Source of the DNA: Thermoanaerobaculia bacterium
GTDB taxonomy: Bacteria; Acidobacteriota; Thermoanaerobaculia; Gp7-AA8
Length of the DNA: 64,000 nucleotides
NCBI GenBank assembly: GCA_017883235.1
Contig: JADGNY010000005.1
Span: forward strand, 7,180 to 71,179
Reading direction: 5' to 3'
Part shown: piece after piece, positions 1 through 64,000 of the stretch
Layout of the letters: the number at the start of each line of letters is the position of its first letter
Position numbering within the stretch: position 1 is the stretch's first letter
Notes under the pieces: model-generated
Databases searched by the model: none
What the model saw: only the letters and a program-made list of their open reading frames with translations
Told to the model about the DNA's origin: nothing
Translations under genes and position numbers: made by a program

Positions 1-1
1 C

Positions 2-121
2 GCCTCGTGCTGGATCGTCGTCATCGCCACGATCGTGAAGTCGCCGGTCAACAGCCTGATCGGCTTCGGAATCCTGGCCGCGGGATTGCCGGCGTATGCG
101 TGGTGGCGACGCGCGGCGTAG
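2..121 (+). CDS. 3' end of a membrane transporter gene (amino-acid permease-like C-terminus), cut by the window edge
   Basis: Frame 2 reads ...SCWIVVIATIVKSPVNSLIGFGILAAGLPAYAWWRRAA*, a hydrophobic helix followed by a basic tail, with TAG at 119-121. It is absent from the ORF track because it has no start in the window. Confidence 0.4.
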   Translation, partial: ASCWIVVIATIVKSPVNSLIGFGILAAGLPAYAWWRRAA

Positions 122-124
122 CGC

Positions 125-260
125 TGCGCGCGTTGTCGATTGTCGGTTGTCGGTTTGGGGCTACGCGGCGCTGTCGGTTGTCTGCGCTGCGGCGCGTGGA
201 CGGAATTCGCCAGTCGCGCCGCATGGGCGCAGATACAACTGATAACCGACAACGCGCCTA
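125..260. repeat. REP-like cluster of the GTTGTCGG / CCGACAAC family
   Basis: Contains cgttgtcgattgtcggttgtcgg, gctgtcggttgtctgcgctgcggcgcg and, inverted, ataaccgacaacgcgcc. The same motif recurs at 13.15, 31.55-31.70, 38.28, 43.35-43.42 and 44.25 kb. Confidence 0.55.
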
Positions 261-268
261 GCGCCGGT

Positions 269-1219
269 TCACGGCTGCGTCGCCCTGACCGGCACCTTCG
301 GATCCGCCGACGCCGACCGGAACACGTTCGTGGCCATGGCGATGATCGAGCTGACGTCGCTCAGGTTCGCGGGGATGATCATCGAGTTGCCGCTCTTGGC
401 CAGTTGGCCGAACTGCTTGATGTACTCCTCGGCCAGCCGGAGCTGCATGGCCTCGTAGCCGCCCGGCGTCTTGATGGCATCGGCGATCTGCTTGATGCCG
501 TTGGCCGTGGCCGCGGCGACCGATTGAATGGCCGCGGCCTGTCCCTCGGCTTCATTGATGGCCTGCTGTTTCTTCGCTTCCGACGCCTTGATGACCTGCT
601 GTTTGTCGCCGTCGGCGGCGTTGATGGCGGCGTCGCGCTGCCCTTCCGACTGCAGGACCGTGGCGCGCTTCTCGCGCTCGGCGCGCATCTGCTTCTCCAT
701 CGCAGCCAGCACGTCCTGCGGCGGGTTGATGTTCTTGATCTCGTAGCGGAGAACCTTCACGCCCCACGCCTCGGAGGCCTTGTCGACTTCCGTAACGACC
801 ATCATGTTGATGTTCGTCCGCTCCTCGAACGTACGATCGAGCTCGATCTTGCCGATCTCGCTGCGAAGGTTCGTCTGCGCGAGCTGGGAGATGGCGTAGG
901 TGTAGTCGGAGATGCCGTACGAGGCCCGCGCCGGGTCGAGCACTTTGAAGTACAGGACGCCGTCCACGGCAACCTGCACGTTATCGCGCGTGATGCAGAC
1001 CTGCTCCGGAACATTGAGCGCCACCTCTTTGAGCGAGTGCTTGTAGCGAATGGTGTCGAGGAACGGCACCAGGATGTGGAAGCCGGCGTTGAGCGTGGTC
1101 GAGTACTTGCCGAGCCGCTCCACCACCCAGGCGTTCTGCTGCGGTACGACCCGCGCGATGCGCCCGATCATGATCATGGCGAAGATGACGACGACGATTG
1201 CTACGATAAGAGTAGGCAT
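269..1219 (-). CDS. SPFH/Band 7 (stomatin-like) membrane protein
   Basis: 316 aa with an N-terminal TM helix, then a typical stomatin core (VVPQQNAWVVERLGKY...RDNVQVAVDGVLYFKV...GVKVLRYEIKNINPP) and an A/Q/E-rich coiled-coil tail. A NfeD partner lies upstream. Confidence 0.9.
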   Translation of the reverse strand: MPTLIVAIVVVIFAMIMIGRIARVVPQQNAWVVERLGKYSTTLNAGFHILVPFLDTIRYKHSLKEVALNVPEQVCITRDNVQVAVDGVLYFKVLDPARASYGISDYTYAISQLAQTNLRSEIGKIELDRTFEERTNINMMVVTEVDKASEAWGVKVLRYEIKNINPPQDVLAAMEKQMRAEREKRATVLQSEGQRDAAINAADGDKQQVIKASEAKKQQAINEAEGQAAAIQSVAAATANGIKQIADAIKTPGGYEAMQLRLAEEYIKQFGQLAKSGNSMIIPANLSDVSSIIAMATNVFRSASADPKVPVRATQP

Positions 1220-1243
1220 GAGAGGTTCCTCCGTTGATGTTGC

Positions 1244-1669
1244 TCACCACGCCCGGACATGGATCGTCAGCCCGACGATCTGTTCGACGACGCAGCGTTG
1301 ACCTTTGAGCAGCGGCGTTTCTCCGACATTGCGCGCCGTCCACGTACTTCCCCGCATCTCCGCTTTTCCCTCAGCCGCGACCGGCAGATCGGCGAGGACG
1401 ACAGCCCGTTCGCCGACGAATGTGTCGACGACCTTGGTGATATTGAATCCAAGTTTTCGCACGACGATCGGCCGCACGAAGATCAGGAGGACGACCGACG
1501 AAATCGAAAACGTCAGGAGCTGCCCCCACAGCGGCATGGGGATGCCGGCACCGACGATGATCGCCACCAGAAAGGCGCCGACCGCAAAAAAACCGATGTG
1601 CGCCGTCGTGGCGTGAAACTCGATGATGAGTAACAGAAACGCGGCGAGAACCCAGACCCACCAGGCCAT
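1244..1669 (-). CDS. NfeD-family membrane protein (SPFH partner)
   Basis: Internal ATG at 1667-1669 gives MAWWVWVLAAFLLLIIE..., with 3 TM helices followed by a C-terminal OB-like soluble domain (GKAEMRGSTWTARN...GLTIHV). The longer track ORF (to 1885) is an Arg-rich extension. Confidence 0.8.
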   Translation of the reverse strand: MAWWVWVLAAFLLLIIEFHATTAHIGFFAVGAFLVAIIVGAGIPMPLWGQLLTFSISSVVLLIFVRPIVVRKLGFNITKVVDTFVGERAVVLADLPVAAEGKAEMRGSTWTARNVGETPLLKGQRCVVEQIVGLTIHVRAW

Positions 1670-1692
1670 TTTCGTGAGTGATGAGCGTAACA

Positions 1693-2634
1693 CTACTTGG
1701 TGGGCGGCGGCGGCGGAGCAACAGTCGCCAACTGGCCGAGCACACTCTTCGCGATCGCCGGAACGAGCTTGACGTCGTCCGCCGTGCCTCGGGTCATGAT
1801 CACCAGGATCAGTTTTCGCCCGCCCGGCAGCTCGACGTACGCGGCATCGTGCCGGACCTCGGAGGTCCATCCCGCTTTCGACCATTCGCGCGAGCCGGCC
1901 GGCAACGACTCACCGATGAACTCCTTGACCTGGTTCTCGTCCGCGCGCGGCGGATTCAGAGGACGCTCGATCAGCGCCAGCATCGCGTCGCTGTCGGCGC
2001 CCGAGAGAGCGCGCTTCCGCGCGATCCAGAGAAGGAGGGCAGCAAACGAATTCGCGCTGGAACGGTTGCGGTTGGGCCGGGCGTCCCCACCCATGAGTTG
2101 CTTCTCGCGCCCGAACGGCCCGAAGCTCCACGGCTTGGCCATGGCGCTGATGTCGTAGCCCATCGAGGCAAACCAGCGGTTCACCACGCGCCGCTTTTCG
2201 ATGAACTTCGCCAGCGCGCGGCCCTCGAGATTCGGCCCCGGACAGGTGTCGCTGATGAGGTCGAGCAGAAAGGCGGTGGCGTCGTTGTCCGAGAGACGGA
2301 TCATCTCGCCCAACGCCCGCGCCACCTCCGGATCCGATTGAAGCTTCTGATGAAAGACCTCGGCCATGATGTAGAGCTTCACCACCGAGGCGGGATAAAA
2401 CGGCGCGTCGCCATGCCAGTCGCCGCGGTCGATCGTGGTCGGTTTCGTCACATCGACGATGCTGATGGCCAGGTTGTCCGCCGTCAGCTTCGGGAAATCC
2501 TTCAGCGTCTGCTCCGCCGCATTCTTCGCCGCCAGCTCCAACTCCGGATTCTTCGGCAGGTCGGTGAACTCGCGGAAGTTGGCAAAGGCGGAGGTGGCCA
2601 GGAGCACGAACAGAGCGGCGAATCGAATGCGCAT
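1693..2634 (-). CDS. Secreted class A beta-lactamase-like serine hydrolase
   Basis: Start chosen at MRIRFAALFVLLATSAFA (signal peptide). Motifs SVVK (SxxK), SDN and KAG are in the correct order. Confidence 0.75.
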   Translation of the reverse strand: MRIRFAALFVLLATSAFANFREFTDLPKNPELELAAKNAAEQTLKDFPKLTADNLAISIVDVTKPTTIDRGDWHGDAPFYPASVVKLYIMAEVFHQKLQSDPEVARALGEMIRLSDNDATAFLLDLISDTCPGPNLEGRALAKFIEKRRVVNRWFASMGYDISAMAKPWSFGPFGREKQLMGGDARPNRNRSSANSFAALLLWIARKRALSGADSDAMLALIERPLNPPRADENQVKEFIGESLPAGSREWSKAGWTSEVRHDAAYVELPGGRKLILVIMTRGTADDVKLVPAIAKSVLGQLATVAPPPPPTK

Positions 2635-2666
2635 GGTGGAATTGTAGCGGTCGTATACTCGGGGGG

Positions 2667-2876
2667 ATGATCCCCGACGATGAAACGTTTGAGGCGCTAA
2701 AACGCAAGACGGCGTCGATGACAATCCAGGAACGTGTCGCCTATTGCCTCGAGCTTGGAAGGCAAGAGATCCAGGCGTACGCTCTTGCAAACGGTGTAAC
2801 CGAAGATGAAGCCCGGCAGCGTTGGCGGCTTCGGAGTCAGTTCGGCCGGCGCTTCTCGCGGTGTAAAGCGGGATAG
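2667..2876 (+). CDS. Small hypothetical protein (69 aa)
   Basis: ATG preceded by a G-run, with non-Arg-rich helical composition. The 3' end runs into a REP element. Weak call. Confidence 0.25.
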   Translation: MIPDDETFEALKRKTASMTIQERVAYCLELGRQEIQAYALANGVTEDEARQRWRLRSQFGRRFSRCKAG

Positions 2877-2910
2877 GCGACTTGCTGCTTATTCTGGGAT
2901 GCACGGGGCC

Positions 2911-3093
2911 GGAGAGCGGGCATCTTGCCTGCTCCCGCCGGGCGTCTCGCGCGGCGGTGGGAGCGAACGTGATGCGGCTCTTTCGCCTGATAACCGAGTC
3001 ACTTCCTGCTACACACGTTCCTATTGTTCGTAATCTCAGAAACCACCGCCGGGCGAGGACGCCCGGCGGGAGCAGGCAGGATGCCCGCTCTCC
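2911..3093. repeat. Long hairpin REP/MITE-like element
   Basis: ggagagcgggcatcttgcctgctcccgccgggcgtc at the left end is the near-perfect reverse complement of gacgcccggcgggagcaggcaggatgcccgctctcc at the right end. Confidence 0.7.
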
Positions 3094-3147
3094 GCTACGG
3101 CGTCTGTCCGCGTTATCAGGCGGCGAATATGGTGTTGTCGCCCATCC

Positions 3148-5229
3148 CTACCGCCACCCCCTCACCCTCTCCGCGACCGCCTCCGGTGTGAAACCGAAGT
3201 GCTTCTCGATGTCCGCCAGCGGAGCTGACGCGCCGAAGCGGTCGATGCCGATGATGAGGGCGTCGTGGTTGACGTATTTGTACCAGCCGGATGAGCGGCC
3301 GGCTTCGATGGCGACGATGCGGCTGCGGTCGCCGAGGACCTCGTTCTGGTAGTCCTCAGGCTGGCGGTCGAAGATGTCGAGCGAGGGAGCGGAGACGACG
3401 CGGGCGCGGATGCCCTCGTCGCGCAGCAGCTCCGCGGTACGCACGGCCAGCGTCACCTCGGAGCCGGTAGCGATGAAGGTGAAATCGCCGTCGGCGTAGC
3501 CGTCGAGCACGTACGCACCACGCCAGATCTGGTGCGGATCGAAATCAGCGCCGTGCGGGATGATGTCGACCTTCTGCCGCGTCAGCACGATGATGGTCGG
3601 CCCTTCATGCTTGTTGCCGATCGCCCAAGCCCAGGCCATTCCGGTCTCGACGCCGTCGGCAGGACGGAAGAGGGTCATGTTCGGAATCAGGCGGAGCGAG
3701 AAGAGCTGCTCGACCGACTGATGAGTCGGACCGTCTTCGCCGAGGAAGACCGAATCGTGTGTGTAGACGAAGATCGACGGGATCTGCATCAGCGCGGCCA
3801 AGCGGATGGCAGGCCGCATGTAGTCGGAGAAGATCAGGAACGTCGAACCGTGGACGCGGAACGGACCGTAGAGGGTTATCCCGTTGAGCGCCGCGCCCAT
3901 GGCATGCTCACGGATGCCGAAATGGAGGTTCTTGCCCTTGAAGAGATCGAATGGCGGCGGGTCGTTGACGTCATCCTTCAACCGCTCGATCGAGCCGCCG
4001 TTCTTGAAGTTGGTCTTCGTCGATGATGCCAGATCCGCGGCGCCGCCGACGACGAACGGTGCGATGTCGCCGATCTTCTGGATAACCTGGTTCGACAGTT
4101 CGCGCGTGGCAATCGGCTTGTCGGTCTTTCCGGCATCCGCGAGCTGCAGCTCGAAACCCTCCGGCAGCGAATGCGACCAGCACGCGTCCCACTCCGCGGC
4201 GAGCTGCGGGTTGCGCGCGCGCCACTCGGCCATTCCGGTGTCCCACTGCTTGCGCGCCCGCGCCAGCCTCTTGACCTTGCGCGCGAACTCGGAGCGCACC
4301 TCGTCGGGAACGTAGAACGCCGGCTCGGCCGGCCACCCGAGGGCCACCTTCGTCGCCGCGGCCTCCTCGGGGCCCAGCGGTTCGCCGTGCGCGCGCGAGG
4401 TACCGTGGAACTTCGGACTTCCAAAGCCGATGACCGTCTTGGCCATGATCATCGACGGCTTGTCGGTGACCTTCTGCGCTTTGCGGATGGCTTTGCGCAC
4501 GGCGTCGCGGTCGTGGCCGTCGATCTTCTGCACATGCCAGTGCGCGGCTTCGAATCGCTTCTTCACGTCCTCCGACATCGAGAGACGCTTGTCGCCGTCG
4601 AGAGTCACGTCGTTGTCGTCATAGAGGTAGATGAGGTTGCCCAGCCCGAGGTGACCCGCCAGCGAGGCTGCCTCGGAGCTGATCCCTTCCTCCAGATCGC
4701 CGTCGGAGCAGATGACGTAGATCCAGTTCTGGACTGGCTTGAACGCATCGTCAGTATTGAAGCGCGCCGCCAGCATCTTCGAGGCGATGCCCATGCCGAC
4801 GCCGTTGGCGAACCCCTGGCCGAGCGGGCCGGTGGTGGCCTCGATGCCGGGAGCGTCGCCGTACTCGGGGTGACCGGCGGTCTTCGAGCCCCATTGCCGG
4901 AAGCTCTGCAACTGCTCCATGGTCATCTCCGGATAGCCGGTGAGATGCAGCAGCGAATAGAGGAGCATGGAGGCATGGCCGGCGGAGAGGACGAAGCGGT
5001 CGCGATCCTGCCACGACGGCTGCTTCGGATCGTGACGCAGGAAGTCGGTCCAGAGGACGAAGGCCATGTCGGCCATCCCCATCGGCGCGCCGGGATGTCC
5101 GGACTTCGCTTTCTCGACGCCGTCGATGGCCAGGAAGCGGATGGTGTTGACACAAAGCTCTTCGAGCTTGTCTTTGGTTCCGGCGATTGCGCTGCTGGCC
5201 TCGGCCGCTCCGCCCGTCTGTTCGTCCAT
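3148..5229 (-). CDS. tkt: Transketolase
   Basis: Start at MDEQTGG, with GGAGGAAG immediately upstream. Motifs: SGHPGAPMGMA, CSDGDLEEGIS, TGPLGQG and a conserved C-terminal domain. The track ORF extends to 5343. Confidence 0.95.
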   Translation of the reverse strand: MDEQTGGAAEASSAIAGTKDKLEELCVNTIRFLAIDGVEKAKSGHPGAPMGMADMAFVLWTDFLRHDPKQPSWQDRDRFVLSAGHASMLLYSLLHLTGYPEMTMEQLQSFRQWGSKTAGHPEYGDAPGIEATTGPLGQGFANGVGMGIASKMLAARFNTDDAFKPVQNWIYVICSDGDLEEGISSEAASLAGHLGLGNLIYLYDDNDVTLDGDKRLSMSEDVKKRFEAAHWHVQKIDGHDRDAVRKAIRKAQKVTDKPSMIMAKTVIGFGSPKFHGTSRAHGEPLGPEEAAATKVALGWPAEPAFYVPDEVRSEFARKVKRLARARKQWDTGMAEWRARNPQLAAEWDACWSHSLPEGFELQLADAGKTDKPIATRELSNQVIQKIGDIAPFVVGGAADLASSTKTNFKNGGSIERLKDDVNDPPPFDLFKGKNLHFGIREHAMGAALNGITLYGPFRVHGSTFLIFSDYMRPAIRLAALMQIPSIFVYTHDSVFLGEDGPTHQSVEQLFSLRLIPNMTLFRPADGVETGMAWAWAIGNKHEGPTIIVLTRQKVDIIPHGADFDPHQIWRGAYVLDGYADGDFTFIATGSEVTLAVRTAELLRDEGIRARVVSAPSLDIFDRQPEDYQNEVLGDRSRIVAIEAGRSSGWYKYVNHDALIIGIDRFGASAPLADIEKHFGFTPEAVAERVRGWR

Positions 5230-5422
5230 GCTTCCTCCGATGCTTGCCGCTGATCTGGCGAGCGGCCGGATTATACTCAGCGCCTTCCGGGCCGATTGAC
5301 GCCGCAGGTATGAACAAACTCTTCCCGATCGAGCCCCGACCACCCTCTGTCGCTGGTGGAGCGGATGCGGGATATGTCGGGGCGGGTGTGAGACAAATGA
5401 CCGAGATGGCTATAATAGCCAT

Positions 5423-5719
5423 ATGAAAAAGGCCAGCGTGTCCGAAACGAAGAACAACCTCAGCGCGATCCTACGTCAGGTTCGAGAGGGAGAGAGCTAC
5501 CTCATCGTCGATCGAGGCAACCCCGTCGCGCGGCTCGATCCGGTGACTGCGGAGGACAAAGGAGAGGACCAACGGCGCGCGGACCTGGAGCGACGAGGTA
5601 TTCTTCGTCGAGGGCTCGGAAAAATCCGCAAGGAGATCGTCGACACAGCGCCTCCCTCTCTGCCGAAGAACGTCAGCGCGCTCGCCTTGCTGCTCGACGA
5701 GCGAGAAACAGGACGATGA
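5423..5719 (+). CDS. Type II antitoxin, Phd/YefM-like (VapB role)
   Basis: MKKASVSETKNNLSAILRQVREGESYLIVDRGNPVARL is typical of the Phd/YefM N-terminus. It has a 4-nt ATGA overlap with the downstream PIN gene. Confidence 0.8.
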   Translation: MKKASVSETKNNLSAILRQVREGESYLIVDRGNPVARLDPVTAEDKGEDQRRADLERRGILRRGLGKIRKEIVDTAPPSLPKNVSALALLLDERETGR

Positions 5720-6150
5720 AGTTCTGGGACAGTTCGGCGGTCATCCCGCTTCTGGTCACGGAATCGATGACTCCCGCCGTCCGCGACATCCTCACCAAGG
5801 ATCGCCAAATGCACGTCTGGTGGGCAACGGAAGTCGAGTGCGTTTCGGCGCTCGCTCGCCTCGAACGGGAAAAACCGGGAGCCTCAATCTCCATCGAGAC
5901 CGCCTTCGATCGTCTTAACGCTCTACGCGAAGACTGGAGCGAGATTGCCGCTGTAAACATCGTGCGCGACGTCGCCAAACGTCTTTTGAGAGTCCATGCT
6001 CTGCGCGCCGCAGACTCACTGCAGTTGGCAGCCGCGTCGGTTCTTGCCGACGGCGATCGTGACTCGGTGACCGTCGTCTCCCTCGACGATCGCCTGCGGG
6101 ATGCGGCGCGCCGGGAAGGGTTCCCGCTACTTCCGCAGCGGGCGCAGTGA
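5716..6150 (+). CDS. vapC: PIN-domain toxin VapC
   Basis: MKFWDSSAVIPLL... has the acidic-residue layout of a PIN domain (D5, E, D near SLDDRL). It is coupled to the antitoxin. Confidence 0.8.
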   Translation: MKFWDSSAVIPLLVTESMTPAVRDILTKDRQMHVWWATEVECVSALARLEREKPGASISIETAFDRLNALREDWSEIAAVNIVRDVAKRLLRVHALRAADSLQLAAASVLADGDRDSVTVVSLDDRLRDAARREGFPLLPQRAQ

Positions 6151-6299
6151 GACCGCAATCGTGAAGACGGCCAAGTGTTGAGAAACAAAGCTCCGGCCCC
6201 GTGAGCTCCACTGTGAGCTCCACTCGACGCGAAGGCTTCCCAGCTACTTCCGCAGCAGACACAGTGAGGCGTTCAGCTCCTCGTATGCGTACGTCGCAC

Positions 6300-6950
6300 T
6301 CACGTATGGTTCACGCTGGTGTAGATCCGGGTGAACGCACCCGCCTGCACGACAGACGTTGGCGGATCGATCTCGTGCAGCCAAGGCTGGCCGCGGAAGG
6401 AATCGTCGCCGTAGAAGATAGTAGCGATGCGGATCAGCTTCGCGGCGGCGATGCGCTCAAGCGCGGCGACCACATTCGGGAGCACGGTTTGATAGAACGG
6501 GTGGTACATGAAGTAGACCGTACCATCGTCGATCGGCGCATGGACAACATCGCCGGTACGGACATCGACACGGTTGGCCAAGCCGAGGTTTGCGGCGGCG
6601 GTGGTGGCGTGGGCCACGCGCTCGGGTAACAGCTCGACTCCGCGGAAACGCGCCGGAGCGACGAGCGCGCCATACAACAGCACGCGCCCGTAACCGCAGC
6701 CGAGGTCGTAGAAGACGTCATCGGCGGTCAGCGTCAGACGGTGGAAGAGGTCGCGAAGCGCGCAGAAGGCGGTTCCCCCGTAGACGAAGTTGTTCTTTCC
6801 CGCTGCGTTGATGACGCCGCGCAGGTCGAGGCTGCGCTCGATGGATGATGCGTCGATGCCGAGGAGCGCATCGAGTGAATCCTCACTCCCGTCGTCATCG
6901 CCGCCGTGGAAGGTGCGGATTGCATGGGAGGCAACATTCACCATTGACAA
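6300..6950 (-). CDS. Class I SAM-dependent methyltransferase
   Basis: Motif I VFYDLGCGYGRVLL, followed by an acidic loop (GVELL) and DVVHAPIDDGTVYFM. Confidence 0.7.
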   Translation of the reverse strand: MSMVNVASHAIRTFHGGDDDGSEDSLDALLGIDASSIERSLDLRGVINAAGKNNFVYGGTAFCALRDLFHRLTLTADDVFYDLGCGYGRVLLYGALVAPARFRGVELLPERVAHATTAAANLGLANRVDVRTGDVVHAPIDDGTVYFMYHPFYQTVLPNVVAALERIAAAKLIRIATIFYGDDSFRGQPWLHEIDPPTSVVQAGAFTRIYTSVNHT

Positions 6951-7059
6951 ATCATTTGTACCCCGCTATCGTTCCTTCTCTATCGTATTCAGTCAAGCGA
7001 TCCTTCCGGACCACGCGGAGGTGTGACGCGGAGGTACCGGACGAGAGGAGGAAACAACA

Positions 7060-7230
7060 ATGGGATTCACGACTCTCTACGCCCCTTCTATCCGCGATGC
7101 AATCAAACGCAACGACAAGCACGAAATGCAGCAGCTCCTCGATCACGCGAAGCAGGTGGAAAAAGAACAGGGTGATCTGCCGGCCGCGGTTCGCGAGCTG
7201 GAGCAGGCCCTCGCGAAGCACAAGCCCTGA
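7060..7230 (+). CDS. Small DUF1843-like protein (56 aa), not in the ORF track
   Basis: ATG at 7060 sits 6 nt after GAGGAGGAAA. It translates to MGFTTLYAPSIRDAIKRNDKHEMQQLLDHAKQVEKEQGDLPAAVRELEQALAKHKP*, which resembles the DUF1843 consensus (YgpaI.dAi..gDl..mk.l...ae....qGDl.aAl..L..eiaK) as I recall it. Confidence 0.6.
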   Translation: MGFTTLYAPSIRDAIKRNDKHEMQQLLDHAKQVEKEQGDLPAAVRELEQALAKHKP

Positions 7231-7281
7231 CGTTTCCGCGGACCGACCACCTTCGGTCCGCCACTTCTGCCGAGGGTCACA

Positions 7282-8703
7282 ATGCCGCAGCGATACCTCC
7301 ACGATGAAGATTACCTCCATGCGCATCCCGTACACGTGGTGTGGGAACTGACGCTCGCCTGTAACCTCAAATGCCTGCACTGCGGCTCGCGCGCGGGCAA
7401 GGTTCGGCCGGGCGAATTGTCGACGGAAGAGGCATTGGACGTCGTACGGCAATTGGCAGCGCTCGGCGTGCGCGCCATCTCCGTCATCGGCGGCGAGGCT
7501 TATCTACGGCGAGATTGGATCGAGATCATCCGGGCCATCACCGATCACGGCATTGAAGCGGGGATGCAGACCGGCGGCCGGGCGCTGACGGAGGAGAAAG
7601 TAGTGCGCGCGAAAGAGGCGGGGCTTCGTGCTTGTGGCGTCTCGATCGACGGACTGGCCGATCTCCACGACGAGCTGCGCGGCGTCAAAGGTTCATTCGC
7701 CTCGGCGATGGAAGCGCTCGGCCATCTGAAACGCCACGGCATACCGAGCGGCGTGAACACGCAGATCACCAGCCGCACGATGCCGCAACTGCGCAACATC
7801 CTCCACGCCATCGCGGCCGCAGGCGCCACGAACTGGCAGATACAGCTCACCGTCGCCATGGGGAACGCCGTCGACCATCCCGAGTTGCTGCTGCAGCCGT
7901 ACGAGCTCCTCGATCTGATGCCGTTGCTTGACGAGCTTTACGACGAAGCGGCATCGATGGGGGTATTGATCCAGCCGGGAAACAACATCGGTTATTTCGG
8001 ACCGTATGAACATCGGTGGCGACTCGCCGATCATGAGGAAGGCCATTGGCAAGGCTGCATGGCCGGACACGCCGTCCTCGGCATCGAGGCGGACGGCACG
8101 ATCAAAGGCTGCCCGTCGCTTCCCACTGTCGGTTTCTCCGGCGGCAACGTCCGGGACCTGTCGATCGCCGATATGTGGAAGATGAGCAGTGCGCTTCGCT
8201 TCTCACGCGACCGCGGACTGAACGATCTCTGGGGCCGTTGCGGCGACTGCTACTACGCCGACGTGTGCCGCGCCGGCTGCACGTGGACCGGCACTGTGCT
8301 CTTCGGCCGTCCCGGTAATAATCCGTACTGTCACTATCGCGCGCTGAAGCTCGCGGAGCAGGGTCTTCGGGAGCGCATCGTGAAGACCGCCGATGCTCCG
8401 GGCCGATCGTTCGATGAGGGGAAGTTCGATCTCATCACTGAGCCGCTCGACGGCGGCGATGGTCCGCGCAGCGTGGCCGTTCCGCCGCCATGGACGTTCC
8501 GCGATGTACAAGTGGCGCGGGAGGCTGACCGCGTCCCGCCACAGCTTCCGCTGTGCCGCGGCTGCAATCAGTACGTGCTCGAGGGAACAGAGAGCTGTCC
8601 TCACTGCGGAAGCGACATCGCGGCCGAGGCTACGCAATACGCCGAGAATCTCGCGACTCTTTACGCCGCGGCGGAAAAGGTGCGCGCTCTGCTCGCGCAG
8701 TGA
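7282..8703 (+). CDS. Radical SAM / SPASM-domain enzyme with a C-terminal zinc-ribbon extension
   Basis: CNLKCLHC (CxxxCxxC) lies near the N-terminus. A SPASM-like Cys cluster is present (GCMAG...GCPS...CGDCYYADVCRAGC). There is an extra C-terminal CRGC...CPHC ribbon and a helical tail. Confidence 0.85.
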   Translation: MPQRYLHDEDYLHAHPVHVVWELTLACNLKCLHCGSRAGKVRPGELSTEEALDVVRQLAALGVRAISVIGGEAYLRRDWIEIIRAITDHGIEAGMQTGGRALTEEKVVRAKEAGLRACGVSIDGLADLHDELRGVKGSFASAMEALGHLKRHGIPSGVNTQITSRTMPQLRNILHAIAAAGATNWQIQLTVAMGNAVDHPELLLQPYELLDLMPLLDELYDEAASMGVLIQPGNNIGYFGPYEHRWRLADHEEGHWQGCMAGHAVLGIEADGTIKGCPSLPTVGFSGGNVRDLSIADMWKMSSALRFSRDRGLNDLWGRCGDCYYADVCRAGCTWTGTVLFGRPGNNPYCHYRALKLAEQGLRERIVKTADAPGRSFDEGKFDLITEPLDGGDGPRSVAVPPPWTFRDVQVAREADRVPPQLPLCRGCNQYVLEGTESCPHCGSDIAAEATQYAENLATLYAAAEKVRALLAQ

Positions 8704-8746
8704 CTGCAACCGGTCGTCGCAGTGGGCGAGCTGCGGCAGTCAACGG

Positions 8747-9202
8747 CTATCGATCGAGATATGCCGCAACAAGCTGCGCGATCGCCTCGTGCCTTGTTCC
8801 CCACCCTGCCCACACGCCCGCGCTCCATTCGCGGACGGCGGCGGCGTGGTCGTCGGCCATCGCGACGTCGAAGATCGTGAGCGGCCAGACGACAGATGGG
8901 GGATCGAAGTGCGGCCAGTCGCGGACGCGTGTCGCGAGTTGCTGCAGATACGGGGCGACGGGGGGAGGCGGGATTCCGCGTTCGAGGACGAGATGTAAGC
9001 CCGTCAGGTGAATGAAGACCGACTTATCGGGATGACGTCCACCCGCGTGTTGCACCGCGTACGCGTCGACCGTCAGTTGGTGCACCTTTCCGAAGAGCGC
9101 CGCGTTGCTGAACTCCGCGCCGATGACCTCGGTGAAGACGCTCCAGCATTCCTGCGACGTGTTGAAGTAGCCGTCGTAGGTTGCGACTTCGGTCGCCGGC
9201 AT
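8747..9202 (-). CDS. DUF5946-like protein (true start probably upstream of the first ATG)
   Basis: YFNTSQECWSVFTEV...HQLTVDAYAVQHAG...IHLTGLHLVLERG matches my recollection of DUF5946. The in-frame upstream sequence encodes ...SRCPGCGLS before the ATG. Confidence 0.6.
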   Translation of the reverse strand: MPATEVATYDGYFNTSQECWSVFTEVIGAEFSNAALFGKVHQLTVDAYAVQHAGGRHPDKSVFIHLTGLHLVLERGIPPPPVAPYLQQLATRVRDWPHFDPPSVVWPLTIFDVAMADDHAAAVREWSAGVWAGWGTRHEAIAQLVAAYLDR

Positions 9203-9230
9203 CGAGAGGCCGCAGCCGGGGCAGCGGGAT

Positions 9231-10544
9231 TCAAGGGTGCCAGAGTTGATTCGGCTCTCCTTTCTCCCACGGTTTGTACGCGAGGACGAAATCGATGCGG
9301 CGGCCGAGGGATGGGTGGGAGTAGTACCACCATTCGATGAAGCGCGGCGGGCGGGGATCTTCTTTCGAATCCTCGGCGAACTTGACGAACGAGCTGGCCA
9401 TCGCTTCGTTCTTGTGCGTCAGCTCGAGGCCGAACACGTCGGCCTGATGCTCGATGTGGCGCGAGTAGCCGGAGTAGACGGGCGAGAGGAGAAACGCCAG
9501 GAGGCTGCTGACGGCGAGCAGCCACGGCAGTGCGGCGGGATCCGCGCGATCTCCCATGCGCCAACGCACTCCCCATCGCGCCAGGCCCCATTCGAAGAGC
9601 CGCTGCGCGATGAAAAAGCCGATGAACGTGATGACGACACTGAAGGCGATCCCCTGCCAGAGATGTTTGAGAACGTAGTGACCCATCTCGTGGCCCATCA
9701 CGGAGAGGATCTCGTCGCGGTCGAGCTTGGCCAGGATGGTGTCCCAGAGGACGATGCGCGCCGACGGGCCGATGCCTGTGACGTAGGCGTTCATCTCCTT
9801 GGTCTGTTTCGATTTGTCGACTTCGAAGACACGACTCTGCTCGATCCCGGCGCTCGACGCTTCGTCGAGCAGTGCCTGCCGCAGGGAGGCGTCGCGCAGC
9901 GGGCGGAAGTCGTTGAAGAGCGGGTCGATGACCAGCGGCGTGGCCAGAACGCCGAGGAGGATCAGCGGGATGGTTCCTATCCAGAGGACGATCCACCAGC
10001 GGCGGATACGGCGGATGATGACCAGCGCGATCGCCGCCAGCGGCGTGAAGATGACGACATTCACCCCGAGCCCTTTGCCGAAGTCGCCGAGCCAGCCGGC
10101 GAAACTCTGATCGGTGAGATCGAATTGGTGGGGCACGATGAAGCCGCCGTAGAAATCAAGCGGGAACGTCAACGCCGTGATGACCATAGACAGCAGGACG
10201 AAATAGAGCATGGCCGCGACGAAGGGCCATCGCACCCAACGCTGCGCGAAGTCGCGCATCCGGGCCGACCACCCCGTGGCCAGGATGAGAAGAAGGATGG
10301 CGATGCCGTAGACGGAGTCGGTGAAATAGAGCGTTTCATCGATCCGGCTGTGACGGATCATTTCGGGGGTGACGTGGACGTCGAAACGCCTCGCGGGGGT
10401 CGGGGGTCGGGAGTCGGGGGTCGGAGTGATGATGCCTGGAGCGGAAGGATTCTCCGGCCCCCGGCTCCCGACTCCCGACCCCCGCGCCGGCTGCGGCATC
10501 GTCAGAGCCACAACGATCGCGCCGAGGAGAAACACCTTCTTCAT
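9231..10544 (-). CDS. M48 family (Ste24/HtpX-like) zinc metallopeptidase
   Basis: Multi-TM N-terminal half, HEMGH motif (VMGHEMGHYVLKH), and a downstream E...D in ...IEHQADVFG. Confidence 0.85.
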   Translation of the reverse strand: MKKVFLLGAIVVALTMPQPARGSGVGSRGPENPSAPGIITPTPDSRPPTPARRFDVHVTPEMIRHSRIDETLYFTDSVYGIAILLLILATGWSARMRDFAQRWVRWPFVAAMLYFVLLSMVITALTFPLDFYGGFIVPHQFDLTDQSFAGWLGDFGKGLGVNVVIFTPLAAIALVIIRRIRRWWIVLWIGTIPLILLGVLATPLVIDPLFNDFRPLRDASLRQALLDEASSAGIEQSRVFEVDKSKQTKEMNAYVTGIGPSARIVLWDTILAKLDRDEILSVMGHEMGHYVLKHLWQGIAFSVVITFIGFFIAQRLFEWGLARWGVRWRMGDRADPAALPWLLAVSSLLAFLLSPVYSGYSRHIEHQADVFGLELTHKNEAMASSFVKFAEDSKEDPRPPRFIEWWYYSHPSLGRRIDFVLAYKPWEKGEPNQLWHP

Positions 10545-10567
10545 ACCCGGCTATCATCGCATGCACG

Positions 10568-11047
10568 ATGACGTTTAACATTCGCGAAGCAACGGCGTCC
10601 GACGTCCCACTTATCCTGCAGTTCATTCGTGATCTGGCCGAGTACGAGAAGCTTGCGCATCTGGTCGTGGCGACGGAAGCAACGCTACGCGAAACACTCT
10701 TCGGCAGCACTCCCTTCGCCGAGGTTCTGATCGGGGAAGAAGACGGAACGGCGGCCGGATTCGCGCTCTTCTTTCACAACTACTCCACCTTCCTGGCGCA
10801 ACCGGGGATCTATCTGGAGGATCTCTTCGTCAAACCGGAGTACCGCGGGCGCGGTTACGGCAAAGCGTTGCTGGCGCGCCTGGCGCAGATTGCGCGCGAA
10901 CGCAACTGCGGACGCGTCGAATGGGCGGTGCTCGACTGGAATGAGCCGTCGATTGCGTTCTACAAGTCCCTCGGCGCGCGGGTGATGGACGACTGGCACA
11001 CGTTCCGGCTCACGGGGGAGGCGCTCGAGAAGCTGGCCGGCAGTTAG
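10568..11047 (+). CDS. GNAT N-acetyltransferase (diamine/spermidine acetyltransferase-like)
   Basis: IREATASDVPLILQFIRDLAEYEKL..., with motif A RGRGYGKALL. Confidence 0.8.
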   Translation: MTFNIREATASDVPLILQFIRDLAEYEKLAHLVVATEATLRETLFGSTPFAEVLIGEEDGTAAGFALFFHNYSTFLAQPGIYLEDLFVKPEYRGRGYGKALLARLAQIARERNCGRVEWAVLDWNEPSIAFYKSLGARVMDDWHTFRLTGEALEKLAGS

Positions 11048-11124
11048 TCTCCCCGTCGCACCTTCCTCGCCGAGCAGAAGAGCCAGGGAAGCGGCCCGGC
11101 ACGCTGAGCTATCATTCGGGCCTC

Positions 11125-13128
11125 ATGGCCACGATCCCCTGTATCCGTTGCGGCGTCCAGATCGACCGCGACTTCAAAGCCTGCCCGCACTGCGGCGAGC
11201 CGGTGACTGACTTCCTGCGCGAGTACGCCGACAAGCCGATCGACGGTAAGTACAAGATCGTCGAGCGCCTCGGAATCGGCGGCATGGGCGAGGTTTTCAA
11301 GGTGGAGCACACCTTCCTCGGCTCGACGCGCGTGGTGAAGATCATCCGCGCGCAGATCTCCGAGAGCAGCGACATCCACGAACGCTTCCTGCGCGAGGCG
11401 CGCATGGCCACGAAGGTCCAGCATCCGAATGTGGCCACGCTCCACGACTTCTCCGCCCTTCCGGACGGCTCGCATTACATGGTCTGGGAGTTCATCGACG
11501 GGGAGAATCTGGCCCAGGTCCTGAAGCGCCGCGGAACGCTGGCGCCGCGTCACGCCGTGCGCATCGCCATCCAGGCGCTGGCCGGCCTGGAAGCAATCCA
11601 CCGCGCCGGTATCGTCCATCGCGACATCAGCCCGGAGAATCTGATGATCACGCACGCCGCCGACGGTTCCGAGTTCGTGAAGATCATCGATCTCGGCGTG
11701 GCCAAGGCGGCCGAAGCGGATGTGGCCATGACCCAGACCGGGATGTTCGTCGGCAAGTTCCGCTACGCCTCCCCCGACCACCTCGGGTTTCTGCCCGCCG
11801 GCGAACGGATCGACGGCCGCGCCGATCTCTACTCGCTCGCAGTGGTGCTGTTCGAGATGCTCACCGGGCGGCCGCCGTTCGAGGCGACATCGCCGCATGA
11901 GTACATCCTTCACCATTCCCGCGATGAGTATCTGCTCTCGCCCGATCTCGACCGCATTACGGGCAACCCGGCGCTGCAGACCGTGCTGGCGAAGGCCCTC
12001 GAGCGCGACCGCAACAAGCGTTTCGCCACCGCGCGCGAGTTTTCCGATGCCCTCGCCGCGATCGAGCCGACTCTGCCTGATGAAACGTCGAAAACAACAG
12101 GTCCGTTCGATGCCGAGGCCACGATGCGCACGGAACGGACCGGGACAGTTCCTGTCCCACCGGTATCAACCGCCGTCCCCACCGTCACTCCCGCTCCTCC
12201 CCCAGCCCCGCCACCGGCAGCGCAATCGGTGACGCGGCCGGCGACGGTGCCGTCTCCTCTTCCCCCGCCGCCACAATTCGAGGCTCCGCCAACCGTCGTC
12301 GACCCGATGCCGATGGCGATGCCGGCGGCTCCCCCCCAACCGCAGGTAGCGGCCGCACCCCCGAAACGCGGCAGCGGCCCCATCATCGCGGTCATCGTCA
12401 TCGTATTGGTCGTCCTCGGTGCGATGGCGGCGGCCGGCGTGTTCGTCATGAGGAAGTACATTCATTGGCCACTTACGACCACTGCACTGACGACGACAAC
12501 GGCGACAACAACGACCGCCACTGCCTCGGCGGCGCCGTCGCAGACGAGCGTCGACGTCACGCCGCCCGCGCCGGTCATCATCGACAACACGACAACTCCG
12601 ACGACCACGACGGCCACCGCGACGCTGACGACGTTGTCCGCTCCCATCGTTCCTCCTCCGACGGCCACGCACGCACCGCCGAAACCGAAGACTGCCACCG
12701 TCGAAGAGCCCGCACCGGTTGAAGAAACGCCGGAACCGGAACCGGCGCCCGTTCCCGCATCGGCGCCGACGTTCCGGGAACGAGGCGACAGCAACGCCAA
12801 TGAGGCCGCCGTGGCGGCGCTGCATCAGCAGATCGGCGGGGTGACGCGGGTCTACCTGACCGGCGGCGACGCGGAGATGATCAAACAGCTTTCCGACGCA
12901 CTGCGCGGGCGCGGCGTCAGCGTCGGCGAAGGCGCGCCGGTCGAGATCCGCTTCACCGGCTCGGTCGAGTCTCATGGCTTCGGTAAGAAGAGCCGGTCGG
13001 CAACCGCCACCATCAGAAAGAATGGCCGTCCCATTTTCCAGTACGTGATGCCGCGGGAGGACTACCGCGTCGGCGATAGTCCGGCCGAGGCATTCGCCAG
13101 GATACTGAGCAACGCGTTGGCCCGATAA
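11125..13128 (+). CDS. Ser/Thr protein kinase with N-terminal zinc ribbon, Pro/Thr-rich linker, one TM helix and an extracytoplasmic C-terminal domain
   Basis: Motifs: CIRCG...CPHCG, G-loop GIGGMGEV, VVKII, HRDISPENLM and IDLGVA. These are followed by P-rich and T-rich tracts around the TM helix IIAVIVIVLVVLGAMAAAGVFV. Confidence 0.9.
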   Translation: MATIPCIRCGVQIDRDFKACPHCGEPVTDFLREYADKPIDGKYKIVERLGIGGMGEVFKVEHTFLGSTRVVKIIRAQISESSDIHERFLREARMATKVQHPNVATLHDFSALPDGSHYMVWEFIDGENLAQVLKRRGTLAPRHAVRIAIQALAGLEAIHRAGIVHRDISPENLMITHAADGSEFVKIIDLGVAKAAEADVAMTQTGMFVGKFRYASPDHLGFLPAGERIDGRADLYSLAVVLFEMLTGRPPFEATSPHEYILHHSRDEYLLSPDLDRITGNPALQTVLAKALERDRNKRFATAREFSDALAAIEPTLPDETSKTTGPFDAEATMRTERTGTVPVPPVSTAVPTVTPAPPPAPPPAAQSVTRPATVPSPLPPPPQFEAPPTVVDPMPMAMPAAPPQPQVAAAPPKRGSGPIIAVIVIVLVVLGAMAAAGVFVMRKYIHWPLTTTALTTTTATTTTATASAAPSQTSVDVTPPAPVIIDNTTTPTTTTATATLTTLSAPIVPPPTATHAPPKPKTATVEEPAPVEETPEPEPAPVPASAPTFRERGDSNANEAAVAALHQQIGGVTRVYLTGGDAEMIKQLSDALRGRGVSVGEGAPVEIRFTGSVESHGFGKKSRSATATIRKNGRPIFQYVMPREDYRVGDSPAEAFARILSNALAR

Positions 13129-13217
13129 GCCCGGCGGGTGAACTGCGGCTTCGCCGCGTTGTCTGCGCGCTGCGGCGCGCGTGGTCGGAGTTATCCATTT
13201 GACGCGGTCGGCGGCAA

Positions 13218-13430
13218 CTGCGCGGCTTCGCCGCCAGGCACAGACAAGAGTGTCTGTGCCACATTGGACATGCCTTTTGGGCACAGCCGGTTTGTGCCAC
13301 GAACAGACGAGAGTGCCTGTGCGCCACGCTGGATTGAGAGATCAATGCGTCGCGATTCCAGACTTCTCAAATACCGATGTCCAATGTGGCACAGACACTC
13401 TTGTCTGTGCCTGGCGGCGAAGCCGCGCAG
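13218..13430. repeat. MITE-like element with 54-bp perfect terminal inverted repeats
   Basis: 13218-13271 (ctgcgcggcttcgccgccaggcacagacaagagtgtctgtgccacattggacat) is the exact reverse complement of 13377-13430. Each arm carries the 24-bp palindrome ggcacagaca-nnnn-tgtctgtgcc, which is also seen at 23710 and 23982. Confidence 0.75.
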
Positions 13431-13543
13431 TCATTCGCGATGCAGAAGTCAACGCGACAGTACGTAACTCTCAGGCGTCCTTTCTCTACGCCGACCTTCC
13501 GGTGTGACGCGAGCGCGAGCCACGCACTGGAGATCGCCGCGCA

Positions 13544-13744
13544 TTACTCCTCGAGACGTTCAGACCAATCTGACGGCCCTTCGAGATTCAGCGCCTGAGC
13601 AGTCCGAAGAAACGAGCTTGATTTGCTCTCGTCCGCGACCGTAGTCTCGATCGTGACGCGAACACGGGTGTTCGGTGCAAGAGTCACAGGGCCCTCGGGG
13701 CGCAGCACCTCGCCATCGTAAGTGGCGAAAACGGTTGTCGTCAT
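13544..13744 (-). CDS. DUF104 (AF2212-like) antitoxin family protein, orphan
   Basis: MTTTVFATYDGEVLRPEGPVTLAPNTRVRVTIE is the typical DUF104 N-terminus. No PIN gene follows it. Confidence 0.65.
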   Translation of the reverse strand: MTTTVFATYDGEVLRPEGPVTLAPNTRVRVTIETTVADESKSSSFLRTAQALNLEGPSDWSERLEE

Positions 13745-13922
13745 TCCTGTTCCTCCTCTTGAGTGTCTTCATCGGCGTAATGCTTCGTTCTTCGCATGCC
13801 AGCTTGCACCGCCGTCGTACCCGTCGAAATCGTCCAAGCCGTCGCGATCGGAAGCGTGGTGTATCGTAGCAACGTTCTTCGCCTGCCGTTCTGCGGCCCG
13901 GCGGTAGAAGCCATACTGATGC

Positions 13923-14210
13923 ATGAAACTGCGGTTCTACATCGATCCCGAAACGGGCGAACCACATATTCTCAATCACGATGTGGATGAAGAGGAGGTC
14001 AGGGAGGTCCTCGAAAACGCTGGTGAAGATCGACCGGGGCGGGAAGGGTCCCGCGTGGTCATCGGCAGAACTGAAGACGGACGCTACCTGCGCGTGATCT
14101 ACGTCCCTGATCCCGAGCCCGACAGCGCCTTCGTGATCACGGCGTATGATTTGAAAGGCAAACCCCTGGCTGCCTATCGGAGCCGCCGCAAAAGAAAGGG
14201 AAGACGATGA
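13923..14210 (+). CDS. Putative small toxin (BrnT/DUF4258-like layout)
   Basis: 95 aa with ...GRTEDGRYLRVIYVPDPEPDSAFVITAYDL and a basic tail. It has a 4-nt overlap with the downstream small acidic ORF. The family call is uncertain. Confidence 0.45.
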   Translation: MKLRFYIDPETGEPHILNHDVDEEEVREVLENAGEDRPGREGSRVVIGRTEDGRYLRVIYVPDPEPDSAFVITAYDLKGKPLAAYRSRRKRKGRR

Positions 14211-14413
14211 AGCGAACGAAGTTCCCGAAAGGATGGGACGAGGAGCGCGTGCGGCAGGTTCTCCGTCATTACGACCAGCAAGGCGAAGTAGAAGCTGTCG
14301 CTGAAGACGAGGCGGCTTTCGAAGATCCCACGCAGACGGTCATCGAAGTTCCGCGGGAACTCGTACCGGCAATCCGCGAGCTCATCGCGAAACACGAGAA
14401 TCGAACCGCCTAG
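14207..14413 (+). CDS. Putative cognate antitoxin (small acidic protein)
   Basis: 68 aa, KFPKGWDEERVRQVLRHYDQQGEVEAVAEDEAAFED... It is coupled to the upstream ORF. Confidence 0.45.
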   Translation: MKRTKFPKGWDEERVRQVLRHYDQQGEVEAVAEDEAAFEDPTQTVIEVPRELVPAIRELIAKHENRTA

Positions 14414-14494
14414 TCGAGTTCTCCTCGGCGCGTGAATTGCGAGATGCGCTGGAGCCGTTGGCTGGATTCGAAGCGCTGACCTGATGATTACCAA

Positions 14495-17281
14495 TCAGCG
14501 CGAGAGGACGTAACTCTCGATCCCGGCGCGGCGTAGTCGATCAACGGCCGTGGCGGCCATCGTTCGTGAGACGAACGGTCCGGTGCGGACAAGGAGCAGC
14601 CCCTCGCCGCGGTCGGTGAACGGCGTCTCGCCGAGGCGTTTCAGACGGGTGGCGAGCTGGCGCGCGTTTGCGGGCTCGCGAAATGCGCCGATTTGCACGA
14701 CGAAGGCGCCCGCGGCGACTGGGGCAGGAGGCTTCGATTCGGCGATGGTCGCGATGGTTCCGATTGCGACGTCGCGCAGCGTTACCGGCTCGGCGGGCAG
14801 CGTAATCTCGTGCGTAACGGTGCGGCCGGCGATGGTGGCAGTCAGCGAGAGACGGCCGGCCGGCAACGAGCGGAAGACGAAGTTCCCGTGTGCGTCGACG
14901 GCGGCGCGGCGTCCGAGGGATTCGATCATTACCGAATCCGCACCTGCGACCGTGCCGGCGACGCTGCGCAGCGCAACAACGGCAAACGACGTCGTCCGCG
15001 GAACATCGGCCGCGAGAGTCACGCTCTGATCCCCTTCCTCCGCTGCATACCCGGCCGGCAGCGTTTCCGGCACGAGCGCGACGCGATAGGTCCCGGCGGG
15101 AACGGCAAGGGCGAACCGGCCGTCGCTGTCGGTGGTTGCGGCGATGCGGACGTCGTGCGGTGCGACGGCGGCGATGGTGACTCCGGCGATTCCGACGTTG
15201 GCGTCGCTGGCCACGCGTCCATTCAGGCGTGCCGATGACCAGATGACGCCGAAATCGACGCGGGCACGCCCACTGACCTCGACGCGCGACGCGGTCGTGA
15301 AATACGCCGGGTGCGAGGAAGGAAGTTGCGCGATCACGGAGTGCGATCCGGGATCGACGCCGTGGAATGCATACGCGCCGTGGGCGTCGCTCCGCGTGGT
15401 CTGCGTGCCGTCGAGCATGACGATGACGTCCGGAAGCGGCGCCGCATTCGCGGCGGAGCCGTGCATCTCCGGATCGAGGAAGACGATGCCTTCGATCGTG
15501 GTGCGCCGCTGCAGCATCGCCGGCACACCGTCGAAGCGCTGCCGGACGCCGGCTTCGACCGCTTTCCCATCCTGCTGGAATGCGAGCGCGCCACCACGCC
15601 ACCAGGAGATTGACCCGAATAGATCGGTCTGCGCGAGAACGCGCCGGCTGTACGACAGCGTTCCGATCGTAGCCGTGCGCGTGGTACCGACACTTTCGTC
15701 GCGGTCGGCGACGGCGTGGAAGCGGAGCTGGTCGCGCCCCTCCCCTGTCCCGATCCAACTGGCGTCGAAACCGGCCAGCAAACGGCGGGGCGTGAGGTTC
15801 ACGGTCAGCCCTTCGATGTAGCCGAGGTTGACCAATGCCGGATTGTCGCGCAATGCCCGCGCAACCTCTTCCGGCGAGTGAACCGAGATGCCGAGACGCT
15901 GGAACGCGAGGGCCAGGCCGGGCTCCTCGCGGAAGATGAGATCGAGCGTCGGCGCCTGACGCTGGCGCTCGACCCAGAGACTGGTGGTGAATCCCCTATG
16001 GCTCGCGCGCGCGCCGAGGCGGACGACATCGCCTCGGCGGCTGGCGTTGTCGTTGTCGAGCACCCGCGCGGAGAGCGATGCTCCGAACGATGGCCTGTCG
16101 TAGGCCACTCCGGCCGGAACGGCAATGGTGCGGATGGAGAGCGTCGTGCTGCGCAGATCATTCACGGATGCGCCGCTGGTAATCGTCAGACGTGGTGTGG
16201 CCGCGTAACGCAACGTGAGTGAACCGTTCGAGAACGTCTGCCGCAGCGACTGGAAGTGATAGTCGTCGTACGCGGCGAAGGTCTCCGCGGTCAGACGCGA
16301 GGTGGCGCGGTGCGTCCAGGCGAGCTCCCCGTGCGCGCCGGGGATGTCGCTGATGCCGAGCGTTGGAAAGTCGCTCGGTTTGAAGGTGAAGTGCCCGAGA
16401 AGATGGTCACGCGCCGCGTCGTAGCGAAGATCGGCGGCTACAGCGATGGCACGGCTCACGCCGATTTCACCGCGAAGCCAGAGCGCGTCGGTGCGGCGGT
16501 ACTCCGCGGCCAGAGCGCCTTCGACGCCGCGCCGGGCCGTTGTCTGCTTCGGTTCCGAAAGGAACCCGTAGAGCGAAGGCGTCCAGCGGATCCCGCCGCG
16601 ATCGATGCCGTATCCGATTCCTGCCACCCAGCGGCGGTCGGCAGGGAGGAAGAGATCCTCGTACATCGTGGCCGCGGCGTAGCCGGCATGCAGTTCGAGG
16701 GTGTGGTCCAGCAAATGGAAGCCGCGCACCTGCGTTCCGTGAACGGTGAGCGCTGACGCGTCGACGTAGTCGTCGCCGAACGTGATCTCGCGATGCGGCG
16801 TGTTGACGCGGTAGAACATCGATGGAAACGCGGTCGACGATCCGCCGAAGCGCTCGCCGAGGTAGTGGACGTTCAGTAGGTGAAATTGAGACTGGCGCTC
16901 GCCGTCGCGCATGAAAACATCGAAGGAGTTTTGCAGCCGCGAGGTATCGCTGGCGTAACGCGTCTCCAGTCGGCCGATGGGCTCGTTCGCGGCCACAGCG
17001 TGTGGAATCGAGGCTCCCCGCGCCGGCCCGACGGTGACGAGGAACGCGGTCGTGCCGGACGCGGTCACGGCAATGAGCTGCGTAGAACCGGCGCTACGGC
17101 CGGTCAGGGCAATGCTTCCGGCGCGCACCATGGCCACATCGACGATGGCCGGATCGATGGCGTAGGCGGCGGTGGCGCCGTCGATGTCGATGGTTACACT
17201 CTCATGCACGTGCACGGTGACGTTGTCCGCGCGCGTGTTGAGCGCGAAGAGCACGACAGCGGCGACGAGCATGCGTTTCAT
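14495..17281 (-). CDS. Large outer-membrane protein: pilus-formation N-terminal (pil_N/BON-like) domain, predicted beta-barrel, three CarboxypepD_reg-like domains and a C-terminal SPOR domain
   Basis: Start at MKRMLVAAVVLFALNTRA (signal peptide). The N-terminal segment VTVHVHESVTIDIDG...IALTGRSAGSTQLIAV resembles the CpaC/secretin N-domain. The long middle region has alternating-residue strands (LRYAATPRLTITSGASV...). Three G-x-V...DG-x-F/Y...G-x-Y modules follow. The end, FVVQIGAFREPANARQLATRL...GPF, is SPOR-like. Confidence 0.75.
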   Translation of the reverse strand: MKRMLVAAVVLFALNTRADNVTVHVHESVTIDIDGATAAYAIDPAIVDVAMVRAGSIALTGRSAGSTQLIAVTASGTTAFLVTVGPARGASIPHAVAANEPIGRLETRYASDTSRLQNSFDVFMRDGERQSQFHLLNVHYLGERFGGSSTAFPSMFYRVNTPHREITFGDDYVDASALTVHGTQVRGFHLLDHTLELHAGYAAATMYEDLFLPADRRWVAGIGYGIDRGGIRWTPSLYGFLSEPKQTTARRGVEGALAAEYRRTDALWLRGEIGVSRAIAVAADLRYDAARDHLLGHFTFKPSDFPTLGISDIPGAHGELAWTHRATSRLTAETFAAYDDYHFQSLRQTFSNGSLTLRYAATPRLTITSGASVNDLRSTTLSIRTIAVPAGVAYDRPSFGASLSARVLDNDNASRRGDVVRLGARASHRGFTTSLWVERQRQAPTLDLIFREEPGLALAFQRLGISVHSPEEVARALRDNPALVNLGYIEGLTVNLTPRRLLAGFDASWIGTGEGRDQLRFHAVADRDESVGTTRTATIGTLSYSRRVLAQTDLFGSISWWRGGALAFQQDGKAVEAGVRQRFDGVPAMLQRRTTIEGIVFLDPEMHGSAANAAPLPDVIVMLDGTQTTRSDAHGAYAFHGVDPGSHSVIAQLPSSHPAYFTTASRVEVSGRARVDFGVIWSSARLNGRVASDANVGIAGVTIAAVAPHDVRIAATTDSDGRFALAVPAGTYRVALVPETLPAGYAAEEGDQSVTLAADVPRTTSFAVVALRSVAGTVAGADSVMIESLGRRAAVDAHGNFVFRSLPAGRLSLTATIAGRTVTHEITLPAEPVTLRDVAIGTIATIAESKPPAPVAAGAFVVQIGAFREPANARQLATRLKRLGETPFTDRGEGLLLVRTGPFVSRTMAATAVDRLRRAGIESYVLSR

Positions 17282-18042
17282 CGGACATCGAACTCCGCGG
17301 CCGAGGTCACGCTGGTCGCCGCGAATTGATACGTCATGAGAGCGCGGTAGTGGCCGCGAGCGAGCTCGCCGGGGTATTCGGCACGAACATCGGTCCATTC
17401 GCCGGGGAGAAGGCGCCGCGCCGGGACCGGAGTCCGTCCCAGGAGGATGCCTCTCCCACTGACGATGGCGAGCATTCCCGTGGCCACGAACGGCTCAGGG
17501 CCGCTGTTGATCAGTTGCTGGGTGACGGCGAGGTTGGAGGTGGCTGTGGGGGGATGAACGTCGAGCGGCGTCGAGGAGGAGAGCACATCGTCGGACAGGG
17601 CGAAGGTCATCAGCATGCCGAGGGAGACGGTGGATCCAATGGAGCCGCGTTGCAGTTTCGTTGTGCCGTGGAAGAGCGCCAGGATGGCCCGGGCTGCCGG
17701 TTTCGGCGGAATGGTGATGGTCACATCGACGCGCACGCTTTCGCCGGGCCCGATGGTGACCGACTTCCGTGAGAATGCGGCTGTGGCGGCGACGCTGCCG
17801 GAGAGTTGTCCCGCCTCGACGAAGACACGGCGCCCGTCTCGGACCACGATGTCCTGCGCTTTGAGATCGAATGAGAACGGCAGGGTGGAGCCGTTGGTCA
17901 GCTTCATCGTCTGCGTGGTGCTTTGACCGGCGGTGCCGCGCAGAATGACGGCCGCGGGAGTGATGGAGAGCGAGCCGCCACCGGCGGCCGCGGTCACGGC
18001 AACCGCCAGGATGAATGTTGCAATCGATAGGACCCGCATCAT
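17278..18042 (-). CDS. Periplasmic two-Ig-domain protein, candidate PapD-like chaperone
   Basis: Start at MMRVLSIATFILAVAVTAAAG, with GGAGAT upstream. SLSITPAAVILRGTAGQSTTQTMKLTNGSTLPFSF resembles the first strand pattern of pilus chaperones. A second beta-rich half follows. It has a 4-nt overlap with the downstream OM gene. Confidence 0.6.
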   Translation of the reverse strand: MMRVLSIATFILAVAVTAAAGGGSLSITPAAVILRGTAGQSTTQTMKLTNGSTLPFSFDLKAQDIVVRDGRRVFVEAGQLSGSVAATAAFSRKSVTIGPGESVRVDVTITIPPKPAARAILALFHGTTKLQRGSIGSTVSLGMLMTFALSDDVLSSSTPLDVHPPTATSNLAVTQQLINSGPEPFVATGMLAIVSGRGILLGRTPVPARRLLPGEWTDVRAEYPGELARGHYRALMTYQFAATSVTSAAEFDVR

Positions 18043-18076
18043 GGATCTCCTGATTCTCGCACGTTTACTTCCGTCC

Positions 18077-18565
18077 TTATTGAGCGATGACGTCCCAGGT
18101 GATGGCGGCGGCAATCGGTCCGGGGGCGACGGTATCGCTGACTTCGATTTCGAGGATGTGGAAGGCAACCGCGCCGATTGCAGCGTGCGCGTCGATGATG
18201 ACCGGCGCTTCCGTGAGCAGCTTTCCGTCGAGCCGCATCGATGTGCGGCCATCCGTCGATTCGAGATGTGCCGTGACGGTGGCCACTCCCGAGACGGTAC
18301 CGGCCGTGCGGACGACGCGGAGGCCAAAGCGCCGCTGCACGCGCGCGCCGCGCTGATGGCTGCCGGCATGGCCCGCCGCGACATCTCTGACGTCGAGCCA
18401 GGCGTCGCCGCCGGCCGCGGTAAAGCTGCTGTCGGCGGCGGGGGCGTCGACGAAGACGATCGAGAGAGCGTCGTCGATGACCGGAGCTGCCGAGCGTCTC
18501 CGCGCGGCCGATGCCGGCAATGCCAGCAGAGCCGCCAGAAGCACGATTGCGAATTGCCGTTTCAT
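18077..18565 (-). CDS. Secreted beta-rich small protein (candidate minor fibre subunit)
   Basis: Start at MKRQFAIVLLAALLALPASA (signal peptide), with GGAGAG upstream. 162 aa. Confidence 0.6.
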   Translation of the reverse strand: MKRQFAIVLLAALLALPASAARRRSAAPVIDDALSIVFVDAPAADSSFTAAGGDAWLDVRDVAAGHAGSHQRGARVQRRFGLRVVRTAGTVSGVATVTAHLESTDGRTSMRLDGKLLTEAPVIIDAHAAIGAVAFHILEIEVSDTVAPGPIAAAITWDVIAQ

Positions 18566-18636
18566 GGTCTCTCCGCGAACGACAATGCCGGAGGGCACGA
18601 TTGCCCTCCGGCACCGTTTACTGCGGCTGGTTTGTC

Positions 18637-19158
18637 CTAGTTGGATGCCGCCGTAAAGTTGATGGTGTTGTCGATCGCGGCGGCCGCGGCGCTGTCGGCC
18701 ACGACGATGTCCCACGAGTAGCTGCCGGTCGAGGCATAGGTGCCGGTCGACGTCAGGGTTGTGGCGGCGCTGTCGCTGAGGGTGCTGCCGTTCAGCTTCC
18801 AGGCGATACCGCTGGCGGGAGCGCTTCCGAGCTGCGCGGTGAGGGTGTAGTCGGTGCTGGTGAGATTGGCCTTGACGACCTGAACGCCGACCGTCGACGA
18901 GAGCGTCCAGTTGGAGGCGCCTCGGGCAAGCGTGAAGCCGGTCGGCGCGGAGCCGAACTTGCTGATGTTGCCGAGATCGGAGCTGGCAGCGGCGGTGCCG
19001 GTGCCGCTCGTCGTACCACCGGCCGATTCGATCGTCAGGCTGACCGAGCTTTCGACGGTGCCGGTAACGGTGAGTGTGCCCGAGCTGGTTGCAGCGGAGG
19101 CGGTAGATGCAACAGCGAATAAAGCGACGATGAAACAGACTGCGAGGGCGTTTTTCAT
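18637..19158 (-). CDS. Secreted Thr/Ser/Ala-rich beta protein (candidate major fibre subunit, SCPU/Csu-like by layout only)
   Basis: Start at MKNALAVCFIVALFAVASTASA, with AGAGGAGAGAA upstream. The mature N-terminus is SGTLTVTGTVESSVSLTIES. 173 aa. Confidence 0.6.
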   Translation of the reverse strand: MKNALAVCFIVALFAVASTASAATSSGTLTVTGTVESSVSLTIESAGGTTSGTGTAAASSDLGNISKFGSAPTGFTLARGASNWTLSSTVGVQVVKANLTSTDYTLTAQLGSAPASGIAWKLNGSTLSDSAATTLTSTGTYASTGSYSWDIVVADSAAAAAIDNTINFTAASN

Positions 19159-19244
19159 TTCTCTCCTCTTCTTGACTTCTGTGGGTGAAGTCGCGGGGAG
19201 AGGGGAGAAAAATACAAACGATCCGCGGATGACGCAGAAAAACG

Positions 19245-19270
19245 TTAACTTACTTAACTTATAACTTAAC
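19245..19270 (-). promoter_or_regulatory. AT-rich tract with three TAACTTA direct repeats upstream of the fibre operon
   Basis: ttaacttacttaacttataacttaac lies 87-112 bp upstream of the 19158 start codon. It is a conspicuous AT island in a 65% GC genome. Its function is not demonstrated. Confidence 0.3.
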
Positions 19271-19275
19271 GCGAC

Positions 19276-19402
19276 GGAGCGCTGGCGTCTCGCCGGCTGG
19301 CCCGGGGGCGTCTCGCCCCAGTACGGGCCGCACACGAAACATTCCCTCGCAACCCTCAGCGGCGAGACGCCGCCGAGCCAGCCGGCGAGACGCCAGCGCT
19401 CC
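19276..19402. repeat. Hairpin REP/MITE-like element, family GGAGCGCTGGCGTCTCGCCGGCTGG (copy 1)
   Basis: Left arm ggagcgctggcgtctcgccggctggcccgggggcgtctcgcc. Right arm ggcgagacgccgccgagccagccggcgagacgccagcgctcc. Confidence 0.8.
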
Positions 19403-19449
19403 GTTGTGCCGCTTCGCGGCGTTGCCGCTAACGCGGCACCTTGTTACTT

Positions 19450-22400
19450 CTACTTCTTCGCGCTCGGCGCCCGCTTCGGGAACGGCGGGCGGACGTCCTT
19501 CTGCGGTGGATTGGCGGCGAGTTGTTTCATCGCCACTTCGATCGCTTTCTCGAGCTGCGGGTCGCGTCCGGCGATGATGTCGGCCGGGGTCTGTTCGACG
19601 TCGAGATCCGGTGGCACGCCTTCGTTCTCGACCACCCAACCTTCCGGAGTCCAGATGCCGAGGTTCGGCGCGGTGATGGCACCGCCGTCCATCAACATGG
19701 GAAATCCGAGGATGCCGACGAGGCCGCCCCAAGTGCGCTTCCCGACCAGCGTCCCAAGCTGGAGTTTGTGAAACATCCACGGCAGAAGATCGCCGCCCGA
19801 GCCGGCGGTCTCGTCGATGATCATCACCTTCGGTCCCTGGATCGACGCCAGCGGTGTCTTCAGGTCGCCGCCGTAGCGCATGGCCCAGTGGCTGATCATC
19901 GGACGGCGGAGGATGTCGATGTAGTAGTCGGCCACGCTGCCGCCGCCGTTGTGGCGCTCGTCGACGATGATGGCGTCGCGGTCGGCCTGCGGGAAGAAAT
20001 AGCGTTTGAAGTAGGTGTAGCCGGCGCCGGCGGTGTTCGGCACATAGACGTAGGCGACGCGCCCGTTGGTGGCCTCGGTGACCTTGCGCAGGTTGCCTTC
20101 CACCCAATCGCGGTTGCGAAGGTTCAATTCGTCTTCGATGGGGACGACCTTCACGACGCGCGAGCCGCTGCCGTCGGCGTTCGGTCCGACCGTAAGCTCG
20201 ACGATGCGCCCCGCGGTCTGTTCGAAGCGGCTGTAGAGATCTTCGGGATACTTGAGATCTCTGCCGTCGACCGCGAGGAGGTACTCCCCTGCCTTCACAT
20301 CGACGCCGGGCTCGGTGAGCGGCGAGCGGAGCTCGGGGTTCCAATTGAGACCGCCGTAAACCTTGGCGAAGCGATAGCGGCCGTTGTCGACTTTGTAGTC
20401 GGCGCCGAGCAGGCCTCCGGGGATCGACTCGACATCGGCGAGGGAATCGCCGCCGCCGAGGCGATGATGGCCGACGGAAAGCTCGGACGACATCCACATC
20501 ATCACGCGATTGAGATCGCCGCGCACCGTCAGGTCGGGAAGGAAGACGGCGTACTTGGCGCGCATGGCGTTCCAGTCGGCGCCGTGCATGTCGGGGTCGT
20601 AGAAGTAGTCGCGGTTGATGCGCCAGGCCTCATCGAAGATCTGCCGCCATTCGGCACGCGGATCGATCTTCACCTGGATCTTGTCGATGGCGAGCTTGAA
20701 CTTGGAAGGATCGAGCTTCTCGCCGACGTCGATGAGGGCCAGACCGTCTTTGTCGAGCAGCATCCGCTTCCCGTCGGCGGAGAGCTGGAAGTCGTCGACC
20801 TTCTCGAGCAGCGTCTCTTCCTTGCGCTTTTCGAGGTCGAAGCGCTGCAGGCTCTTCTCCTCGCTGCCGGAGCGGTTGAAGCCAGCCGATTTGAGATAGA
20901 AAATCTGGCCGCTCTTGCCGACCTGCAGCGAGTCGTAACCGGCGGGTTTCGGTGGCAGCGACACGATCCGCTGCGTGAGGCCGTCGAAGTCGACGACGAC
21001 CTTGACCGTCTTCGCGGCCGCGCTCTTGGTCTTGTCGGCGCTGGCCTTCTCGTCGGCCGGCTTGTCGCTTGCCTTCGTCTCCGGCTTCATGGCCGATTCG
21101 TCGGCGGACTTGGCGGTCTCTTCGTCGCTTTCCTTAGCGATCGGCGAGACGACACCCTTCGCCAGAACGGCCAGGTAGATCGACTGGGTCGAGCGGAGGT
21201 CTGCGTTGGACTGTGCAAACCAATCCTCGACCGGGCCGGCATCGGTCGAGGCGAGGAAGTAGAGGTACTTGCCGTTCGGATCGAACACCGGCTGGCTGGC
21301 GTCGGTGTAGGGATCGGTGAGCGGGTACGACTTCTTCTCGCTGACCGAGTAGAGATAGATGCGGTTCATGTACGTCTGCGTGTTGCGCGTGTAGGCCAGC
21401 CACTGCGAGTCGGGCGACCAGGAGTGGTTGAGCACGCGCACTGGGCCGTAGAGGACGTCGCTCGACACTTTGTCGCCGGCGCCGGTAGCGACGTCGACGA
21501 CATGGATCGAGCGCGAGTTGTCGGCAAAGCTGATCTTCTTCGAGTCGGGAGACCACTTCGGGTCGTCGTAGAAACCGGCGCCGTCGATCTTGATCTCGCG
21601 CGGCGTCCCCTTCCCTTCCTGGTCGCCGATGTAGAGGCGGTACTCGCCGCCGCGGTCGGAGAACCAGGCGATCGACTTGCCGTCCGGCGACCAGGCCGGC
21701 GAACGGTCGTTCGCGGCGGGGGTGTTCGTCAGATTGCGGTCGTCGCCTTTCTCGCGCGGCACCGTGAAGATCTCGCCGCGGAACTCGAACGCCGCTCGCG
21801 CACCGGAGGGCGAGATTGAAGCATTGCGGATGTACTTTTTTCCTTTGACGAAACGCGGCAGCGACTCGACGAGGTCGGCGGCGACGCCGACCTTGAGGCG
21901 GTTGTCGCTGGCCGTCTTCGGATCGAGCAGATGGATGTAGCCGGCCTGTTCGTAGATGACTTTGCCGCCGCCGGCCGATGCGTTCACGACGGGGAAGTCG
22001 GTGTGATTCGTCAGCCGCGTGATCTTCTTCGTGGCGGGGTCGTAGCTGTAGATGTTGAACTCACCGTCGCGGTCGGAGCGGAAGTAGATCCTGCCGTCGA
22101 GCCACATCGGATCGGTGTCGTTGCATCGGCCCGCCGGCTGCGGTACGTGCTCGGTGGCGTAGGTGGCCGTATCGAAGATGACCAGGTTCGAGACCTGCCC
22201 GCCGCGGTAGTGCTTCCACTCGTTGAAGGCGTCGCCGAGCGGGACGTAGACGATCTTCTTTCCGTCCGATGAGAAGACCGCCTTGGCCGCATGCGGAATG
22301 GGAAGCTTGGTGGCCATCCCGCCGCCGACCGGTACCGTGAAGAGCTGGACGTAGCGTCCGGTGTAGACCTCGCGCGGCGAGGTGAAGAGTACGTTCGCTC

Positions 22401-22758
22401 CATCCGGGGTGAATCCGAGCGCGACGTCGTTCCTCGGGTGCCACGTCAGCCGCTTCGGCACTCCCCCCTCGGACGGGACGATATAGACGTCCGTGTTGCC
22501 CTCGTATCGTCCGGTGAAGGCGATCCACTTCCCGTCGGGCGAGAAGCGGGGCCCCGATTCGATGCCGGGATGCGACGTCAGCCGCCGTACACCGGTGCCG
22601 TCGAGGTTCGCCACCCAGATGTCGTTCGCGTATGCGAAGGCGATGCGGTCGCCGCTGACCGCGGGATCGGAGAGAAGACGGGTGTCGTGAATGTCGACCG
22701 CGAGGAGCGGCAGTGCGGACAGCACGAGGACGGAAAGCAGCAAGGCACGAACGCGCAT
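19450..22758 (-). CDS. Tricorn protease homologue (S41 family, beta-propeller plus PDZ plus peptidase)
   Basis: 1102 aa with a signal peptide, then LSDPAVSGDRIAFAYANDIWVANLDGTGVRRLTSHPG.E..PRFSPDGKWIAFTG.YEGN.DVY, the typical tricorn N-terminus. The C-terminal S41 core is ...DERHNGGG.... Confidence 0.9.
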   Translation of the reverse strand: MRVRALLLSVLVLSALPLLAVDIHDTRLLSDPAVSGDRIAFAYANDIWVANLDGTGVRRLTSHPGIESGPRFSPDGKWIAFTGRYEGNTDVYIVPSEGGVPKRLTWHPRNDVALGFTPDGANVLFTSPREVYTGRYVQLFTVPVGGGMATKLPIPHAAKAVFSSDGKKIVYVPLGDAFNEWKHYRGGQVSNLVIFDTATYATEHVPQPAGRCNDTDPMWLDGRIYFRSDRDGEFNIYSYDPATKKITRLTNHTDFPVVNASAGGGKVIYEQAGYIHLLDPKTASDNRLKVGVAADLVESLPRFVKGKKYIRNASISPSGARAAFEFRGEIFTVPREKGDDRNLTNTPAANDRSPAWSPDGKSIAWFSDRGGEYRLYIGDQEGKGTPREIKIDGAGFYDDPKWSPDSKKISFADNSRSIHVVDVATGAGDKVSSDVLYGPVRVLNHSWSPDSQWLAYTRNTQTYMNRIYLYSVSEKKSYPLTDPYTDASQPVFDPNGKYLYFLASTDAGPVEDWFAQSNADLRSTQSIYLAVLAKGVVSPIAKESDEETAKSADESAMKPETKASDKPADEKASADKTKSAAAKTVKVVVDFDGLTQRIVSLPPKPAGYDSLQVGKSGQIFYLKSAGFNRSGSEEKSLQRFDLEKRKEETLLEKVDDFQLSADGKRMLLDKDGLALIDVGEKLDPSKFKLAIDKIQVKIDPRAEWRQIFDEAWRINRDYFYDPDMHGADWNAMRAKYAVFLPDLTVRGDLNRVMMWMSSELSVGHHRLGGGDSLADVESIPGGLLGADYKVDNGRYRFAKVYGGLNWNPELRSPLTEPGVDVKAGEYLLAVDGRDLKYPEDLYSRFEQTAGRIVELTVGPNADGSGSRVVKVVPIEDELNLRNRDWVEGNLRKVTEATNGRVAYVYVPNTAGAGYTYFKRYFFPQADRDAIIVDERHNGGGSVADYYIDILRRPMISHWAMRYGGDLKTPLASIQGPKVMIIDETAGSGGDLLPWMFHKLQLGTLVGKRTWGGLVGILGFPMLMDGGAITAPNLGIWTPEGWVVENEGVPPDLDVEQTPADIIAGRDPQLEKAIEVAMKQLAANPPQKDVRPPFPKRAPSAKK

Positions 22759-22847
22759 TTGGGAAGCTCCTGCAAGGTGGGATGGACTGCCGGGTGACTG
22801 TAGCGCGAAAGAGCGGCGGATTAAAATGACGAAATGGCAAACGCGCC

Positions 22848-22997
22848 GGAGCGCTGGCGTCTCGCCGGCTGGCCCGGGGGCGTCTCGCCCCCGGACTGCA
22901 AGACTCGATACATTCGCCTGGTAACCTCAGCGGCGAGACCCTTCGGCTTCGCTCAGGGCAGGCTCTGCCGAGCCAGCCGGCGAGACGCCAGCGCTCC
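22848..22997. repeat. Hairpin REP/MITE-like element, same family (copy 2)
   Basis: It has the same terminal arms as 19276-19402 (ggagcgctggcgtctcgccggctggcccgggggcgtctcgcc ... gccagccggcgagacgccagcgctcc). Confidence 0.8.
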
Positions 22998-23138
22998 GGC
23001 CGCGAATCGCTCAAGTTGAGGCCATTGCGGTTTCAACCGGTTTCACATCGATTCTGCTGGGAATCGTAAATCGTTCACAAGCTTGCACTTAGGAAGCACG
23101 AGGTGAAACTGCCTGGCGGTAATAAGGCGGAATCATTG

Positions 23139-23670
23139 TTTGCGATGCCGCAACCAACGGTTGCGATGCCGCAAGCAACGGTTGCGATGCCGCAAGCAAC
23201 GGTTGCGATGCCGCAACCAACGCTTGCGATGCCGCAACCAACGCTTGCGGTGCCGCAACCAACGCTTGCGATGCCGCAACCAACGCTTGCGATGCCGCAA
23301 CCAACGCTTGCGATGCCGCAACCAACGCTTGCGATGCCGCAACCAACGGCTTGCGATGCCGCAACCAACGCTTGTGATGCCGCAACCGACGCTTGTGATG
23401 CCGCAACCAACCGCTTGCGATGCCGCAACCAACGCTTGCGATGCCGCAACCAACGCTTTGCGATGCCGCAACCGACGCTTGTGATGCCGCAACCAACCGC
23501 TTGCGATGCCGCAACCAACGCTTGCGATGCCGCAACCAACGCTTTGCGATGCCGCAACGAATGCTTACGATATCGCAAAGAATGATTGCGATGCCGCAAA
23601 GAGTGCTTGCGATACCGCAAAGAACGATTGCGATGCCGCAACCGCTGGTTCGGATCTCGCAAAAACTTCA
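23139..23670. repeat. Minisatellite: about 25 tandem copies of a 21-bp unit TTGCGATGCCGCAACCAACGC
   Basis: Counted by eye, there are about 24 clear units plus one degenerate unit. Five units are 22 bp. Each unit contains the hairpin (g)ttgcg-atgc-cgcaa(c). An 86-bp higher-order duplication is present (about 23380-23465 versus 23466-23551). The units decay toward the right end. Confidence 0.9.
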
Positions 23671-23709
23671 CGGAACCAGGCAGAGAGGTTCGATCAGCAG
23701 GACCGATGT

Positions 23710-23733
23710 GGCACAGACACTCTTGTCTGTGCC
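23710..23733. repeat. 24-bp palindrome ggcacagacactcttgtctgtgcc (REP family B)
   Basis: The same palindrome occurs at 13237, 13388 and 23982. Confidence 0.7.
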
Positions 23734-23759
23734 AATTGCCGCGTTAGCGGCAACGAGAA

Positions 23760-23938
23760 GGTAGCCAGGGGTGCGAGCGTTTTTTGCGAGCACCCCTGGT
23801 AACGAGATGCCTGGTTTGGTGCCGCGTCAGCGGCACTTGAGTAGTCGGGGAGTCCATCCAGTGCCGCTGACGCGGCACGATTTCAGATCGCACCTGTTCC
23901 AGGGGTGCTCGCAAAAAACGCTCGCACCCCTGGCTACC
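23760..23938. repeat. MITE-like nested hairpin with 40-bp perfect terminal inverted repeats
   Basis: 23760-23799 (ggtagccaggggtgcgagcgttttttgcgagcacccctgg) is the exact reverse complement of 23899-23938. An inner inverted repeat pairs gtgccgcgtcagcggcac with gtgccgctgacgcggcac. Confidence 0.75.
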
Positions 23939-24072
23939 GTCTTGAGCCGCTATCGCGGCGTCGTAACGTCCAATCTTCAGGGGCACAGACACTCTTGTCT
24001 GTGCCTGTCTCCGGCTTGAATCCGCCGGGTTGCTGGGTCTCGCGTTCGGCGTACCCAGCAACCCTCCAATAG

Positions 24073-25008
24073 CTACGCCTTCGGCTCCGCCGGTTCCGGT
24101 GTCCCCGTCAACTGGCGCTGCGCCATCGCGGCCATGCCCATCAGGCCGCCCATCCCCATCGACTCCACCGCCGTCGACGGGACGATCATCATCGCGCCCT
24201 TCTCCTTGAGGCCTTCGTAGAGCATGTTCATGGCTCGGAGATGCAGCGCTGTCGGGTTGTCGTGATACGAGATCGACGCTGTCTGGAAGAGCTTGGCGAT
24301 CTCCACTTCCGCCTCGCCGAGGATGATGCGGGCCGCTTTCTCGCGCGTGGCCTGCGCCTCGCGCGACATGGCGTCCTGCAGGGCATCGGGGATGATCACG
24401 TCGCGCATCTCCACCGACTGCACGGTCACGCCCCAGGGATTGCAGCGGGCATCGATCAACTCCTGAAGTTGCTCTTCGATCTTCTCCCGGCCGCGCAGCA
24501 GATCGCTCAGCGACGTGCGCCCGATGATGTCGCGCAACGCGGTCTGCGCCGCCCAGCTCACCGCATCCTGATACTGCTGCACTTCCAGCGCCGCCTTCTC
24601 CGCGTCGTAGACCATCCAGAAGAGGACGGCGTCGACGTTGACCGGCACCGTGTCGGATGTCAGCGTCTGTTCGGCGGCGAAGCTGGTGGTGATAACGCGC
24701 TGGTCGATCCACGACGACACGCTGTCGATGAACGGCACGATCCAGAAGAGTCCTGGTCCGTGCAGTCCGATGAATTTGCCGAGGCGCAGAACGACCGCCT
24801 TCTCCCACTGCTTGGCCACCTTCGGCGATTGCATCAGGACGAGACCGAGAACGGCACCGCTGATGATCCACACCGGATTCTCCGTGGTGATGACACCAGC
24901 CAGTCCGATGAGCACCGGAACGACCAGGACGAAAATCGCCACGATGTTGGGGCGCGGCTGGGTCCCGGCACGATTGCGCTCTCTGTTGGGGATAGTGATG
25001 GCTAACAT
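24073..25008 (-). CDS. SPFH/Band 7 (slipin/stomatin-like) membrane protein
   Basis: Two N-terminal TM helices, then KQWEKAVVLRLGKF...TSDTVPVNVDAVLFWMV...GVTVQSVEMRDVIIP. Confidence 0.85.
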   Translation of the reverse strand: MLAITIPNRERNRAGTQPRPNIVAIFVLVVPVLIGLAGVITTENPVWIISGAVLGLVLMQSPKVAKQWEKAVVLRLGKFIGLHGPGLFWIVPFIDSVSSWIDQRVITTSFAAEQTLTSDTVPVNVDAVLFWMVYDAEKAALEVQQYQDAVSWAAQTALRDIIGRTSLSDLLRGREKIEEQLQELIDARCNPWGVTVQSVEMRDVIIPDALQDAMSREAQATREKAARIILGEAEVEIAKLFQTASISYHDNPTALHLRAMNMLYEGLKEKGAMMIVPSTAVESMGMGGLMGMAAMAQRQLTGTPEPAEPKA

Positions 25009-25010
25009 GA

Positions 25011-25400
25011 TCAGTTCTCTCCTTCCTTCAGTCGCCGCGTGAGCTCTTTGATGGCCTCGCGCGGCGAATACCCGAGGGCTGCAGAATCCGTGAGGAAGCG
25101 GTCGATGTGCGCGGCCAGGCGGCGTTCCCGATGCCCGGCGTGCGACGACTTCGGCACCGAGTCGGAGATGAACGTCCCCACTCCACGCCGGGTGACCAGC
25201 ACCCCTTCGCGTTCGAGCGTGAGGTAGACCTTGGCCACAGTGTTGGCGTTGACGCGAAGGTCGACCGCGAGCTGGCGGACGGTAGGCAACTGATCGCCAG
25301 GCCGCAGCCGCCGCGTGGCGATGGCGACGCGAATGCCGCGCTCGAGCTGGGCGTAGATCGGCGTTCGGTCGTTGGCATCGATGGAGATGGGGGCGGTCAC
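25011..25400 (-). CDS. GntR-family (YtrA-like, short) transcriptional regulator
   Basis: PIYAQLERGIRVAIATRRLRPGDQLPTVRQLAVDLRVNANTVAKVYLTLEREGVLVTRRGVGTFI. The stop codon lies 2 nt before the SPFH start. Confidence 0.85.
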   Translation of the reverse strand: MTAPISIDANDRTPIYAQLERGIRVAIATRRLRPGDQLPTVRQLAVDLRVNANTVAKVYLTLEREGVLVTRRGVGTFISDSVPKSSHAGHRERRLAAHIDRFLTDSAALGYSPREAIKELTRRLKEGEN

Positions 25401-25464
25401 TCGACTGTTCTCTTGTACTACTAATTTAGTACATCTTTCGCGAAAGTCAAGGGGGACCCAGAAA

Positions 25465-25630
25465 GCCGGCTAACGCTAACCCGCATTTCTCACACTCTCG
25501 CTGGAATCGTCGCCACCCTGTTACTCGTCGAGAGCCTTCTCCCCCAGCGCTTTTCAGCTGGGGGAGAAGGACTCTCGACGTAAGGGCGCTGCAAGTGGTT
25601 CAGACAGACTGTGAGAAATGCCGGCTAACC
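25465..25630. repeat. Nested hairpin element
   Basis: The outer inverted repeat pairs gcatttctcaca with tgtgagaaatgc. The inner one pairs cgtcgagagccttctcccccagc with gctgggggagaaggactctcgacg. Both ends are flanked by gccggctaac. Confidence 0.6.
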
Positions 25631-25711
25631 TTCGGCGAACCTACGGCCAGCTGCGCCGAAGAGCGTGTCATGCTCTTCTCACGCAGCGGGTGATGATGAC
25701 GCGGGAGCGCG

Positions 25712-25900
25712 TCAGGATTCCCAGGCCCGCCGTGCATCGGCGAGTTTTCGATCGGTCGCACGTTGCAGCGCCCCGCTCAGTCGAGCCAGCTCGCGAAGCT
25801 CTTCGAGCTTCTGTAAACGTTCGGCGGGCGTGGCGCGGCGCCAGACCTCGCGATAGAAATCGCGCTGCGCCTCCCATCCCCCGCTCCAGTCGCTATCCAT
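25712..25900 (-). CDS. Small helical protein overlapping the 3' end of the nucleotidyltransferase gene
   Basis: 62 aa with an 8-nt overlap with the upstream gene. It could still be a chance ORF. Confidence 0.35.
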   Translation of the reverse strand: MDSDWSGGWEAQRDFYREVWRRATPAERLQKLEELRELARLSGALQRATDRKLADARRAWES

Positions 25901-26378
25901 CGATCTTCTCCAACTCCTCGATATCGCGCAGATCCTCGGGACGTCCGGCGATCCGTTTCAGTGCAATCAAATCAGGAATGGAAGCAATTCGCAGCGTCGT
26001 GGTGGCGAGCGTTACCAACTTCGCCCGCCGATAAAGATCGTCGAAGGGAATGGGCGACTCGGCCAGGATATCGATCACAGTCGGCGGCGTCTGGCTGTCA
26101 TGAAGTGAAAGAGCCTTCATGTTCTTTTCCTCGATCCACCGGCGACGGATCTGCTCGTCCGCGAACTGGCGGAGATCGATCGGGATATTCGCGACAAACC
26201 CCGCTGCCTGCAAAACCTGGATGGCTTTGCGCGTTTCCGTGGGCTCCAGGTCGAGGATCAGGTCCAGATCGGCGGTGAGACGCGGATAGCCGTGGAGGAC
26301 CACCGCTATGCCGCCGACGACCACGTAACGAACGTCATGCTCATTCAGGAGCGCAAGAATCCTTTCAAACGAAATCAT
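25893..26378 (-). CDS. Nucleotidyltransferase-fold protein (minimal NTase, TA-like family)
   Basis: LLNEHDVRYVVVGGIAVVLHGYPRLTADLDLILD has the GG...D.D pattern typical of small NTase proteins. Confidence 0.6.
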   Translation of the reverse strand: MISFERILALLNEHDVRYVVVGGIAVVLHGYPRLTADLDLILDLEPTETRKAIQVLQAAGFVANIPIDLRQFADEQIRRRWIEEKNMKALSLHDSQTPPTVIDILAESPIPFDDLYRRAKLVTLATTTLRIASIPDLIALKRIAGRPEDLRDIEELEKIDG

Positions 26379-26426
26379 TGATGATCGTCATGCCTCGAAG
26401 GGCGTTTTCGGCTTCCGGCATGGACG

Positions 26427-27104
26427 CTATTCCCCCAGCTTCGCTTTCAGGTCCTTCAGCTCTTCTCGCAACGTCACGATCTGCGCCTCGAGGCGTTCCA
26501 CGCGCACGGACAGCGGCTCGCCCGGAGTCGCACGCGTTTCGTCACCCGCCGGCTCCTCGGCGATGGCACCGCCGAGGAGATGCGCCCAGCGCGACTCCTT
26601 CCGGCCGGGGCGGCGCGGCTGCTCGCGGACGATGGCGTCGTCGTGGGAGCCGAGGCGTTGCAGCGTGGCTTCGACGTCGTCGATGGTCTCGAAGGCATGG
26701 AGCCGGTCGCTACGGCCGCGCAACTCGCCGGACGTCTGCGGGCCACGAAGGAACAGCAGCGTCAGGATTGCTTTGGCGGGGCGGTCGAGATGCCAAGTGG
26801 GGTCGAGATTGTGGTCCCAGCGCGTGGCCCTTCCGCCCAGCACTTTCCAGACGAGCTTCTCGTCCTGGAGCCGGTTAAGCGTCCGCTGCACCTCGCTCTC
26901 GCCAACTTCCATGACCGGCTCGCGATTCGATTTCTGATTGCAGGCGGCGACGAGCGCGTTGATCGTCAGCGGGTAGTACTCCGGCGTGGCGAGTTGCTTC
27001 TCCATCAGACAGCCGAGCACGCGGACCTCGATCGGATCGAGCTCGCGCCGCGGCAGACGGCGCGGTTTGCGCTCGCCGTCGAGAGTGGTAACGGAATAGG
27101 ACAT
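26427..27104 (-). CDS. YceH/DUF480 family protein
   Basis: LDPIEVRVLGCLMEKQLATPEYYPLTINALVAACNQKSNREPVM is the hallmark DUF480 N-terminus. It has a C-terminal coiled coil. Confidence 0.8.
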   Translation of the reverse strand: MSYSVTTLDGERKPRRLPRRELDPIEVRVLGCLMEKQLATPEYYPLTINALVAACNQKSNREPVMEVGESEVQRTLNRLQDEKLVWKVLGGRATRWDHNLDPTWHLDRPAKAILTLLFLRGPQTSGELRGRSDRLHAFETIDDVEATLQRLGSHDDAIVREQPRRPGRKESRWAHLLGGAIAEEPAGDETRATPGEPLSVRVERLEAQIVTLREELKDLKAKLGE

Positions 27105-27150
27105 GGTAGGTGGAGTTTATCCCGATCGTCCTCCATGAGAATTCACGTTT

Positions 27151-28302
27151 TCAGGGTTGACCAACCGGAGATGAAGCGGAGATGAAGACCGCCGGCCGCG
27201 CCGCGCGCGTCTGCCCGAAATAGTTGTCGACGCGCATGGCCGCTTTCTCCGACAGCGACCGGAACGTCGTCATCTTGCCGCCGAATACGTTCAGCAGGTT
27301 TCCGCGGCGCTCGAGACGATAGTCACGAGCAATGGTGCTCGGATTGGTGGCCCGGCCGACCAGAGGACGGACTCCGGCGAAGGTCGAGGCGATGTCGTCG
27401 CGTCCGATGGGCTGGCGAACGTAGCGGTTGAATCGGGCGATGAGGTAATCGATTTCCTCATTGGTCGCCTGAACATGTTCGAGGGACGTCTGGTGCATCA
27501 CCTCCGTCGTTCCGACGAGCGTCGTCCCTTTCCAGGGCAGGACGAAGAAGACGCGGCGGTCGCTGAGCGATTGCAGCAGCATGCCGGCGTCGGCGATGCG
27601 GTGGTTGAGCACGAGATGCGAGCCGCGAACGAGCGAGAGGCGGTAGCGCGAGCGGATGCCGTTCTCGGCGAGGAATGCGTTCATCCACGGCCCCGCGGCG
27701 TTGATCACGAAGTCGAATCGTTCCAGCGCGCCGCCGGCGATCGCCACGATCCACTCCTTTCCGCTGCTGCGCAGAGACAGGACGCGCGTTTGCTCGCGCA
27801 CCGTCGCTCCTTCCTCGATCGCGGAGGCGACGACGCGACGCGCCAGCGCGTAATCGTCGGTCTGGGCGTCGCGGTAACTGAATCCGCCACGCAGTCCGGC
27901 GCGCACCAGCGGTACGCGGGCCATCAGCTCATCGGCGGTCAGCGCCTCGTGCCGGGCGATGTTGGAGCGGCCAGCCAGCAAGTCGTAGAGCACCAGCCCG
28001 GCTCGGATTACGACCCGGCTTCGGGGACTGTCGTCGTAGACAGGCAGAAGGATCTCGACCGGCTTGACAAGGTCGGGAAGATGCTCGAGCAGCCAGGCGC
28101 GGTCGCGCAACGACTCGCGCACCAATGCGATGTGAAGATTCTCGAGGTAGCGGAGGCCGCCGTGAATCATCTTCGTCGTCGCCGACGATGTCTGCGCGCC
28201 GCAGCGGCCCTTCTCGAAGAGGGTGACGTCGTAGTCGCGGCGTGCCAGCTCCCACGCGATCCCCACGCCATTGATCCCGCCGCCGATGACCGCGAGCCGC
28301 AC
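27151..28302 (-). CDS. FAD-dependent glycerol-3-phosphate dehydrogenase/oxidase-like oxidoreductase
   Basis: VIGGGINGVGIAWELARRDYDVTLFEK...SSATTKMIHGGLRYLE. Confidence 0.8.
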   Translation of the reverse strand: MRLAVIGGGINGVGIAWELARRDYDVTLFEKGRCGAQTSSATTKMIHGGLRYLENLHIALVRESLRDRAWLLEHLPDLVKPVEILLPVYDDSPRSRVVIRAGLVLYDLLAGRSNIARHEALTADELMARVPLVRAGLRGGFSYRDAQTDDYALARRVVASAIEEGATVREQTRVLSLRSSGKEWIVAIAGGALERFDFVINAAGPWMNAFLAENGIRSRYRLSLVRGSHLVLNHRIADAGMLLQSLSDRRVFFVLPWKGTTLVGTTEVMHQTSLEHVQATNEEIDYLIARFNRYVRQPIGRDDIASTFAGVRPLVGRATNPSTIARDYRLERRGNLLNVFGGKMTTFRSLSEKAAMRVDNYFGQTRAARPAVFISASSPVGQP

Positions 28303-28330
28303 GGGACGATCGTACCGTAAAGAGCCTTCA

Positions 28331-28397
28331 CCACAGAGGCACAGAGGACACAGAGAAAACAGAAGTAAGAGTCTCTGTGTCCTCTGTGCCTCTGTGG
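28331..28397. repeat. Perfect 26-bp-stem hairpin (cacagaggacacagag REP family)
   Basis: ccacagaggcacagaggacacagaga ... tctctgtgtcctctgtgcctctgtgg. Confidence 0.75.
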
Positions 28398-28420
28398 TTA
28401 ACGCTTTTGGACTGCGATCC

Positions 28421-28687
28421 CTACGCCACCGCCACCGCTTCGCGATACTGAATCTCGTACAACTTCCGGTACAGCCCCTCGTGCTGCATCAACTCATCGT
28501 GCGTTCCGCGCTCGCGGATCTCGCCGTGGTGGAAGACGAGGATCGTGTCGGCGGAGCGGATCGTGGAGAGGCGATGGGCGATGACGATCGACGTCCGGCC
28601 GGCCATCAGCATCTGGATCGCTTCCTGGATCAGCACCTCGGTCTCGGTATCGACCGAGGACGTGGCCTCGTCGAGCACCAGAAGCAC
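28421..28687 (-). pseudogene. Isolated 3' fragment of an ABC exporter gene (NBD C-terminus only)
   Basis: The 88 aa ([81 protein letters not shown]) are nearly identical to the C-terminus of the 29690-31537 gene. The nucleotide match is roughly 90-93% by eye. No upstream coding continuation exists. Confidence 0.8.
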
Positions 28688-28689
28688 CT

Positions 28690-28888
28690 ACCCCGCAACA
28701 TGAAGCTGCTCACTCGCGCCCTCGGCTCGCGTGAGACGGAGTCCAACGATTTCATCTCGATGCTGATGTTCGAGCCGCATTACGTATCGACGCTGATCGA
28801 GATCGGCGAAAGCGATGTCGCGTCGCGCCTGGACGAGTTGCGCGCGTTCCTCCGCGAGCCGGCGAGCGCGGCGATCAGCGCGGTGTGA
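28690..28888 (+). pseudogene. Orphan gene tail (possibly a patatin-like phospholipase C-terminus)
   Basis: The only sensible reading, ...DFISMLMFEPHYVSTLIEIGESDVASRLDELRAFL, starts abruptly at the ABC-fragment junction. The family guess is weak. Confidence 0.25.
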
Positions 28889-28927
28889 AAACCCTCCCGC
28901 CGCGGCCGGAAGGAGGGCTTCCTGCGA

Positions 28928-29515
28928 TCAGAAGTTCAAAAGATGGAAGATGTGGACGTTCGAGAAGCGGGCGTAGGCGTTCGAATTAAATGACCATGCA
29001 CCCTGAATGGAGATCGTGATCGTGTCTCCTGCCGCGACGTTGTAGATGTCCACATAGGGCACGGAGCCGGAGTCATTGCCCTGGCCCCCGTTCAGATAGT
29101 AGAGAGTGTATGGCGTGGTCGTGTTCGTTGCGGGGTGGTAGAGCGTGACAGTGGCGTTGATCTGGTCATACCAGGTCACATCCGGCGAGTACAACTCGGT
29201 GAACATCTCGATCTCATAGTGGCCGCCTTCGCCCGTCGGCACGGTGAACGAGCGCGTGGCATTGCCGGACAGCGCACGAATTTCAAATCCGGGCAGGTTG
29301 GAGAAGGCCGACAGCGTGGTCGCGCTCAGGCCGAACATGCTCCAGCAGTCCCACGTTGATTTTTGTTCCGTGAGGTTCTCCGCCGAGTAATCGACCCAAT
29401 AATACCCGCCCGCCGAGTAAAAACCCCCCGTTGAGCAGTCGGTGGCATAGGCAGGGAGTCCGGCGAGGACGCCAAACAACAGAGAGAAGACAGCAGCAGC
29501 AGACGCTTTTCGCAT
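28928..29515 (-). CDS. Secreted hypothetical protein (Tyr/Asn/Thr-rich beta protein), lower GC
   Basis: Start at MRKASAAAVFSLLFGVLAGLPAYA, with AAAGGAGGAAT upstream. A spot GC count gives about 52%. No family recognised. Confidence 0.65.
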   Translation of the reverse strand: MRKASAAAVFSLLFGVLAGLPAYATDCSTGGFYSAGGYYWVDYSAENLTEQKSTWDCWSMFGLSATTLSAFSNLPGFEIRALSGNATRSFTVPTGEGGHYEIEMFTELYSPDVTWYDQINATVTLYHPATNTTTPYTLYYLNGGQGNDSGSVPYVDIYNVAAGDTITISIQGAWSFNSNAYARFSNVHIFHLLNF

Positions 29516-29689
29516 AATTCCTCCTTTACTCCTTTCGACTTCGTAGAATATGGGTTGCGGTAGCGGCCACCGGTACAGTGAAGACGCGCGTGGCGTTCCC
29601 CGATAGTCCACGAATGGTTCCATCCGTTCCTAGCAATGGTAGGAGGTGGAATTCCGCATGGCGGTGATTAATATCACGCCTCGGTGTGT

Positions 29690-31537
29690 TCACGCGACGG
29701 CCGCTGTCTCGCGATACTGAATCTCGTACAGCTTCCGATACAGCCCCTCGTGCTGCATCAACTCGTCGTGCGTTCCGCGCTCGCGGATCTCGCCGTGGTG
29801 GAAGACAAGGATGGTGTCGGCGGAGCGGATCGTGGAGAGGCGATGGGCGATGACGATCGACGTCCGGCCGGCCATCAGCAGTTGAATCGCTTCCTGGATC
29901 AGCACCTCGGTCTCGGTATCGATCGAGGACGTCGCTTCGTCGAGTACGAGCACGGGCGGGTTGAAGGCAAGCGCCCGAGCGAATGAGAGGAGTTGCTTCT
30001 CTCCCACTGATAGTCCTGCGCCGCGCTCGCGGACCTCGGAGTCATAGCCATCGGGCAGACGCTGGATGAAACGATCCGCCTGCACGCGTCTGGCCGCTTC
30101 CTGCACGACCTCGGCGGAGATCTCCGGATCGCCGAGGGAGATGTTCTGCGCAATTGTGCCGGTGAAGAGGAAAAAGTCCTGCTGCACGATTGCAAAGAGG
30201 GAGCGGAGGGATGTCACCGTGTAGCGCCGGATATCGATGCCGTTGATCAGAATCTCGCCGCCCTGCGGCTCGTAGAAGCGCAGCAGGAGCGCGGTCACGG
30301 TCGTCTTCCCCGCTCCGGTGTGACCGACGAGCGCCACCCGCTCACCGTGGGTCACGGTGAAGGAGACATTCTTCAACACCCACTCCGGCTCGTTGTAGGC
30401 GAAGCAGACATCGCGGAACTCGATCGACTCGAAATGATCGATCTCCAGCGTTCCCTCGTCGAGGATGCGCGGCGGTGTGTCGAGCGTCTTGAAGATCCGT
30501 TCGCTGGCCGCCATGGCCGCTTGCAGGATGTTGTACTTCTCCGAGAGGTCGGAGATCGGTTCATAGAAACGTTGCGCGTACTGAAAGAACGCGGTCAGCG
30601 TGCCCAGGGAGAGCATGCCCTGGATGACCTGGCCGCCTCCGTACCAAACGATGAGCGCGATCCCGATCGTCTCCACAAGCTCCACGACCGGATAGAAGAT
30701 CGAGTAGTAAAAGACCGAGTCGAGGTTGGCGTCGCGATGGCGGGCGTTCAGTCCATCGAACTTTTCTGCTTCGTCTAACTCCCGGTTGAAGAGCTGAACA
30801 GTGGCCATGCCGGAGATGTGCTCCTGCAGGAAAGCATTGATGGCCGCGATGCGCGCGCGCGTCTTGCGGTAGGTCTTGCGCGCGCCGGCGCGGAACCACG
30901 CCGAGGCCAGAACGATCAGAGGGATGATCGAGAAAAGCACCAGCGCCATCCGCCAGTTCATCCAGAACAGCACGCCGACGATGCCTGCGAGCACGAAGAT
31001 GTCGCCGAAGATGGAGACGAAACCGGCCGTGAACATCTCGTTGAGCGCGTCGACGTCGGTGGTGACGCGCGTCATCAGCCGGCCGACCGGATTGCGGTCG
31101 AAGAACTGGATATCGAGCCGCTGGAGGTGCTCGAAGATCTGTTTGCGGAGGTCGTACATGATGTACTGCCCCATCAGATTCATCAGCACCATCTGCGTGT
31201 AAAGCACGGCAAAGCCGCCGGCGAGGACGACGAAGTAAAGGCCGGCCGCGAGATTGATCCCGCTCATCGGATCGAGGGCCCAGCCGTGCGCCACCAGCCA
31301 GGCGCCGATGCGCTGGCTGACCCAGGTCACGCTCGCCCCTTGAGAAGGCTTCACGTAGAGGTCGATCGCCACCGCCACGATGGCCGGGCCCGCGATCTCG
31401 AGCAACGACGAAAGGATGACCAGCCCGACCGACACCGTGGCCCGAAGCCGGTACGGCCTCAGATAGCGCATCAGCCGCCGCGCAAGATGCGGGTCGAAGG
31501 CCTTTGCTCCTTCGTCTTCGTGTCGTTCGAATTCCAT
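29690..31537 (-). CDS. ABC exporter, fused permease/ATPase (MsbA/MdlB-like), subunit B
   Basis: Start at MEFERHEDEG. Six TM helices, Walker A GHTGAGKTT, signature LSVGEKQ and Walker [10 protein letters not shown]. Confidence 0.9.
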   Translation of the reverse strand: MEFERHEDEGAKAFDPHLARRLMRYLRPYRLRATVSVGLVILSSLLEIAGPAIVAVAIDLYVKPSQGASVTWVSQRIGAWLVAHGWALDPMSGINLAAGLYFVVLAGGFAVLYTQMVLMNLMGQYIMYDLRKQIFEHLQRLDIQFFDRNPVGRLMTRVTTDVDALNEMFTAGFVSIFGDIFVLAGIVGVLFWMNWRMALVLFSIIPLIVLASAWFRAGARKTYRKTRARIAAINAFLQEHISGMATVQLFNRELDEAEKFDGLNARHRDANLDSVFYYSIFYPVVELVETIGIALIVWYGGGQVIQGMLSLGTLTAFFQYAQRFYEPISDLSEKYNILQAAMAASERIFKTLDTPPRILDEGTLEIDHFESIEFRDVCFAYNEPEWVLKNVSFTVTHGERVALVGHTGAGKTTVTALLLRFYEPQGGEILINGIDIRRYTVTSLRSLFAIVQQDFFLFTGTIAQNISLGDPEISAEVVQEAARRVQADRFIQRLPDGYDSEVRERGAGLSVGEKQLLSFARALAFNPPVLVLDEATSSIDTETEVLIQEAIQLLMAGRTSIVIAHRLSTIRSADTILVFHHGEIRERGTHDELMQHEGLYRKLYEIQYRETAAVA

Positions 31538-31545
31538 GGTGTGCT

Positions 31546-31709
31546 GCGGCTTCGCCGCGTTGTCTGCGCTATCGCGCGTTCTCTGCGCCTGCTTCGCGGC
31601 GCGTTGTTTGCGGCTACGGCCGCGTGGCCTGAAATCATCGCCGCCTCGTTGTTCATTGACCACGCGCCCGCAGGCGCAGACAACCGACAACGCGGCGAAG
31701 CCGCAGACA
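31546..31709. repeat. Hairpin REP element between the two ABC genes
   Basis: ctgcggcttcgccgcgttgtc ... gacaacgcggcgaagccgcag. Confidence 0.65.
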
Positions 31710-31725
31710 ACGCGCGCAAGCGCAG

Positions 31726-33531
31726 TTAAGCGATCTCCGCGATCTCCTCCTCAAGGGTCTGTCGTCGATAGAGATTTGCGTAGTAGCCGTCCTGCTCGAG
31801 AAGCGCGTCGTGCGTCCCTCGCTCGACGATGCGTCCGTCGTCGATGACGATGATGGTGTCGGCGTCCTTCACCGACGAGACGCGGTGCGAGACGATCAGC
31901 GCGGTGCGGCCTTTGCGGATCTCGCGCAGCGCGCGGAGGATCTGCTCCTCCGTATTCGTGTCGACCGCGCTCAGGGAATCGTCGAGAATCAGGATGGCCG
32001 GGTCGCGGACGAGAGCGCGCGCGATCGCCGTCCGCTGCTTCTGCCCGCCCGACAGCGTGATGCCGCGCTCTCCGATCAGCGTCTCCAATCCCTGCGGGAA
32101 AGAAGCGACGTCGCCCGACAGGCCGGCCAGACCAGCCGATTCCTGAACGTCCTGCGGCGATGCATCGCGGCGCCCGAAGCGGATGTTCTCGGCGATCGAT
32201 TCGGAGAAGAGGAAGGTCTCCTGCGGAACCGCGCCGATCCACTGGCGGAGTTGCGAGGTCGGGAACGATTCGATCGGCCGACGGTCGATCAGGATCGTCC
32301 CCGGCGGCGGCTCGAAAGTCCGCGTGATCAGCGCCAGCAACGTCGACTTCCCGCTTCCGGTCCGCCCGACGATGCCGACCGTTTCGCCGGGACGGACATG
32401 GAGATCGATGTCGCGCAGTGTTGGCCGGGACGATCCGGCATAGGTGAACGTGAGGTGGCGAATCTCGATCTCGCCGCGCACCGGTACGAGCACGCGCTCC
32501 CCCGAGTCAGCCTGAACCTCAGGCTGGATCGACCACACCTCGTGCAGGCGCACCATCGAGGCCATACCGCGCTGGAAAAGATTCGTCACCCATCCGAGCG
32601 CGATGAGAGGCCAGACCATCCTGCCGAGATAGAGCTGAAAGGCGATGAAACTTCCGATCGAAAGCGTGCCGAGGATCATGGCCCGGCTGCCAAGGTAGAA
32701 GATCAGACAGAAGAGCAGCCCGATCATCGCGTGCAGGCCGGGATAGAACATCGCCGTAAGCTTGATGACGGTGCGGTTGCGCTCGACGTACTCCCGGTTC
32801 ATCGCCGCGAACAACTGGCCCTCCGCGCGCTCCCGTCCGAACGCGCGCACCACCCGCACGCCGGCCAGGTTCTCCTGCACGCGCGCCGAGATATCGCCGA
32901 AATAGTCCTGCACGGCTTTGAACTTCACATGAATCCGCTGGCCGAAGTACCGCACCATCAGGATGATCACCGGCACGGAAATCAGAGAGAGGAGCGCCAT
33001 CTCCCGATTGATCCGCAGCATCATCACGAAGGCGCCGATGACGACGATCAGCGACGAGAGCGAATGCATGACGGCCGGCCCGATCAGCATCCGTACCGAG
33101 GCCAGGTCGTTCGTGGCGCGGGAGAGGAGATCGCCCGTGCGCTGCTCCTGGTAGTAGGCCACCGGCAGCGACTGCAGATGCCCATAGAAGTCGTTGCGCA
33201 TCTCATATTCGATGCGCCGCGACTCCCCGATGATGATGCGGCGCTGCAGCAAAAGGAAAAGCCCTTCGCACATCGCCGTGCCGACGAGCAGGAGCCCGTA
33301 GCGGACCATCACCCCACGCCTGACCGCCGTCGCCAGCTCGTTGACCGCGCTGCCGATGATGAGCGGCTTGAGCAGCGAGAACCCCGCCGAGGCGATCACG
33401 CAGAGCCCACCGAGCGTCAGGGCCGACTTGTGCCGGGCGAAGTATCCGAAGAGTCGGCGGAGGGGAGAGGGAGTCGGTGGCAATGTTGTTGGATGTCGAT
33501 GTCCGTATCGACGGCTTCGACCGCCCATCAT
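31726..33531 (-). CDS. ABC exporter, fused permease/ATPase, subunit A
   Basis: Six TM helices, GRTGSGKST, LSGGQKQ and ILILDDSLS. The start codon is uncertain within the first 30 codons or so. Confidence 0.9.
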   Translation of the reverse strand: MMGGRSRRYGHRHPTTLPPTPSPLRRLFGYFARHKSALTLGGLCVIASAGFSLLKPLIIGSAVNELATAVRRGVMVRYGLLLVGTAMCEGLFLLLQRRIIIGESRRIEYEMRNDFYGHLQSLPVAYYQEQRTGDLLSRATNDLASVRMLIGPAVMHSLSSLIVVIGAFVMMLRINREMALLSLISVPVIILMVRYFGQRIHVKFKAVQDYFGDISARVQENLAGVRVVRAFGRERAEGQLFAAMNREYVERNRTVIKLTAMFYPGLHAMIGLLFCLIFYLGSRAMILGTLSIGSFIAFQLYLGRMVWPLIALGWVTNLFQRGMASMVRLHEVWSIQPEVQADSGERVLVPVRGEIEIRHLTFTYAGSSRPTLRDIDLHVRPGETVGIVGRTGSGKSTLLALITRTFEPPPGTILIDRRPIESFPTSQLRQWIGAVPQETFLFSESIAENIRFGRRDASPQDVQESAGLAGLSGDVASFPQGLETLIGERGITLSGGQKQRTAIARALVRDPAILILDDSLSAVDTNTEEQILRALREIRKGRTALIVSHRVSSVKDADTIIVIDDGRIVERGTHDALLEQDGYYANLYRRQTLEEEIAEIA

Positions 33532-33651
33532 TCAACATTCAACACGGAACATTCAACCTCTCAGTGTGCCGCAACCGCCTGGTTCCACATCTCTTCCTTC
33601 ACCCGGCACTTGCCATCATGGAGGCTTTGCTGAGTGATCGCATCGATAACT

Positions 33652-33846
33652 CTACGAAAGCCGCCGGTACAACTCGGCGTTCTTCTCCAGAACTCGGCCG
33701 ACCGCGCGTTCGAACTGGGCATCGCGCTGAATCTTCTCCTCCACGCTTGCTTGAAGGAGTTGCTCGACCGAGATCCCACGCTGCTGCGCCGCCTGCTCGA
33801 TCTTCGAAGCAGTCTCGTCGGGAACGTAAATTTCGAGCGTTTTCAT
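33652..33846 (-). CDS. Ribbon-helix-helix (CopG/Arc-like) small DNA-binding protein
   Basis: MKTLEIYVPDETASKIEQAAQQRGISVEQLLQASVEE is a typical RHH N-terminus. Confidence 0.6.
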   Translation of the reverse strand: MKTLEIYVPDETASKIEQAAQQRGISVEQLLQASVEEKIQRDAQFERAVGRVLEKNAELYRRLS

Positions 33847-33858
33847 CGCTTACCAACC

Positions 33859-34104
33859 CTACCTCGGAAGATCCTCGAGACGTATGCCTTTGCCCGCGCG
33901 AATATCTGCGCGCGCCTTGTCAACCCGGCGAAGGAAGGTCTCATCATGCTCCAGTCGGTAATCGAACCAATCATCTTCTGATCCGAAACCAAGGAGCACG
34001 CCGGCGGGCTTGCCGTGACGCGTGATGACGATCTCCTCGCCCTCCGCCAGATGAAGGTATCGCGAGAGGTCATCCTTGATCTTCGAAAGAGGTATCTTCT
34101 TCAT
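33859..34104 (-). CDS. Phd/YefM-family antitoxin
   Basis: IPLSKIKDDLSRYLHLAEGEEIVITRHGKPAGVLLGF. Confidence 0.75.
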   Translation of the reverse strand: MKKIPLSKIKDDLSRYLHLAEGEEIVITRHGKPAGVLLGFGSEDDWFDYRLEHDETFLRRVDKARADIRAGKGIRLEDLPR

Positions 34105-34394
34105 TCGGGTGTCCCTCGCTCAGCGAGCCAGGCGGCGGCTCTCGCTTTCTCGACGACAGCTAACACATGCACTTCGTCCTCCACGACATCGTAGAAGACC
34201 CGAACATCACCTATCCGCAGGCGATACTGCGGTCGCCGCAGACCTCGCAAGCGCTTGATTCGGCTCTTGCTAACCTTCCTCGGTTCGTGCCGGAGATGGC
34301 GCTCTATCGCATCGCGAACCTCAGCTCGAACATGCGCCTCCAACGCTCGGTAGCGCTCACCCGCTTCAGGAGCGAAGGTGATCTCGAAACGCAT
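34101..34394 (-). CDS. RelE/ParE-family toxin
   Basis: Start at MRFEITFAPEA. ...LRGLRRPQYRLRIGDVRVFYDVVEDEVHVLAVVEK is a canonical RelE/ParE core. It has a 4-nt overlap with the downstream Phd gene. Confidence 0.75.
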   Translation of the reverse strand: MRFEITFAPEAGERYRALEAHVRAEVRDAIERHLRHEPRKVSKSRIKRLRGLRRPQYRLRIGDVRVFYDVVEDEVHVLAVVEKARAAAWLAERGTPE

Positions 34395-34641
34395 TCTGGC
34401 CAGAGTATAGCTAAAGCAGTGATGCCGGAGGCATTCCTGACTCGCGGTGCGAGCGCAGGTTGTGAGAAGGGTTGAGCCGCGGAGAGGCGACATCTCAGTC
34501 GGCTCGAATTTCCGAAATGTCGCCGCTCCGCGGCTCGACTTTCTTGATGCCTGGGTTCCCAGCGCTGACGCACTGGGCTACGTAGATTTCGCCGCTCCGC
34601 GGCTGAGGCCCAGCGCGCGCCTGGCATTTTTGCAAAGCGAC

Positions 34642-35043
34642 TCACCCTGGCTCCCCCTCCTCCCGCACCCTCCCCTCTTTATCCTTCAACGGCAGCTTTT
34701 TCATCTCCTGCAGCGTGATTCGCAGCACGCTGCCGAGCGTGAATCCCTGCGGAAAACAGTGCGGGATGCGGATTCCGGCGCCGCTGAGCTCCAGGAAATC
34801 GAGCGGCGGTTTGCGGCGGGCCAGCACGAAGACGAGCTTGCGCGGGAGGTCTTCGCGGTCGTCGGCGTTGAGGTGGAGGGGTTGGAGGTAGTAGCCGAAG
34901 TGCATCGTGCGCAGAGCGGGGACGCCGCCGGCGAACTCCGGGAGAGTCACGCTCAGACCGAGGGCGCCGAAGATCCAGTTCTCCTGGGCGAACTCGCCGC
35001 GCCAGAAGTCCTCTTCGTCCGGGGTCAGATGTTCGAGCCGCAT
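34642..35043 (-). CDS. Hypothetical protein (133 aa), last gene of the ABC-2/thioredoxin operon
   Basis: Start at MRLEHLTPDEEDFW, with an ATGA overlap with the thioredoxin gene stop. The longer track ORF is an Arg-rich extension. Confidence 0.5.
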   Translation of the reverse strand: MRLEHLTPDEEDFWRGEFAQENWIFGALGLSVTLPEFAGGVPALRTMHFGYYLQPLHLNADDREDLPRKLVFVLARRKPPLDFLELSGAGIRIPHCFPQGFTLGSVLRITLQEMKKLPLKDKEGRVREEGEPG

Positions 35044-35528
35044 CAGCGCACGCGGTCTAGAAATGCAGCGAATTGATCGCGTCCGGGATAGCCGACCGTG
35101 CGGTCGCGCACGCGGCCGTCCTGCGCGGCGACGACGATGGTAGGGAAGGCGTTGACGGAATAACGATCCATCAGCCGCTGCACGTTGCCGGCATTGCGGC
35201 CATCCTCGCGCTGGCGATCGATGACTTTGACGGCGATGTAGCGATTGTTGATCTTCGCCGCGAGATCGGGATCCATGAACACCTCGCGCTCGAGCAGGTG
35301 ACACGGGCCGCACCACTCAGCGGAGAACTCATAGAGGATCGGCCGATGCGATCTCGTAGACGCGGCCATAGCCTGGTCGATATCCATCCAGTGAACGAGA
35401 TCGACGTCAGTCTTGACGGGCACTTTCCACGAGACGATACGCGCCACGATCAGCAACGCCACCACGATCGGCAGCCAGATCGGCAGCGCACGCTGCTTGG
35501 TCCGGTCGAAGGTCAGGCTAGTCGGCAC
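35043..35528 (-). CDS. Membrane-anchored thioredoxin-fold protein
   Basis: An N-terminal TM helix followed by YEFSAEWCGPCHLLE (WCGPC active site). Confidence 0.8.
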   Translation of the reverse strand: MPTSLTFDRTKQRALPIWLPIVVALLIVARIVSWKVPVKTDVDLVHWMDIDQAMAASTRSHRPILYEFSAEWCGPCHLLEREVFMDPDLAAKINNRYIAVKVIDRQREDGRNAGNVQRLMDRYSVNAFPTIVVAAQDGRVRDRTVGYPGRDQFAAFLDRVR

Positions 35529-36252
35529 CGTAAGGAACCTCCCGCCGCGAGAATATGACGCACGCCAGCAGCAGCGCCACCGAGGCGTTGCAGAGAATCA
35601 TCACGATCCAGTTGCGGTCGAAGGGAATCATCGGCGTATCGGGAAAAAGGTTGCTGTTGATCGTTGCCAGCGCTTTGAGCAGGCCGGGGTGCGCGCGCAG
35701 GAACGACCCGATCGCCCCCATCTCCCCGCTCACTGCATTCTTCATCATGTTGAGCAGGCCGGAGATCATCGGCAGAAGAATCTGGGCGGCGATGTAAATC
35801 CCGATGTTCACGTACGAGCGCGAGAAGCTGCCGAGGAGCGCCAGCAGCGAGCAGACGAACAATACCTTCAGCGCCGAGACCATTGCCGCCGCCAACGCGC
35901 TGCGCCAGGCGATCGGCGTTCCGGCGATCAGGCGTCCCACGATGTCGCTGCCGAACATGACGATGACGGCAACCCAGATCGCCAGCACCACACCGGCTAC
36001 GCGTGAGAGCAGATAGCTCGAGCGGTTGATCGGCTTACTGAGAATGAGCTGCAGAGTGCCCGACGAAAACTCAGGGCCGATGAGCTGGCATCCGGCGATG
36101 AGCGCGAAGAGTCCGATGATCTCGTACGGTGCCGACGGTGCTCCGATGGCGGACGCCGTGACCACGATGAGGATGAGCAGAAGCAGGGCGATGATGTATC
36201 CGAGGTGCGCGAAGTGCCTGCGCAGCGTCTCGGCGATCACGACGAGACTCAT
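35518..36252 (-). CDS. ABC-2 type transporter permease
   Basis: 244 aa with six hydrophobic helices. It has an ATGA overlap with the upstream ATPase gene. Confidence 0.7.
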   Translation of the reverse strand: MSLVVIAETLRRHFAHLGYIIALLLLILIVVTASAIGAPSAPYEIIGLFALIAGCQLIGPEFSSGTLQLILSKPINRSSYLLSRVAGVVLAIWVAVIVMFGSDIVGRLIAGTPIAWRSALAAAMVSALKVLFVCSLLALLGSFSRSYVNIGIYIAAQILLPMISGLLNMMKNAVSGEMGAIGSFLRAHPGLLKALATINSNLFPDTPMIPFDRNWIVMILCNASVALLLACVIFSRREVPYGAD

Positions 36253-37142
36253 GCGTCACCTCGGAAGATCGACTCGAGGTCTGCCGTGCGGCGGCGGACG
36301 TCGATGACGCCCGCCCCAGTGCTGACGATACGCGCCACGAGCTGCGCCACATCACCCTCCGTGGCCACATTCGCGGTGATGATGTCGTCTTTCACCGCCA
36401 CTTCCGCTGCCGACTCGACGGCCACTGCATCGTAGGAGCCGGCCAGGAGCGTGACGGCGATGGTGATTTGCGCGATGTCGCGAAGCGCTTCTTCGCGCGC
36501 GATCACGCCGCCGCGGAGAAAGAGCACGCGGTCGCAGACCTTTTCGACTTCGGCCAGTTGATGCGAGTTGAGCAGGACCGCCGCGCCTCGCGCTCTCTCC
36601 TCGGCGATGAGATCGCGTACGAGAAAGACGCCGTTCGGATCGAGCCCCGAGGTCGGCTCGTCGAGAAAAAGGAAATCGGGATCGAGAATCAGCGCCTGGG
36701 CCATGCCGATGCGCTGCAGCATGCCGCGCGAGTACTGCGAGAGGCGCTTGTTTTCGGCGTCCTTCAGACCGAGGCGCGTGAGGAGCGCATCGACGCGATC
36801 GCCAGCGCGGGCGCGCGGCAGACCGGCCAGACGCGCCATGTAACGCAGGAACGCACCGCCGGTAGCACGGCGGTCGAAGTTCATCCGCTCCGGCACGAAG
36901 CCGGTACGGCGGCGGACGTCGAGGTCATCGTTCGAACGGCCGTCGATCGTAATCGAGCCGGTGTCGGCGTTGAGGAAGCCGACGATGCACGACATCAGCG
37001 TGGTCTTCCCCGCTCCGTTCGGGCCGATGAGGCCGACCACTTCGCCCGGCGCGATGGTGAGGTCGACGCCTTTCAGCACGGGGCGCACGGCGCCGAACGG
37101 GCGGTATGCCTTGGTCAGTGCTTCGACTCGGATTCCGTTCAT
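36249..37142 (-). CDS. ABC transporter ATP-binding protein
   Basis: GPNGAGKTT, YSRGMLQR and FLFLDEPTSGLD. Confidence 0.9.
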   Translation of the reverse strand: MNGIRVEALTKAYRPFGAVRPVLKGVDLTIAPGEVVGLIGPNGAGKTTLMSCIVGFLNADTGSITIDGRSNDDLDVRRRTGFVPERMNFDRRATGGAFLRYMARLAGLPRARAGDRVDALLTRLGLKDAENKRLSQYSRGMLQRIGMAQALILDPDFLFLDEPTSGLDPNGVFLVRDLIAEERARGAAVLLNSHQLAEVEKVCDRVLFLRGGVIAREEALRDIAQITIAVTLLAGSYDAVAVESAAEVAVKDDIITANVATEGDVAQLVARIVSTGAGVIDVRRRTADLESIFRGDA

Positions 37143-37405
37143 TGCTGGAGTTTGCGCAAGCCGGCTACGATCTCATCGATCTTCGTCCTGTGGAACTGAT
37201 CGATAGTCCGTTGCAGCTCGCTCTCCGGTGTTTGCGAGAGATCCTCGGTGTAGACCTTCTTCAGCGCGCCGGCGAGATAGACCTTCGATTCGATGCGCCA
37301 GTGGGGCCGCGCAAAAAACTCGGTCTGCACGGTGAGCTTCTTCGGGCCGACGTCGAACGCGTCGAGGCGGCCCATTGGTTCATTCGCAAGGTCCAGCATC
37401 CGCAC
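37139..37405 (-). CDS. Small hypothetical protein (88 aa), first gene of the operon
   Basis: ATGA overlap with the ATPase gene. Non-biased composition. Confidence 0.5.
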   Translation of the reverse strand: MRMLDLANEPMGRLDAFDVGPKKLTVQTEFFARPHWRIESKVYLAGALKKVYTEDLSQTPESELQRTIDQFHRTKIDEIVAGLRKLQQ

Positions 37406-37420
37406 GGATGATAACAGTGG

Positions 37421-38257
37421 TCACGGGAACAGCCGCGCGGCGTTCTCCCAAAGAATCTTGCGCGTGACCTCGTCGCTAAGGCCGAGGGCGAGAAAGTCGT
37501 CGATGTTCTTCCGCGGCGAGACGACGCCCGGCGACGGCCAATCGGTTCCCCACAGCACTTTGTCCGCCAAGTCGGCAACGCGCGGAACGTAGCGCAGCAA
37601 CGCCTTCGGCGGGATTCCGGAGATGTCGAGCCGCACGTTGTGGTGACGCCGCGCCAGAAAGAAGGCCGTCTCCCCGTACAGTGGCCGCCCGGCGTGCGCA
37701 AGGATGATCGGCAGGCGCGGGAAGTCGATGGCCACGTCGTCGATAGGCATCGGATCGGCGAAGATGTTGCGCGCGCGCGGAAAGACCGAGGTACCCGTGT
37801 GAAACATCACCGGCACTCCCCGCTCCTCGCATTCGCGATAGATCTCGGCGAGCTGCCATAACTCCCCGTGGTAGGCATTCGGTGCGAAGAGCTGGTGCGG
37901 CGGATGGATCTTGATCATCCGGATGCCGAGGTCGAGCACGCGCCGGATCTCGTCGTGCACGTTGATCTCGTGCAGCGGATTCACGGAGCCGACGGGGAGC
38001 AACCGGTCGCGATGATCGCGCGTGAAATCGGCGATCCAGTCATTGGTCTCCCGGGTGAAGCCCATCACATCCGGCGAAACGTAGTTGATGCAGCAGACCC
38101 GCTCCACCCCTTCCCGATCGAGAAAGCGGACGACGTTGTCCGCCGAGGCGAGGATGTCCTTCGCATTCGCATGCGAGGGATCGGACAGCATCGACAACAC
38201 CTCGGGCTTAAGCATCTCCCACGGCTGGATATGGATGTGAACGTCGAAAACGCGCAT
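37421..38257 (-). CDS. Amidohydrolase-2 family (TIM-barrel metal-dependent hydrolase)
   Basis: MRVFDVHIHIQPW (HxH) ... ILAHAGRP ... WGTDWP. Confidence 0.8.
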   Translation of the reverse strand: MRVFDVHIHIQPWEMLKPEVLSMLSDPSHANAKDILASADNVVRFLDREGVERVCCINYVSPDVMGFTRETNDWIADFTRDHRDRLLPVGSVNPLHEINVHDEIRRVLDLGIRMIKIHPPHQLFAPNAYHGELWQLAEIYRECEERGVPVMFHTGTSVFPRARNIFADPMPIDDVAIDFPRLPIILAHAGRPLYGETAFFLARRHHNVRLDISGIPPKALLRYVPRVADLADKVLWGTDWPSPGVVSPRKNIDDFLALGLSDEVTRKILWENAARLFP

Positions 38258-38303
38258 GGTTCATTATGCGGCGTAGCCGCGTTGTCGGCGCGCAGCGCCG
38301 AAC

Positions 38304-38429
38304 GGAGCGCTGGCGTCTCGCCGGCTGGCTCGGCGGCGTCTCGCCGCTGAGGGTTACAAGCGAATGTATCGGTATGACGTACGCAGAGGCGAGACGCCTC
38401 TGGGCCAGCCGGCGAGACGCCAGCGCTCC
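38304..38429. repeat. Hairpin REP/MITE-like element, GGAGCGCTGGCGTCTC family (copy 3)
   Basis: ggagcgctggcgtctcgccggctggctcggcggcgtctcgcc ... ggccagccggcgagacgccagcgctcc. Confidence 0.8.
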
Positions 38430-38450
38430 TTATGCAACGCGGCGAAGCCG

Positions 38451-38900
38451 CTAAACGAGCATGACCAGGCGCATGCACACGGCGCTGTCGGGGCAGGCGC
38501 CTCGCAGCTCCGCGGAGCCCAGAAGCTGCGGATGGATCTCGTCGCGATCGATTGGTTTGAAGCCGCGTTTGGCGAAATAGGGCTGGGCTGTCGTCGTCAG
38601 AAGATAGAACTCGCGGATGCCGCGCGAAGCCAGGCGGTCGAGGAGCTGACGGACGATGCGCCGCCCGATGCCACGGCTGCGATGCGAGCCGGCAACGGCA
38701 ACGGAGCGGATGAGCGCGGCGAACTTATGCGCCTCGGCGCCGCCGCAGCCGACGAGGTCGTCCCCATCGCGAGCGACGATGAATGTCCTCCAATGATCGT
38801 CGATGCCGTCCGTCGGCAGGTCGTTGGCGACGAGGAGCTGTTTGATCACAGGGATGTCCGCGGCGGATGCGCCACTGATGATGATCTCTCCGTCGCTCAT
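38451..38900 (-). CDS. GNAT N-acetyltransferase (ArsN2/amino-acid acetyltransferase-like)
   Basis: Start at MSDGEIIISGASAADIPVIKQLL. Motif A is HRSRGIGRRIV. The end is ...AELRGACPDSAVCM. Confidence 0.75.
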   Translation of the reverse strand: MSDGEIIISGASAADIPVIKQLLVANDLPTDGIDDHWRTFIVARDGDDLVGCGGAEAHKFAALIRSVAVAGSHRSRGIGRRIVRQLLDRLASRGIREFYLLTTTAQPYFAKRGFKPIDRDEIHPQLLGSAELRGACPDSAVCMRLVMLV

Positions 38901-39010
38901 GACGGCGAGGATAGCAACGAGCCCCGCCGGTGTCACGGAGCCGTTGGGTTGGCCTGCGCCCAGAGCGCGGCGAGGAATGACAGTCACTGCGTTGTGTTCT
39001 CTCGAAACGC

Positions 39011-40888
39011 ATGCGCCGCTTTGTCCTGACCGCGCTCGTGCTTCTCGCCGTTGGGGCCCACGCCCAATTCGTCCCGCCGGTCCTCAAGGGCATCAAAGGC
39101 GATGGCACGCCTCGTCAGACCGACGGTCCTATCCCTTTCCCCGCCGCCGATGAAACGTGGCTCCGGGCGCGCTCGAAACACTTCGTTTTCGTCAGCAGCG
39201 CCGAGGAACGACGGACGCGTGCCGTGGCCGCCGAGCTCGAGACACTGGCATCCGCGCTGACGCAGGTCGACTCCACCTTCAGCGCACCGTCAAGCACACC
39301 GACGCTTGTCATTCTCTTCACCCGGCGCCGCGAGAGCCGGCCGTATTTCGACATGCTGCTGAACCGGCGCGACGCCAACGCCAGCGGTGTCTTCGTCTCC
39401 ATGCGCGACGGTGGCGCAATGCTGGTCAACGACGGCTACAGCTGGCGCGGCGGCGACCGCGCGCCGTTGCACGAGCTTGTCCACTACCTCATGCAATCGG
39501 GCGATGCGAAGGCGCCGCTCTGGCTGGAAGAAGGAACCGCCGAGTATTTCAGCAACGCCACCATCCGTTCACGATCGATCTCCGCCGGCGAACCGATGGC
39601 GAACCACATCACCGTCCTCCGGCAGCGCGCGCGCATTCCGCTGGCGCAGCTCTTTGCCGCGGTACGCGAATCCGACATCTACAACGGCTCCAGCGGCCAG
39701 GCCACCTTCTACGCCGAGAGCTGGGCCATCGTCGACTGGCTGGTGCGCACCTCGGCCAATAACGGCGCCGACTTCTACGCCTTCGTTCACGACGTCTCGC
39801 ACGGCGCGACCGTCGAAGCGGCGCTGCAGACGCGCTACCACCGCACCTTGCGCGACGTCGACTGGGCGCTTTCCCGCTACTCGGCGCCGCAGCGGGCGGC
39901 ATGGGCCATCACGCTCAGCGTCCCTGCGAGCGACATCTCTGTCAGTATCGCTCCGATCGACCGCGCCACAACCCTTTACGAGCTCGGTCATTTTCTGTCG
40001 GCGTTCGCAGAGCTGTCCGCCGATGCCGAGCGGCACTTCCGCGCGGCACTCGATGCCGATCCGAAACACGCGCGCTCTCTCGCCGGCCTGGGCTCCTTAC
40101 GCGCTTCCGAAGCGAAGTACGCGGAGGCCATGCCGCTATTTGAACAAGCCGTCGCGGCCGATCCGAACGACATCCAGGTCTCGCTCGCCTACGCCGAGGC
40201 GTTGATGCAGGACCAGATCGGCGCGCTGGCGCAGAGCTCCGACACGACCGACGACGACGTGACCCGTTTCCGCAAAGCGCGCACGCTGGTGGAGGGAGCG
40301 CTGAAACATCGCGGCGACACCGGCTTTCCTACCGGCCGAGCGATCGGCGACCTCGGCACCACCTACAGCGTCGAGGACGACGTTGCCCCGGGCATCGCCG
40401 CTCTCGAAGAAGCCTGCAGGCTCCTCCCCTCCCGCACCGACTTCGCCCTGCATCTGCTGGCGATGTACCGCCGCGCCGGCGACCGAGCCAAAGCCGATCC
40501 GCTCTTCGCGCGGCTCGACGCGGCCGGGAATCCGCAGGTTTCGTTCGCCGCTCGCTCCGTGATCGTTCGCGCCGAGCTGACACGGGCAAACGCCCTCACA
40601 CACGAGCAGCGTCTTGACGAGGCGGCCGCCATCGTTCGCGAGCTCGCCGTGAACACTTCCGATGCCGACGCGCGCCGAGCCTTCGAGAAACAGGCCGCCG
40701 AACTGACCCGCGTCGCCGCGCAGAACCGCCAGATCGAGAGCTACAACAAGATCGTCGCCCAGGTAAACGCCGGCCGCTATCGCGAGGCCATCAAGGCCGT
40801 CGCGGAGTTTCTCGACACCGCCACCGACCCCGACATCCTCCGCGACGCGAAGAAGCTTCAGAAAGAGCTCGCCGAGTGGAGACCGTAG
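39011..40888 (+). CDS. Secreted MA-clan metallopeptidase-like (DUF1570-like) domain fused to TPR repeats
   Basis: Signal peptide MRRFVLTALVLLAVGAHA, HELVH (HExxH) and ...EGTAEYF. The C-terminal half has repeated TPR-like A..A...F..AL..DP helices. Confidence 0.7.
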   Translation: MRRFVLTALVLLAVGAHAQFVPPVLKGIKGDGTPRQTDGPIPFPAADETWLRARSKHFVFVSSAEERRTRAVAAELETLASALTQVDSTFSAPSSTPTLVILFTRRRESRPYFDMLLNRRDANASGVFVSMRDGGAMLVNDGYSWRGGDRAPLHELVHYLMQSGDAKAPLWLEEGTAEYFSNATIRSRSISAGEPMANHITVLRQRARIPLAQLFAAVRESDIYNGSSGQATFYAESWAIVDWLVRTSANNGADFYAFVHDVSHGATVEAALQTRYHRTLRDVDWALSRYSAPQRAAWAITLSVPASDISVSIAPIDRATTLYELGHFLSAFAELSADAERHFRAALDADPKHARSLAGLGSLRASEAKYAEAMPLFEQAVAADPNDIQVSLAYAEALMQDQIGALAQSSDTTDDDVTRFRKARTLVEGALKHRGDTGFPTGRAIGDLGTTYSVEDDVAPGIAALEEACRLLPSRTDFALHLLAMYRRAGDRAKADPLFARLDAAGNPQVSFAARSVIVRAELTRANALTHEQRLDEAAAIVRELAVNTSDADARRAFEKQAAELTRVAAQNRQIESYNKIVAQVNAGRYREAIKAVAEFLDTATDPDILRDAKKLQKELAEWRP

Positions 40889-40889
40889 G

Positions 40890-40967
40890 CCTGGGACCGC
40901 GGGCGTCTCGCCCGCGCTTTAGCAGGATGCTACGAAGAAACGCGGGCGAGACGCCCGCGGTCCCAGG
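40890..40967. repeat. Hairpin REP (also a plausible bidirectional terminator)
   Basis: cctgggaccgcgggcgtctcgcccgcg ... cgcgggcgagacgcccgcggtcccagg. Confidence 0.75.
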
Positions 40968-41002
40968 GAATGCCCCGCACCCCCCGCGCGTATTCGACGG
41001 CG

Positions 41003-42151
41003 ATGCGCCTCTGTGAGCTCCGCAACCTTCACCTCGTCACATACGAGAACGGCATGAGGCTGCAGCAGAGGCTCGTGGAGTTGCGGCAGGAAGAAACGAT
41101 CCCCGATCAGCTCCTCCTTCTCGAGCATCCTCCCATCATCACCCTCGGACGCGGCGGCGATGTACGCAATCTCCTCGCACCTACGTCGACGCTCGCATCC
41201 GAGCGCGTTCGTTTCTACGAGACTACCCGCGGCGGCGACATCACCTATCACGGACCCGGGCAGCTCGTCGGCTACCCCATCGTCCACCTCGGCGAGGGCA
41301 AGCGCGACGTCCGCAAGTACGTGACGAAACTCGAGGAAGTGCTGATCCGTACGGTCGCTCACTACGGCATCACCGCGGAACGTGCCGAGGGAAAACGAGG
41401 GATCTGGGCCGGCAACGACAAGATCGCCGCCATCGGCGTCCGCATCGCGCGGTGGGTGACCTCGCACGGCTTCGCCTTGAATGTGTCGACGAACCTCGAT
41501 CACTTCCGCCTCATCACGCCATGCGGCCTGCACGGAACCGGGGTGACGTCGATCGCGCAACTCGCGGGACGCGACGTCGCCATCGGCGAAGTGCGCACGA
41601 TCGTCGCCGAAAAATTCGCGGAAGTCTTCGAGCGTGATGTCGTACCGCGGGCGGAGAGCACGCGCCTGGTCAAAGTCATCGTCCACGACGGCGAACGCGT
41701 TCTCATTCTTCATCGCCGTCCCGAGCGCGGCAACTTCTGGCAGCCGATCACCGGATCGATCGAAGAGGGAGAGCTGGCCGCCGGCACCGCGCGCCGCGAA
41801 CTGGCCGAAGAAACAGGGCACGACGGGCAGCCTGAGGCGATCGATCTCGTGCAATCGTTCATGATCGAATCGCACTTCCTGGAAGCGAAATACCCCCCTC
41901 CGATCATCGCCCACGAAACCGCCTTCGCCTTCGAGCTCCCTCCCGGCTCGTCGATCCGCATGGACGCAGAAGAACACGACACGTACGGCTGGTTCTCATT
42001 CGCCGAGGCATATGAAAAGATCCGCTGGACCGACGACCGCGAGGCGTTGGAGAAGGTGGAGTCGCGGTTGCGCGGTAACGCGGTTGCGCAGTCGCGGGGT
42101 GAAGACACCGCGAGACCGCGAGACCTCGAAACCGCGCTACCAAGTTCATGA
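41003..42151 (+). CDS. lipB: Octanoyltransferase LipB fused to a C-terminal NUDIX hydrolase domain
   Basis: The LipB core is LLLLEHPPIITLGRGG...RGGDITYHGPGQLVGYPI...KIAAIGVRI..WVTSHGFALNV. The Nudix box GSIEEGELAAGTARRELAEETG lies at about 41752-41817. The track ORF starts at 40970 inside the REP. Confidence 0.85.
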   Translation: MRLCELRNLHLVTYENGMRLQQRLVELRQEETIPDQLLLLEHPPIITLGRGGDVRNLLAPTSTLASERVRFYETTRGGDITYHGPGQLVGYPIVHLGEGKRDVRKYVTKLEEVLIRTVAHYGITAERAEGKRGIWAGNDKIAAIGVRIARWVTSHGFALNVSTNLDHFRLITPCGLHGTGVTSIAQLAGRDVAIGEVRTIVAEKFAEVFERDVVPRAESTRLVKVIVHDGERVLILHRRPERGNFWQPITGSIEEGELAAGTARRELAEETGHDGQPEAIDLVQSFMIESHFLEAKYPPPIIAHETAFAFELPPGSSIRMDAEEHDTYGWFSFAEAYEKIRWTDDREALEKVESRLRGNAVAQSRGEDTARPRDLETALPSS

Positions 42152-43044
42152 CCGCCCCCGAAACGAAACCCGCCCCCATCAACCGCCGCGCCGGTCATCG
42201 TCCGGAATGGTTGAAGATCCGCGTGCCCGGCGATCTGGCGCAGCTTCCGGTCTCGAAGCTGATGAACGATCTGGCGCTCAACACCGTCTGCCAGGAAGCG
42301 CGCTGCCCCAACATTTTCGAGTGCTGGAGCGCCGGAACCGCCACCTTCATGATCCTCGGCGAGATCTGTACGCGGCGCTGTACCTTCTGCGCGGTCGGCA
42401 AAGGAAAACCGCTCGCTGCCGATGCCGGCGAGCCTGGGCGAGTGGCCGAGGCGGTGGCGAAGATGGGCGTGCACCATGCCGTCATCACCATGGTCAATCG
42501 CGACGACATGCCCGACGGCGGCGCCGAACATCTCGCGCAAACCGTCCGCGCGGTTCGCGGCGAGACCGGGGCCGCGGTGGAGGTGCTGATCTCCGACCTC
42601 GAAGGTAACCGCGAGGCACTCCGCGCCGTCATCGCTTCCGCGCCCGAGGTGCTCGCGCACAATGTCGAGACCGTCCCGCGGCTCTACCCGGCCGTACGCC
42701 CCGTCGCAAAGTACCGACGTTCGCTCGACGTGCTGCGATGGGCTTCCGAAGAGCGCACCGGCGGCATGTTGACCAAGTCGTCGCTCATGCTCGGCCTCGG
42801 CGAGACGGAGGAGGAAGTGCTGGCCGTCGCCGGCGATCTCCGCAATGCCGGAGTCGACATCGTCACCTTCGGCCAATACCTCGCACCGACCGGCAACCAC
42901 CATCCCGTGCGCCGCTACTACACCCCCGAAGAGTTCACCGCGCTCGGCGCAACGGTGAAGGCGATGGGGTTCCATCACGTCGAGTCCGCGCCGTTGGTGA
43001 GGAGCTCGTATATGGCGCACCGTGCGTTGGCGGTTTCGAGGTAG
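42148..43044 (+). CDS. lipA: Lipoyl synthase
   Basis: CQEARCPNIFEC (auxiliary cluster), CTRRCTFC (radical SAM) and ...RSSY. It has an ATGA overlap with lipB. Confidence 0.95.
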   Translation: MTAPETKPAPINRRAGHRPEWLKIRVPGDLAQLPVSKLMNDLALNTVCQEARCPNIFECWSAGTATFMILGEICTRRCTFCAVGKGKPLAADAGEPGRVAEAVAKMGVHHAVITMVNRDDMPDGGAEHLAQTVRAVRGETGAAVEVLISDLEGNREALRAVIASAPEVLAHNVETVPRLYPAVRPVAKYRRSLDVLRWASEERTGGMLTKSSLMLGLGETEEEVLAVAGDLRNAGVDIVTFGQYLAPTGNHHPVRRYYTPEEFTALGATVKAMGFHHVESAPLVRSSYMAHRALAVSR

Positions 43045-43069
43045 CGACCCCGTATACAATCCCGCCCCG

Positions 43070-43348
43070 ATGCCGCGGGTCATTTTCGTCGACGAGGGAA
43101 AGGCGGCGGAGTTTCCCGCGGGATCCACGCTCCTCTCCTGCGCCGGCGAGATGGGCGTGCGCGTCAGCCACGTCTGCGGTGGCGACGGTGCGTGCGGGAC
43201 TTGCAGAGTGGAAGTCATCGACGGATGGGACAATCTCACGCCGCCGACACCCGACGAGACGTACAAAGAGCTCGAAGCGCCGTATCGGCTGTCCTGCCAA
43301 TCGAAGTTGATCGGCGATGTGATTTTGAAAGTGGCGAAGATAGAGTAG
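43070..43348 (+). CDS. 2Fe-2S ferredoxin (plant/adrenodoxin-type)
   Basis: Start at MPRVIFVDEG. Cys ligands are CGGDGACGTC ... C (RLSCQ). Confidence 0.8.
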   Translation: MPRVIFVDEGKAAEFPAGSTLLSCAGEMGVRVSHVCGGDGACGTCRVEVIDGWDNLTPPTPDETYKELEAPYRLSCQSKLIGDVILKVAKIE

Positions 43349-43353
43349 AGACC

Positions 43354-43415
43354 GTTGTCGGTTGTCGGTTGTCCGTCGTAGGTGAGGCGACAACCGACAA
43401 CCGACAACCGACAAC
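43354..43415. repeat. Hairpin of tandem GTTGTCG / CGACAAC heptamers
   Basis: gttgtcggttgtcggttgtc ... gacaaccgacaaccgacaaccgacaac. Confidence 0.75.
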
Positions 43416-43424
43416 GAGGCACAA

Positions 43425-43934
43425 ATGACGACGATCGAAGCAACTCCCGCGCTCCTTACCAACCAGCAGCTCAACACCCTCTTCCAGTACACCATCGAGG
43501 CGTACAAGACGTTCGAGAAGCTGGCGGAGAATCTGCCGAATCCGCTGACCGCGAACATGTTCAAGCAGTTCGCCGCCGACGAGCGCGCGGCTCGCGATCT
43601 GATCGAGATGAAGATCGCCGCCACCGGCACCGCCCGCAGCCGCGTGACGCTGGCCAACGACCTGGCCTTTCAGGACATCCTGGAAGGCGATCTCTCCTTT
43701 CGCGAGACGACCGAGTTCCTCATCGCCCGCGAACGGACGATGGAGCGCAAGCTGGCCGAGCTCGGCCGCGGTGCCACCGTGATCGACCGCGGCTTCGTCG
43801 TCTACCTCGGCGCATCGAAACGCTCCCACATCGTCGAGCTGGAGCGCGAGCTGGAATTGACGAAGCTCGACCGCGATTGGTTCAAACGCGAGGACGCCGA
43901 AGCGCGCCTCGTTCGCGGCCCAGCCACTCCATGA
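43425..43934 (+). CDS. Ferritin-like/rubrerythrin-like four-helix protein (hypothetical)
   Basis: 169 aa, helical, with E..AR / E..H-type pairs (ADERAARDLIE ... ERTMERKL ... SHIVELERE). The family call is tentative. Confidence 0.5.
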   Translation: MTTIEATPALLTNQQLNTLFQYTIEAYKTFEKLAENLPNPLTANMFKQFAADERAARDLIEMKIAATGTARSRVTLANDLAFQDILEGDLSFRETTEFLIARERTMERKLAELGRGATVIDRGFVVYLGASKRSHIVELERELELTKLDRDWFKREDAEARLVRGPATP

Positions 43935-44218
43935 ACCTCTCCATCACTCAGACCGCGGCCCAGCACCTCCAGCGCGATCTCGACGGCCGCATCCTCCGCA
44001 TCGCTTTCACCACCGGCTGCGGCGGCAGCGGTTACCGCCTTGCCTATACCGACGCTCCGCTCGACGGTGATGAAGTCGTCGATGTCCGCGGCATCCATGT
44101 CGCCCTCGACAACATGTCCGCCTCCCGCCTCGACGGCGCCATCATCGAATACAACGCGGACGATGACGGATACCTGCTCGATCACCCGGACGCGGTCAGC
44201 GCCGTCTGGTGCGGCTAG
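43931..44218 (+). CDS. HesB/IscA-like Fe-S cluster carrier protein
   Basis: ATG at 43931 (ATGA overlap). MNLSITQTAAQHLQ...RIAFTTGCGGSGY...VWCG has the Cys pattern of A-type carriers. It lies inside a longer Arg-rich track ORF. Confidence 0.7.
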   Translation: MNLSITQTAAQHLQRDLDGRILRIAFTTGCGGSGYRLAYTDAPLDGDEVVDVRGIHVALDNMSASRLDGAIIEYNADDDGYLLDHPDAVSAVWCG

Positions 44219-44265
44219 CTGCGCGGTACGCGGACAACCCGCAAGGCGCACAACCGACAACGCCG

Positions 44266-45291
44266 TCAGGCATACGCTTCCGCGAACTCCAGCGCGTGAT
44301 AGGTGATGATCAGATCCGCCCCCGCGCGCTTGATCGACGTCAGGATCTCGTTCATCACCCGCGGACCGTCGATCCAGCCTCGCTCGGCCGCGGCCTTCAC
44401 CATCGAATACTCGCCGCTCACGTTGTACGCCGCCACCGGAAGGTCGAAGTTCTCGCGCGCGGCGCGGATCACGTCCAGGTAGGACAGCGCCGGCTTGACC
44501 ATGATCATGTCCGCCCCTTCCTCGACGTCGAGCTCCATCTCCCGGATGGCCTCACGGATATTGGCCGGATCCATCTGGTAGCTGCGGCGATCGCCGAATT
44601 GCGGAGCCGACTCGGCGGCTTCGCGGAACGGCCCGTAGAAGCCGGAGGCGTACTTGGCCGAGTAGGCCATGATCCCGACCTCGGTCAGCCCTGCGTCGTC
44701 GAGCGCGTCGCGGATCGCCCCGACGCGGCCGTCCATCATGTCGGACGGCGCCACGAAATCGGCGCCGGCGGCGGCGAAGGAGAGAGCCTGCTTCGCCAGC
44801 AGCGGAAGCGTCTGATCATTGTCGACATCCGCTACTCCGTTGCGCTCGACGATGACGCCGCAATGTCCGTGGTCGGTGTATTCGCAGAGGCAGACATCCG
44901 CCATCACCGCCATCTGTGGCACGGCGCGCTTGATGGCCTCGATGCCCTCCTGCACCGGCCCTGCCGGATCCCACGATGCCGATCCGATGGCGTCCTTGTA
45001 CTCGGGAAGCCCGAAGAGGAGGACCGCCCGGATGCCGAGGTCGTAGGCGCGGAGAGCCTCCTCGGCGGCCTCGCGGGCACGAAGCTGCCAGACGCCGGGC
45101 ATCGATCCAATCTCCACCTTCGGCCGCGCGTCCGGCACGACGAAGAGCGGATAGATGAGGTCCTCGGGGCGCACGACTGTCTCCCGCACCAGAGCCCGGA
45201 TCGATTCCGTGCGGCGCAGGCGCCGCGGCCGCCGGGCCAGGGTGTCGGTGATGGTGTCAGTCGGCTGGATCGACGTCGCTATCGTAGTCAT
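44266..45291 (-). CDS. hemB: Porphobilinogen synthase (delta-aminolevulinate dehydratase), Zn-type
   Basis: Start at [28 protein letters not shown], Zn site [14 protein letters not shown] and active-site [12 protein letters not shown]. Confidence 0.92.
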
Positions 45292-45463
45292 CGCTGTCTC
45301 CGTAGAAAAAGGCGCGGGCACACTCGCCGGAGCAGAATCGCCGCCCCGTGGCCCTGTAGACGCAGTCGGCGCAGAAGTGTTTCCCGCACGTGGGGCAATG
45401 TTCGAGGATCGCGCTCTCCTCAGGATCGCCACACCGGATGCACTTCTGCCCTTCGTCGGACAT
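45257..45463 (-). CDS. Small Cys-rich zinc-ribbon protein (68 aa)
   Basis: CIRCG...[12 protein letters not shown]...CSGEC, with an acidic tail. It overlaps the hemB start by 35 nt. Confidence 0.5.
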
Positions 45464-45534
45464 TCAACGCCTCGCGCCGCCGAAATTTTCCACGCCGCGC
45501 GACGTTGAGTATATCCTCCGGACCCCACCCCGAT

Positions 45535-45612
45535 GGCGGTGTAGCTCAGATTGGTTAGAGCGGGCGTCTCATAAGCGCTAGGTCACTGGTTCGACTCCAG
45601 TCACCGCCACCA
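45535..45612 (+). tRNA. tRNA with CAT anticodon (elongator Met or lysidine-modified Ile2)
   Basis: Cloverleaf by hand: acceptor ggcggtg/caccgcc, D arm gctc..gagc, anticodon loop ctCATaa (CAT at 45570-45572), T arm actgg-ttcgact-ccagt, and an encoded CCA. Confidence 0.85.
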
Positions 45613-45723
45613 AAGGCCGCCTGGGCTAAAAGCGTACGCGCGGCTCGGTCGCCGCAGATCATGGTGTGAGGCTGCGTACCAAGCGCGGAACCTGCTTCTT
45701 GAACCTTCCTGAGTAAGGCCACT

Positions 45724-46131
45724 CTACTCACGCCTGAACTGGAGCGTCATGAACACCCCGCCGATCGCGGCCATCGAGATACCGGCGACGAGGTGGTCCC
45801 GGCTTACTGACGCCTTACCGGGCGGGGCGTCAACCATCAGCGTCAGCGCCACCCCAAGGAGAATTCCCCCGACCGTACCCACGAGGGAGTAGATCTTTCG
45901 CTTGCGGCGAAGGTAAACAACATCGGCGGCAAGATCGACGTGAACGGCCTCGACGGTTCTCAACCTCTGCCGCCTCGCGCAGCTGATGGATTCCAAGAGC
46001 AGGTCCTCAATGAACCGCTCAACGCGGATATGAAACCTGTCCAGCCCCGAACGCGTGAATGGCGACGGGTCAGTATCTTTAAGCAGGTTTCGTGCGGCTG
46101 CGATGATCGCGTAGTTCGTGTCTTCGGGCAT
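45724..46131 (-). CDS. Cassette gene 6: soluble N-domain plus 2 C-terminal TM helices (135 aa), unknown family
   Basis: ATG start 6 nt after the stop of gene 5. TM helices are IYSLVGTVGGILLGVALTLMV and LVAGISMAAIGGVFMTL. Confidence 0.65.
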   Translation of the reverse strand: MPEDTNYAIIAAARNLLKDTDPSPFTRSGLDRFHIRVERFIEDLLLESISCARRQRLRTVEAVHVDLAADVVYLRRKRKIYSLVGTVGGILLGVALTLMVDAPPGKASVSRDHLVAGISMAAIGGVFMTLQFRRE

Positions 46132-46137
46132 TTCGGC

Positions 46138-46488
46138 TTACTCCCTGCAGAGTTTGGATCGATTTATGACGTCGCGGTACGCTAGCTTCATTAGGTTCTT
46201 CAGTTCCGGAACGGAACCGGGTTGTGGACGTTGTCTGTACGTCTCGACGCCGTTCGTAATCGCTGATACACCCAGCGCGACGCCCGCCGCCACCACGCTC
46301 CCTATCACCTCTCGCTCCACGAGGGTAATCAAGACAACGCCAGCCGAAACGGCTCCGGCCATCATCGCGGCCACAACGACGTTGATCCCGAAAAGCCAGC
46401 GTCCAAAGCGCGATCGTTGAATAGCCGAAAACGCACGCGCCAAGCGATCGTGCAGGATGGCGTCCTTCGATTGCCGCTTACTGATCAT
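46138..46488 (-). CDS. Cassette gene 5: small 2-TM protein (116 aa), unknown family
   Basis: ATGA overlap with gene 4. Hydrophobic hairpin: WLFGINVVVAAMMAGAVSAGVVLITLV / VIGSVVAAGVALGVSAI. Confidence 0.65.
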   Translation of the reverse strand: MISKRQSKDAILHDRLARAFSAIQRSRFGRWLFGINVVVAAMMAGAVSAGVVLITLVEREVIGSVVAAGVALGVSAITNGVETYRQRPQPGSVPELKNLMKLAYRDVINRSKLCRE

Positions 46489-47327
46489 AGCCCGCTTCCC
46501 GCCTCGGTGTTCAGTTCTTTCAAACGCTGAGGCACTTCGGTCCCGAAACGAAAGTTCGCTCTGTTGTCGCCGGACCGATCGAGGATCTCACGCCAGAATC
46601 GCTCGAGGTCATGGGCGGCAGGCCGCTTGGTGGTACCTGGCGAGGTGGGGTCGGTTGCTAGAAGCATCGTCACGCTGGCACCATTTAAATGAAGCAAGGG
46701 TTCACTCGGCAATGCACGTGCGGCCTTAATCTCCTTCATTATCGACTGCTTCTCCAGCGACAGCTTGCCTCCAAGAAGCGAATCATTACAGTCTTCGAGC
46801 ATATCGCTCACAATTATGATTTCGACCGGACGGCTTGGCCGGGCGTCGATCGTCACCTCTTCTGCTTTCCGTAGCGCACCCGATATGCAGGTCAGCTTGC
46901 GCCCGATGCGGTTTCCGGCGGCGACTTGGTGGAGCGTCTTGGCGACTTCAACCTTCGATCGGGCCTTGAAAACGCTGAAATCAACGGAGTCGCTCGTCGT
47001 CAGCGTATCCGGAAGCGTCGCTGTGTAGATAGCCGGCGCACGCTCGACATCCTCGAGAATGGGGAAGACGATCAGCGTCGCTTTCGGCGGCATGATCTCT
47101 ACAATCCTCTGAACCTTCTCCTCAACGACCGCGTGTTCCCTTGCGCTGAGGCTATCCGTAACATCGGCGAAAATCACATACGTGCGAGGCAGCGTACGTG
47201 GATCGGGCGCGCGGTCTTTGGAGTTGATCGTGGTCGATCCGGTCCGCTCTCTTCCGGACGATTTCCCCGCGCACCCGCACACACCGAGCGCCGTTGCGGT
47301 CCCGAGGGCGACAATCCACCTGATCAA
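46485..47327 (-). CDS. Cassette gene 4: probable lipoprotein with a weak vWA/Rossmann-like signature (280 aa)
   Basis: TTG start with a TTGA overlap with gene 3. Signal/lipobox is ALGTATALGVCGCAG. It contains YVIFADVTDS and EIIIVSDMLED strands. Confidence 0.65.
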   Translation of the reverse strand: MIRWIVALGTATALGVCGCAGKSSGRERTGSTTINSKDRAPDPRTLPRTYVIFADVTDSLSAREHAVVEEKVQRIVEIMPPKATLIVFPILEDVERAPAIYTATLPDTLTTSDSVDFSVFKARSKVEVAKTLHQVAAGNRIGRKLTCISGALRKAEEVTIDARPSRPVEIIIVSDMLEDCNDSLLGGKLSLEKQSIMKEIKAARALPSEPLLHLNGASVTMLLATDPTSPGTTKRPAAHDLERFWREILDRSGDNRANFRFGTEVPQRLKELNTEAGSGL

Positions 47328-48610
47328 GAGCTGGCCGTACCTTCCGGCTCCGGAGTCACGGGTGTGTCAAACCTATGTGACGCAGTGCTTTCCTCGTTCG
47401 CCAAGCGTCGTGCAACAGCGTAGCGCTGCTGAGCGAAGGCCATCCACTGCTTCAAAACGAACTGCACGCGTTCGTGAAGGTGCCGCCCGCTGTGAATTGT
47501 CTCCGGCACAGCAAAGCCCTGCCGATACCCGTCCAAGTAAAGCGCGTACGCCGCCTCAGCCGCTTTGCTACTCGACTTGTCGGCTGCCCCGAAAGCGGCG
47601 GCGAGACGTTGTACGTCGGCCTCCGCGGTGCTCCCAATTTCCGCCGCGTCGTCGGATTCCTTCCGGAATCGGGTGCGGTCAGTCGTCAACGATGCGAGAC
47701 GTCGTGAATTCTGCAGCCGGCTCCACCCTGCCGAGGCGCAGATACCGCCAATCAGCGGCAACGTCAGGGTGAGCAAAACGAACGAGAGATTGGCTTGCTC
47801 TTGCATCGTTTTACGCTGCTCCTCGAGACCAGGAGGAATGACGCCGGCGGCACTCTGCTTCTGCATCTCCTGCAGGGTTCTGACTCCCGTTCGTAGCCGA
47901 GCGAGAAGGAACAGATTCCCGCCGACCATCAGTAAAACGGCCATCAATGCCACCGCGGCGACCACACGAACCCATCGGCTTTGGAGGTAGTGCGGCTTGA
48001 AGAAGAAGTCCGCGATAAACTTAAAGAACAGGGCGAGTGCGGCAATGCCGATCGCAAACGCAAGCGGCTCCCACATCGTTTGCCACTCGTCGCGAATAAC
48101 GGAAAGGTCCTCCAGCTTGTGATAGTTGGTTTTAATGCCGAGGCCGTCCGCGGCAAGGAGCGAGAGCGGAAGATCGGCGATCCAAAGGACCAGAGCTACG
48201 ATGCAGTAAAAGACTCCGAGGGGAAAAGAATAGCCCGTTGGATTCTTCAGACGGTCGGCCTCCACCTTGTCGTAGGCATCGTCGACATTCTTCGCGATCG
48301 TTTCCGCGCGAGTGCGACGCTCCGTCGCGATCTTCGACGTTGCCTCAGCCTTCGCGAGGTCGGTCGTGAGCGCATCAACATGCTCTTGTCGCCTTCGTTC
48401 CGCGTCGAGAGCGAATATCGATTGGGCCTCCGCGGAGAACAGACCGAGCCGTCCCGCGGTCCAACCGCGCCACCACTCGGGGTCGCTGTAGGTTGTGGGG
48501 ATCGGGATACCGCTGCTGTGGTCGGCACGGTCGTGGTTGTCGAGTTTGAGGCCCGGCCAATCCCGAAATGGCCGACCGTCGCTGCTCAATACGTCTTTTT
48601 CGTCGCTCAT
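47324..48610 (-). CDS. Cassette gene 3: coiled-coil plus 4-TM protein (428 aa), unknown family
   Basis: ATG start with GAAGGGA upstream. A charged helical N-region is followed by four TM helices (FPLGVFYCIVALVLWI..., LAFAIGIAALALFF..., VVAAVALMAVLLMVGG..., FVLLTLTLPLIGGI...). Confidence 0.7.
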   Translation of the reverse strand: MSDEKDVLSSDGRPFRDWPGLKLDNHDRADHSSGIPIPTTYSDPEWWRGWTAGRLGLFSAEAQSIFALDAERRRQEHVDALTTDLAKAEATSKIATERRTRAETIAKNVDDAYDKVEADRLKNPTGYSFPLGVFYCIVALVLWIADLPLSLLAADGLGIKTNYHKLEDLSVIRDEWQTMWEPLAFAIGIAALALFFKFIADFFFKPHYLQSRWVRVVAAVALMAVLLMVGGNLFLLARLRTGVRTLQEMQKQSAAGVIPPGLEEQRKTMQEQANLSFVLLTLTLPLIGGICASAGWSRLQNSRRLASLTTDRTRFRKESDDAAEIGSTAEADVQRLAAAFGAADKSSSKAAEAAYALYLDGYRQGFAVPETIHSGRHLHERVQFVLKQWMAFAQQRYAVARRLANEESTASHRFDTPVTPEPEGTASS

Positions 48611-48621
48611 CTAGAATCCCT

Positions 48622-49554
48622 TCACGCATCCGCCAACACTGTCGGCCCTGGCGGCGATGGCGCCTCGTGCGATACGGGAGCACCTGCCTCCGCAGCTATT
48701 TCGTCGAATGGCGCCCGCAACCGCGTCGCGGCTGCAATGACAGCGCGAATGCGCTGGATTAATTCTGTTTCTGCCTTTGACGTCAGTTCCTGGCTCGCAC
48801 GGTCTTTGGCTTCCGACTGGGCGATCGCACCCGCCAGATTCGCTCTCTGTGTCCGAATGTCGCGGAGAGCCGTCAACGACGCCACCGCCGCACTCTCGGT
48901 CAGTTCTCGCTCCAACTCACCAACCTCCGCTTGAATCCTGGCGCGTTCGACGCGCAGTTTTGCGATTTCGTCCACATGTTCACGAGCGATCTCGAGGTCA
49001 ATGACATCCCACTGTTCCGGATCGGGCGGCTCAACGGTCCGCCCGCGAGTCAAGTGCACCTTGCTCAGCACACGGATCAGCACGTCCCTGGCCCTTCCGA
49101 AAACGCCCGCGTGGCTCTCGATTGCCGCTGCAGATGCACCATCGGCTTTTCCTCTCCGGCGCTCGGCCTTTCGATCGCCGAGGCGGAGACCAAGGCGCTT
49201 TGCGCGCGCCACCTGCTCGATCCATGAGCGTTCGACTCGATAGCGTTCGATCAGAGCCGCAACAGCACGTTCGACGTCAACTGCGTTGTCCTCTGGAGGC
49301 TTCTGGATCTCGATAAGTCGAGCCTCGCGTTTCTGCAGCGTGTAAATCCAAAAGGCTGCGTCAGCATAAATGCCCCGGTAAACGAGGCCATACGCGAGCG
49401 CAAGAGAGCTCGCCATCATGAACAGTGTCCAACCTCCCCAGACAAACCGGTTCGGTTCGCTAGCGACAGCGGCAACGACCACGGCAACGGCGAGCGCGAT
49501 GGGCGGGATCGCAAAGTGCCATTGATTGCCGCGCGGTGAAGAACGTTCGGTCAT
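48622..49554 (-). CDS. Cassette gene 2: N-terminal 3-TM region plus long coiled-coil tail (310 aa), unknown family
   Basis: ATGA overlap with gene 1. IPPIALAVAVVVAAVA, WTLFMMASSLALAYGLV, then E/R/A-rich helices. Confidence 0.7.
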   Translation of the reverse strand: MTERSSPRGNQWHFAIPPIALAVAVVVAAVASEPNRFVWGGWTLFMMASSLALAYGLVYRGIYADAAFWIYTLQKREARLIEIQKPPEDNAVDVERAVAALIERYRVERSWIEQVARAKRLGLRLGDRKAERRRGKADGASAAAIESHAGVFGRARDVLIRVLSKVHLTRGRTVEPPDPEQWDVIDLEIAREHVDEIAKLRVERARIQAEVGELERELTESAAVASLTALRDIRTQRANLAGAIAQSEAKDRASQELTSKAETELIQRIRAVIAAATRLRAPFDEIAAEAGAPVSHEAPSPPGPTVLADA

Positions 49555-50732
49555 GGCGCTCCTCCACGGTCACGTAATCGCGGTTCTATCGACTTGATGG
49601 CGTACAGAACGAAGACGGCCGTGCTGAGCAGGGCGATTGCGCTGCCGACGAATGTATGTGCCAGTACCGGCAGCAGGTCCCCGATATCGTTTCCGGGTTT
49701 TGGCCCGGTTGTAACGAAGACAAGCGCCAAGCCACCGCAGAACAGGAAAGGCACTGCGGCGAGCAATTGAACGTACGACCGGCGACTCAACGAAGTCGCG
49801 CTCAGGCGGACTTTCTCGTGATCCGGCTCCTCCTTTTCGTCCCACTCAAAACTTCGGCGGAGCAACCAATCGACGAGAAGGGTCAACCCTGAAATGACGC
49901 CAAGGGTTCCGATTAGCACACCGGCGGCATAGACGTAGCGTCTGAGTGGAGTCGACGCAAGACTGTTCGTGAAGGAGTAGATATATGGAAGCAAATGACT
50001 CACGTCGTGAACGCTGCTGCTCTTTACAAGTAGCGTCCACACCGTTCCGGTCGCTGCGACGGAAGCATAGCCGAGCCACGCGAGGAACTTCGCTACGCGA
50101 TAGGTGACGAGGCTGTCGCCCAACGCCTCCACGCGTTTTGTCGATTGCTCGACGGCAACGCGTGCGTGCTCGGCTGCCGCTTCCAGCCGTTTGATGTGTT
50201 GCTGTCGCTGCGACTCGGCTTCCTTCCATTGCGCTGTTCGGGCATCTCGAACGCGAGTGGCTGTTTCCCGCAAGTCGACCAGCGCCCGCTCATGGTCTTT
50301 TCTGAGGTTCTCCTGCTCCTCGGCTATGCGACGCGCTTCTTCAACCCTCCTTGCACGCTCGATCTCGGCTCGGAGTCGAGTAATCCTTTCATCCCGATCC
50401 GCCAGATCTTCGAGGAGCTTCTTCTTCCTATCCCGTTGAGCCGCCATCCCGTCGCGAATCGCGGTACGTGCGTCAATATCCTCCTGAAGGGGCTGAAGGT
50501 TCTCTCGAAGAACGGCGCGTGTCGACTCGCCGGTTTCCCTCAGGTACGCGCGGTACTGGTCCGCCATCGATTGAATTGCGCCGATGAAAAGACCGGGATC
50601 GGCGTCGCAAAGCGCGAGAACCGTTGCGACATCGAAAAGATCGTCACGGCTCTCGAATGGAAAGTTATTGGCGTCTCCTCCGATCGATTCGTTCCGATCG
50701 AAGCTGTCGCCAGTGAGGCCACTCACGTTCAT
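49551..50732 (-). CDS. Cassette gene 1: long coiled-coil N-region plus 4 C-terminal TM helices (393 aa), unknown family
   Basis: ATG at 50730-50732 lies 7 nt after AAGGAAG. The track starts 2 codons earlier at GTG. It contains LLEDLADRDERITRLRAEIERARRVEEARRIAEEQENLRKDHERALVDLRE and then four hydrophobic helices. Confidence 0.7.
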   Translation of the reverse strand: MNVSGLTGDSFDRNESIGGDANNFPFESRDDLFDVATVLALCDADPGLFIGAIQSMADQYRAYLRETGESTRAVLRENLQPLQEDIDARTAIRDGMAAQRDRKKKLLEDLADRDERITRLRAEIERARRVEEARRIAEEQENLRKDHERALVDLRETATRVRDARTAQWKEAESQRQQHIKRLEAAAEHARVAVEQSTKRVEALGDSLVTYRVAKFLAWLGYASVAATGTVWTLLVKSSSVHDVSHLLPYIYSFTNSLASTPLRRYVYAAGVLIGTLGVISGLTLLVDWLLRRSFEWDEKEEPDHEKVRLSATSLSRRSYVQLLAAVPFLFCGGLALVFVTTGPKPGNDIGDLLPVLAHTFVGSAIALLSTAVFVLYAIKSIEPRLRDRGGAP

Positions 50733-51180
50733 TGCCACACTTCCTTTTCGTTGAGACTACGCTCTTCTCTCTAGGACACACAGGACACACCCACACGTAA
50801 GGAGTGATGGGCGTGCGACTTTCCTACCAGCCAATTGTGGAACATTTGTGATGCGAAGAGTCGAGCAACAAGCGGTAGGCCGAGGCCTAGTCGACCAGAA
50901 TAGTCACCGACCACCGACAGCGCTCAAGCTGCTCCTCTCCTCTTAAGGAGTGCCGCGAACGCACTTTTTCCTACCCGCTCGACAAAAATTTACTTATTTT
51001 GACAGCGGGCAGACGGCCGCCAGCGTCAGCGAGCTGGCCTTCAGAAAGGGCCGGAACGCTGCTGTGTCTTTCAACATGTCATCCGCTCAGGATTTGCGGC
51101 CCTCGACAACGCCCCGACACTTCGCCGCAAGCGCAGGACGATGTGCGCGGCTCCGGTTTCGTGCCTCAGGTCCGCTCAGT

Positions 51181-52203
51181 TCACGGCGTCCGGCACTTGG
51201 GGAGTTGCTTCGCGGCCCGCTCGATGTCTGCATCAACCAGACGCGGCTCCGTATCAGCCAGGACGCGGTAGCGATCGTATTCCTGTCCAGCCTTTGCTCT
51301 GGCCGTTTCGGCGGAGATCTGCCCGGCGTGATCCAGCAGCTCCCGTCCGGAGATTCTCAGGAACTCATCCAGCTTTTCGATCCATTGGCGCATGTTCATC
51401 GGCTTGCGGTCGAGGGCCTGGAGCTCGGCGAACTCGATGTAGAGACTCACGATCCGGTTGAGCGTTTGCAGCTCTTCTTCGCTGAGGTAGTTCTTGGCGA
51501 CCGAGACATCTTCGCGGCGAATGATCTTGCCGGGACGGATGGTCCTGAGCCCCATCAGCGGCTGGGTTGCGTCGGCGCGCTGGTGGATCACCTCGGCCGC
51601 CGTGTGGCCGTGCGTTGCCCAGTGCATCTTGTTCTGCACCGTGGCAAAGAACTGCTGCGTCATCTCCGTGTTGGGTGTGTAGTCGACGCTCGTCGCGTAG
51701 ATATCGAGCACCTTCTGGTAGAAACGCCGTTCCGAGGAGCGGATGTCGCGGATGCGCTCCAGCAACTCGTCGAAGTAGTCCGCGTAGCCCTTGCCCGGAG
51801 GGTTTTTGAGGCGATCGTCATCCATGGTGAAACCTTTCACCAGGTACTCGCTCAACCGCGCTGTGGCCCACTGGCGGAACTGCGTGCCGCGGTGGCTGCG
51901 CACGCGATAGCCGACGGCGAGGATGGCGGGGAGGCTGTAGTGCTCGACCTCACGAGCGACCTCGCGCGCGCCCTCCAAACGAACTATCCGGAATTTCCGG
52001 ATAGTTGCCTCCCGGCTCAACTCGCCCTCCTCGAAGATGTTCACCAAGTGCTCGTTGATCGTTCGCACATCCTTCTGGAAGAGGTCAGCCAGGAGCGCCT
52101 GCGTGAGCCAGATCGTCTCGTTCTCAAACCGGCATTGGATGCGCGTCCGCCCGTCCTCGGTCTGGTAGAGGATGATGCTGGATTGCGGCTGGCTGTCGGG
52201 CAT
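51181..52203 (-). CDS. rhuM: RhuM-family protein
   Basis: Start at MPDSQPQSSIILYQTEDGRTRIQCRFENETIWLTQALLADLF. ...GYRVRSHRGTQFRQWAT..L.EYLVKGF.MDD.RLK... is typical of RhuM. Confidence 0.8.
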   Translation of the reverse strand: MPDSQPQSSIILYQTEDGRTRIQCRFENETIWLTQALLADLFQKDVRTINEHLVNIFEEGELSREATIRKFRIVRLEGAREVAREVEHYSLPAILAVGYRVRSHRGTQFRQWATARLSEYLVKGFTMDDDRLKNPPGKGYADYFDELLERIRDIRSSERRFYQKVLDIYATSVDYTPNTEMTQQFFATVQNKMHWATHGHTAAEVIHQRADATQPLMGLRTIRPGKIIRREDVSVAKNYLSEEELQTLNRIVSLYIEFAELQALDRKPMNMRQWIEKLDEFLRISGRELLDHAGQISAETARAKAGQEYDRYRVLADTEPRLVDADIERAAKQLPKCRTP

Positions 52204-52321
52204 GCGTACTCCGAACGGGCAGCACGAGTTTACTGGCAGATCATCCAATCCAACGGCTGTAGAGCAACGGCGTGCGCCACGCCGAGAGGAGATGCTGGAG
52301 CCCCCTGTCCGTTGCCGCTCA

Positions 52322-52510
52322 TTTCGGCTACCGCTCGTAGAGCGGCCGGCCTAATCCTCCAGCGTCGGCATCGCCAGCAGCACCTCGCTCGCTCTCGGCC
52401 GGTCCTTCACTTCCTCAGAGACAGCCGAGAATGGTCATGAACGTCGACTTTCCGCTGCCGCTCGCTCCCATGATGGCGATGAACGGGCACGGCTCCACCG
52501 AGACGTTGAT
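52322..52510 (-). pseudogene. Internally deleted copy of the MacB-type ABC ATPase gene
   Basis: 52322-52416 matches 53264-53356 (gene 3' end plus downstream sequence). 52417-52510 matches 53856-53950 (Walker A region). About 0.5 kb of the middle is missing. Confidence 0.8.
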
Positions 52511-52637
52511 GGTCCCCAGTTCGACTCTGGGCACCGCCACCAACCTTCCTCTCCAGCCCGCGAAACGACGCGTGGAAGATGGAGCAGAAGAGGCGAGAAG
52601 CCTCTGTTTGACGCGCTCTCGCGCCTGATCATGGCAC

Positions 52638-53063
52638 TCAGTGGGGCAATGGCAGGTTCCAGAAGAACTGAGAGATTCGTACGAGAAGCGGGTCAGGCAC
52701 GGCAGCGCCAGCTTCGTTCAGCCGCTTCACTTCTTCGTTGATGCGAGCGAGCTCTTGCCTGTCAAGCCAGAAACCATGGCAACCGGGGCAGTAGTCAAGG
52801 ATGATCGTGGTGTCGATGTTGAAGTCGACTTTACGCATCTGGATATCGGCATCGCGCGGACAGTCAATTGGCCCGTATTCATCCTCGTGTTGAAATGAAT
52901 CGCCATCTACGGTCGAGAATTCGAGATCGCCAGGAGTGGGATCGGCGAGGCGGTTCAGTTGTCCATGTTCCAGGAACATCCCACCACAGAGCGGACAGGT
53001 TTGGACCGATGTCTGCCCGATCGATTTAGTTTCCAGGACTGCAGCATCACGCGGACAGTTCAT
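52638..53063 (-). CDS. Double zf-TFIIB-type zinc-finger protein
   Basis: Two modules: CPRDAAVLE...CPLCGGMFLEHGQL and CPRDADIQM...CPGCHGFWLDRQEL. Confidence 0.7.
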   Translation of the reverse strand: MNCPRDAAVLETKSIGQTSVQTCPLCGGMFLEHGQLNRLADPTPGDLEFSTVDGDSFQHEDEYGPIDCPRDADIQMRKVDFNIDTTIILDYCPGCHGFWLDRQELARINEEVKRLNEAGAAVPDPLLVRISQFFWNLPLPH

Positions 53064-53154
53064 ACGTCCTCCCGTCGGTTTGCTCGAAACGCATTATAGG
53101 CACGGGTTCCGCGGAGAGCGCGGAGGTTCTAAGGATGTGCCCTCTCCTCTCCGC

Positions 53155-53250
53155 GCCTCGGATGCGCTCCAGCAACTCGTCGAAGTAATCCAGTTGTCCC
53201 TTTCCCGGCGGGTTCTTGAGGCGCTCGTCGTCCATGGTGAAGCCCTTCAT
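53155..53250 (-). pseudogene. rhuM fragment
   Basis: MKGFTMDDERLKNPPGKGQLDYFDELLERIR aligns with VKGFTMDDDRLKNPPGKGYADYFDELLERIR of the full gene (nucleotides about 51740-51840). It has no flanking continuation. Confidence 0.75.
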
Positions 53251-53290
53251 CGCAGTTGACGCTTATTCGGCTACCGCTCGTAGAGCCCGC

Positions 53291-54031
53291 CTAATCCTCC
53301 AGCGTCGGCATCGCCATCAACACCTCGCTTGCGCGCGGTCGCTCCTTCACTTCCTCGTCCTTCCTGATCTTCCCATCACGAAAAACGATGACCCGTTTGG
53401 CGAATTGGGCGATGTCGGGCTCGTGGGTGACCAGGACGATCGTCAGGCCTTGTTCGTTCAGATGCTGGAAGACCTCCATGATCTCAACCGCCGTGCGGCT
53501 GTCGAGGTTTCCGGTTGGCTCGTCCGCGAGGAGGATGGAGGGACGGTTCACCAGCGCGCGGGCGATGGCGACGCGTTGCTGCTGGCCGCCGGAGAGCTGT
53601 GACGGAAAATGCCGGGAGCGTTCGGCGAGGCCGACCAGGGCCAGTGCTTCGGTGGCGCGCTTCGTCCGCTCCATCTTGTCGATCCTCGTATAGAGAGTCG
53701 GCAACTGCACGTTCTCGAGCGCGCTCGTGCGCGGCAGGAGATTGAATCCCTGGAAAACGAAGCCGAGTTTGCTGTTGCGGATGCCGGCCAGCTGGCGCTT
53801 ATCGAGGCTGGAGACGTCGATTCCCTCGAGCAGGTAACGTCCCGAGGTCGGACGGTCGAGACAGCCGAGAATGTTCATGAACGTCGACTTTCCGCTGCCG
53901 CTCGCTCCCATGATGGCGATGAACGCGCGCGGCTCCACCGAGACGTTGATGCCGCGGAGCGCGTGCAGGCGCGACTCGCCGAGCTGGTAATACTTGTGAA
54001 CCTCCTCGACTTGGATGATGGCCACGCTCAC
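53291..54031 (-). CDS. MacB/LolD-type ABC transporter ATP-binding protein
   Basis: GASGSGKST, LSGGQQQR and ILLADEPTGNLD. Confidence 0.9.
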   Translation of the reverse strand: MSVAIIQVEEVHKYYQLGESRLHALRGINVSVEPRAFIAIMGASGSGKSTFMNILGCLDRPTSGRYLLEGIDVSSLDKRQLAGIRNSKLGFVFQGFNLLPRTSALENVQLPTLYTRIDKMERTKRATEALALVGLAERSRHFPSQLSGGQQQRVAIARALVNRPSILLADEPTGNLDSRTAVEIMEVFQHLNEQGLTIVLVTHEPDIAQFAKRVIVFRDGKIRKDEEVKERPRASEVLMAMPTLED

Positions 54032-55332
54032 CGCCGGACGCCCTGGACGCCGGGAGGGGCGGACTTGGAAGTGATGGCGCTGGTGACCACCTCGTCTCCC
54101 GGTTTCACGGCGCCCCTAAGCACCTTCCTCACCTCGGTGTACGCGTGATCGGTGATGCCGAGGGCCACCTCGACCGGCTCGATCGTTCCGTCCGCGCGGA
54201 GTTGCCAGAGCACCGCCCGCTCGGCACGCGCTTCCCGCCGCCCCCCCGCGGGGGCGCCAGCCCCCTTCTCGGCCGGTTCCGATTCGATCCCGTACTTCGC
54301 GTAGAGAACGCGCACCTCCTCCGGGGAAAGAGGGGGCTTGAAACGCAGCGCCGCGTTCGGCAGCTTCACCACGTTCTCCACCGTGTCGACCGGGATCGTC
54401 ACATACGCCGTCATGCCGGGAAAGAGCTTTAGGTCCGGGTTGGCGAAGTCGATCACCGCGTCATAGGTGACGACGTTCGAAATGGTAGTGGGGTTCATCC
54501 GAAGCTGACTCACGGTTCCCTTGAACAGCTCCTTCGGAAAGGCATCCACCTTGAACGTGACCTCCTGCCCTTTCCGAATCCGTCCCACGTCGGACTCGTC
54601 CACCTTCGCGTAGACCTGCATCTTGGCCAGGTCCTGGGCGATGGCGAAGATCGTCGGTGCCTGCAGCGAGGCGGCCACGGTCTGTCCGACGTCGACGTTG
54701 CGCGCCACGACCGTTCCATCGATCGGCGAGCGGATGATGGTGTAGTTCAGATTCGTGCGCGCCACGGCCACCGCCGCTTCCTTCTGGCTCACCTGCGCCT
54801 CGGCCTGGACCACGCTCGCCGCAGCGGCATCGACCGCTGCTTTCGCCGACTCGTAGTTCGCCTTGGCCAGATCGAGAGCCGACTGGCTGCCGATGTCCTT
54901 CTGCGTCAGCACCCGGGCCCGGTCGAATTCCGCCTTCGTCTGCGCAAGACCCGCCCTTGCTTTGGAAAGGTTGGCCTTCGCTGCCACGACGTTGGCCTTT
55001 GCGTTCTGGACGTCGGCGCTGGCCTGCAGCAGTGCTCCCTGGAGCAGCCGTGGGTCGATCTCGGCAATGATCTCGTCCTTGTGGACGCGCGAGTTGAAAT
55101 CGGCATTGAGCTTGGCGATCGTGCCGGACACCTGTGAGCCGACCTGGACGTTGATGACGGCGTTGACCGTGCCGCTGGCTTCGACCGCGTCGCGGATCTC
55201 CCCCTCCTGCACCTTGGCGGTGAGGTATTGGGTCGTGTCACCGCGACGAATCAATGCCGAAGCCGCGATCGCCGCCAGAATGAGGACGCTCACGATGATG
55301 AGCCAGTGCCGCCGGGTCAGGCGCTTACTCAT
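54028..55332 (-). CDS. Efflux periplasmic adaptor (HlyD/MacA-like membrane fusion protein)
   Basis: N-terminal TM anchor, a long coiled-coil hairpin (LLQASADVQNAKANVVAAKANLSKARAGLAQTKAEFDRA) and beta-barrel domains. Confidence 0.85.
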   Translation of the reverse strand: MSKRLTRRHWLIIVSVLILAAIAASALIRRGDTTQYLTAKVQEGEIRDAVEASGTVNAVINVQVGSQVSGTIAKLNADFNSRVHKDEIIAEIDPRLLQGALLQASADVQNAKANVVAAKANLSKARAGLAQTKAEFDRARVLTQKDIGSQSALDLAKANYESAKAAVDAAAASVVQAEAQVSQKEAAVAVARTNLNYTIIRSPIDGTVVARNVDVGQTVAASLQAPTIFAIAQDLAKMQVYAKVDESDVGRIRKGQEVTFKVDAFPKELFKGTVSQLRMNPTTISNVVTYDAVIDFANPDLKLFPGMTAYVTIPVDTVENVVKLPNAALRFKPPLSPEEVRVLYAKYGIESEPAEKGAGAPAGGRREARAERAVLWQLRADGTIEPVEVALGITDHAYTEVRKVLRGAVKPGDEVVTSAITSKSAPPGVQGVRR

Positions 55333-56542
55333 AGCGCAGCGCCTCGATGGGATCCAGGAGCGAGGCTTTGCGCGCCGGGTAGTAGCCGAAGAAAACGCCG
55401 ACGGCGATCGAGAAAAGGGCCGCCAACAACACCGCTTTCAACGAGATCTCCATCGGCCAGTTGAGCGCCCGGCCGACGAAGAACGATCCAACCACTCCGG
55501 CCACCATCCCTGCCACGCCGCCGACGAGGCTGAGGATCACCGATTCGGCCAGGAACTGGATCTGGATAGCCTCCTCGGTTGCACCGACGGAGACGCGTAC
55601 GCCGATCTCACGCGTTCGCTCCGTCACCGAGACCAGCATTACATTCATGATTCCGATTCCGCCGACGATGAGTGAGATCGAGGCGATGGCGACGAGCAGC
55701 AGGGTCAGCGTGCGGCTGGCTTCGAGCTGGGCTTTGATGATGTCCTCCGGGTTGCGGATATTGAAATCGTCATTCTCTTCGGGACGAAGATGGTGGCGGT
55801 CGCGGAGCAGCGCCGCCGTCTGCTGCCCGGCCAGCTTGACCACGTCGGGGGAGACGGCCGAACAGAGAATGTCGTCGAGCCAAGTGACGCCCTTCAGTTT
55901 CTTCTGCACGGTCGTGTAGGGAAGAAGGATCGTATCGTCCTGATCCTGCCCTGAAATCGCCAGCCCTTTCGGGCTGAGCACGGCCACTACTTTGACGGGA
56001 AGGCTGCGCAACCGGATTACCTTTCCGATGGGGTCTTCGGGGCCGAAGAGCTGGTCGCGCACGGTGCGGCCGATCGCGCAAACTGCAGCCGAGCGGTCGA
56101 CATCGTCCTTCGTGAAGGCGGCACCCTGATCGATGCCCCAGCGCTTGATGTCGAAGTACTCCGGCGAGACGCCGCGATACGACGTGAACCAGTTCTGATT
56201 GGCGTAGATGACCTGGATCGAGCCGTCGACGTTCGGCGAGACGCTCTTGATCATCGGGATCTGATTCTTGATGGCCAGGGCATCGCCGAGGGTGAGCGTC
56301 GGGGTTCCGTGCGTGCCGGTGCGGACGCCGTTCACGGCCCGACCGCCGGCCTCGATCCAGACGAAATTGTCGCCGAGGTTGTTGAGCTGCTGCTCGACGC
56401 GGGCCTGTCCGGCTTTACCGATCGCGACGACGCAGATGACCGCGGCGATGCCGATGGTGATCCCGAGAACCGTGAGCAAGCTTCGTAGTTTGTTCCGCAG
56501 CAGAGCCCAGACCGACGCTGCGAGGAGGGCAAGGTAGTTCAT
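55325..56542 (-). CDS. MacB-like ABC transporter permease (FtsX domain)
   Basis: TM1, a large periplasmic domain and a C-terminal FtsX-type 3-TM bundle (...GGIGIMNVMLVSVTERTREIGVR...). Confidence 0.85.
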   Translation of the reverse strand: MNYLALLAASVWALLRNKLRSLLTVLGITIGIAAVICVVAIGKAGQARVEQQLNNLGDNFVWIEAGGRAVNGVRTGTHGTPTLTLGDALAIKNQIPMIKSVSPNVDGSIQVIYANQNWFTSYRGVSPEYFDIKRWGIDQGAAFTKDDVDRSAAVCAIGRTVRDQLFGPEDPIGKVIRLRSLPVKVVAVLSPKGLAISGQDQDDTILLPYTTVQKKLKGVTWLDDILCSAVSPDVVKLAGQQTAALLRDRHHLRPEENDDFNIRNPEDIIKAQLEASRTLTLLLVAIASISLIVGGIGIMNVMLVSVTERTREIGVRVSVGATEEAIQIQFLAESVILSLVGGVAGMVAGVVGSFFVGRALNWPMEISLKAVLLAALFSIAVGVFFGYYPARKASLLDPIEALRYE

Positions 56543-56724
56543 TCGTCGGCGCGCACTCTACCGTAATCGGCTGGTGTACTTGTATTTTGGCATTCCGGTC
56601 CGAGGACGATGCTCCATGCCGTCGATATCGGCTGGCCCTGCACCACGTTGTTCGTGATCCACGCATTGCCGTTGCCGTACGATTCACGTGAATCCGTTTG
56701 CGCGTCACCCACCGCATCGATCCC

Positions 56725-57618
56725 TCACTTCCTTGTCTTCATGTGATCGAGCGCGCTGCGAAGTGTCGTCGCAAGGTTCTTCGCGTCGTCGTTCGCCCAG
56801 AAGTGGATAAAGAACAGACGCGGCGTCTCTTCGAGCATGTGGCTGTGGAGCGCCGTTACGGTGATGCCGCCTCCGCGCAGCGTGCGGATCACGGGATTCA
56901 CCTCGGAAGCGATGAGAACGAAGTCTCCCGTGATCGCCGCGCGGCCGTTGCCAGTCGGCTGGAAATTGAGCGGGATGTTCATCATTGACGGCGGGATCTC
57001 CACGCCGTGCTCCATGATCGTTTCGGCGCGGGCCAGCGCAAACTGATACGTCCCGCCCGCGACCTTTCCAGCGTGCCCGATGATGTGATCGAGATCGGCG
57101 GTTGGAAGGTCGAGCGCCGGAGGCGCGGCGAGAGGAGTTGGCGGAGGTCCCATCGGCGTCTTCGTGAGCGCGAGTGCGTCATGCAGCGCGCTCGCGAGTT
57201 TCGTTGCATCACCGTGACCCATGAAATGGACGTACATCACGTCCGGCGACTCGCCGAGCAGATGGTTATGCAGAGCACTCTGTTCGACGCCTCCCTTCTG
57301 CAGCGCATCGATGACGGCGCTCACCTCCGAGTCGAGCAGGACGAGATCGCCCATGGTCATGACGTGCCCGCCGCCGATGTCCTTGAACGCCGCCCATGAT
57401 CCGAGCGCGAGCGCCGGCTTGATGGCCACGCCGTCCAGGGTGACGGCGAGGTCGCTGCGTGGGAAACTGACCTTGTAGACGTCGCCGGGTAGGACGTAGC
57501 CCGCCCGGCCAATGGCCTGCTCCACGTCTTTCCAATCAGTCCGGCCGGCGGTTGACTTCTTCGGCGTTGCTGCGACGAACAGAAGAACGGACAAAACGAT
57601 CAACAATGCTTTGCGCAT
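56725..57618 (-). CDS. DUF1259 (LpqO/LppY-like) secreted protein
   Basis: Signal peptide, followed by a duplicated module ...VYKVSFPRSDL.VTLDGV...GDLVLL.SEV..V...L...G..V.ALHNH.... Confidence 0.6.
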   Translation of the reverse strand: MRKALLIVLSVLLFVAATPKKSTAGRTDWKDVEQAIGRAGYVLPGDVYKVSFPRSDLAVTLDGVAIKPALALGSWAAFKDIGGGHVMTMGDLVLLDSEVSAVIDALQKGGVEQSALHNHLLGESPDVMYVHFMGHGDATKLASALHDALALTKTPMGPPPTPLAAPPALDLPTADLDHIIGHAGKVAGGTYQFALARAETIMEHGVEIPPSMMNIPLNFQPTGNGRAAITGDFVLIASEVNPVIRTLRGGGITVTALHSHMLEETPRLFFIHFWANDDAKNLATTLRSALDHMKTRK

Positions 57619-57727
57619 CAGACACTCCTTCGTTGTCAGGGTTTCACTGGTGGAAATACATCGTGCACGACGAAAATCCGTCCGCCATCGGGATCACAAA
57701 CGTACACATCCTTCCCAAACATCGTCA

Positions 57728-58687
57728 TCATCCTTTCTTCGAGTAGTACACGTAGAGGTCGTCCAATGCCCGGGAGGAGCGCTCGATGCGCGCGCTATCC
57801 TCGCGGTGCGCCATGGCGATGCTGGCGATGAGCACCGCCACGCCGGGCGTCTCCGGCCGGTCGAACTTCGCGTCTTTGAGGTCGATGTCGTGGACAACCT
57901 CGGCGATGGCCCGAAGCGCCCGGTCGTCGAGCCGCATCCGATCGATCAGGACCTCAAACGTGCAGCGGTCGCTCTCGTGCGTGAACTCCGCGTCGAACAT
58001 ATCGAAGCGGACCTCCCCATCCTCGGGTGTGTAGTGCTTCGCCGGGACGAACTTGAACGTGGCCTCGAAATCGATGAAACGCTTGATCAGCCACGCGCTG
58101 GCCATCCGATCGACGTGCACACCGGCGCGTGTGACCCATGTCCGCCCTCGAAACGCCTCGGCCACTGGCGCCGGTGGCAACGGCGGAGCCTCGGACAATC
58201 GCTGCGCGATCTGGTCGACAAGTGTGATGGCGACATGACCCTGCGGCGCGCCGAAGAAATCGATGGTGCCGATCTCGTTGGCGCGCTTTCGCAGACGCTG
58301 CACGTCGGCACCGATCTGCTCAGAGTCGCGCTTCTTCCGCGACGATGCCTTGAGGAGGTCCTTTGCTTCGGCGACGACGCTCGCGTAATCCTCATCGCGC
58401 GCGGTATTGAAAAGCTGTTGGACCTCGCCGTCGCTCAACCCCTCGATCACGCGCGCCTCGAACAGATTTGCCTCGCCGCCTCCGTCGCGGATTTCACGAA
58501 GAGCCCATTGGAAGTCCTCGAGCGAGCTGTCCGTGGCCGGCAGCACGTAGACGGTGTTCTTGATTGCCACCGCGCCGATGCGTTGCATGTGCCGGGCGAC
58601 CTTCACCCGCAGGTAGTTCGGCTTCGGCGGGAGCTGGTGGATCAGCAAGAGCCACCGTGAGCCTGCCACTGTCGGATCGTTAGGCAT
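57728..58687 (-). CDS. ChrB-like chromate-resistance domain protein
   Basis: Start at MPNDPTV. WLLLIHQLPPKPNYLRVKVARHMQRIGAVAIKNTVYVLP is the ChrB N-domain. The C-domain is WVTRAGVHVDRMASAWLIKRFID. The track start (58762) would overlap the divergent gene. Confidence 0.65.
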   Translation of the reverse strand: MPNDPTVAGSRWLLLIHQLPPKPNYLRVKVARHMQRIGAVAIKNTVYVLPATDSSLEDFQWALREIRDGGGEANLFEARVIEGLSDGEVQQLFNTARDEDYASVVAEAKDLLKASSRKKRDSEQIGADVQRLRKRANEIGTIDFFGAPQGHVAITLVDQIAQRLSEAPPLPPAPVAEAFRGRTWVTRAGVHVDRMASAWLIKRFIDFEATFKFVPAKHYTPEDGEVRFDMFDAEFTHESDRCTFEVLIDRMRLDDRALRAIAEVVHDIDLKDAKFDRPETPGVAVLIASIAMAHREDSARIERSSRALDDLYVYYSKKG

Positions 58688-58764
58688 TGACAGCGCAACT
58701 GTATCATCGACGTTGATCTCGGTGATACACTTGCACCCCTCCATTGACATACGGAGGCTCATCC

Positions 58765-59409
58765 ATGCGTTCTGCGTTCACCGCCCTCGCGCTATTCGCT
58801 TCACTGACCGTGTCACCGGCTTTCGCTGCGGACGCGACGAAGACACGTACGTACACGTTTGAAAACGATGCGGTCGGCGCTGCGCCCGCTGATTTCGAGT
58901 TTGCCCGCACCGGTCAGGGCGCCGAGGGGAAATGGACGGTCCAGCTCGAACGAGGCGCGAAGAACCGCGTTCTCCTGCAGTCGAGTGCTGACAAAACCGA
59001 CGATCGATTCCCCTTGGCCGTCGTGAAGAACGAATCACTGCACGACGTGACCCTCACCGTACGCGCGCGGCCGCTGGAAGGCGAAGTGGACCAGGGCTTC
59101 GGACTCGTCTGGCGATATCGCGATGTGAACAACTATTACCTGACCCGCTGCAATGCCGACGAGGACAACTGCACGATCTACCACGTGATCAACGGAAGCC
59201 GCAGAGCATTTCAGAATCACGGGATCAAGGTTGCCACCCATGCCTGGCACACCTTGAAGATGGAAGCGCGCGGCAACCACTTCGTCGTCTGGTTCGATGG
59301 CCAGAAAGTGCTCGACGCGCGCGACGAAACCTTCCAGTCAGGGAGGGTCGGTCTTTGGACGAAGGCGGACTCGGTGATCGAGTTCGACGACTTGACGATC
59401 GCGCCGTAG
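58765..59409 (+). CDS. Secreted DUF1080/LamG-like (concanavalin-fold) protein
   Basis: Start at MRSAFTALALFASLTVSPAFA. ...GKWTVQ...GFGLVWRYRD.NNYY...WHTLKMEARGNHFVVWFDG.KV...GRVGLWTK. Confidence 0.55.
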   Translation: MRSAFTALALFASLTVSPAFAADATKTRTYTFENDAVGAAPADFEFARTGQGAEGKWTVQLERGAKNRVLLQSSADKTDDRFPLAVVKNESLHDVTLTVRARPLEGEVDQGFGLVWRYRDVNNYYLTRCNADEDNCTIYHVINGSRRAFQNHGIKVATHAWHTLKMEARGNHFVVWFDGQKVLDARDETFQSGRVGLWTKADSVIEFDDLTIAP

Positions 59410-59435
59410 GGGCGGATGTCGAGCGAGAACGACCG

Positions 59436-59464
59436 CGATGGCGGTGGGTGCGACTCCAGTCACC
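59436..59464 (+). other. tRNA(CAT) remnant: candidate att-like direct repeat
   Basis: cgatggcggtg (identical to 45531-45541) is fused to ggtGcgactccagtcacc (17/18 match to the T-arm/acceptor at 45587-45604), in the same orientation as the tRNA. Confidence 0.55.
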
Positions 59465-59473
59465 AACTCCACA

Positions 59474-59510
59474 AAGAAGCCCGAGGCGCAACGCCTCGGG
59501 CTTCTTGTTT
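59474..59510 (+). terminator. Rho-independent (bidirectional) terminator
   Basis: aagaagcccgaggcg-caa-cgcctcgggcttctt followed by gttt. It lies between the convergent genes 58765-59409 and 59528-60160. Confidence 0.8.
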
Positions 59511-59527
59511 GGTGCGAGGAATCTCGT

Positions 59528-60160
59528 TCAGCCGCGGTTGATCTGCGCGACATCGAACACCCCGCCGCCGATCCACTGGCCGCTCATCTGCACGTAGTCG
59601 CCGGGGCGCAGGTTGCGGACGTTGGAAAGGCCGCCGGCGGTCATCTCCGCGGTGATCAAACGGCCGGTTGCCTGGTCGCGGACGACGAGCGTGTTGTCGC
59701 GGTAGTCGATGCGGGCGATCACGCCGTTCACGTAGCCGTTGCCGTATGCGTAGCCTGCCACGGCGCCGGGGTAGCTCACGGCATCAAAGGCAATCGAACC
59801 GCCGCGGAAGGTGCCGCCGAGGCTGATCGAGACGCCGGCGCGGAGGTCGCGGTCGCGGTTCCCGAAGGTCGAACGTGGCACCCCGTACGACTGGCCTCGA
59901 TCGAGTTGCACGCGATACCCGTCGCGCTCGCGGCTGAACGAGCTGACCTTGCCGGACATCGTGACGCGCTGATTCTCGCGATTGCCGTTATTCGCCTGCC
60001 GATTGTCGCCGTTGCGCGCATCGGTCGTCTGTCTGCCGCGGTCGTTGTTGTTGCGGTTTCCGTCCCAGCGCGACTGCGCGAAAGACGGCGCCGCCAGAAG
60101 AAGGGCGATCGCGCCCGCTCCTGCTGCTTTCGTTGCCCACTTCGTCACTGTCGTTTTCAT
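59528..60160 (-). CDS. Secreted hypothetical protein (Asn/Arg/Gly-rich linker plus beta domain)
   Basis: Start at MKTTVTKWATKAAGAGAIALLLAAPSFA (signal peptide). No family recognised. Confidence 0.6.
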   Translation of the reverse strand: MKTTVTKWATKAAGAGAIALLLAAPSFAQSRWDGNRNNNDRGRQTTDARNGDNRQANNGNRENQRVTMSGKVSSFSRERDGYRVQLDRGQSYGVPRSTFGNRDRDLRAGVSISLGGTFRGGSIAFDAVSYPGAVAGYAYGNGYVNGVIARIDYRDNTLVVRDQATGRLITAEMTAGGLSNVRNLRPGDYVQMSGQWIGGGVFDVAQINRG

Positions 60161-60284
60161 ATTGTTCTCCTTGTGTTGCACACGGAAAGACAGTCCCGGA
60201 GAGAGCGTTCTTTCGCCCGAAACACCAACGGCATGCGGGTGTTACGAGGTGCATCTTTCGGCGCCGAACGGCGGCACGGCCGCG

Positions 60285-60776
60285 CTACGGAGCCGGCTGC
60301 TCTCCGCCGGCGGCCGCCGCTTTCTTACTTTTGCCCCGGATGTGGTTCGTCTGTTTCATCATCTCGACGAAGGGAATCAGATCGGAGTGTTCCTTCTTCT
60401 TGACGAGACCGCGCAGTACCGTGTAAATCTGCAGGACGGCCTGCCCGAGGTTATGGCGGCGCTTGAGGTTGGCTGCCTTGACGCCAGCCAGCATCGCCGT
60501 CAGCTCAACCTCCACCGCCGTCCAATGTGCGGCGTCCTCGTTCTGCGTCCGGAGTTCTTCGGCCGTCATGCCGGTGAGCGATTGCGTCCCAGGATAGGCT
60601 CCGGCAGCACTGAGGCCGGCGCTGACGAACTCAGGATTGAGGTGAGCAACCCGCACCATCGACTGCGCCTGCTGAACGGGCAGTTGGCCGTAGTTCGGGA
60701 CTCGCTCGCGAAGCCTCCGCAGTTCCTGAACAAGCTCTTCAGGCTCGATCGGCACGACTTGGGTGTCCTCGTTCAT
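60285..60776 (-). CDS. Hypothetical all-helical protein (163 aa)
   Basis: ATG start with GAGGGAGGG upstream. Unbiased composition and a basic C-terminal tail. It lies directly next to the palindrome array. Confidence 0.55.
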   Translation of the reverse strand: MNEDTQVVPIEPEELVQELRRLRERVPNYGQLPVQQAQSMVRVAHLNPEFVSAGLSAAGAYPGTQSLTGMTAEELRTQNEDAAHWTAVEVELTAMLAGVKAANLKRRHNLGQAVLQIYTVLRGLVKKKEHSDLIPFVEMMKQTNHIRGKSKKAAAAGGEQPAP

Positions 60777-60794
60777 ATTGATGCCCTCCCTCGT

Positions 60795-61118
60795 TTGATG
60801 ACCAGCTCCATCAACGTAGCGATGATAGGAGTTCTCATGTGATGAAGGTCTGCATCTCGCTTGATGACTGATGGCATCAACGCACCTTCACGGTTTACCC
60901 TGTTTGATGAATGGCTCCATCAGTCTTGATGAATCACTACATCAACGTCGAAGCTCGACATTAGGACGTTGATGTTACTGCTCAACACCGTTGATGTGCA
61001 CTCTCATCAACGAAGACGTGTCGGCTTACAGCGTTGATGATGCTGGTCATCATCGTTGATGCAAGCTGGCATCAATTGAGAGATAGTACATCCCTCGTTT
61101 GATGACTGGCGACATCAA
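60795..61118. promoter_or_regulatory. Phased array of ten TTGATG-N8-CATCAA palindromes (candidate multi-operator or nucleoprotein assembly site)
   Basis: The sites are at 60795, 60839, 60861, 60904, 60926, 60969, 60991, 61034, 61056 and 61099, each 20 bp long. Centre-to-centre spacings are 44, 22, 43, 22, 43, 22, 43, 22 and 43 bp. Confidence 0.75.
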
Positions 61119-61195
61119 CGACCCTCGCTGCCGCTCTCAACGTTCCGCTATCATCCCGAAAACACATGGCTGTTGGATCAAACGAAGGGGAACGA

Positions 61196-61651
61196 ATGCC
61201 GTCACGAAAGAGTCCGTCAATTCTCGTATTCGCCTTGACCGCGATCGTTTCGTTCGCGTCCGTTGCTCACGGCGGCGCGCCGCTGAAAGGAGTCGACGTC
61301 AAACTCGGAAAGAGCCCCGGTGGCGGAGCCTCTGCCCGGACGACGAACGCGGAGGGCAAGATCGACCTCGGCGTGCTTCCCGCCGGCTCGTACTACATCG
61401 TCATCGACGCTCCGAAAGGTGCCGACGTGAACAAGGAGCCCGACGCGCAGATCGAGATCCACGGCGCAAAGGGCGGGACGATCAAGAAGCGCTGGAGCTA
61501 CGCGCAGAAGAAGGCGTTCGACGTCACCGCGGACGCGACCGCAAGAACCGGAGGCGAAGAGAAGATCCTCTTCACAGCCGACGGCAGCCATCCCGTCGAC
61601 ATCGCGGCCACGGCAGTGGTTAGGGCGAAATCGAACATCAGCAACAACTGA
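61196..61651 (+). CDS. Secreted small protein (Ig/CarboxypepD_reg-like beta sandwich guess)
   Basis: Start at MPSRKSPSILVFALTAIVSFASVAHG. ...TNAEGKIDLGVLPAGSYYIV. The track start is at 61166. Confidence 0.55.
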   Translation: MPSRKSPSILVFALTAIVSFASVAHGGAPLKGVDVKLGKSPGGGASARTTNAEGKIDLGVLPAGSYYIVIDAPKGADVNKEPDAQIEIHGAKGGTIKKRWSYAQKKAFDVTADATARTGGEEKILFTADGSHPVDIAATAVVRAKSNISNN

Positions 61652-61653
61652 CG

Positions 61654-62976
61654 GTGATCGTCGAAGCCATCCGCCGCTTTTTCGCGCTGCACGGTATCGG
61701 GAGCGGTCCTATCTTCGTCGCGGTCTCCGGCGGCGTCGACTCGACGGCGCTGCTCCTCGCACTGCTGGAGATGGGCGGCGTCGAGCTGATCGCGGCGCAC
61801 GTCAACCACCATCTTCGCGGCGCGGAATCGGATGACGACGAGGCCTACGTCCGCGAGCTCTGCGCGCGATACGACATCCCGCTCCGTGTTGCCGACGGGT
61901 ACCTGGATAGCGAGGCAATCCGGCATCGCGGCATCGAGGCGGCCGCGCGCGAAGTTCGTCACAGGAAACTGCGCGATATCGCGGGCACAAACCTCATCGC
62001 CACGGCACATCAGAAGAACGATCAGGCCGAGACCGTGTTGATGCGCCTCATGACCGGCGGCGGGATCGCGGCGTTGCGTGGGATTCATCCGGTTCGCGGC
62101 GACGGCGTGATCCGGCCGTTGCTCGAAGTGACGCGGCCTGAGATCGAGGAGTTTCTCGCCGGGCGCAAGGTCACTCCCCGATTCGACCGCTCGAATGCCG
62201 ATCCGCGCTTTCTGCGCAACCGCGTCCGCGCGCTCCTGCGCGAATTCGACGCCGGCGTGATCGACAACCTGGCCGCCATCGCCGGTCAGGCCCGGCAGCA
62301 GTGGCCGCTGCTGGAGCGGGCCATCGACGACGCCGAGGATGTGGCTGTGACCGAGGCGGAGACGCGATTCCGCTCGATGCCGGAGGACGACTGGCTTCGT
62401 CAGGCCCTTCTGCTGCGCCACATCCGCCGCCTCGATCCCGGCGCGCGCGATGTCTCCGCCGCCGACCTGACCCGGCTTGCATCGGCTACCAAACGAACCT
62501 CGGTGACGAAGTCGCTCGAGCTGCTGCCGGAGGGCGATCAGATCGTTCTCCGCCGCCGAGGCAGCGACGAGCCTGCGCCGCAATTTGAAGTCGAAATCCA
62601 TGCAGGGACCGAGGTCTACATCCCCGCCATCGAAACAACAATCCGCATCTACCCAGCAACCCAGCAACCCAGCAACCAACTCATCCAACTCCCCCCCGGA
62701 GCCCTCCCCCACTTCACCATCCGCAACCGCCGCGAGGGCGACCGTTTCCGGCCGCTCGGGATGGCGCACGACAAAAAGCTGAAGGATCTGCTGATTGATC
62801 GTAAGATTGCGGCATCGTCCCGGGACCGCATCCCACTCGTTGTCTGGCAGGGCACCATTGCCTGGGTCGCCGGTGTCGAAGTTTCTGAGCTGTTTAAAGT
62901 GACGGGCCAGGCCGCCGATCTTTACGAGGTCGCGATTGAGCAAGATCACGAAAGCGTTCAGCGCCAGGGAGATTGA
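61654..62976 (+). CDS. tilS: tRNA(Ile)-lysidine synthase
   Basis: GTG start. PP-loop is VAVSGGVDSTALL. ...ATAHQKNDQAETVLMRL..G. It sits in the conserved tilS-hpt-ftsH order. Confidence 0.9.
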   Translation: MIVEAIRRFFALHGIGSGPIFVAVSGGVDSTALLLALLEMGGVELIAAHVNHHLRGAESDDDEAYVRELCARYDIPLRVADGYLDSEAIRHRGIEAAAREVRHRKLRDIAGTNLIATAHQKNDQAETVLMRLMTGGGIAALRGIHPVRGDGVIRPLLEVTRPEIEEFLAGRKVTPRFDRSNADPRFLRNRVRALLREFDAGVIDNLAAIAGQARQQWPLLERAIDDAEDVAVTEAETRFRSMPEDDWLRQALLLRHIRRLDPGARDVSAADLTRLASATKRTSVTKSLELLPEGDQIVLRRRGSDEPAPQFEVEIHAGTEVYIPAIETTIRIYPATQQPSNQLIQLPPGALPHFTIRNRREGDRFRPLGMAHDKKLKDLLIDRKIAASSRDRIPLVVWQGTIAWVAGVEVSELFKVTGQAADLYEVAIEQDHESVQRQGD

Positions 62977-63451
62977 ACAACGCGTCGCCGCGCTGGCCGC
63001 TGAGATTCGTGACGATGCAGGCGAAGCGCCTCTCTTCCTCCTGGGCATTCTCAAAGGGGCGTCGTGCTTCACGGCCGACCTGCTGCGCCGCATCCACGGC
63101 GAGGCAACCTACGGCTTCATCGACGTCGTGCGCGATGCCACCCACACGCACGGAGAGTCGACGGTAGAGATCGATTTCCTCAGTTGGATCGACATCGCCG
63201 GACTCAACGTCTACGTCGTCAAGGACGTCGTCACCACCGGCGTCATCGAGACCTACCTCCTGGCGCAGCTTCGCCAGAAGAACCCGGCCAGCCTCAAGCT
63301 CGTGGCGCTCATCGACCGGTCGGACGCGCGCACGGTCGACCTCACCGTCGACTTCCCCGCCTTCCAGACCTCCGACGGCGCCTACGCCGGCTACGGCCTC
63401 GAGATCGACGGGCGACATGGAAACCTGCCGTACCTGGTTACCGTTAGATAG
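62936..63451 (+). CDS. hpt: Hypoxanthine(-guanine) phosphoribosyltransferase
   Basis: TTG start overlapping tilS by 41 nt. ...LLGILKGA..F..DL... and PRPP loop VYVVKDVVTTGVI. ...GYGLEIDGRHGNLPY. Confidence 0.85.
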   Translation: MSKITKAFSAREIEQRVAALAAEIRDDAGEAPLFLLGILKGASCFTADLLRRIHGEATYGFIDVVRDATHTHGESTVEIDFLSWIDIAGLNVYVVKDVVTTGVIETYLLAQLRQKNPASLKLVALIDRSDARTVDLTVDFPAFQTSDGAYAGYGLEIDGRHGNLPYLVTVR

Positions 63452-63546
63452 GGCGGTCTTAGAATTTCACCACCGCCCTGTCCGTTCTCGGACGCGGTTA
63501 TGCATGGCACGCCCGAAGCATCCGCGTGTTCCCTTGGAGGCATTCA

Positions 63547-64000
63547 TTGAATTCGACGGTTAAAACGGCGCTCCTGTGGGTCGTCATCATCGTTCTGGTC
63601 TTCCTGCTGTGGAGTCTTTTCCAGACGACCAAAGGGGCCAGCGAAACGATCGCGTTCAGCCAGTTCATGGACCGCGTCAATCAGGGCGCGGTGGAGAGCG
63701 TCACGATCCGCGGCGATGAAGTCCGCGGCGAAACGAAAGCGACCATCCCCGGCGGCAAGAAAGAGTTCCACACCACCGCGCCGACGAACTATCCGGCCAT
63801 GATCGATCTCCTTCGCGCCAAGAGCGTGAAGGTTGAAGTCGAGCACGCCGCCGACACCCCCTTCATCACCGCGCTCATCACCTGGTTGCCGATCGTCTTT
63901 CTGGTCGGCCTCTGGATCTTCTTCATGCGTCAGATGCAGGCCGGCGGAAACAAGGCCCTCTCCTTCGGCAAGTCGAAGGCGAAGCTTCTCTCCGGCAACG
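63547..64000 (+). CDS. ftsH: ATP-dependent zinc metalloprotease FtsH, 5' part (runs off the window)
   Basis: TTG lies 7 nt after GGAGG. It reads (M)NSTVKTALLWVVIIVLVFLLW...FSQFMDRVNQGAVESVTI...ITWLPIVFLVGLWIFFMRQMQAGGNKALSFGKSKAKL, the canonical FtsH N-terminus. It is absent from the ORF track because there is no stop in the window. Confidence 0.85.
   Translation, partial: MNSTVKTALLWVVIIVLVFLLWSLFQTTKGASETIAFSQFMDRVNQGAVESVTIRGDEVRGETKATIPGGKKEFHTTAPTNYPAMIDLLRAKSVKVEVEHAADTPFITALITWLPIVFLVGLWIFFMRQMQAGGNKALSFGKSKAKLLSGN

What the first reader, a model, noticed from the sequence alone, without database searches (positions are those of the whole stretch)
45724..50732. Six-gene, translationally coupled cassette of coiled-coil/TM proteins plus a lipoprotein in an AT-richer, tRNA-adjacent segment next to rhuM: candidate undescribed membrane-acting (defence-like) system
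Six same-strand ORFs look like one operon. They are joined by 4-nt start/stop overlaps (ATGA at 49551-49554 and 46485-46488, TTGA at 47324-47327) or by gaps of only 6-11 nt.

I cannot assign any of the six to a named family. Genes 1-3 (393, 310 and 428 aa) combine long E/R/A/Q-rich helical, coiled-coil-like stretches with 3-4 hydrophobic helices. Gene 4 is a probable lipoprotein (ALGVCGCAG). It has a weak vWA/Rossmann-like signature: a hydrophobic strand plus DVTDS, then later IIIVSDMLED. Genes 5 and 6 are small 2-TM proteins.

Spot GC counts on 60-nt lines are about 48-52% here, against about 65% in the tricorn gene. The cassette ends 112 bp from a tRNA gene. Upstream of it lie a 448-bp AT-richer spacer and a RhuM-family gene. 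That context is typical of mobile or defence islands. A multi-component membrane complex with a periplasmic lipoprotein sensor and small pore-like 2-TM effectors is one reading, but it is inference.
Basis: partly seen in the sequence, partly recalled or inferred. Interest (0 to 1): 0.8.

Follow-up and report, generated by a model that had tools for sequence, protein, structure and literature searches.

The report
Uncharacterised envelope-spanning vWA-lipoprotein membrane cassette
A tRNA-flanked 6.9-kb island carries an operon for an unnamed membrane complex: two large coiled-coil membrane proteins, a periplasmic vWA-fold lipoprotein and two small membrane proteins; the core trio recurs in soil Acidobacteriota and Bacteroidota, and close relatives hold very different versions in the same slot, as conflict or defence genes often do, but its function is untested.

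Summary
Six co-directional, translationally coupled ORFs lie at 45724-50738 (-).

The cassette is ancestrally five genes. Genes 1 and 2 are a fission of one ~700-aa protein (A).
- Core: A (6 TM, two cytoplasmic coiled coils), B (4 TM, invariant intramembrane Asp, cytoplasmic stalk) and C (lipoprotein).
- C has a confident AlphaFold model that matches only vWA domains and keeps a D-x-T-x-S...T...D MIDAS-like motif.
- D and E are lineage-specific 2-TM accessories. E has a weakly supported histone-fold-like head.

No Pfam, NCBIfam, PADLOC or PHROG family fits A, B, D or E. B-like proteins form about 514 clusters, and every locus inspected has the A-B-C order.

Evidence for mobility and diversification:
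- a tRNA-Met 3'-end repeat bounds the island;
- the closest cassette sits at a different locus;
- two genomes with 85-89% identical flanks hold trios only 25-32% identical in the same slot.

A conserved bipartite element precedes the operon.

Best reading (about 0.4): a new NTPase-free trans-envelope conflict or defence module. Function is inferred, not shown.

The parts
45535..45612 (+). tRNA-Met (CAT); left boundary and integration target of the island
   Evidence: ARAGORN; Rfam tRNA 66.9 bits. The same tRNA-Met locus carries the cassette in L023.
45724..46131 (-). Gene 6 = E (135 aa). N-terminal ~75-aa helical head with a histone-fold-like pattern, then a C-terminal 2-TM hairpin. Accessory component.
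   Evidence: ORF; TM helices at 82-100 and 114-132. Homologues in L002, L008, L011, L014 and L023. Weak hits in different members: TFIID_20kDa 0.038, DUF1931 0.041, CBFD_NFYB_HMF 0.11, LonB lid 0.039. hhalign against HMfB gives E 0.02 but probability 2%. No PDB hit.
46138..46488 (-). Gene 5 = D (116 aa). 2-TM hairpin with an invariant Glu-Arg at the turn and a C-terminal 'YR(D/E)A' helix. Accessory component.
   Evidence: ORF; hydropathy; 5-member alignment with invariant E58, R59, Y104 and R105.
46485..47327 (-). Gene 4 = C (280 aa, TTG start). Lipoprotein with a vWA-fold domain and a MIDAS-like D55-x-T57-x-S59 ... T146 ... D175 motif. Cys147 and Cys180 are invariant.
   Evidence: 23-sequence alignment with invariant lipobox Cys19 and motif residues. 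AlphaFold2 pLDDT 86.7, pTM 0.82. The 50 best Foldseek PDB matches listed are vWA domains or vWA-containing proteins, E about 1e-6, probability 1.0. Pfam VWA_2 reaches only E 0.085.
47324..48610 (-). Gene 3 = B (428 aa), the signature protein. Cytoplasmic N- and C-terminal helical stalk with conserved tip motifs (W..GW.DGR.G and Y..GY.RG..VPET), and 4 TM helices with invariant D146 (TM1), K197 and R240.
   Evidence: alignments A2 and A5. Profile search: 514 clusters at E<=1e-3 and 147 at <=1e-30. AlphaFold pLDDT 69 with long helices 60-122 and 262-343. No significant PDB fold match.
48622..49554 (-). Gene 2 = C-terminal half of A (310 aa). TM5-TM6, the 'LAYGxxYxG' motif and a ~230-aa cytoplasmic coiled coil.
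   Evidence: Collinear with residues ~400-715 of the fused homologues. It has its own Shine-Dalgarno sequence GGAGGAG 6 nt before the ATG, inside the end of g1.
49551..50732 (-). Gene 1 = N-terminal half of A (393 aa from the ATG at 50732). Conserved N-terminal head, ~150-aa coiled coil, TM1-TM4 and the 'IEPR' motif.
   Evidence: Coiled-coil noise hits to SMC, JetC and Rad50 arms over residues ~54-222.
50802..50828 (-). Proximal copy of the conserved bipartite upstream element GGTAGGRAA-N10-17-CACTC, 96 nt before the g1 ATG. Probable promoter or operator of the operon.
   Evidence: Two matches in the window against 0 in 100 shuffles. The same element sits 85-97 nt upstream of A in L002, L005 and L008, and also upstream of A in L015, L016 and L033.
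50948..50988 (-). Distal second copy of the same element, with the upstream T-run (TTTTTG-N8-GGTAGGAAA...CACTC).
51181..52248 (-). RhuM-family gene (PADLOC candidate PDC-S05). It lies inside the island but has host-like codon composition and is not linked to the cassette elsewhere.
   Evidence: Pfam E 5.4e-114 and PADLOC E 1e-143. GC3 0.82. Absent from all other loci.
52323..52511 (.). Remnants of a second copy of the neighbouring ABC ATPase gene (3' end plus Walker-A region, internally deleted). They abut the tRNA fragment.
   Evidence: Direct repeats D1, D3 and D8: 89-100% identical to 53266-53356 and 53858-53951.
52511..52543 (+). Diverged direct repeat of the tRNA-Met 3' end (T-arm plus acceptor plus CCA); right boundary of the 6.9-kb island. 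Its six differences form three fully compensatory T-stem pairs, so it derives from a different functional tRNA allele.
   Evidence: Repeat D5, 82%. The pattern gives 2 matches, and 0 of 100 shuffles reach that. Sequences read directly.

Best explanation
The cassette encodes a previously undescribed complex that spans the inner membrane and reaches into the periplasm. It is carried on mobile, exchangeable DNA and most likely acts in biological conflict, such as anti-phage or anti-invader abortive defence or exclusion.

Anatomy (shown):
- A, split here into g1 and g2, is a 6-TM inner-membrane protein with two long cytoplasmic coiled coils.
- B (g3) is a 4-TM protein. TM1 and TM4 continue into a cytoplasmic helical stalk capped by two conserved glycine/aromatic motifs. 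Its membrane core carries an invariant Asp (TM1), plus invariant Lys197 and Arg240 and near-invariant Asp201.
- C (g4) is a periplasmic lipoprotein with a vWA fold and an intact MIDAS-type metal/ligand site.
- D and E are small 2-TM accessories found only in the Thermoanaerobaculia-type cassettes.

Proposed mechanism (inferred):
1. C uses its MIDAS site to hold, or to monitor, an acidic ligand in the periplasm. The ligand could be an exposed loop of A or B, or a foreign or envelope component.
2. Disturbance of that contact during envelope breach is passed through the charged membrane core of B.
3. The output is either ion leakage (abortive, membrane-depolarising) or a conformational signal carried down the A and B stalks to a cytoplasmic target.

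No NTPase or nuclease is involved. The operon is driven from a conserved bipartite upstream element.
For: Operon and real genes:
- Overlaps and short gaps join the ORFs.
- Shine-Dalgarno sequences precede the starts.
- The gene order is conserved in every locus examined.

C is a vWA lipoprotein. Its motifs are retained in distant trios.

B invariants hold across 50 diverse members. The family has 514 clusters, with no Pfam domain on record for A, B or C in any locus.

Mobility and diversification:
- A tRNA 3' repeat bounds the island.
- The cassette has lower GC and GC3 than its surroundings.
- The closest cassette (L008; B 78% identical) is at an unrelated locus next to a PIN toxin-antitoxin pair.
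- Only cassette genes are shared between loci.
- L005 and L033 have flanks 85-89% identical at the protein level, but their A/B/C are 32/25/27% identical. DNA homology ends exactly at the flanking gene ends.

Neighbours, among 12 distinct contexts:
- RhuM/PDC-S05 in the window;
- MNT or HepT-MNT (L005, L020), PIN-TA (L008) and a Ppl-like gene (L015) immediately adjacent;
- an IS transposase further downstream on the L009 contig.

The conserved upstream element is retained even between the 25-32% identical cassettes.
Against: - There is no experimental evidence.
- No PADLOC model hits the six proteins, apart from coiled-coil noise on g1.
- No recognisable effector enzyme, NTPase or sensor domain typical of known defence systems is present.
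- Several loci (L018, L032, L033) have purely housekeeping neighbours.
- Within three pairs of relatives the chromosomal position is stable (L002/L016, L005/L033, window/L023), which also fits a vertically inherited accessory envelope function.
- The family was not found in IMG/VR (close-pattern scan only), PLSDB or INPHARED.
- Diversifying selection also acts on surface adhesins and recognition proteins.
- The model of B has only moderate confidence (pLDDT 69), and A, D and E were not modelled.
Confidence: 0.4

Rival explanations
1. The complex is an accessory envelope scaffold, adhesion or membrane-remodelling complex and not an immune system. The vWA lipoprotein would bind an extracellular or periplasmic matrix or cell-surface ligand, as integrins, CglB or the FtsZl1-associated vWA proteins do. 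The cytoplasmic coiled coils of A and B would tie it to intracellular structures. Allelic diversity would then reflect selection on surface recognition.
For: - vWA domains are classically adhesion and complex-assembly modules (one search matches include CMG2, vWF A3, integrin-like proteins and pilus adhesin SpaC).
- In L014 the cassette lies 34 nt downstream of a Tubulin_2 (FtsZl1) plus vWA gene pair. That kind of operon has been predicted to remodel membranes (PMC2875224).
- A variant trio in L009 is followed by TPR, TM/coiled-coil and flotillin-like genes.
- The position is stable in three pairs of relatives.
- Several loci have housekeeping neighbours.
- No enzymatic effector is present.
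Against: - The distribution is very sporadic: 6 hits in 185,579 species genomes for the close family.
- The cassette inserts at unrelated loci.
- Neighbours include tRNA-island features, toxin-antitoxin pairs and candidate defence genes.
- The invariant buried Asp, Lys and Arg residues in B suggest ion or signal transduction more than passive scaffolding.
- FtsZl1 linkage is seen in only one context.
Confidence: 0.28
2. The complex is a gated cation or metal channel, or an envelope-stress device. B, with A, would form an ion-conducting inner-membrane channel. The vWA lipoprotein would serve as a periplasmic metal-binding or gating subunit, and the cytoplasmic stalks would act as a regulatory funnel, loosely like CorA or Psp-type responses.
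For: - B has invariant intramembrane D146 and K197, near-invariant D201, and a Pro/Gly-rich TM4 (LPxIGGICxSxG).
- C has an intact MIDAS-like metal site with an extra acidic SDMLEDC loop and an invariant Cys pair.
- A long helix leads into TM1.
- A conserved dedicated upstream element suggests membership of a regulon, such as a stress regulon.
Against: - There is no similarity to any transporter, CorA, MgtE, Psp or MotA/ExbB family in Pfam, NCBIfam or by PDB fold search.
- Replacement by 25-32% identical versions in the same slot of close relatives is not expected for a simple transporter.
- Island location and sporadic occurrence also argue against it.
Confidence: 0.15
3. The cassette is cargo that serves the mobile element itself. 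It could be an entry or superinfection-exclusion module, or a maintenance module, of a degraded integrative element at tRNA-Met. This would be a special case of conflict function acting against incoming DNA or related elements and not against phages in general.
For: - The island is bounded by the tRNA and a foreign-type tRNA 3' fragment.
- Islands sit in tandem at the same tRNA in L023.
- Exclusion systems are typically membrane proteins or lipoproteins without enzymatic domains (general knowledge).
- E has a histone-fold-like head at the membrane.
Against: - No integrase, relaxase, or conjugation or phage gene lies in the island or in any other locus.
- Most cassettes are not at tRNAs.
- There are no hits on plasmids or phages.
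Confidence: 0.1

Closest known systems
Zorya type I/II (ZorAB membrane sensor with a long cytoplasmic coiled-coil tail)
   Same: Both are inner-membrane complexes with a conserved intramembrane Asp, a periplasm-facing partner and very long cytoplasmic coiled coils. A is about 700 aa, like ZorA. Both are candidate envelope-breach sensors carried in variable regions.
   Different: - A and B do not hit the PADLOC ZorA/ZorB models or Pfam MotA_ExbB/OmpA.
- The periplasmic partner is a vWA lipoprotein, not a MotB-like peptidoglycan-binding protein with a TM plug.
- There are no ZorC/D-type effectors.
- The TM topology differs: 6 TM and 4 TM, with both termini in the cytoplasm.
vWA-MoxR 'ternary' conflict systems (Kaur, Burroughs, Iyer, Aravind 2020; PMC7159879)
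   Same: Both are three-gene mobile systems centred on a vWA domain, with coiled-coil or scaffold components, and are proposed conflict systems.
   Different: - Those systems are defined by a MoxR AAA+ ATPase and a cytoplasmic vWA protein fused to effector domains, plus VMAP, iSTAND or FtsH.
- Here there is no ATPase at all. The vWA protein is a secreted lipoprotein without fused effectors.
TolQ-coupled vWA 'force transducers' (PMC12204202)
   Same: A periplasmic vWA domain is genetically coupled to an inner-membrane complex that carries a conserved Asp. The function of those systems is also unknown.
   Different: Those vWA proteins are TM-anchored (SHLS motif or an Asp-bearing trans-pore helix) and sit next to tolQ/tolR homologues. 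Here the anchor is a lipobox, and no MotA/ExbB/TolQ-like protein is detectable.
FtsZl1-vWA membrane operons (Makarova and Koonin 2010; PMC2875224)
   Same: Both have a vWA protein with an intact MIDAS motif plus lineage-specific uncharacterised TM proteins. In one locus (L014) such a pair lies directly upstream of the cassette.
   Different: No FtsZ-like GTPase is present in the window or in 11 of the 12 contexts. The vWA protein of those operons passes Pfam VWA_2 (E 1e-9), whereas C does not.
RexAB / Kiwa-type membrane-acting abortive or membrane-sensing defence
   Same: Both are small operons in which a polytopic (4-TM) membrane protein is the presumed sensor or ion-leak effector, with no NTPase.
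   Different: There is no sequence or fold relationship. Those systems lack a lipoprotein or vWA component and the large double coiled-coil protein.
Prokaryotic 'transmembrane' histone-fold proteins (Schwab et al. 2024; PMC11390915)
   Same: E has an N-terminal domain whose helix-loop-helix-loop-helix pattern aligns in register with HMfB and is followed by TM helices. That paper notes a minor class of histone-fold proteins that gained TM domains and lost DNA-binding residues.
   Different: Support here is weak: Pfam E 0.04-0.11, each hit in a single member; hhalign E 0.02 but probability 2%; no PDB hit. No structure model was made, and membership was not established.

Membership tests
von Willebrand factor A (vWA) domain (gene 4 / C) | Rossmann-like alpha/beta fold of the vWA type | tested here: met
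   AlphaFold2 with a 23-sequence alignment gave pLDDT 86.7 and pTM 0.82. The 50 best Foldseek PDB hits listed are vWA domains or vWA-containing proteins, E about 7e-7 to 2e-5, probability 1.0, TM-score up to 0.61 normalised to the target.
von Willebrand factor A (vWA) domain (gene 4 / C) | MIDAS motif DxSxS ... T ... D on the beta1 loop, a helix N-terminus and the beta4 loop | tested here: met
   Invariant D55-x-T57-x-S59 follows strand 49-55, invariant T146 precedes helix 148-161, and invariant D175 follows strand 168-174. This is the variant DxTxS. Metal binding itself cannot be tested here.
von Willebrand factor A (vWA) domain (gene 4 / C) | Sequence match to a Pfam vWA model above the gathering score | tested here: not met
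   VWA_2 gives E 0.085 and 13.9 bits against a cut-off of 27, and only over residues 122-176. A PDB profile search found nothing. The assignment rests on structure, so C is a highly divergent vWA.
Bacterial lipoprotein (gene 4 / C) | N-terminal signal peptide ending in a lipobox with an invariant Cys | tested here: met
   Cys19 is invariant in 23 homologues, preceded by a hydrophobic h-region and small residues such as L-A-A-C and V-F-G-C. Distant trios also have signal-plus-Cys starts. SignalP/LipoP was not available.
vWA-MoxR ternary conflict systems | Adjacent MoxR-type AAA+ ATPase | tested here: not met
   No AAA+ or P-loop domain occurs in any of the six proteins, nor in the A/B/C genes of the other loci, which have no Pfam hits on record.
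Zorya | ZorA (MotA/ExbB-like) and ZorB (MotB-like, peptidoglycan-binding) proteins | tested here: not met
   PADLOC gives no ZorA or ZorB hit at E<=1 for any protein. Pfam gives no MotA_ExbB or OmpA hit.
   There are no such hits in Pfam, NCBIfam or PADLOC at E<=1. Foldseek on B gives only generic coiled coils at E>=0.005.
Histone fold (gene 6 / E N-terminal domain) | Helix-strand-helix histone-fold pattern detectable by profile or structure | tested here: inconclusive
   Sub-threshold hits to three histone-fold Pfam families, each in a different member (E 0.038-0.11). hhalign against HMfB aligns in the expected register, E 0.02 but probability 2%. No PDB hit.
tRNA-integrated genomic island | tRNA gene at one end and a direct repeat of its 3' part at the other | tested here: met
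   45581-45613 matches 52511-52543, 27 of 33 nt, with an identical acceptor/CCA end. None of 100 shuffles reaches two matches.
tRNA-integrated genomic island | Integrase or recombinase gene inside the island | tested here: not met
   Only the six cassette ORFs, RhuM and ABC-gene remnants lie between the repeats. The island is degraded or mobilised in trans.
tRNA-integrated genomic island | Composition deviating from the host | tested here: met
   The cassette is 59.4% GC, below the minimum (61.1%) of 188 control windows. Its GC3 is 0.63-0.75 against 0.80-0.84. RhuM itself is host-like at 0.82.
Known anti-phage defence systems (PADLOC-DB 2.0) | HMM match of the component proteins to a catalogued system | tested here: not met
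   g2 to g6 give 0 hits. g1 gives only coiled-coil noise (LeoA, JetC and DndD arms, E>=1.5e-4). Only the neighbour RhuM matches, to PDC-S05.

The most novel reading that the evidence does not exclude
A-B-C would be a new class of NTPase-free, trans-envelope immune sensor/effector found in Acidobacteriota and Bacteroidota. A periplasmic vWA lipoprotein would report invader-induced envelope events to a charged-core membrane protein with chemoreceptor-like cytoplasmic stalks. The system would be maintained as deeply divergent, exchangeable 'alleles' at fixed chromosomal hotspots under a dedicated regulon. In one lineage it would have recruited a membrane-anchored histone-fold protein.
Probability: 0.3. 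Interest if true: 0.85.

Novelty: categorically new. Interest (0 to 1): 0.66.

Why it matters
If the inference holds, this is a conserved multi-protein membrane machine of about 500 sequence clusters in at least two phyla of mostly uncultured soil bacteria. No database names any of its parts, and its organisation matches no catalogued defence, transport, secretion or motility system. That organisation is a vWA lipoprotein, two polytopic coiled-coil proteins and no enzyme.

Close relatives keep 25-32% identical versions in the same slot. This gives a directly testable prediction of strong diversifying or frequency-dependent selection.

The system would extend the emerging theme of envelope-sensing immunity (Zorya, Kiwa) to a completely different protein set. 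It would also give vWA/MIDAS domains a sensing role in the bacterial periplasm.

Even if it proves to be an adhesion or remodelling device, it defines new protein families with clear signature residues for mutagenesis.

Tried and rejected
- Pfam, NCBIfam, PADLOC and PHROG scans of all six proteins gave only coiled-coil and TM noise.
- The word-indexed homologue search with g1 was swamped by coiled-coil candidates and found only itself. A-family sequences had to be taken from loci.
- Foldseek of the B model against the PDB gave nothing significant.
- PDB profile searches for C and E gave nothing.
- hhalign of A against B, D against E and A against D gave no convincing paralogy.
- The search for related loci with the 50-sequence alignment failed because no stretch was conserved enough. 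With A2 it mostly re-found known loci in metagenomes and found none in IMG/VR.
- tblastn of B against PLSDB plasmids and INPHARED phages gave no match.
- The sigma-70 promoter and intrinsic terminator scan was not above shuffles. Rfam found only the tRNA.
- Literature searches for a described system with this architecture found none.
- Rejected: 'frameshift pseudogene' for the g1/g2 split. A strong Shine-Dalgarno sequence and an ATGA overlap sit at a cytoplasmic loop, and an independent contig shows the same split.
- Rejected: a functional RhuM linkage, because it is not seen in any other locus.
- Rejected: reading the tRNA fragment as a simple decayed duplicate, because its six changes are three compensatory stem pairs.

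Full report
OBSERVATION

The six minus-strand ORFs exist at the stated coordinates. An independent gene call on a Logan contig gives the same six products. The junctions are 4-nt start/stop overlaps (49551-49554, 47324-47327, 46485-46488) or gaps of 11 and 6 nt. Shine-Dalgarno-like sequences precede the starts. One of them, GGAGGAG, lies 6 nt before the g2 ATG, inside the end of g1. tRNA-Met(CAT) lies 111 nt beyond the last stop codon. A RhuM-family gene (Pfam E 5e-114; PADLOC PDC-S05) lies upstream.

The compositional claim is right in direction but overstated. The cassette is 59.4% GC, against 63.4 +/- 1.2% (minimum 61.1%) for 188 equal-length windows elsewhere in the window. GC3 is 0.63-0.75, against 0.80-0.84 in neighbouring housekeeping genes. 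Only 14% of 60-nt lines are at or below 52%.

WHAT THE PROTEINS ARE

None of the six proteins reaches any Pfam, NCBIfam, PADLOC or PHROG family. The only hits are coiled-coil noise (SMC, JetC, Rad50 arms) and TM noise.

Gene 4 (C)
- It has only 23 close homologue clusters among 5.8 billion proteins.
- Their alignment shows an invariant lipobox Cys19. It also shows invariant D55-x-T57-x-S59, T146 and D175, an SDMLEDC loop, and an invariant Cys147/Cys180 pair.
- AlphaFold2 on that alignment is confident (pLDDT 86.7, pTM 0.82).
- The 50 best PDB matches listed by Foldseek are all vWA domains or vWA-containing proteins: TFIIH p44, vWF A3, CMG2, Sec23, ArnB, factor B.
- The three motif elements sit on the beta1 loop, a helix N-terminus and the beta4 loop, as in a MIDAS site.
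Sequence models alone do not show it: VWA_2 gives E 0.085, and a PDB profile search finds nothing.

Gene 3 (B)
- It has 4 TM helices and cytoplasmic N- and C-terminal regions of about 130 aa each.
- The AlphaFold model (pLDDT 69) shows a long helix (60-122) that leads into TM1 after two short breaks, and TM4 continuing to residue 343. Together these form a cytoplasmic stalk.
- Foldseek finds only generic coiled coils and chemoreceptor-like hairpins, none significant.
- Across 50 diverse relatives the invariant residues are G49, D146 (inside TM1, motif ADxPLSL), K197, R240 and G365. D201, P148, P285, Y358 and G361 are at least 90% conserved.
- Two glycine/aromatic motifs, W..GW.DGR.G and Y..GY.RG..VPET, would lie at the membrane-distal tip of the stalk.

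Genes 1 and 2 (A)
- They are the two halves of one protein. In every other complete locus a single 642-797-aa gene is collinear with g1 followed by g2.
- The split falls in a cytoplasmic loop just after the conserved IEPR motif and has its own ribosome-binding site. I read it as a functional fission and not as decay.
- A has an N-terminal head, a coiled coil of about 150 aa, TM1-4, IEPR, TM5-6, a LAYGxxYxG motif and a C-terminal coiled coil of about 230 aa.
- Conservation is confined to the membrane-proximal parts. The coiled coils vary freely.

Genes 5 and 6 (D, E)
- Both are 2-TM hairpin proteins. D has an invariant Glu-Arg at the hairpin turn.
- The N-terminal 75 residues of E follow a histone-fold-like pattern. 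Different members give sub-threshold hits to TFIID_20kDa, DUF1931 and CBFD_NFYB_HMF (E 0.04-0.11).
- hhalign aligns E with HMfB in the expected register, at E 0.02 but probability only 2%. There is no PDB hit.
- This remains a lead only. Schwab et al. 2024 mention a minor class of TM-bearing histone-fold proteins.

THE SYSTEM AND ITS DISTRIBUTION

In all loci recovered the order is A-B-C. D and E follow only in the Thermoanaerobaculia-type cassettes: the window, L002, L008, L011, L014 and L023. They are absent from L005, L015, L018, L020, L032 and L033. L009 and L022 carry other genes downstream of C. The core is therefore a trio.

A scan of one genome per species (185,579 species), using the two most conserved C peptides, found 6 loci. 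All are Acidobacteriota/Thermoanaerobaculia MAGs.

A profile of B searched against 1.84 billion representatives found 514 clusters at E<=1e-3, 316 at <=1e-10 and 147 at <=1e-30. Matches are mostly full length.
- The few named members are from Thermoanaerobaculia, Blastocatellia, Bacteroidia and Saprospiraceae MAGs.
- All members that carry a source name are 'hypothetical', apart from two evidently spurious names.
- Distant trios keep the signal/lipobox, D-x-[TS]-x-[ST], [ST]C[IV]L and SDM[IL]E.C motifs in C.
- No relatives were found in IMG/VR (close patterns only), PLSDB or INPHARED.

MOBILITY AND DIVERSIFICATION

1. The last 33 nt of tRNA-Met recur 6.9 kb downstream, at 52511-52543. None of 100 shuffles gives two matches. 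The six differences are three fully compensatory T-stem pairs and the acceptor/CCA end is identical. The fragment therefore comes from a different functional tRNA allele, as expected for an att site left by an integrating element. The island (45613-52543) holds the cassette, RhuM and remnants of a second copy of the adjacent ABC ATPase gene. It holds no integrase.
2. In L023 (hemB 82.5% identical) the cassette (B 70%, C 65%, D 52%, E 59%) lies at the same tRNA-Met locus. It sits behind another islet that is bounded by a 60-nt tRNA repeat.
3. The closest cassette (L008; B 78%) is at an unrelated locus between ABC transporter genes and a PIN toxin-antitoxin pair. In an all-against-all ORF comparison, only cassette genes are shared among loci.
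4. L005 and L033 share flanking genes at 85-89% protein identity and 84% DNA identity: ABC-F, peptidase S66, a sortilin/BNR protein and KAS III. The A, B and C proteins between those flanks are only 32, 25 and 27% identical. DNA homology stops exactly at the ends of the flanking genes. This is either replacement by a distant allele or extreme divergence at a fixed slot. Either way it is the signature of genes under diversifying or frequency-dependent selection.

Among 12 distinct contexts, the neighbours include:
- RhuM/PDC-S05 in the window;
- MNT or HepT-MNT (L005, L020) and PIN-TA (L008);
- a Ppl-like gene (L015);
- an IS transposase further downstream (L009);
- in one case an FtsZl1-vWA pair (L014).
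L018, L032 and L033 have only housekeeping neighbours.

A CONSERVED CIS ELEMENT

A bipartite motif, GGTAGGRAA-N10-17-CACTC, occurs twice in the spacer upstream of g1. The copies are at 50802-50828 and 50948-50975, that is 96 and 243 nt before the ATG. No match is expected by chance.

In the 20-kb loci it typically occurs exactly once, on the coding strand just upstream of A. This holds for L002, L005, L008, L015, L016 and L033, and therefore for both of the 25-32% identical cassettes.

It also precedes a secreted MBL-fold gene next to the trio in L015, and an unassigned region in L023. It is probably a promoter or operator of a specific regulon. The sigma-70 scan was uninformative.

MECHANISM

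Shown:
- an operon for an inner-membrane complex with large cytoplasmic coiled-coil stalks;
- a charged, invariant membrane core in B;
- a periplasmic vWA lipoprotein with an intact MIDAS-type site;
- no enzymatic or NTPase domain;
- mobile, exchangeable genetic behaviour.

Inferred: C binds or monitors an acidic ligand in the periplasm. The ligand could be a loop of A or B, or a foreign or envelope component. Perturbation of that contact is transmitted through B and A, and causes either ion leakage or a cytoplasmic signal. I give the conflict/defence reading about 0.4.

Rivals:
- an accessory adhesion, scaffold or membrane-remodelling complex (0.28; supported by vWA biology, the FtsZl1 and flotillin neighbours, and positional stability in three pairs of relatives);
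- a gated ion or metal channel, or envelope-stress device (0.15);
- an element-serving exclusion module (0.1).

COMPARISON WITH KNOWN SYSTEMS

The cassette resembles Zorya in concept: an envelope-facing partner, an intramembrane Asp and a long cytoplasmic coiled coil. It resembles vWA-MoxR ternary systems in having three genes centred on vWA. It resembles TolQ-coupled vWA force transducers and FtsZl1-vWA operons.

It fails the defining features of each. It has no MotA/ExbB-like or MotB-like protein, no MoxR ATPase, no TolQ homologue and no FtsZ-like GTPase.

I therefore class it as lying outside every known kind of system. Two caveats apply. Function is untested, and newer defence catalogues than PADLOC 2.0 (2023) could not be searched except through the literature, which gave nothing.

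VERDICT

This is a real and well-delimited finding of more than routine interest. The core is an undescribed A-B-C trio that includes a vWA lipoprotein. It sits in a tRNA island, and there is direct evidence of cassette exchange between close relatives.

Its defence interpretation is plausible but unproven. Several details needed correction: the gene count, the size of the GC contrast, the role of the small proteins and the relevance of RhuM.

Noticed in passing
window 52323-52511 vs 53266-53951; 51749-51839 vs 53159-53249: The stretch 'RhuM - 21-nt linker - ABC ATPase gene' occurs twice. One copy has a full RhuM and an internally deleted ABC remnant. The other has a ~200-nt RhuM fragment (53047-53250) and the intact ABC gene (53291-54031). 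Repeat identities are 86-100%. This suggests tandem units of [tRNA 3' end - cargo - RhuM - ABC] created by successive integration or duplication at tRNA-Met.
   Followed up: partly
window 52638-53063 (-): A 141-aa double zinc-ribbon protein with low GC3 (0.61) lies between the tRNA fragment and the RhuM fragment. It looks like cargo of a second, older islet. It was not searched against family libraries.
   Followed up: no
window 43354-43373 / 43388-43415; also 131-153 and 31677-31692: Arrays of the heptamer GTTGTCG form a perfect inverted pair in an intergenic region and recur at two other places (8 matches against 0.02 expected). This looks like a REP-like or terminator-like intergenic repeat family of this genome.
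   Followed up: partly
L015 11114-11142 and L023 6266-6293: The bipartite element found upstream of the cassette (GGTAGGRAA-N10-17-CACTC) also precedes other regions. In L015 it precedes a signal-peptide MBL-fold protein (a segment similar to part of the LmuA and Avs1a models, E 4e-7) followed by a Trypsin_2-like peptidase, immediately downstream of the trio. In L023 it precedes an unassigned region next to hemB. It may define a regulon.
   Followed up: partly
L023 3329-3388, 3676-4647, 4699-4775: In a related soil contig the same tRNA-Met is followed by a 323-aa esterase-like gene and a 60-nt (93% identical) repeat of the tRNA 3' end, and only then by E-D-C-B. The locus is therefore a hotspot with tandem islets.
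   Followed up: partly
L014 1858-6588: A Tubulin_2 (FtsZl1-type, E 6e-24) gene and a signal-peptide VWA_2 protein (E 1e-9) end 34 nt before gene A of the cassette. They may be co-transcribed with it. This was seen in only one context.
   Followed up: partly
L009 3181-8888: A divergent trio (B 28% identical) is followed by a secreted TPR protein, a multi-TM/coiled-coil protein, a weak flotillin-like coiled-coil protein and an IS (DDE_Tnp_1) transposase. These could be alternative accessory modules in place of D and E.
   Followed up: no
window 45257-45463 (-): A small Cys-rich zinc-ribbon ORF (68 aa) lies between hemB and tRNA-Met. It is conserved at the same position in L023 (49% identity), so it is probably a real small gene.
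   Followed up: partly
L016 10534-11502: The region where D and E should lie is replaced by T-rich low-complexity sequence, and B and C show frameshift-like breaks. This is probably long-read assembly error or decay in that MAG. That locus was not used for inference.
   Followed up: no

Follow-up and report, generated by a model that had tools for sequence, protein, structure and literature searches.

An array of palindromes on a two-turn lattice upstream of an uncharacterised helical protein gene in Thermoanaerobaculia

Ten palindromic sites of the form TTGATG-N8-CATCAA occupy positions 60795-61118 of the window (the whole stretch of DNA that was analysed, 64 000 nucleotides), where they follow a lattice of ~21.7 bp directly upstream of a minus-strand gene for a 163-aa protein. 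This array is the local case of an undescribed family-wide module that combines two-turn-phased repeats with an uncharacterised helical protein. Judged from genomic sequence, the array is most likely the DNA half of a two-part module whose protein half is the product of the 60285-60776 (-) gene, and we see about an even chance that it serves as a cooperative binding platform for this adjacent protein and controls at least the protein's own promoter. The sites, their phasing, the selection on them, their linkage to one gene family and the lineage-specific nature of the repeats are directly established in the following sections.

RESULTS AND DISCUSSION

A phased palindrome array in the window

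A pattern search combined with direct reading of the window recovered all ten sites at the positions reported in an earlier note on this DNA. Six of them match the consensus perfectly, and the other four depart from it at one position (two sites), at two or at three. The start-to-start steps of 44, 22, 43, 22, 43, 22, 43, 22 and 43 bp repeat the spacing series that had been given before, and every site lies no more than 1 bp off a 21.67-bp lattice, on which the sites take slots 0, 2, 3, 5, 6, 8, 9, 11, 12 and 14. The features of the array are as follows, with a strand named where one is assigned.

60795..61118, whole array of ten 20-bp palindromic sites (pattern search, lag-65 self-identity, relatives)
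60795..60814, site 1, TTGATGACCAGCTCCATCAA, perfect and gene-proximal, 18 nt to the ATG; half-sites invariant in relatives
60839..60858, site 2, gTGATGAAGGTCTGCATCtc, weak, three mismatches (gTGATG..CATCtc); exactly on the lattice
60861..60880, site 3, TTGATGACTGATGGCATCAA, perfect (pattern search)
60904..60923, site 4, TTGATGAATGGCTCCATCAg, one mismatch (pattern search)
60926..60945, site 5, TTGATGAATCACTACATCAA, perfect (pattern search)
60969..60988, site 6, TTGATGTTACTGCTCAaCAc, two mismatches (pattern search)
60991..61010, site 7, TTGATGTGCACTCTCATCAA, perfect (pattern search)
61034..61053, site 8, TTGATGATGCTGGTCATCAt, one mismatch (pattern search)
61056..61075, site 9, TTGATGCAAGCTGGCATCAA, perfect (pattern search)
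61099..61118, site 10, TTGATGACTGGCGACATCAA, perfect; flank tccctcgt in common with site 1 (pattern search)
60778..60783, extra lone half-site TTGATG, separated from the start codon by one base; kept in relatives L007 and L013
60784..60792, minus strand, Shine-Dalgarno sequence GAGGGAGGG of the 163-aa gene, between the extra half-site and site 1 (direct reading)

The position of site 2 (60839) holds a one-mismatch site in the relatives L007, L013 and L014. The simplest description of the array is a tandem run of five 65-bp units, each made up of a strong site, a 23-24-bp spacer, a weaker site and 2 bp. This reading absorbs both of the end sites that had been described as unpaired, so no such sites are left; the extended flank said to be common to them is present (tccctcgtTTGATGAC is found at both array ends), and in L007 too the two end sites have a flank in common, ACGAGG. 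The earlier proposal that all sites face the same side of the helix holds roughly and not strictly, as 65 bp correspond to 6.19 turns of 10.5-bp DNA, so that each lattice step adds a rotation of roughly 23°.

Motif density is far above the chance level estimated from shuffled sequence. With up to two mismatches allowed, the 64-kb window has 15 motif matches, compared with 1.39 ± 1.36 in dinucleotide shuffles, and none of the 100 shuffles reached 15. Nine of the 15 matches, and all six perfect sites, fall within the array's 324 bp, while the three off-array matches that were checked (33008-33646) are inside long ORFs. The octamer CATCAACG occurs five times in the window, each time within the array, and lag-65 self-identity has its window maximum at the array (0.555; window mean 0.255, sd 0.037). 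Tandem Repeats Finder reported no 65-bp repeat there; it is blind to this repeat because the N8 cores and the 21-24-bp spacers differ from unit to unit. The possibility that the motif belongs to a generic REP family had been raised as one that would undo the finding, and we rejected REP or BIME elements on the grounds that the perfect sites of the 64 kb are all in one array, that this array gives the lag-65 peak and that the weak matches checked elsewhere are coding. A CRISPR array was rejected as well, since the conserved parts are only two 6-bp half-sites with variable cores between them and the flanking ORFs that were scanned gave no Cas family match in Pfam.

Selection on the half-sites

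Column variability was counted in an alignment of four distinct close relatives with proteins that are 87-93% identical (L007, L013, L014). Variable columns make up 11 of 120 in the half-sites, 28 of 80 in the N8 cores and 50 of 124 in the spacers, i.e. 9% in half-sites versus 35-40% in cores and spacers (Fisher p = 3.5e-9). The array is under selection, and this selection acts on the motif rather than on the whole repeat. The comparison of orthologous intergenic regions that had been suggested as a check finds conserved half-sites, and sister clades have the same lattice. Viewed in gene orientation, the left half is degenerate in the second site of every 22-bp pair, a polarity that is also kept in the relatives. 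The earlier note had proposed a platform for cooperative binding of a dimeric protein; the selected, phased palindromes are of the kind bound by dimers in their footprint and in a lattice that is conserved across clades with proteins only about 60-65% identical, and binding itself has the standing of a prediction.

Two alternatives in which no protein reads the sites were weighed against these data. A neutral minisatellite or REP-like repeat without specific function would fit the near-identical whole units of some relatives (L001, L008, L048, L058), which suggest recent amplification, and also the presence of a second tandem array in the window. However, the window clade is homogeneous in its half-sites only, with diverged cores and spacers; clades at 57-66% identity have motif, lattice and gene-relative orientation in common, and the motif is not scattered over the rest of the window, making a neutral origin highly improbable. 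We assign the same very low probability to palindromes that work at the RNA level, forming consecutive hairpins in a 5' UTR or a small RNA. Each site could form a 6-8-bp stem, and the minus-strand transcript has a much more stable predicted fold than shuffled sequences do (z = -5.7). Yet departures from the palindrome consensus are uncompensated (five pairs broken and one compensated across the ten sites), all stems have one sequence in common, the arrays of distant family members are direct repeats without hairpin potential, and in sister clades a promoter lies between array and gene, which places the array outside that mRNA. A search of 60-62 kb with Rfam covariance models gave no match at the gathering score, and a known RNA family was rejected on this basis. 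A type III toxin-antitoxin system was likewise rejected: the units are not near-identical, no terminator is found between array and gene, and the protein matches nothing in PADLOC or Pfam.

Arrays upstream of homologous genes

Homologs of the 60285-60776 (-) product were drawn from metagenomes and metagenome-assembled genomes (MAGs), and their loci were examined by a lag-autocorrelation scan. Most homologs have an upstream periodic array, with a lag of 21-22, 42-44 or 63-66. In 23 of 36 loci, a count that includes duplicates such as L014/L023 and L022/L054, the strongest periodic signal of the whole 2-12-kb locus is such an array, located no more than 1.3 kb upstream of the homolog. Homologs without an array were also found; they are those of L004-L006 and that of L002, where an AT-rich region takes its place.

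The TTGATG-type motif and the 22/43-44-bp lattice recur, with unrelated spacers, upstream of homologs with an identity of only 57-66% (L001, L008, L010, L025, L017). The L001 array has twelve sites with a 66-bp period and that of L008 has ten sites; L010 and L025 have sites spaced 43-44 bp apart, and L017 carries N7 and N8 variants of the motif at ~43 bp. At L012 both half-sites have changed symmetrically to give TCGATG-N8-CATCGA at 43-44 bp. In the wider family, the repeats of different lineages have unrelated sequences but the same two-turn lattice and upstream location. Examples are GAGGAAC-N7-GTTCCTC on a 21-bp lattice (L021), GTGAC-N8-GTCAC with period 43 (L058), CTCACC-N4-GGTGAG with period 43 (L060), TTCACCCGGTG repeats at 21-22 bp (L061), CGTTCGCGAACG at 22 and 65 bp (L020) and 64-bp units (L022). 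True direct repeats at 21-22 bp are found at L018, L044 and L048, and distant members have from 14 to more than 20 such direct repeats.

Arrays that are uniform inside, specific to a lineage and tied to one gene family form the pattern expected if the gene itself encodes a dedicated binder that co-evolves with them. A single contig (L017) has two family modules with different arrays, which favours a dedicated binder encoded at each locus. The adjacent 163-aa helical protein had been named earlier as a candidate regulator, and its gene is indeed the one that stays linked to the arrays across the family loci.

Promoter geometry and neighbouring genes

The genes next to the array and the putative promoter elements of the window are the following.

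60285..60776, minus strand, 163-aa all-helical protein, proposed cognate binder (homolog searches, model, linkage to arrays)
59528..60181, minus strand, secreted ~200-217-aa protein directly downstream of the 163-aa gene; no Pfam match
61196..61651, plus strand, divergent gene for a secreted CarboxypepD_reg-like protein, at the head of the tilS-hpt cluster (Pfam, relatives' loci)
60825..60830, minus strand, candidate -10-like TATCAT (GATAAT in L013) within the array, a low-confidence reading of the alignment
61139..61161, plus strand, conserved block with TATCAT (61149-61154), possibly part of the divergent gene's promoter, as suggested by near-invariant alignment columns

Sister clades (L001, L008, L010, L012, L017, L025) have a conserved TTGACA-N17/18-TTCCAT located 5-6 nt before the ATG, which together with the lack of a Shine-Dalgarno sequence gives it the look of a leaderless-type promoter. 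It sits between array and gene, with the array at about -70 to -420. In the window clade, this promoter has been lost, a Shine-Dalgarno sequence is present and the array extends to within 18 nt of the ATG, so the promoter of the 163-aa gene must lie inside the array; a consensus promoter scan of the array reported no promoter. The order in distant members is array, promoter, a conserved ~330-nt leader and then the gene, and the L018 promoter (TTGACT-16-TATAAT) agrees with the consensus at 11 of 12 positions. The ~330-nt leader has no Rfam match, and RNAalifold yielded no consensus structure for it from an alignment that is too rough. RNA-guided targeting by the leader was rejected, as the longest word that it has in common with its own array averages 8.4 nt versus 8.6 nt for other arrays.

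The array was described earlier as filling a divergent intergenic region, which is true of the window and not of the family as a rule, given that a conserved promoter stands between the sister-clade array and the gene. Beyond the array, the neighbour in L001, L008 and L010 is a zinc-ribbon (PF13453) gene and not the tilS cluster, and the CarboxypepD_reg-like/tilS/hpt cluster is elsewhere or on the opposite side in sister-clade loci. This difference in placement makes the divergent operon an incidental neighbour; adjacency of the CarboxypepD_reg-like gene to the array is not conserved, and the gene is probably not part of the module. The zinc-ribbon gene was not retained as a partner either, being a neighbour in the sister clades only, with its window homolog (52641-53063) 7.7 kb from the array. 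The secreted ~200-217-aa protein is kept in the window clade and in a sister clade of 63-66% identity (L001, L008), and not family-wide. Downstream genes compared across the family are mutually unrelated, with no conserved partner gene beside the arrays. The window locus itself is chromosomal and syntenic, with tilS, hpt and ftsH nearby.

The 163-aa protein and its family

A profile search of 1.84 billion representatives places at least 473 clusters at 50% identity in the 163-aa family. All genome hits with a named organism are Thermoanaerobaculia or Acidobacteriota MAGs; one MAG contains two paralogs, and one relative sits on a complete 6.6-Mb chromosome. No relatives were found in the viral contigs searched, where the sole DNA-pattern match was a chance match in coding sequence, and a phage or plasmid origin was rejected on these grounds.

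The AlphaFold2 model of the protein, built from a 55-sequence alignment, is all-helical without any beta strand (pLDDT 91.9, pTM 0.72), with helices at residues 12-25, 34-44, 48-60, 64-68, 72-124 and 128-143. Conserved residues of the family include R20, R23, W85, E91, G98, N103, R106, R107 and Y118. The protein is mildly basic (pI 8.0), with an acidic N-terminal stretch of 70 residues and a basic long helix and tail. It has no match among the sequence profiles of Pfam, NCBIfam, PADLOC or PDB, nothing below E = 0.01 in PHROGs, and no Foldseek neighbour for two AlphaFold models in the PDB (best E = 1) or BFVD. Domain fusions were considered as a functional clue and discarded: where family members are longer, their start codon has been miscalled so that the frame runs through the upstream array, and no fused domains are present.

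The proposal that this protein binds DNA is thus inferred from genomic context and not from its fold. Several observations count against it as the binder. Sequence and structure searches detected no DNA-binding domain in it, its charge is only mildly basic and not every homolog has an array. A distance of 14 bp between half-site centres is also unusual for compact helix-turn-helix dimers.

Comparison with known systems

Among systems that are already known, plasmid iterons (F oriS/RepE, P1 RepA, R6K pi, pPS10 RepA) are similar in having many 17-22-bp repeats on a ~22-bp two-turn lattice, placed beside the small gene of the presumed binder and specific to each replicon; the direct repeats of distant family members, followed by promoter and gene, add to the likeness. 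In contrast to iterons, the window sites are inverted repeats in a stable chromosomal location, the all-helical protein has no Rep or winged-helix match, and the array has neither DnaA boxes nor an AT-rich unwinding element. An iteron origin was therefore rejected: the lattice spacing fits (22/43/44 bp), but the repeats of the window are inverted and their cores differ, and the neighbouring all-helical protein is without a Rep winged-helix match in Pfam or NCBIfam. So was a replication origin, with no TTATCCACA DnaA box (up to one mismatch) within 3.9 kb of the array and a minimum GC near the array of 0.46 that is accounted for by the motif itself.

Partition centromeres (parC/ParR of R1 and pB171, sopC/SopB of F, tubC/TubR and the pSM19035 omega heptads) also have phased repeats upstream of, or overlapping, the binder's own promoter, and their binding is cooperative and builds a higher-order complex, as in the model proposed here for the array. 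The likeness is closest in layout for sopC, with a 43-bp period and one palindrome per unit. The array is adjacent to the gene of its putative binder and varies with it across the family loci. A partition centromere of the plasmid type was rejected, as there is no partner NTPase (ParA, ParM, TubZ), the downstream gene encodes a secreted protein without a Pfam match, and the 163-aa protein has no ribbon-helix-helix, ParB-type helix-turn-helix or winged-helix match. Sister-clade arrays, unlike partition centromeres, also end before the core promoter.

An architectural main role of the adjacent protein deserves separate weighing. The protein would bind the array chiefly in a centromere-like, iteron-like (handcuffing or pairing) or nucleoid-anchoring capacity, the array lying beside the gene as the protein loads near the place of its synthesis. 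Numbers of sites from 10 to 25 are far beyond the needs of autoregulation, the two-turn lattice and repeat numbers resemble those of plasmid iterons, parC and sopC, the sister-clade array is wholly upstream of the core promoter (about -70 to -420), and distant members have long series of direct 21-22-bp repeats (14 to more than 20). Nevertheless, no partner NTPase, Rep-type initiator, DnaA box or AT-rich unwinding element is found nearby, the locus is chromosomal and syntenic (tilS, hpt, ftsH) with one relative on a complete 6.6-Mb chromosome, and the family was not found among viral contigs. We regard a mainly architectural role as unlikely, with a probability just below that of a binder encoded elsewhere (discussed with the second array).

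The operators of phage lambda (OR/OL) have palindromes ~22-24 bp apart from centre to centre, with strong and weak sites paired, in a cluster beside the repressor gene and between divergent transcription units. They differ from the window array in having three sites instead of ten; the half-site separation in the window is 14 bp, and the 163-aa protein has neither a helix-turn-helix match nor a prophage context. With regard to phage-type operators in general, we found palindromes and an adjacent gene, no promoter by consensus scan and no PHROG below E = 0.01. The hexameric ArgR repressor binds, as one oligomer, two palindromes of ~18-20 bp that are 2-3 bp apart (~21-22 bp centre to centre), an arrangement like that of the 22-bp pairs. 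The ARG box sequence is TNTGAATWWWWATTCANW. The window sequence is unrelated to it, there are five pairs instead of one or two, and no ArgR-like gene adjoins the array. To our knowledge, none of the ARG box, CIRCE, HAIR, PadR, matS, parS, NrdR and LexA-variant operators fits TTGATG-N8-CATCAA, and full-text literature searches for the motif and for the array architecture returned nothing relevant, in agreement with the earlier remark that the motif was not recognised as a known operator.

A proposed mode of action

We infer the identity of the binder, and its oligomerisation, as part of a mechanism in which dimers of the 163-aa protein would recognise TTGATG-N8-CATCAA with half-site centres 14 bp apart. 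Adjoining dimers, two or four helical turns apart on the ~21.7-bp lattice, would touch each other and thereby occupy the array cooperatively. Within each 65-bp unit, the strong site could nucleate binding and the weaker site would then fill. The resulting ~325-bp nucleoprotein complex would cover everything upstream of the 163-aa gene, promoter region included. Expression of the gene would thereby be under switch-like autoregulation, and the divergent operon may be controlled along with it.

More tentatively, and with somewhat less confidence than for the array of the window, the 163-aa family may be a new class of sequence-specific DNA-binding proteins. Acidobacteriota would then have hundreds of distinct protein-array pairs, each protein polymerising on its own two-turn-phased array of ~300 bp beside its gene, as a self-contained switch or a chromosomal landmark, with several modules and gene-less arrays in some genomes. 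Phased arrays are classic cooperative devices, and here they are tied to a sizeable unannotated family in an abundant, little-studied soil phylum. Their fixed geometry and lineage-varying repeats form a natural series of matched protein/DNA-site pairs, which would help to decode a new DNA-recognition code and could give non-interfering parts for synthetic biology. If the role of the arrays is architectural rather than regulatory, they would point to an unknown layer of chromosome organisation in Acidobacteriota.

A second array in the window

Only two arrays of this kind are present in the 64-kb window. The second, at 23140-23643, consists of 23.8 copies of TTGCGATGCCGCAACCAACGC, a unit of 21 bp whose palindromic core is TTGCG-N4-CGCAA. 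No gene of the 163-aa family is located beside it, nor anywhere in the window outside 60285-60776, which means that such arrays are not always next to a family gene. A paralog encoded beyond the window may serve it; alternatively, it may be a relic, or a sign that such arrays can lead an independent existence.

This gene-less array is the main reason why our confidence in the adjacent protein as binder is kept close to the midpoint. It also favours the alternative that the 60795-61118 array is truly bound by a protein, with the binder encoded elsewhere and the 163-aa gene only a regulated target. That alternative would account for a 163-aa protein without recognisable DNA-binding domain or structural neighbour and for the homologs that have no arrays. 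It is harder to reconcile with the rapid change of the repeats, which differ from lineage to lineage and between the two modules of one contig, as an unlinked regulator would need to co-diversify with them every time, and no other conserved gene is found near the arrays. We consider an elsewhere-encoded binder fairly unlikely, and prefer the adjacent 163-aa protein as the probable partner of the array upstream of its gene. In its periodicity, the signal of the 23140-23643 array is stronger than that of the array at 60795-61118.

Upstream regions of the 163-aa family genes

In the clades sister to that of the window, genes of the all-helical 163-aa family share a common junction in the last ~35 nt upstream of the start, in which TTGACA-N17/18-TTCCAT is followed by 5-6 nt and then the ATG. 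This junction was found in the following loci around family homologs:

L001, 5966-6000: TTGACA-N17/18-TTCCAT junction
L008, 1067-1101: TTGACA-N17/18-TTCCAT junction
L025, L010/L043, L012 and L017, last ~35 nt before ATG: TTGACA-N17/18-TTCCAT junction

Because the TTCCAT element lies only 5-6 nt from the ATG and the junction has no Shine-Dalgarno sequence, the arrangement suggests that the mRNA of these genes is leaderless. In the window and its close relatives, a Shine-Dalgarno-containing junction takes its place.

More distant family members have a conserved leader of ~330 nt, with a promoter on one side and the gene on the other, which is absent in the window clade. It was located in these loci:

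L048, 1340-1705: leader
L044, 2074-2441: leader
L053, 2077-2441: leader
L017, 6218-6462: leader
L018, 1100-1236: leader
L058-L061, about 4680-5000: leader

The leader has an invariant core, GAGC..GCTCCTCC, and no match in Rfam, and its alignment is too rough to yield a consensus fold. Possibly the leader represents a new cis-regulatory RNA.

The public gene calls of four family proteins (P0111, P0028, P0128 and P0146) start too far upstream, with the repeat array translated into a spurious repetitive N-terminus.

Array ends and variants

The two end sites of the array at 60795-61118 have in common an 8-nt flank, tccctcgt (60787-60802 and 61091-61106). The gene-proximal copy is part of the minus-strand Shine-Dalgarno sequence, and the distal copy is followed only by a 13-codon ORF. 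In the close relative L007, an ACGAGG flank likewise occurs at both array ends, and the common flank may be left over from the duplication through which the array arose. Elsewhere in the window, three TTGATG-N8-CATCAA matches with two mismatches fall inside 640 bp (33008-33646), each within a long ORF, and were taken as coding-sequence background.

Two members of the family can occur in one genome, each accompanied by a different array of its own:

L017 (contig DASYJF010000114.1), 2570-3477 and 5480-6462: two family modules ~3 kb apart
L019 and L020 (MAG BP_57): two family members in one genome

At L002, whose homolog is 58% identical, the place of the array is occupied by a ~340-bp AT-rich region (2860-3200) with scattered GTCAATA/TATTGAC-type inverted repeats; this region could correspond to the array in diverged form.

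Other repeats and Rfam matches in the window

A second phased array, stronger than that at 60795-61118, lies between two genes:

19450-22758, minus strand: Tricorn-like protease gene
23140-23643: second phased array
24073-25008, minus strand: SPFH gene

It consists of 23.8 tandem copies of a 21-bp unit, TTGCGATGCCGCAACCAACGC (91% matches), each with a palindromic core TTGCG-N4-CGCAA, and gives the strongest periodic signal in the window (lag-21 identity 0.95). No further homolog of the 163-aa family was found near this array or elsewhere in the 64-kb window. Immediately after it comes a long composite inverted repeat (23700-24000) resembling REP or MITE elements, in which hairpins are nested, among them ggcacagacactcttgtctgtgcc and ccaggggtgcgagcg...cgctcgcacccctgg; related GC-rich repeats (ggcgagacgcc...) occur at about 22850-23000.

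Two matches reached the Rfam gathering score:

34558-34604, plus strand: Acido-Lenti-1 small RNA (37.1 bits)
45535-45609, plus strand: tRNA
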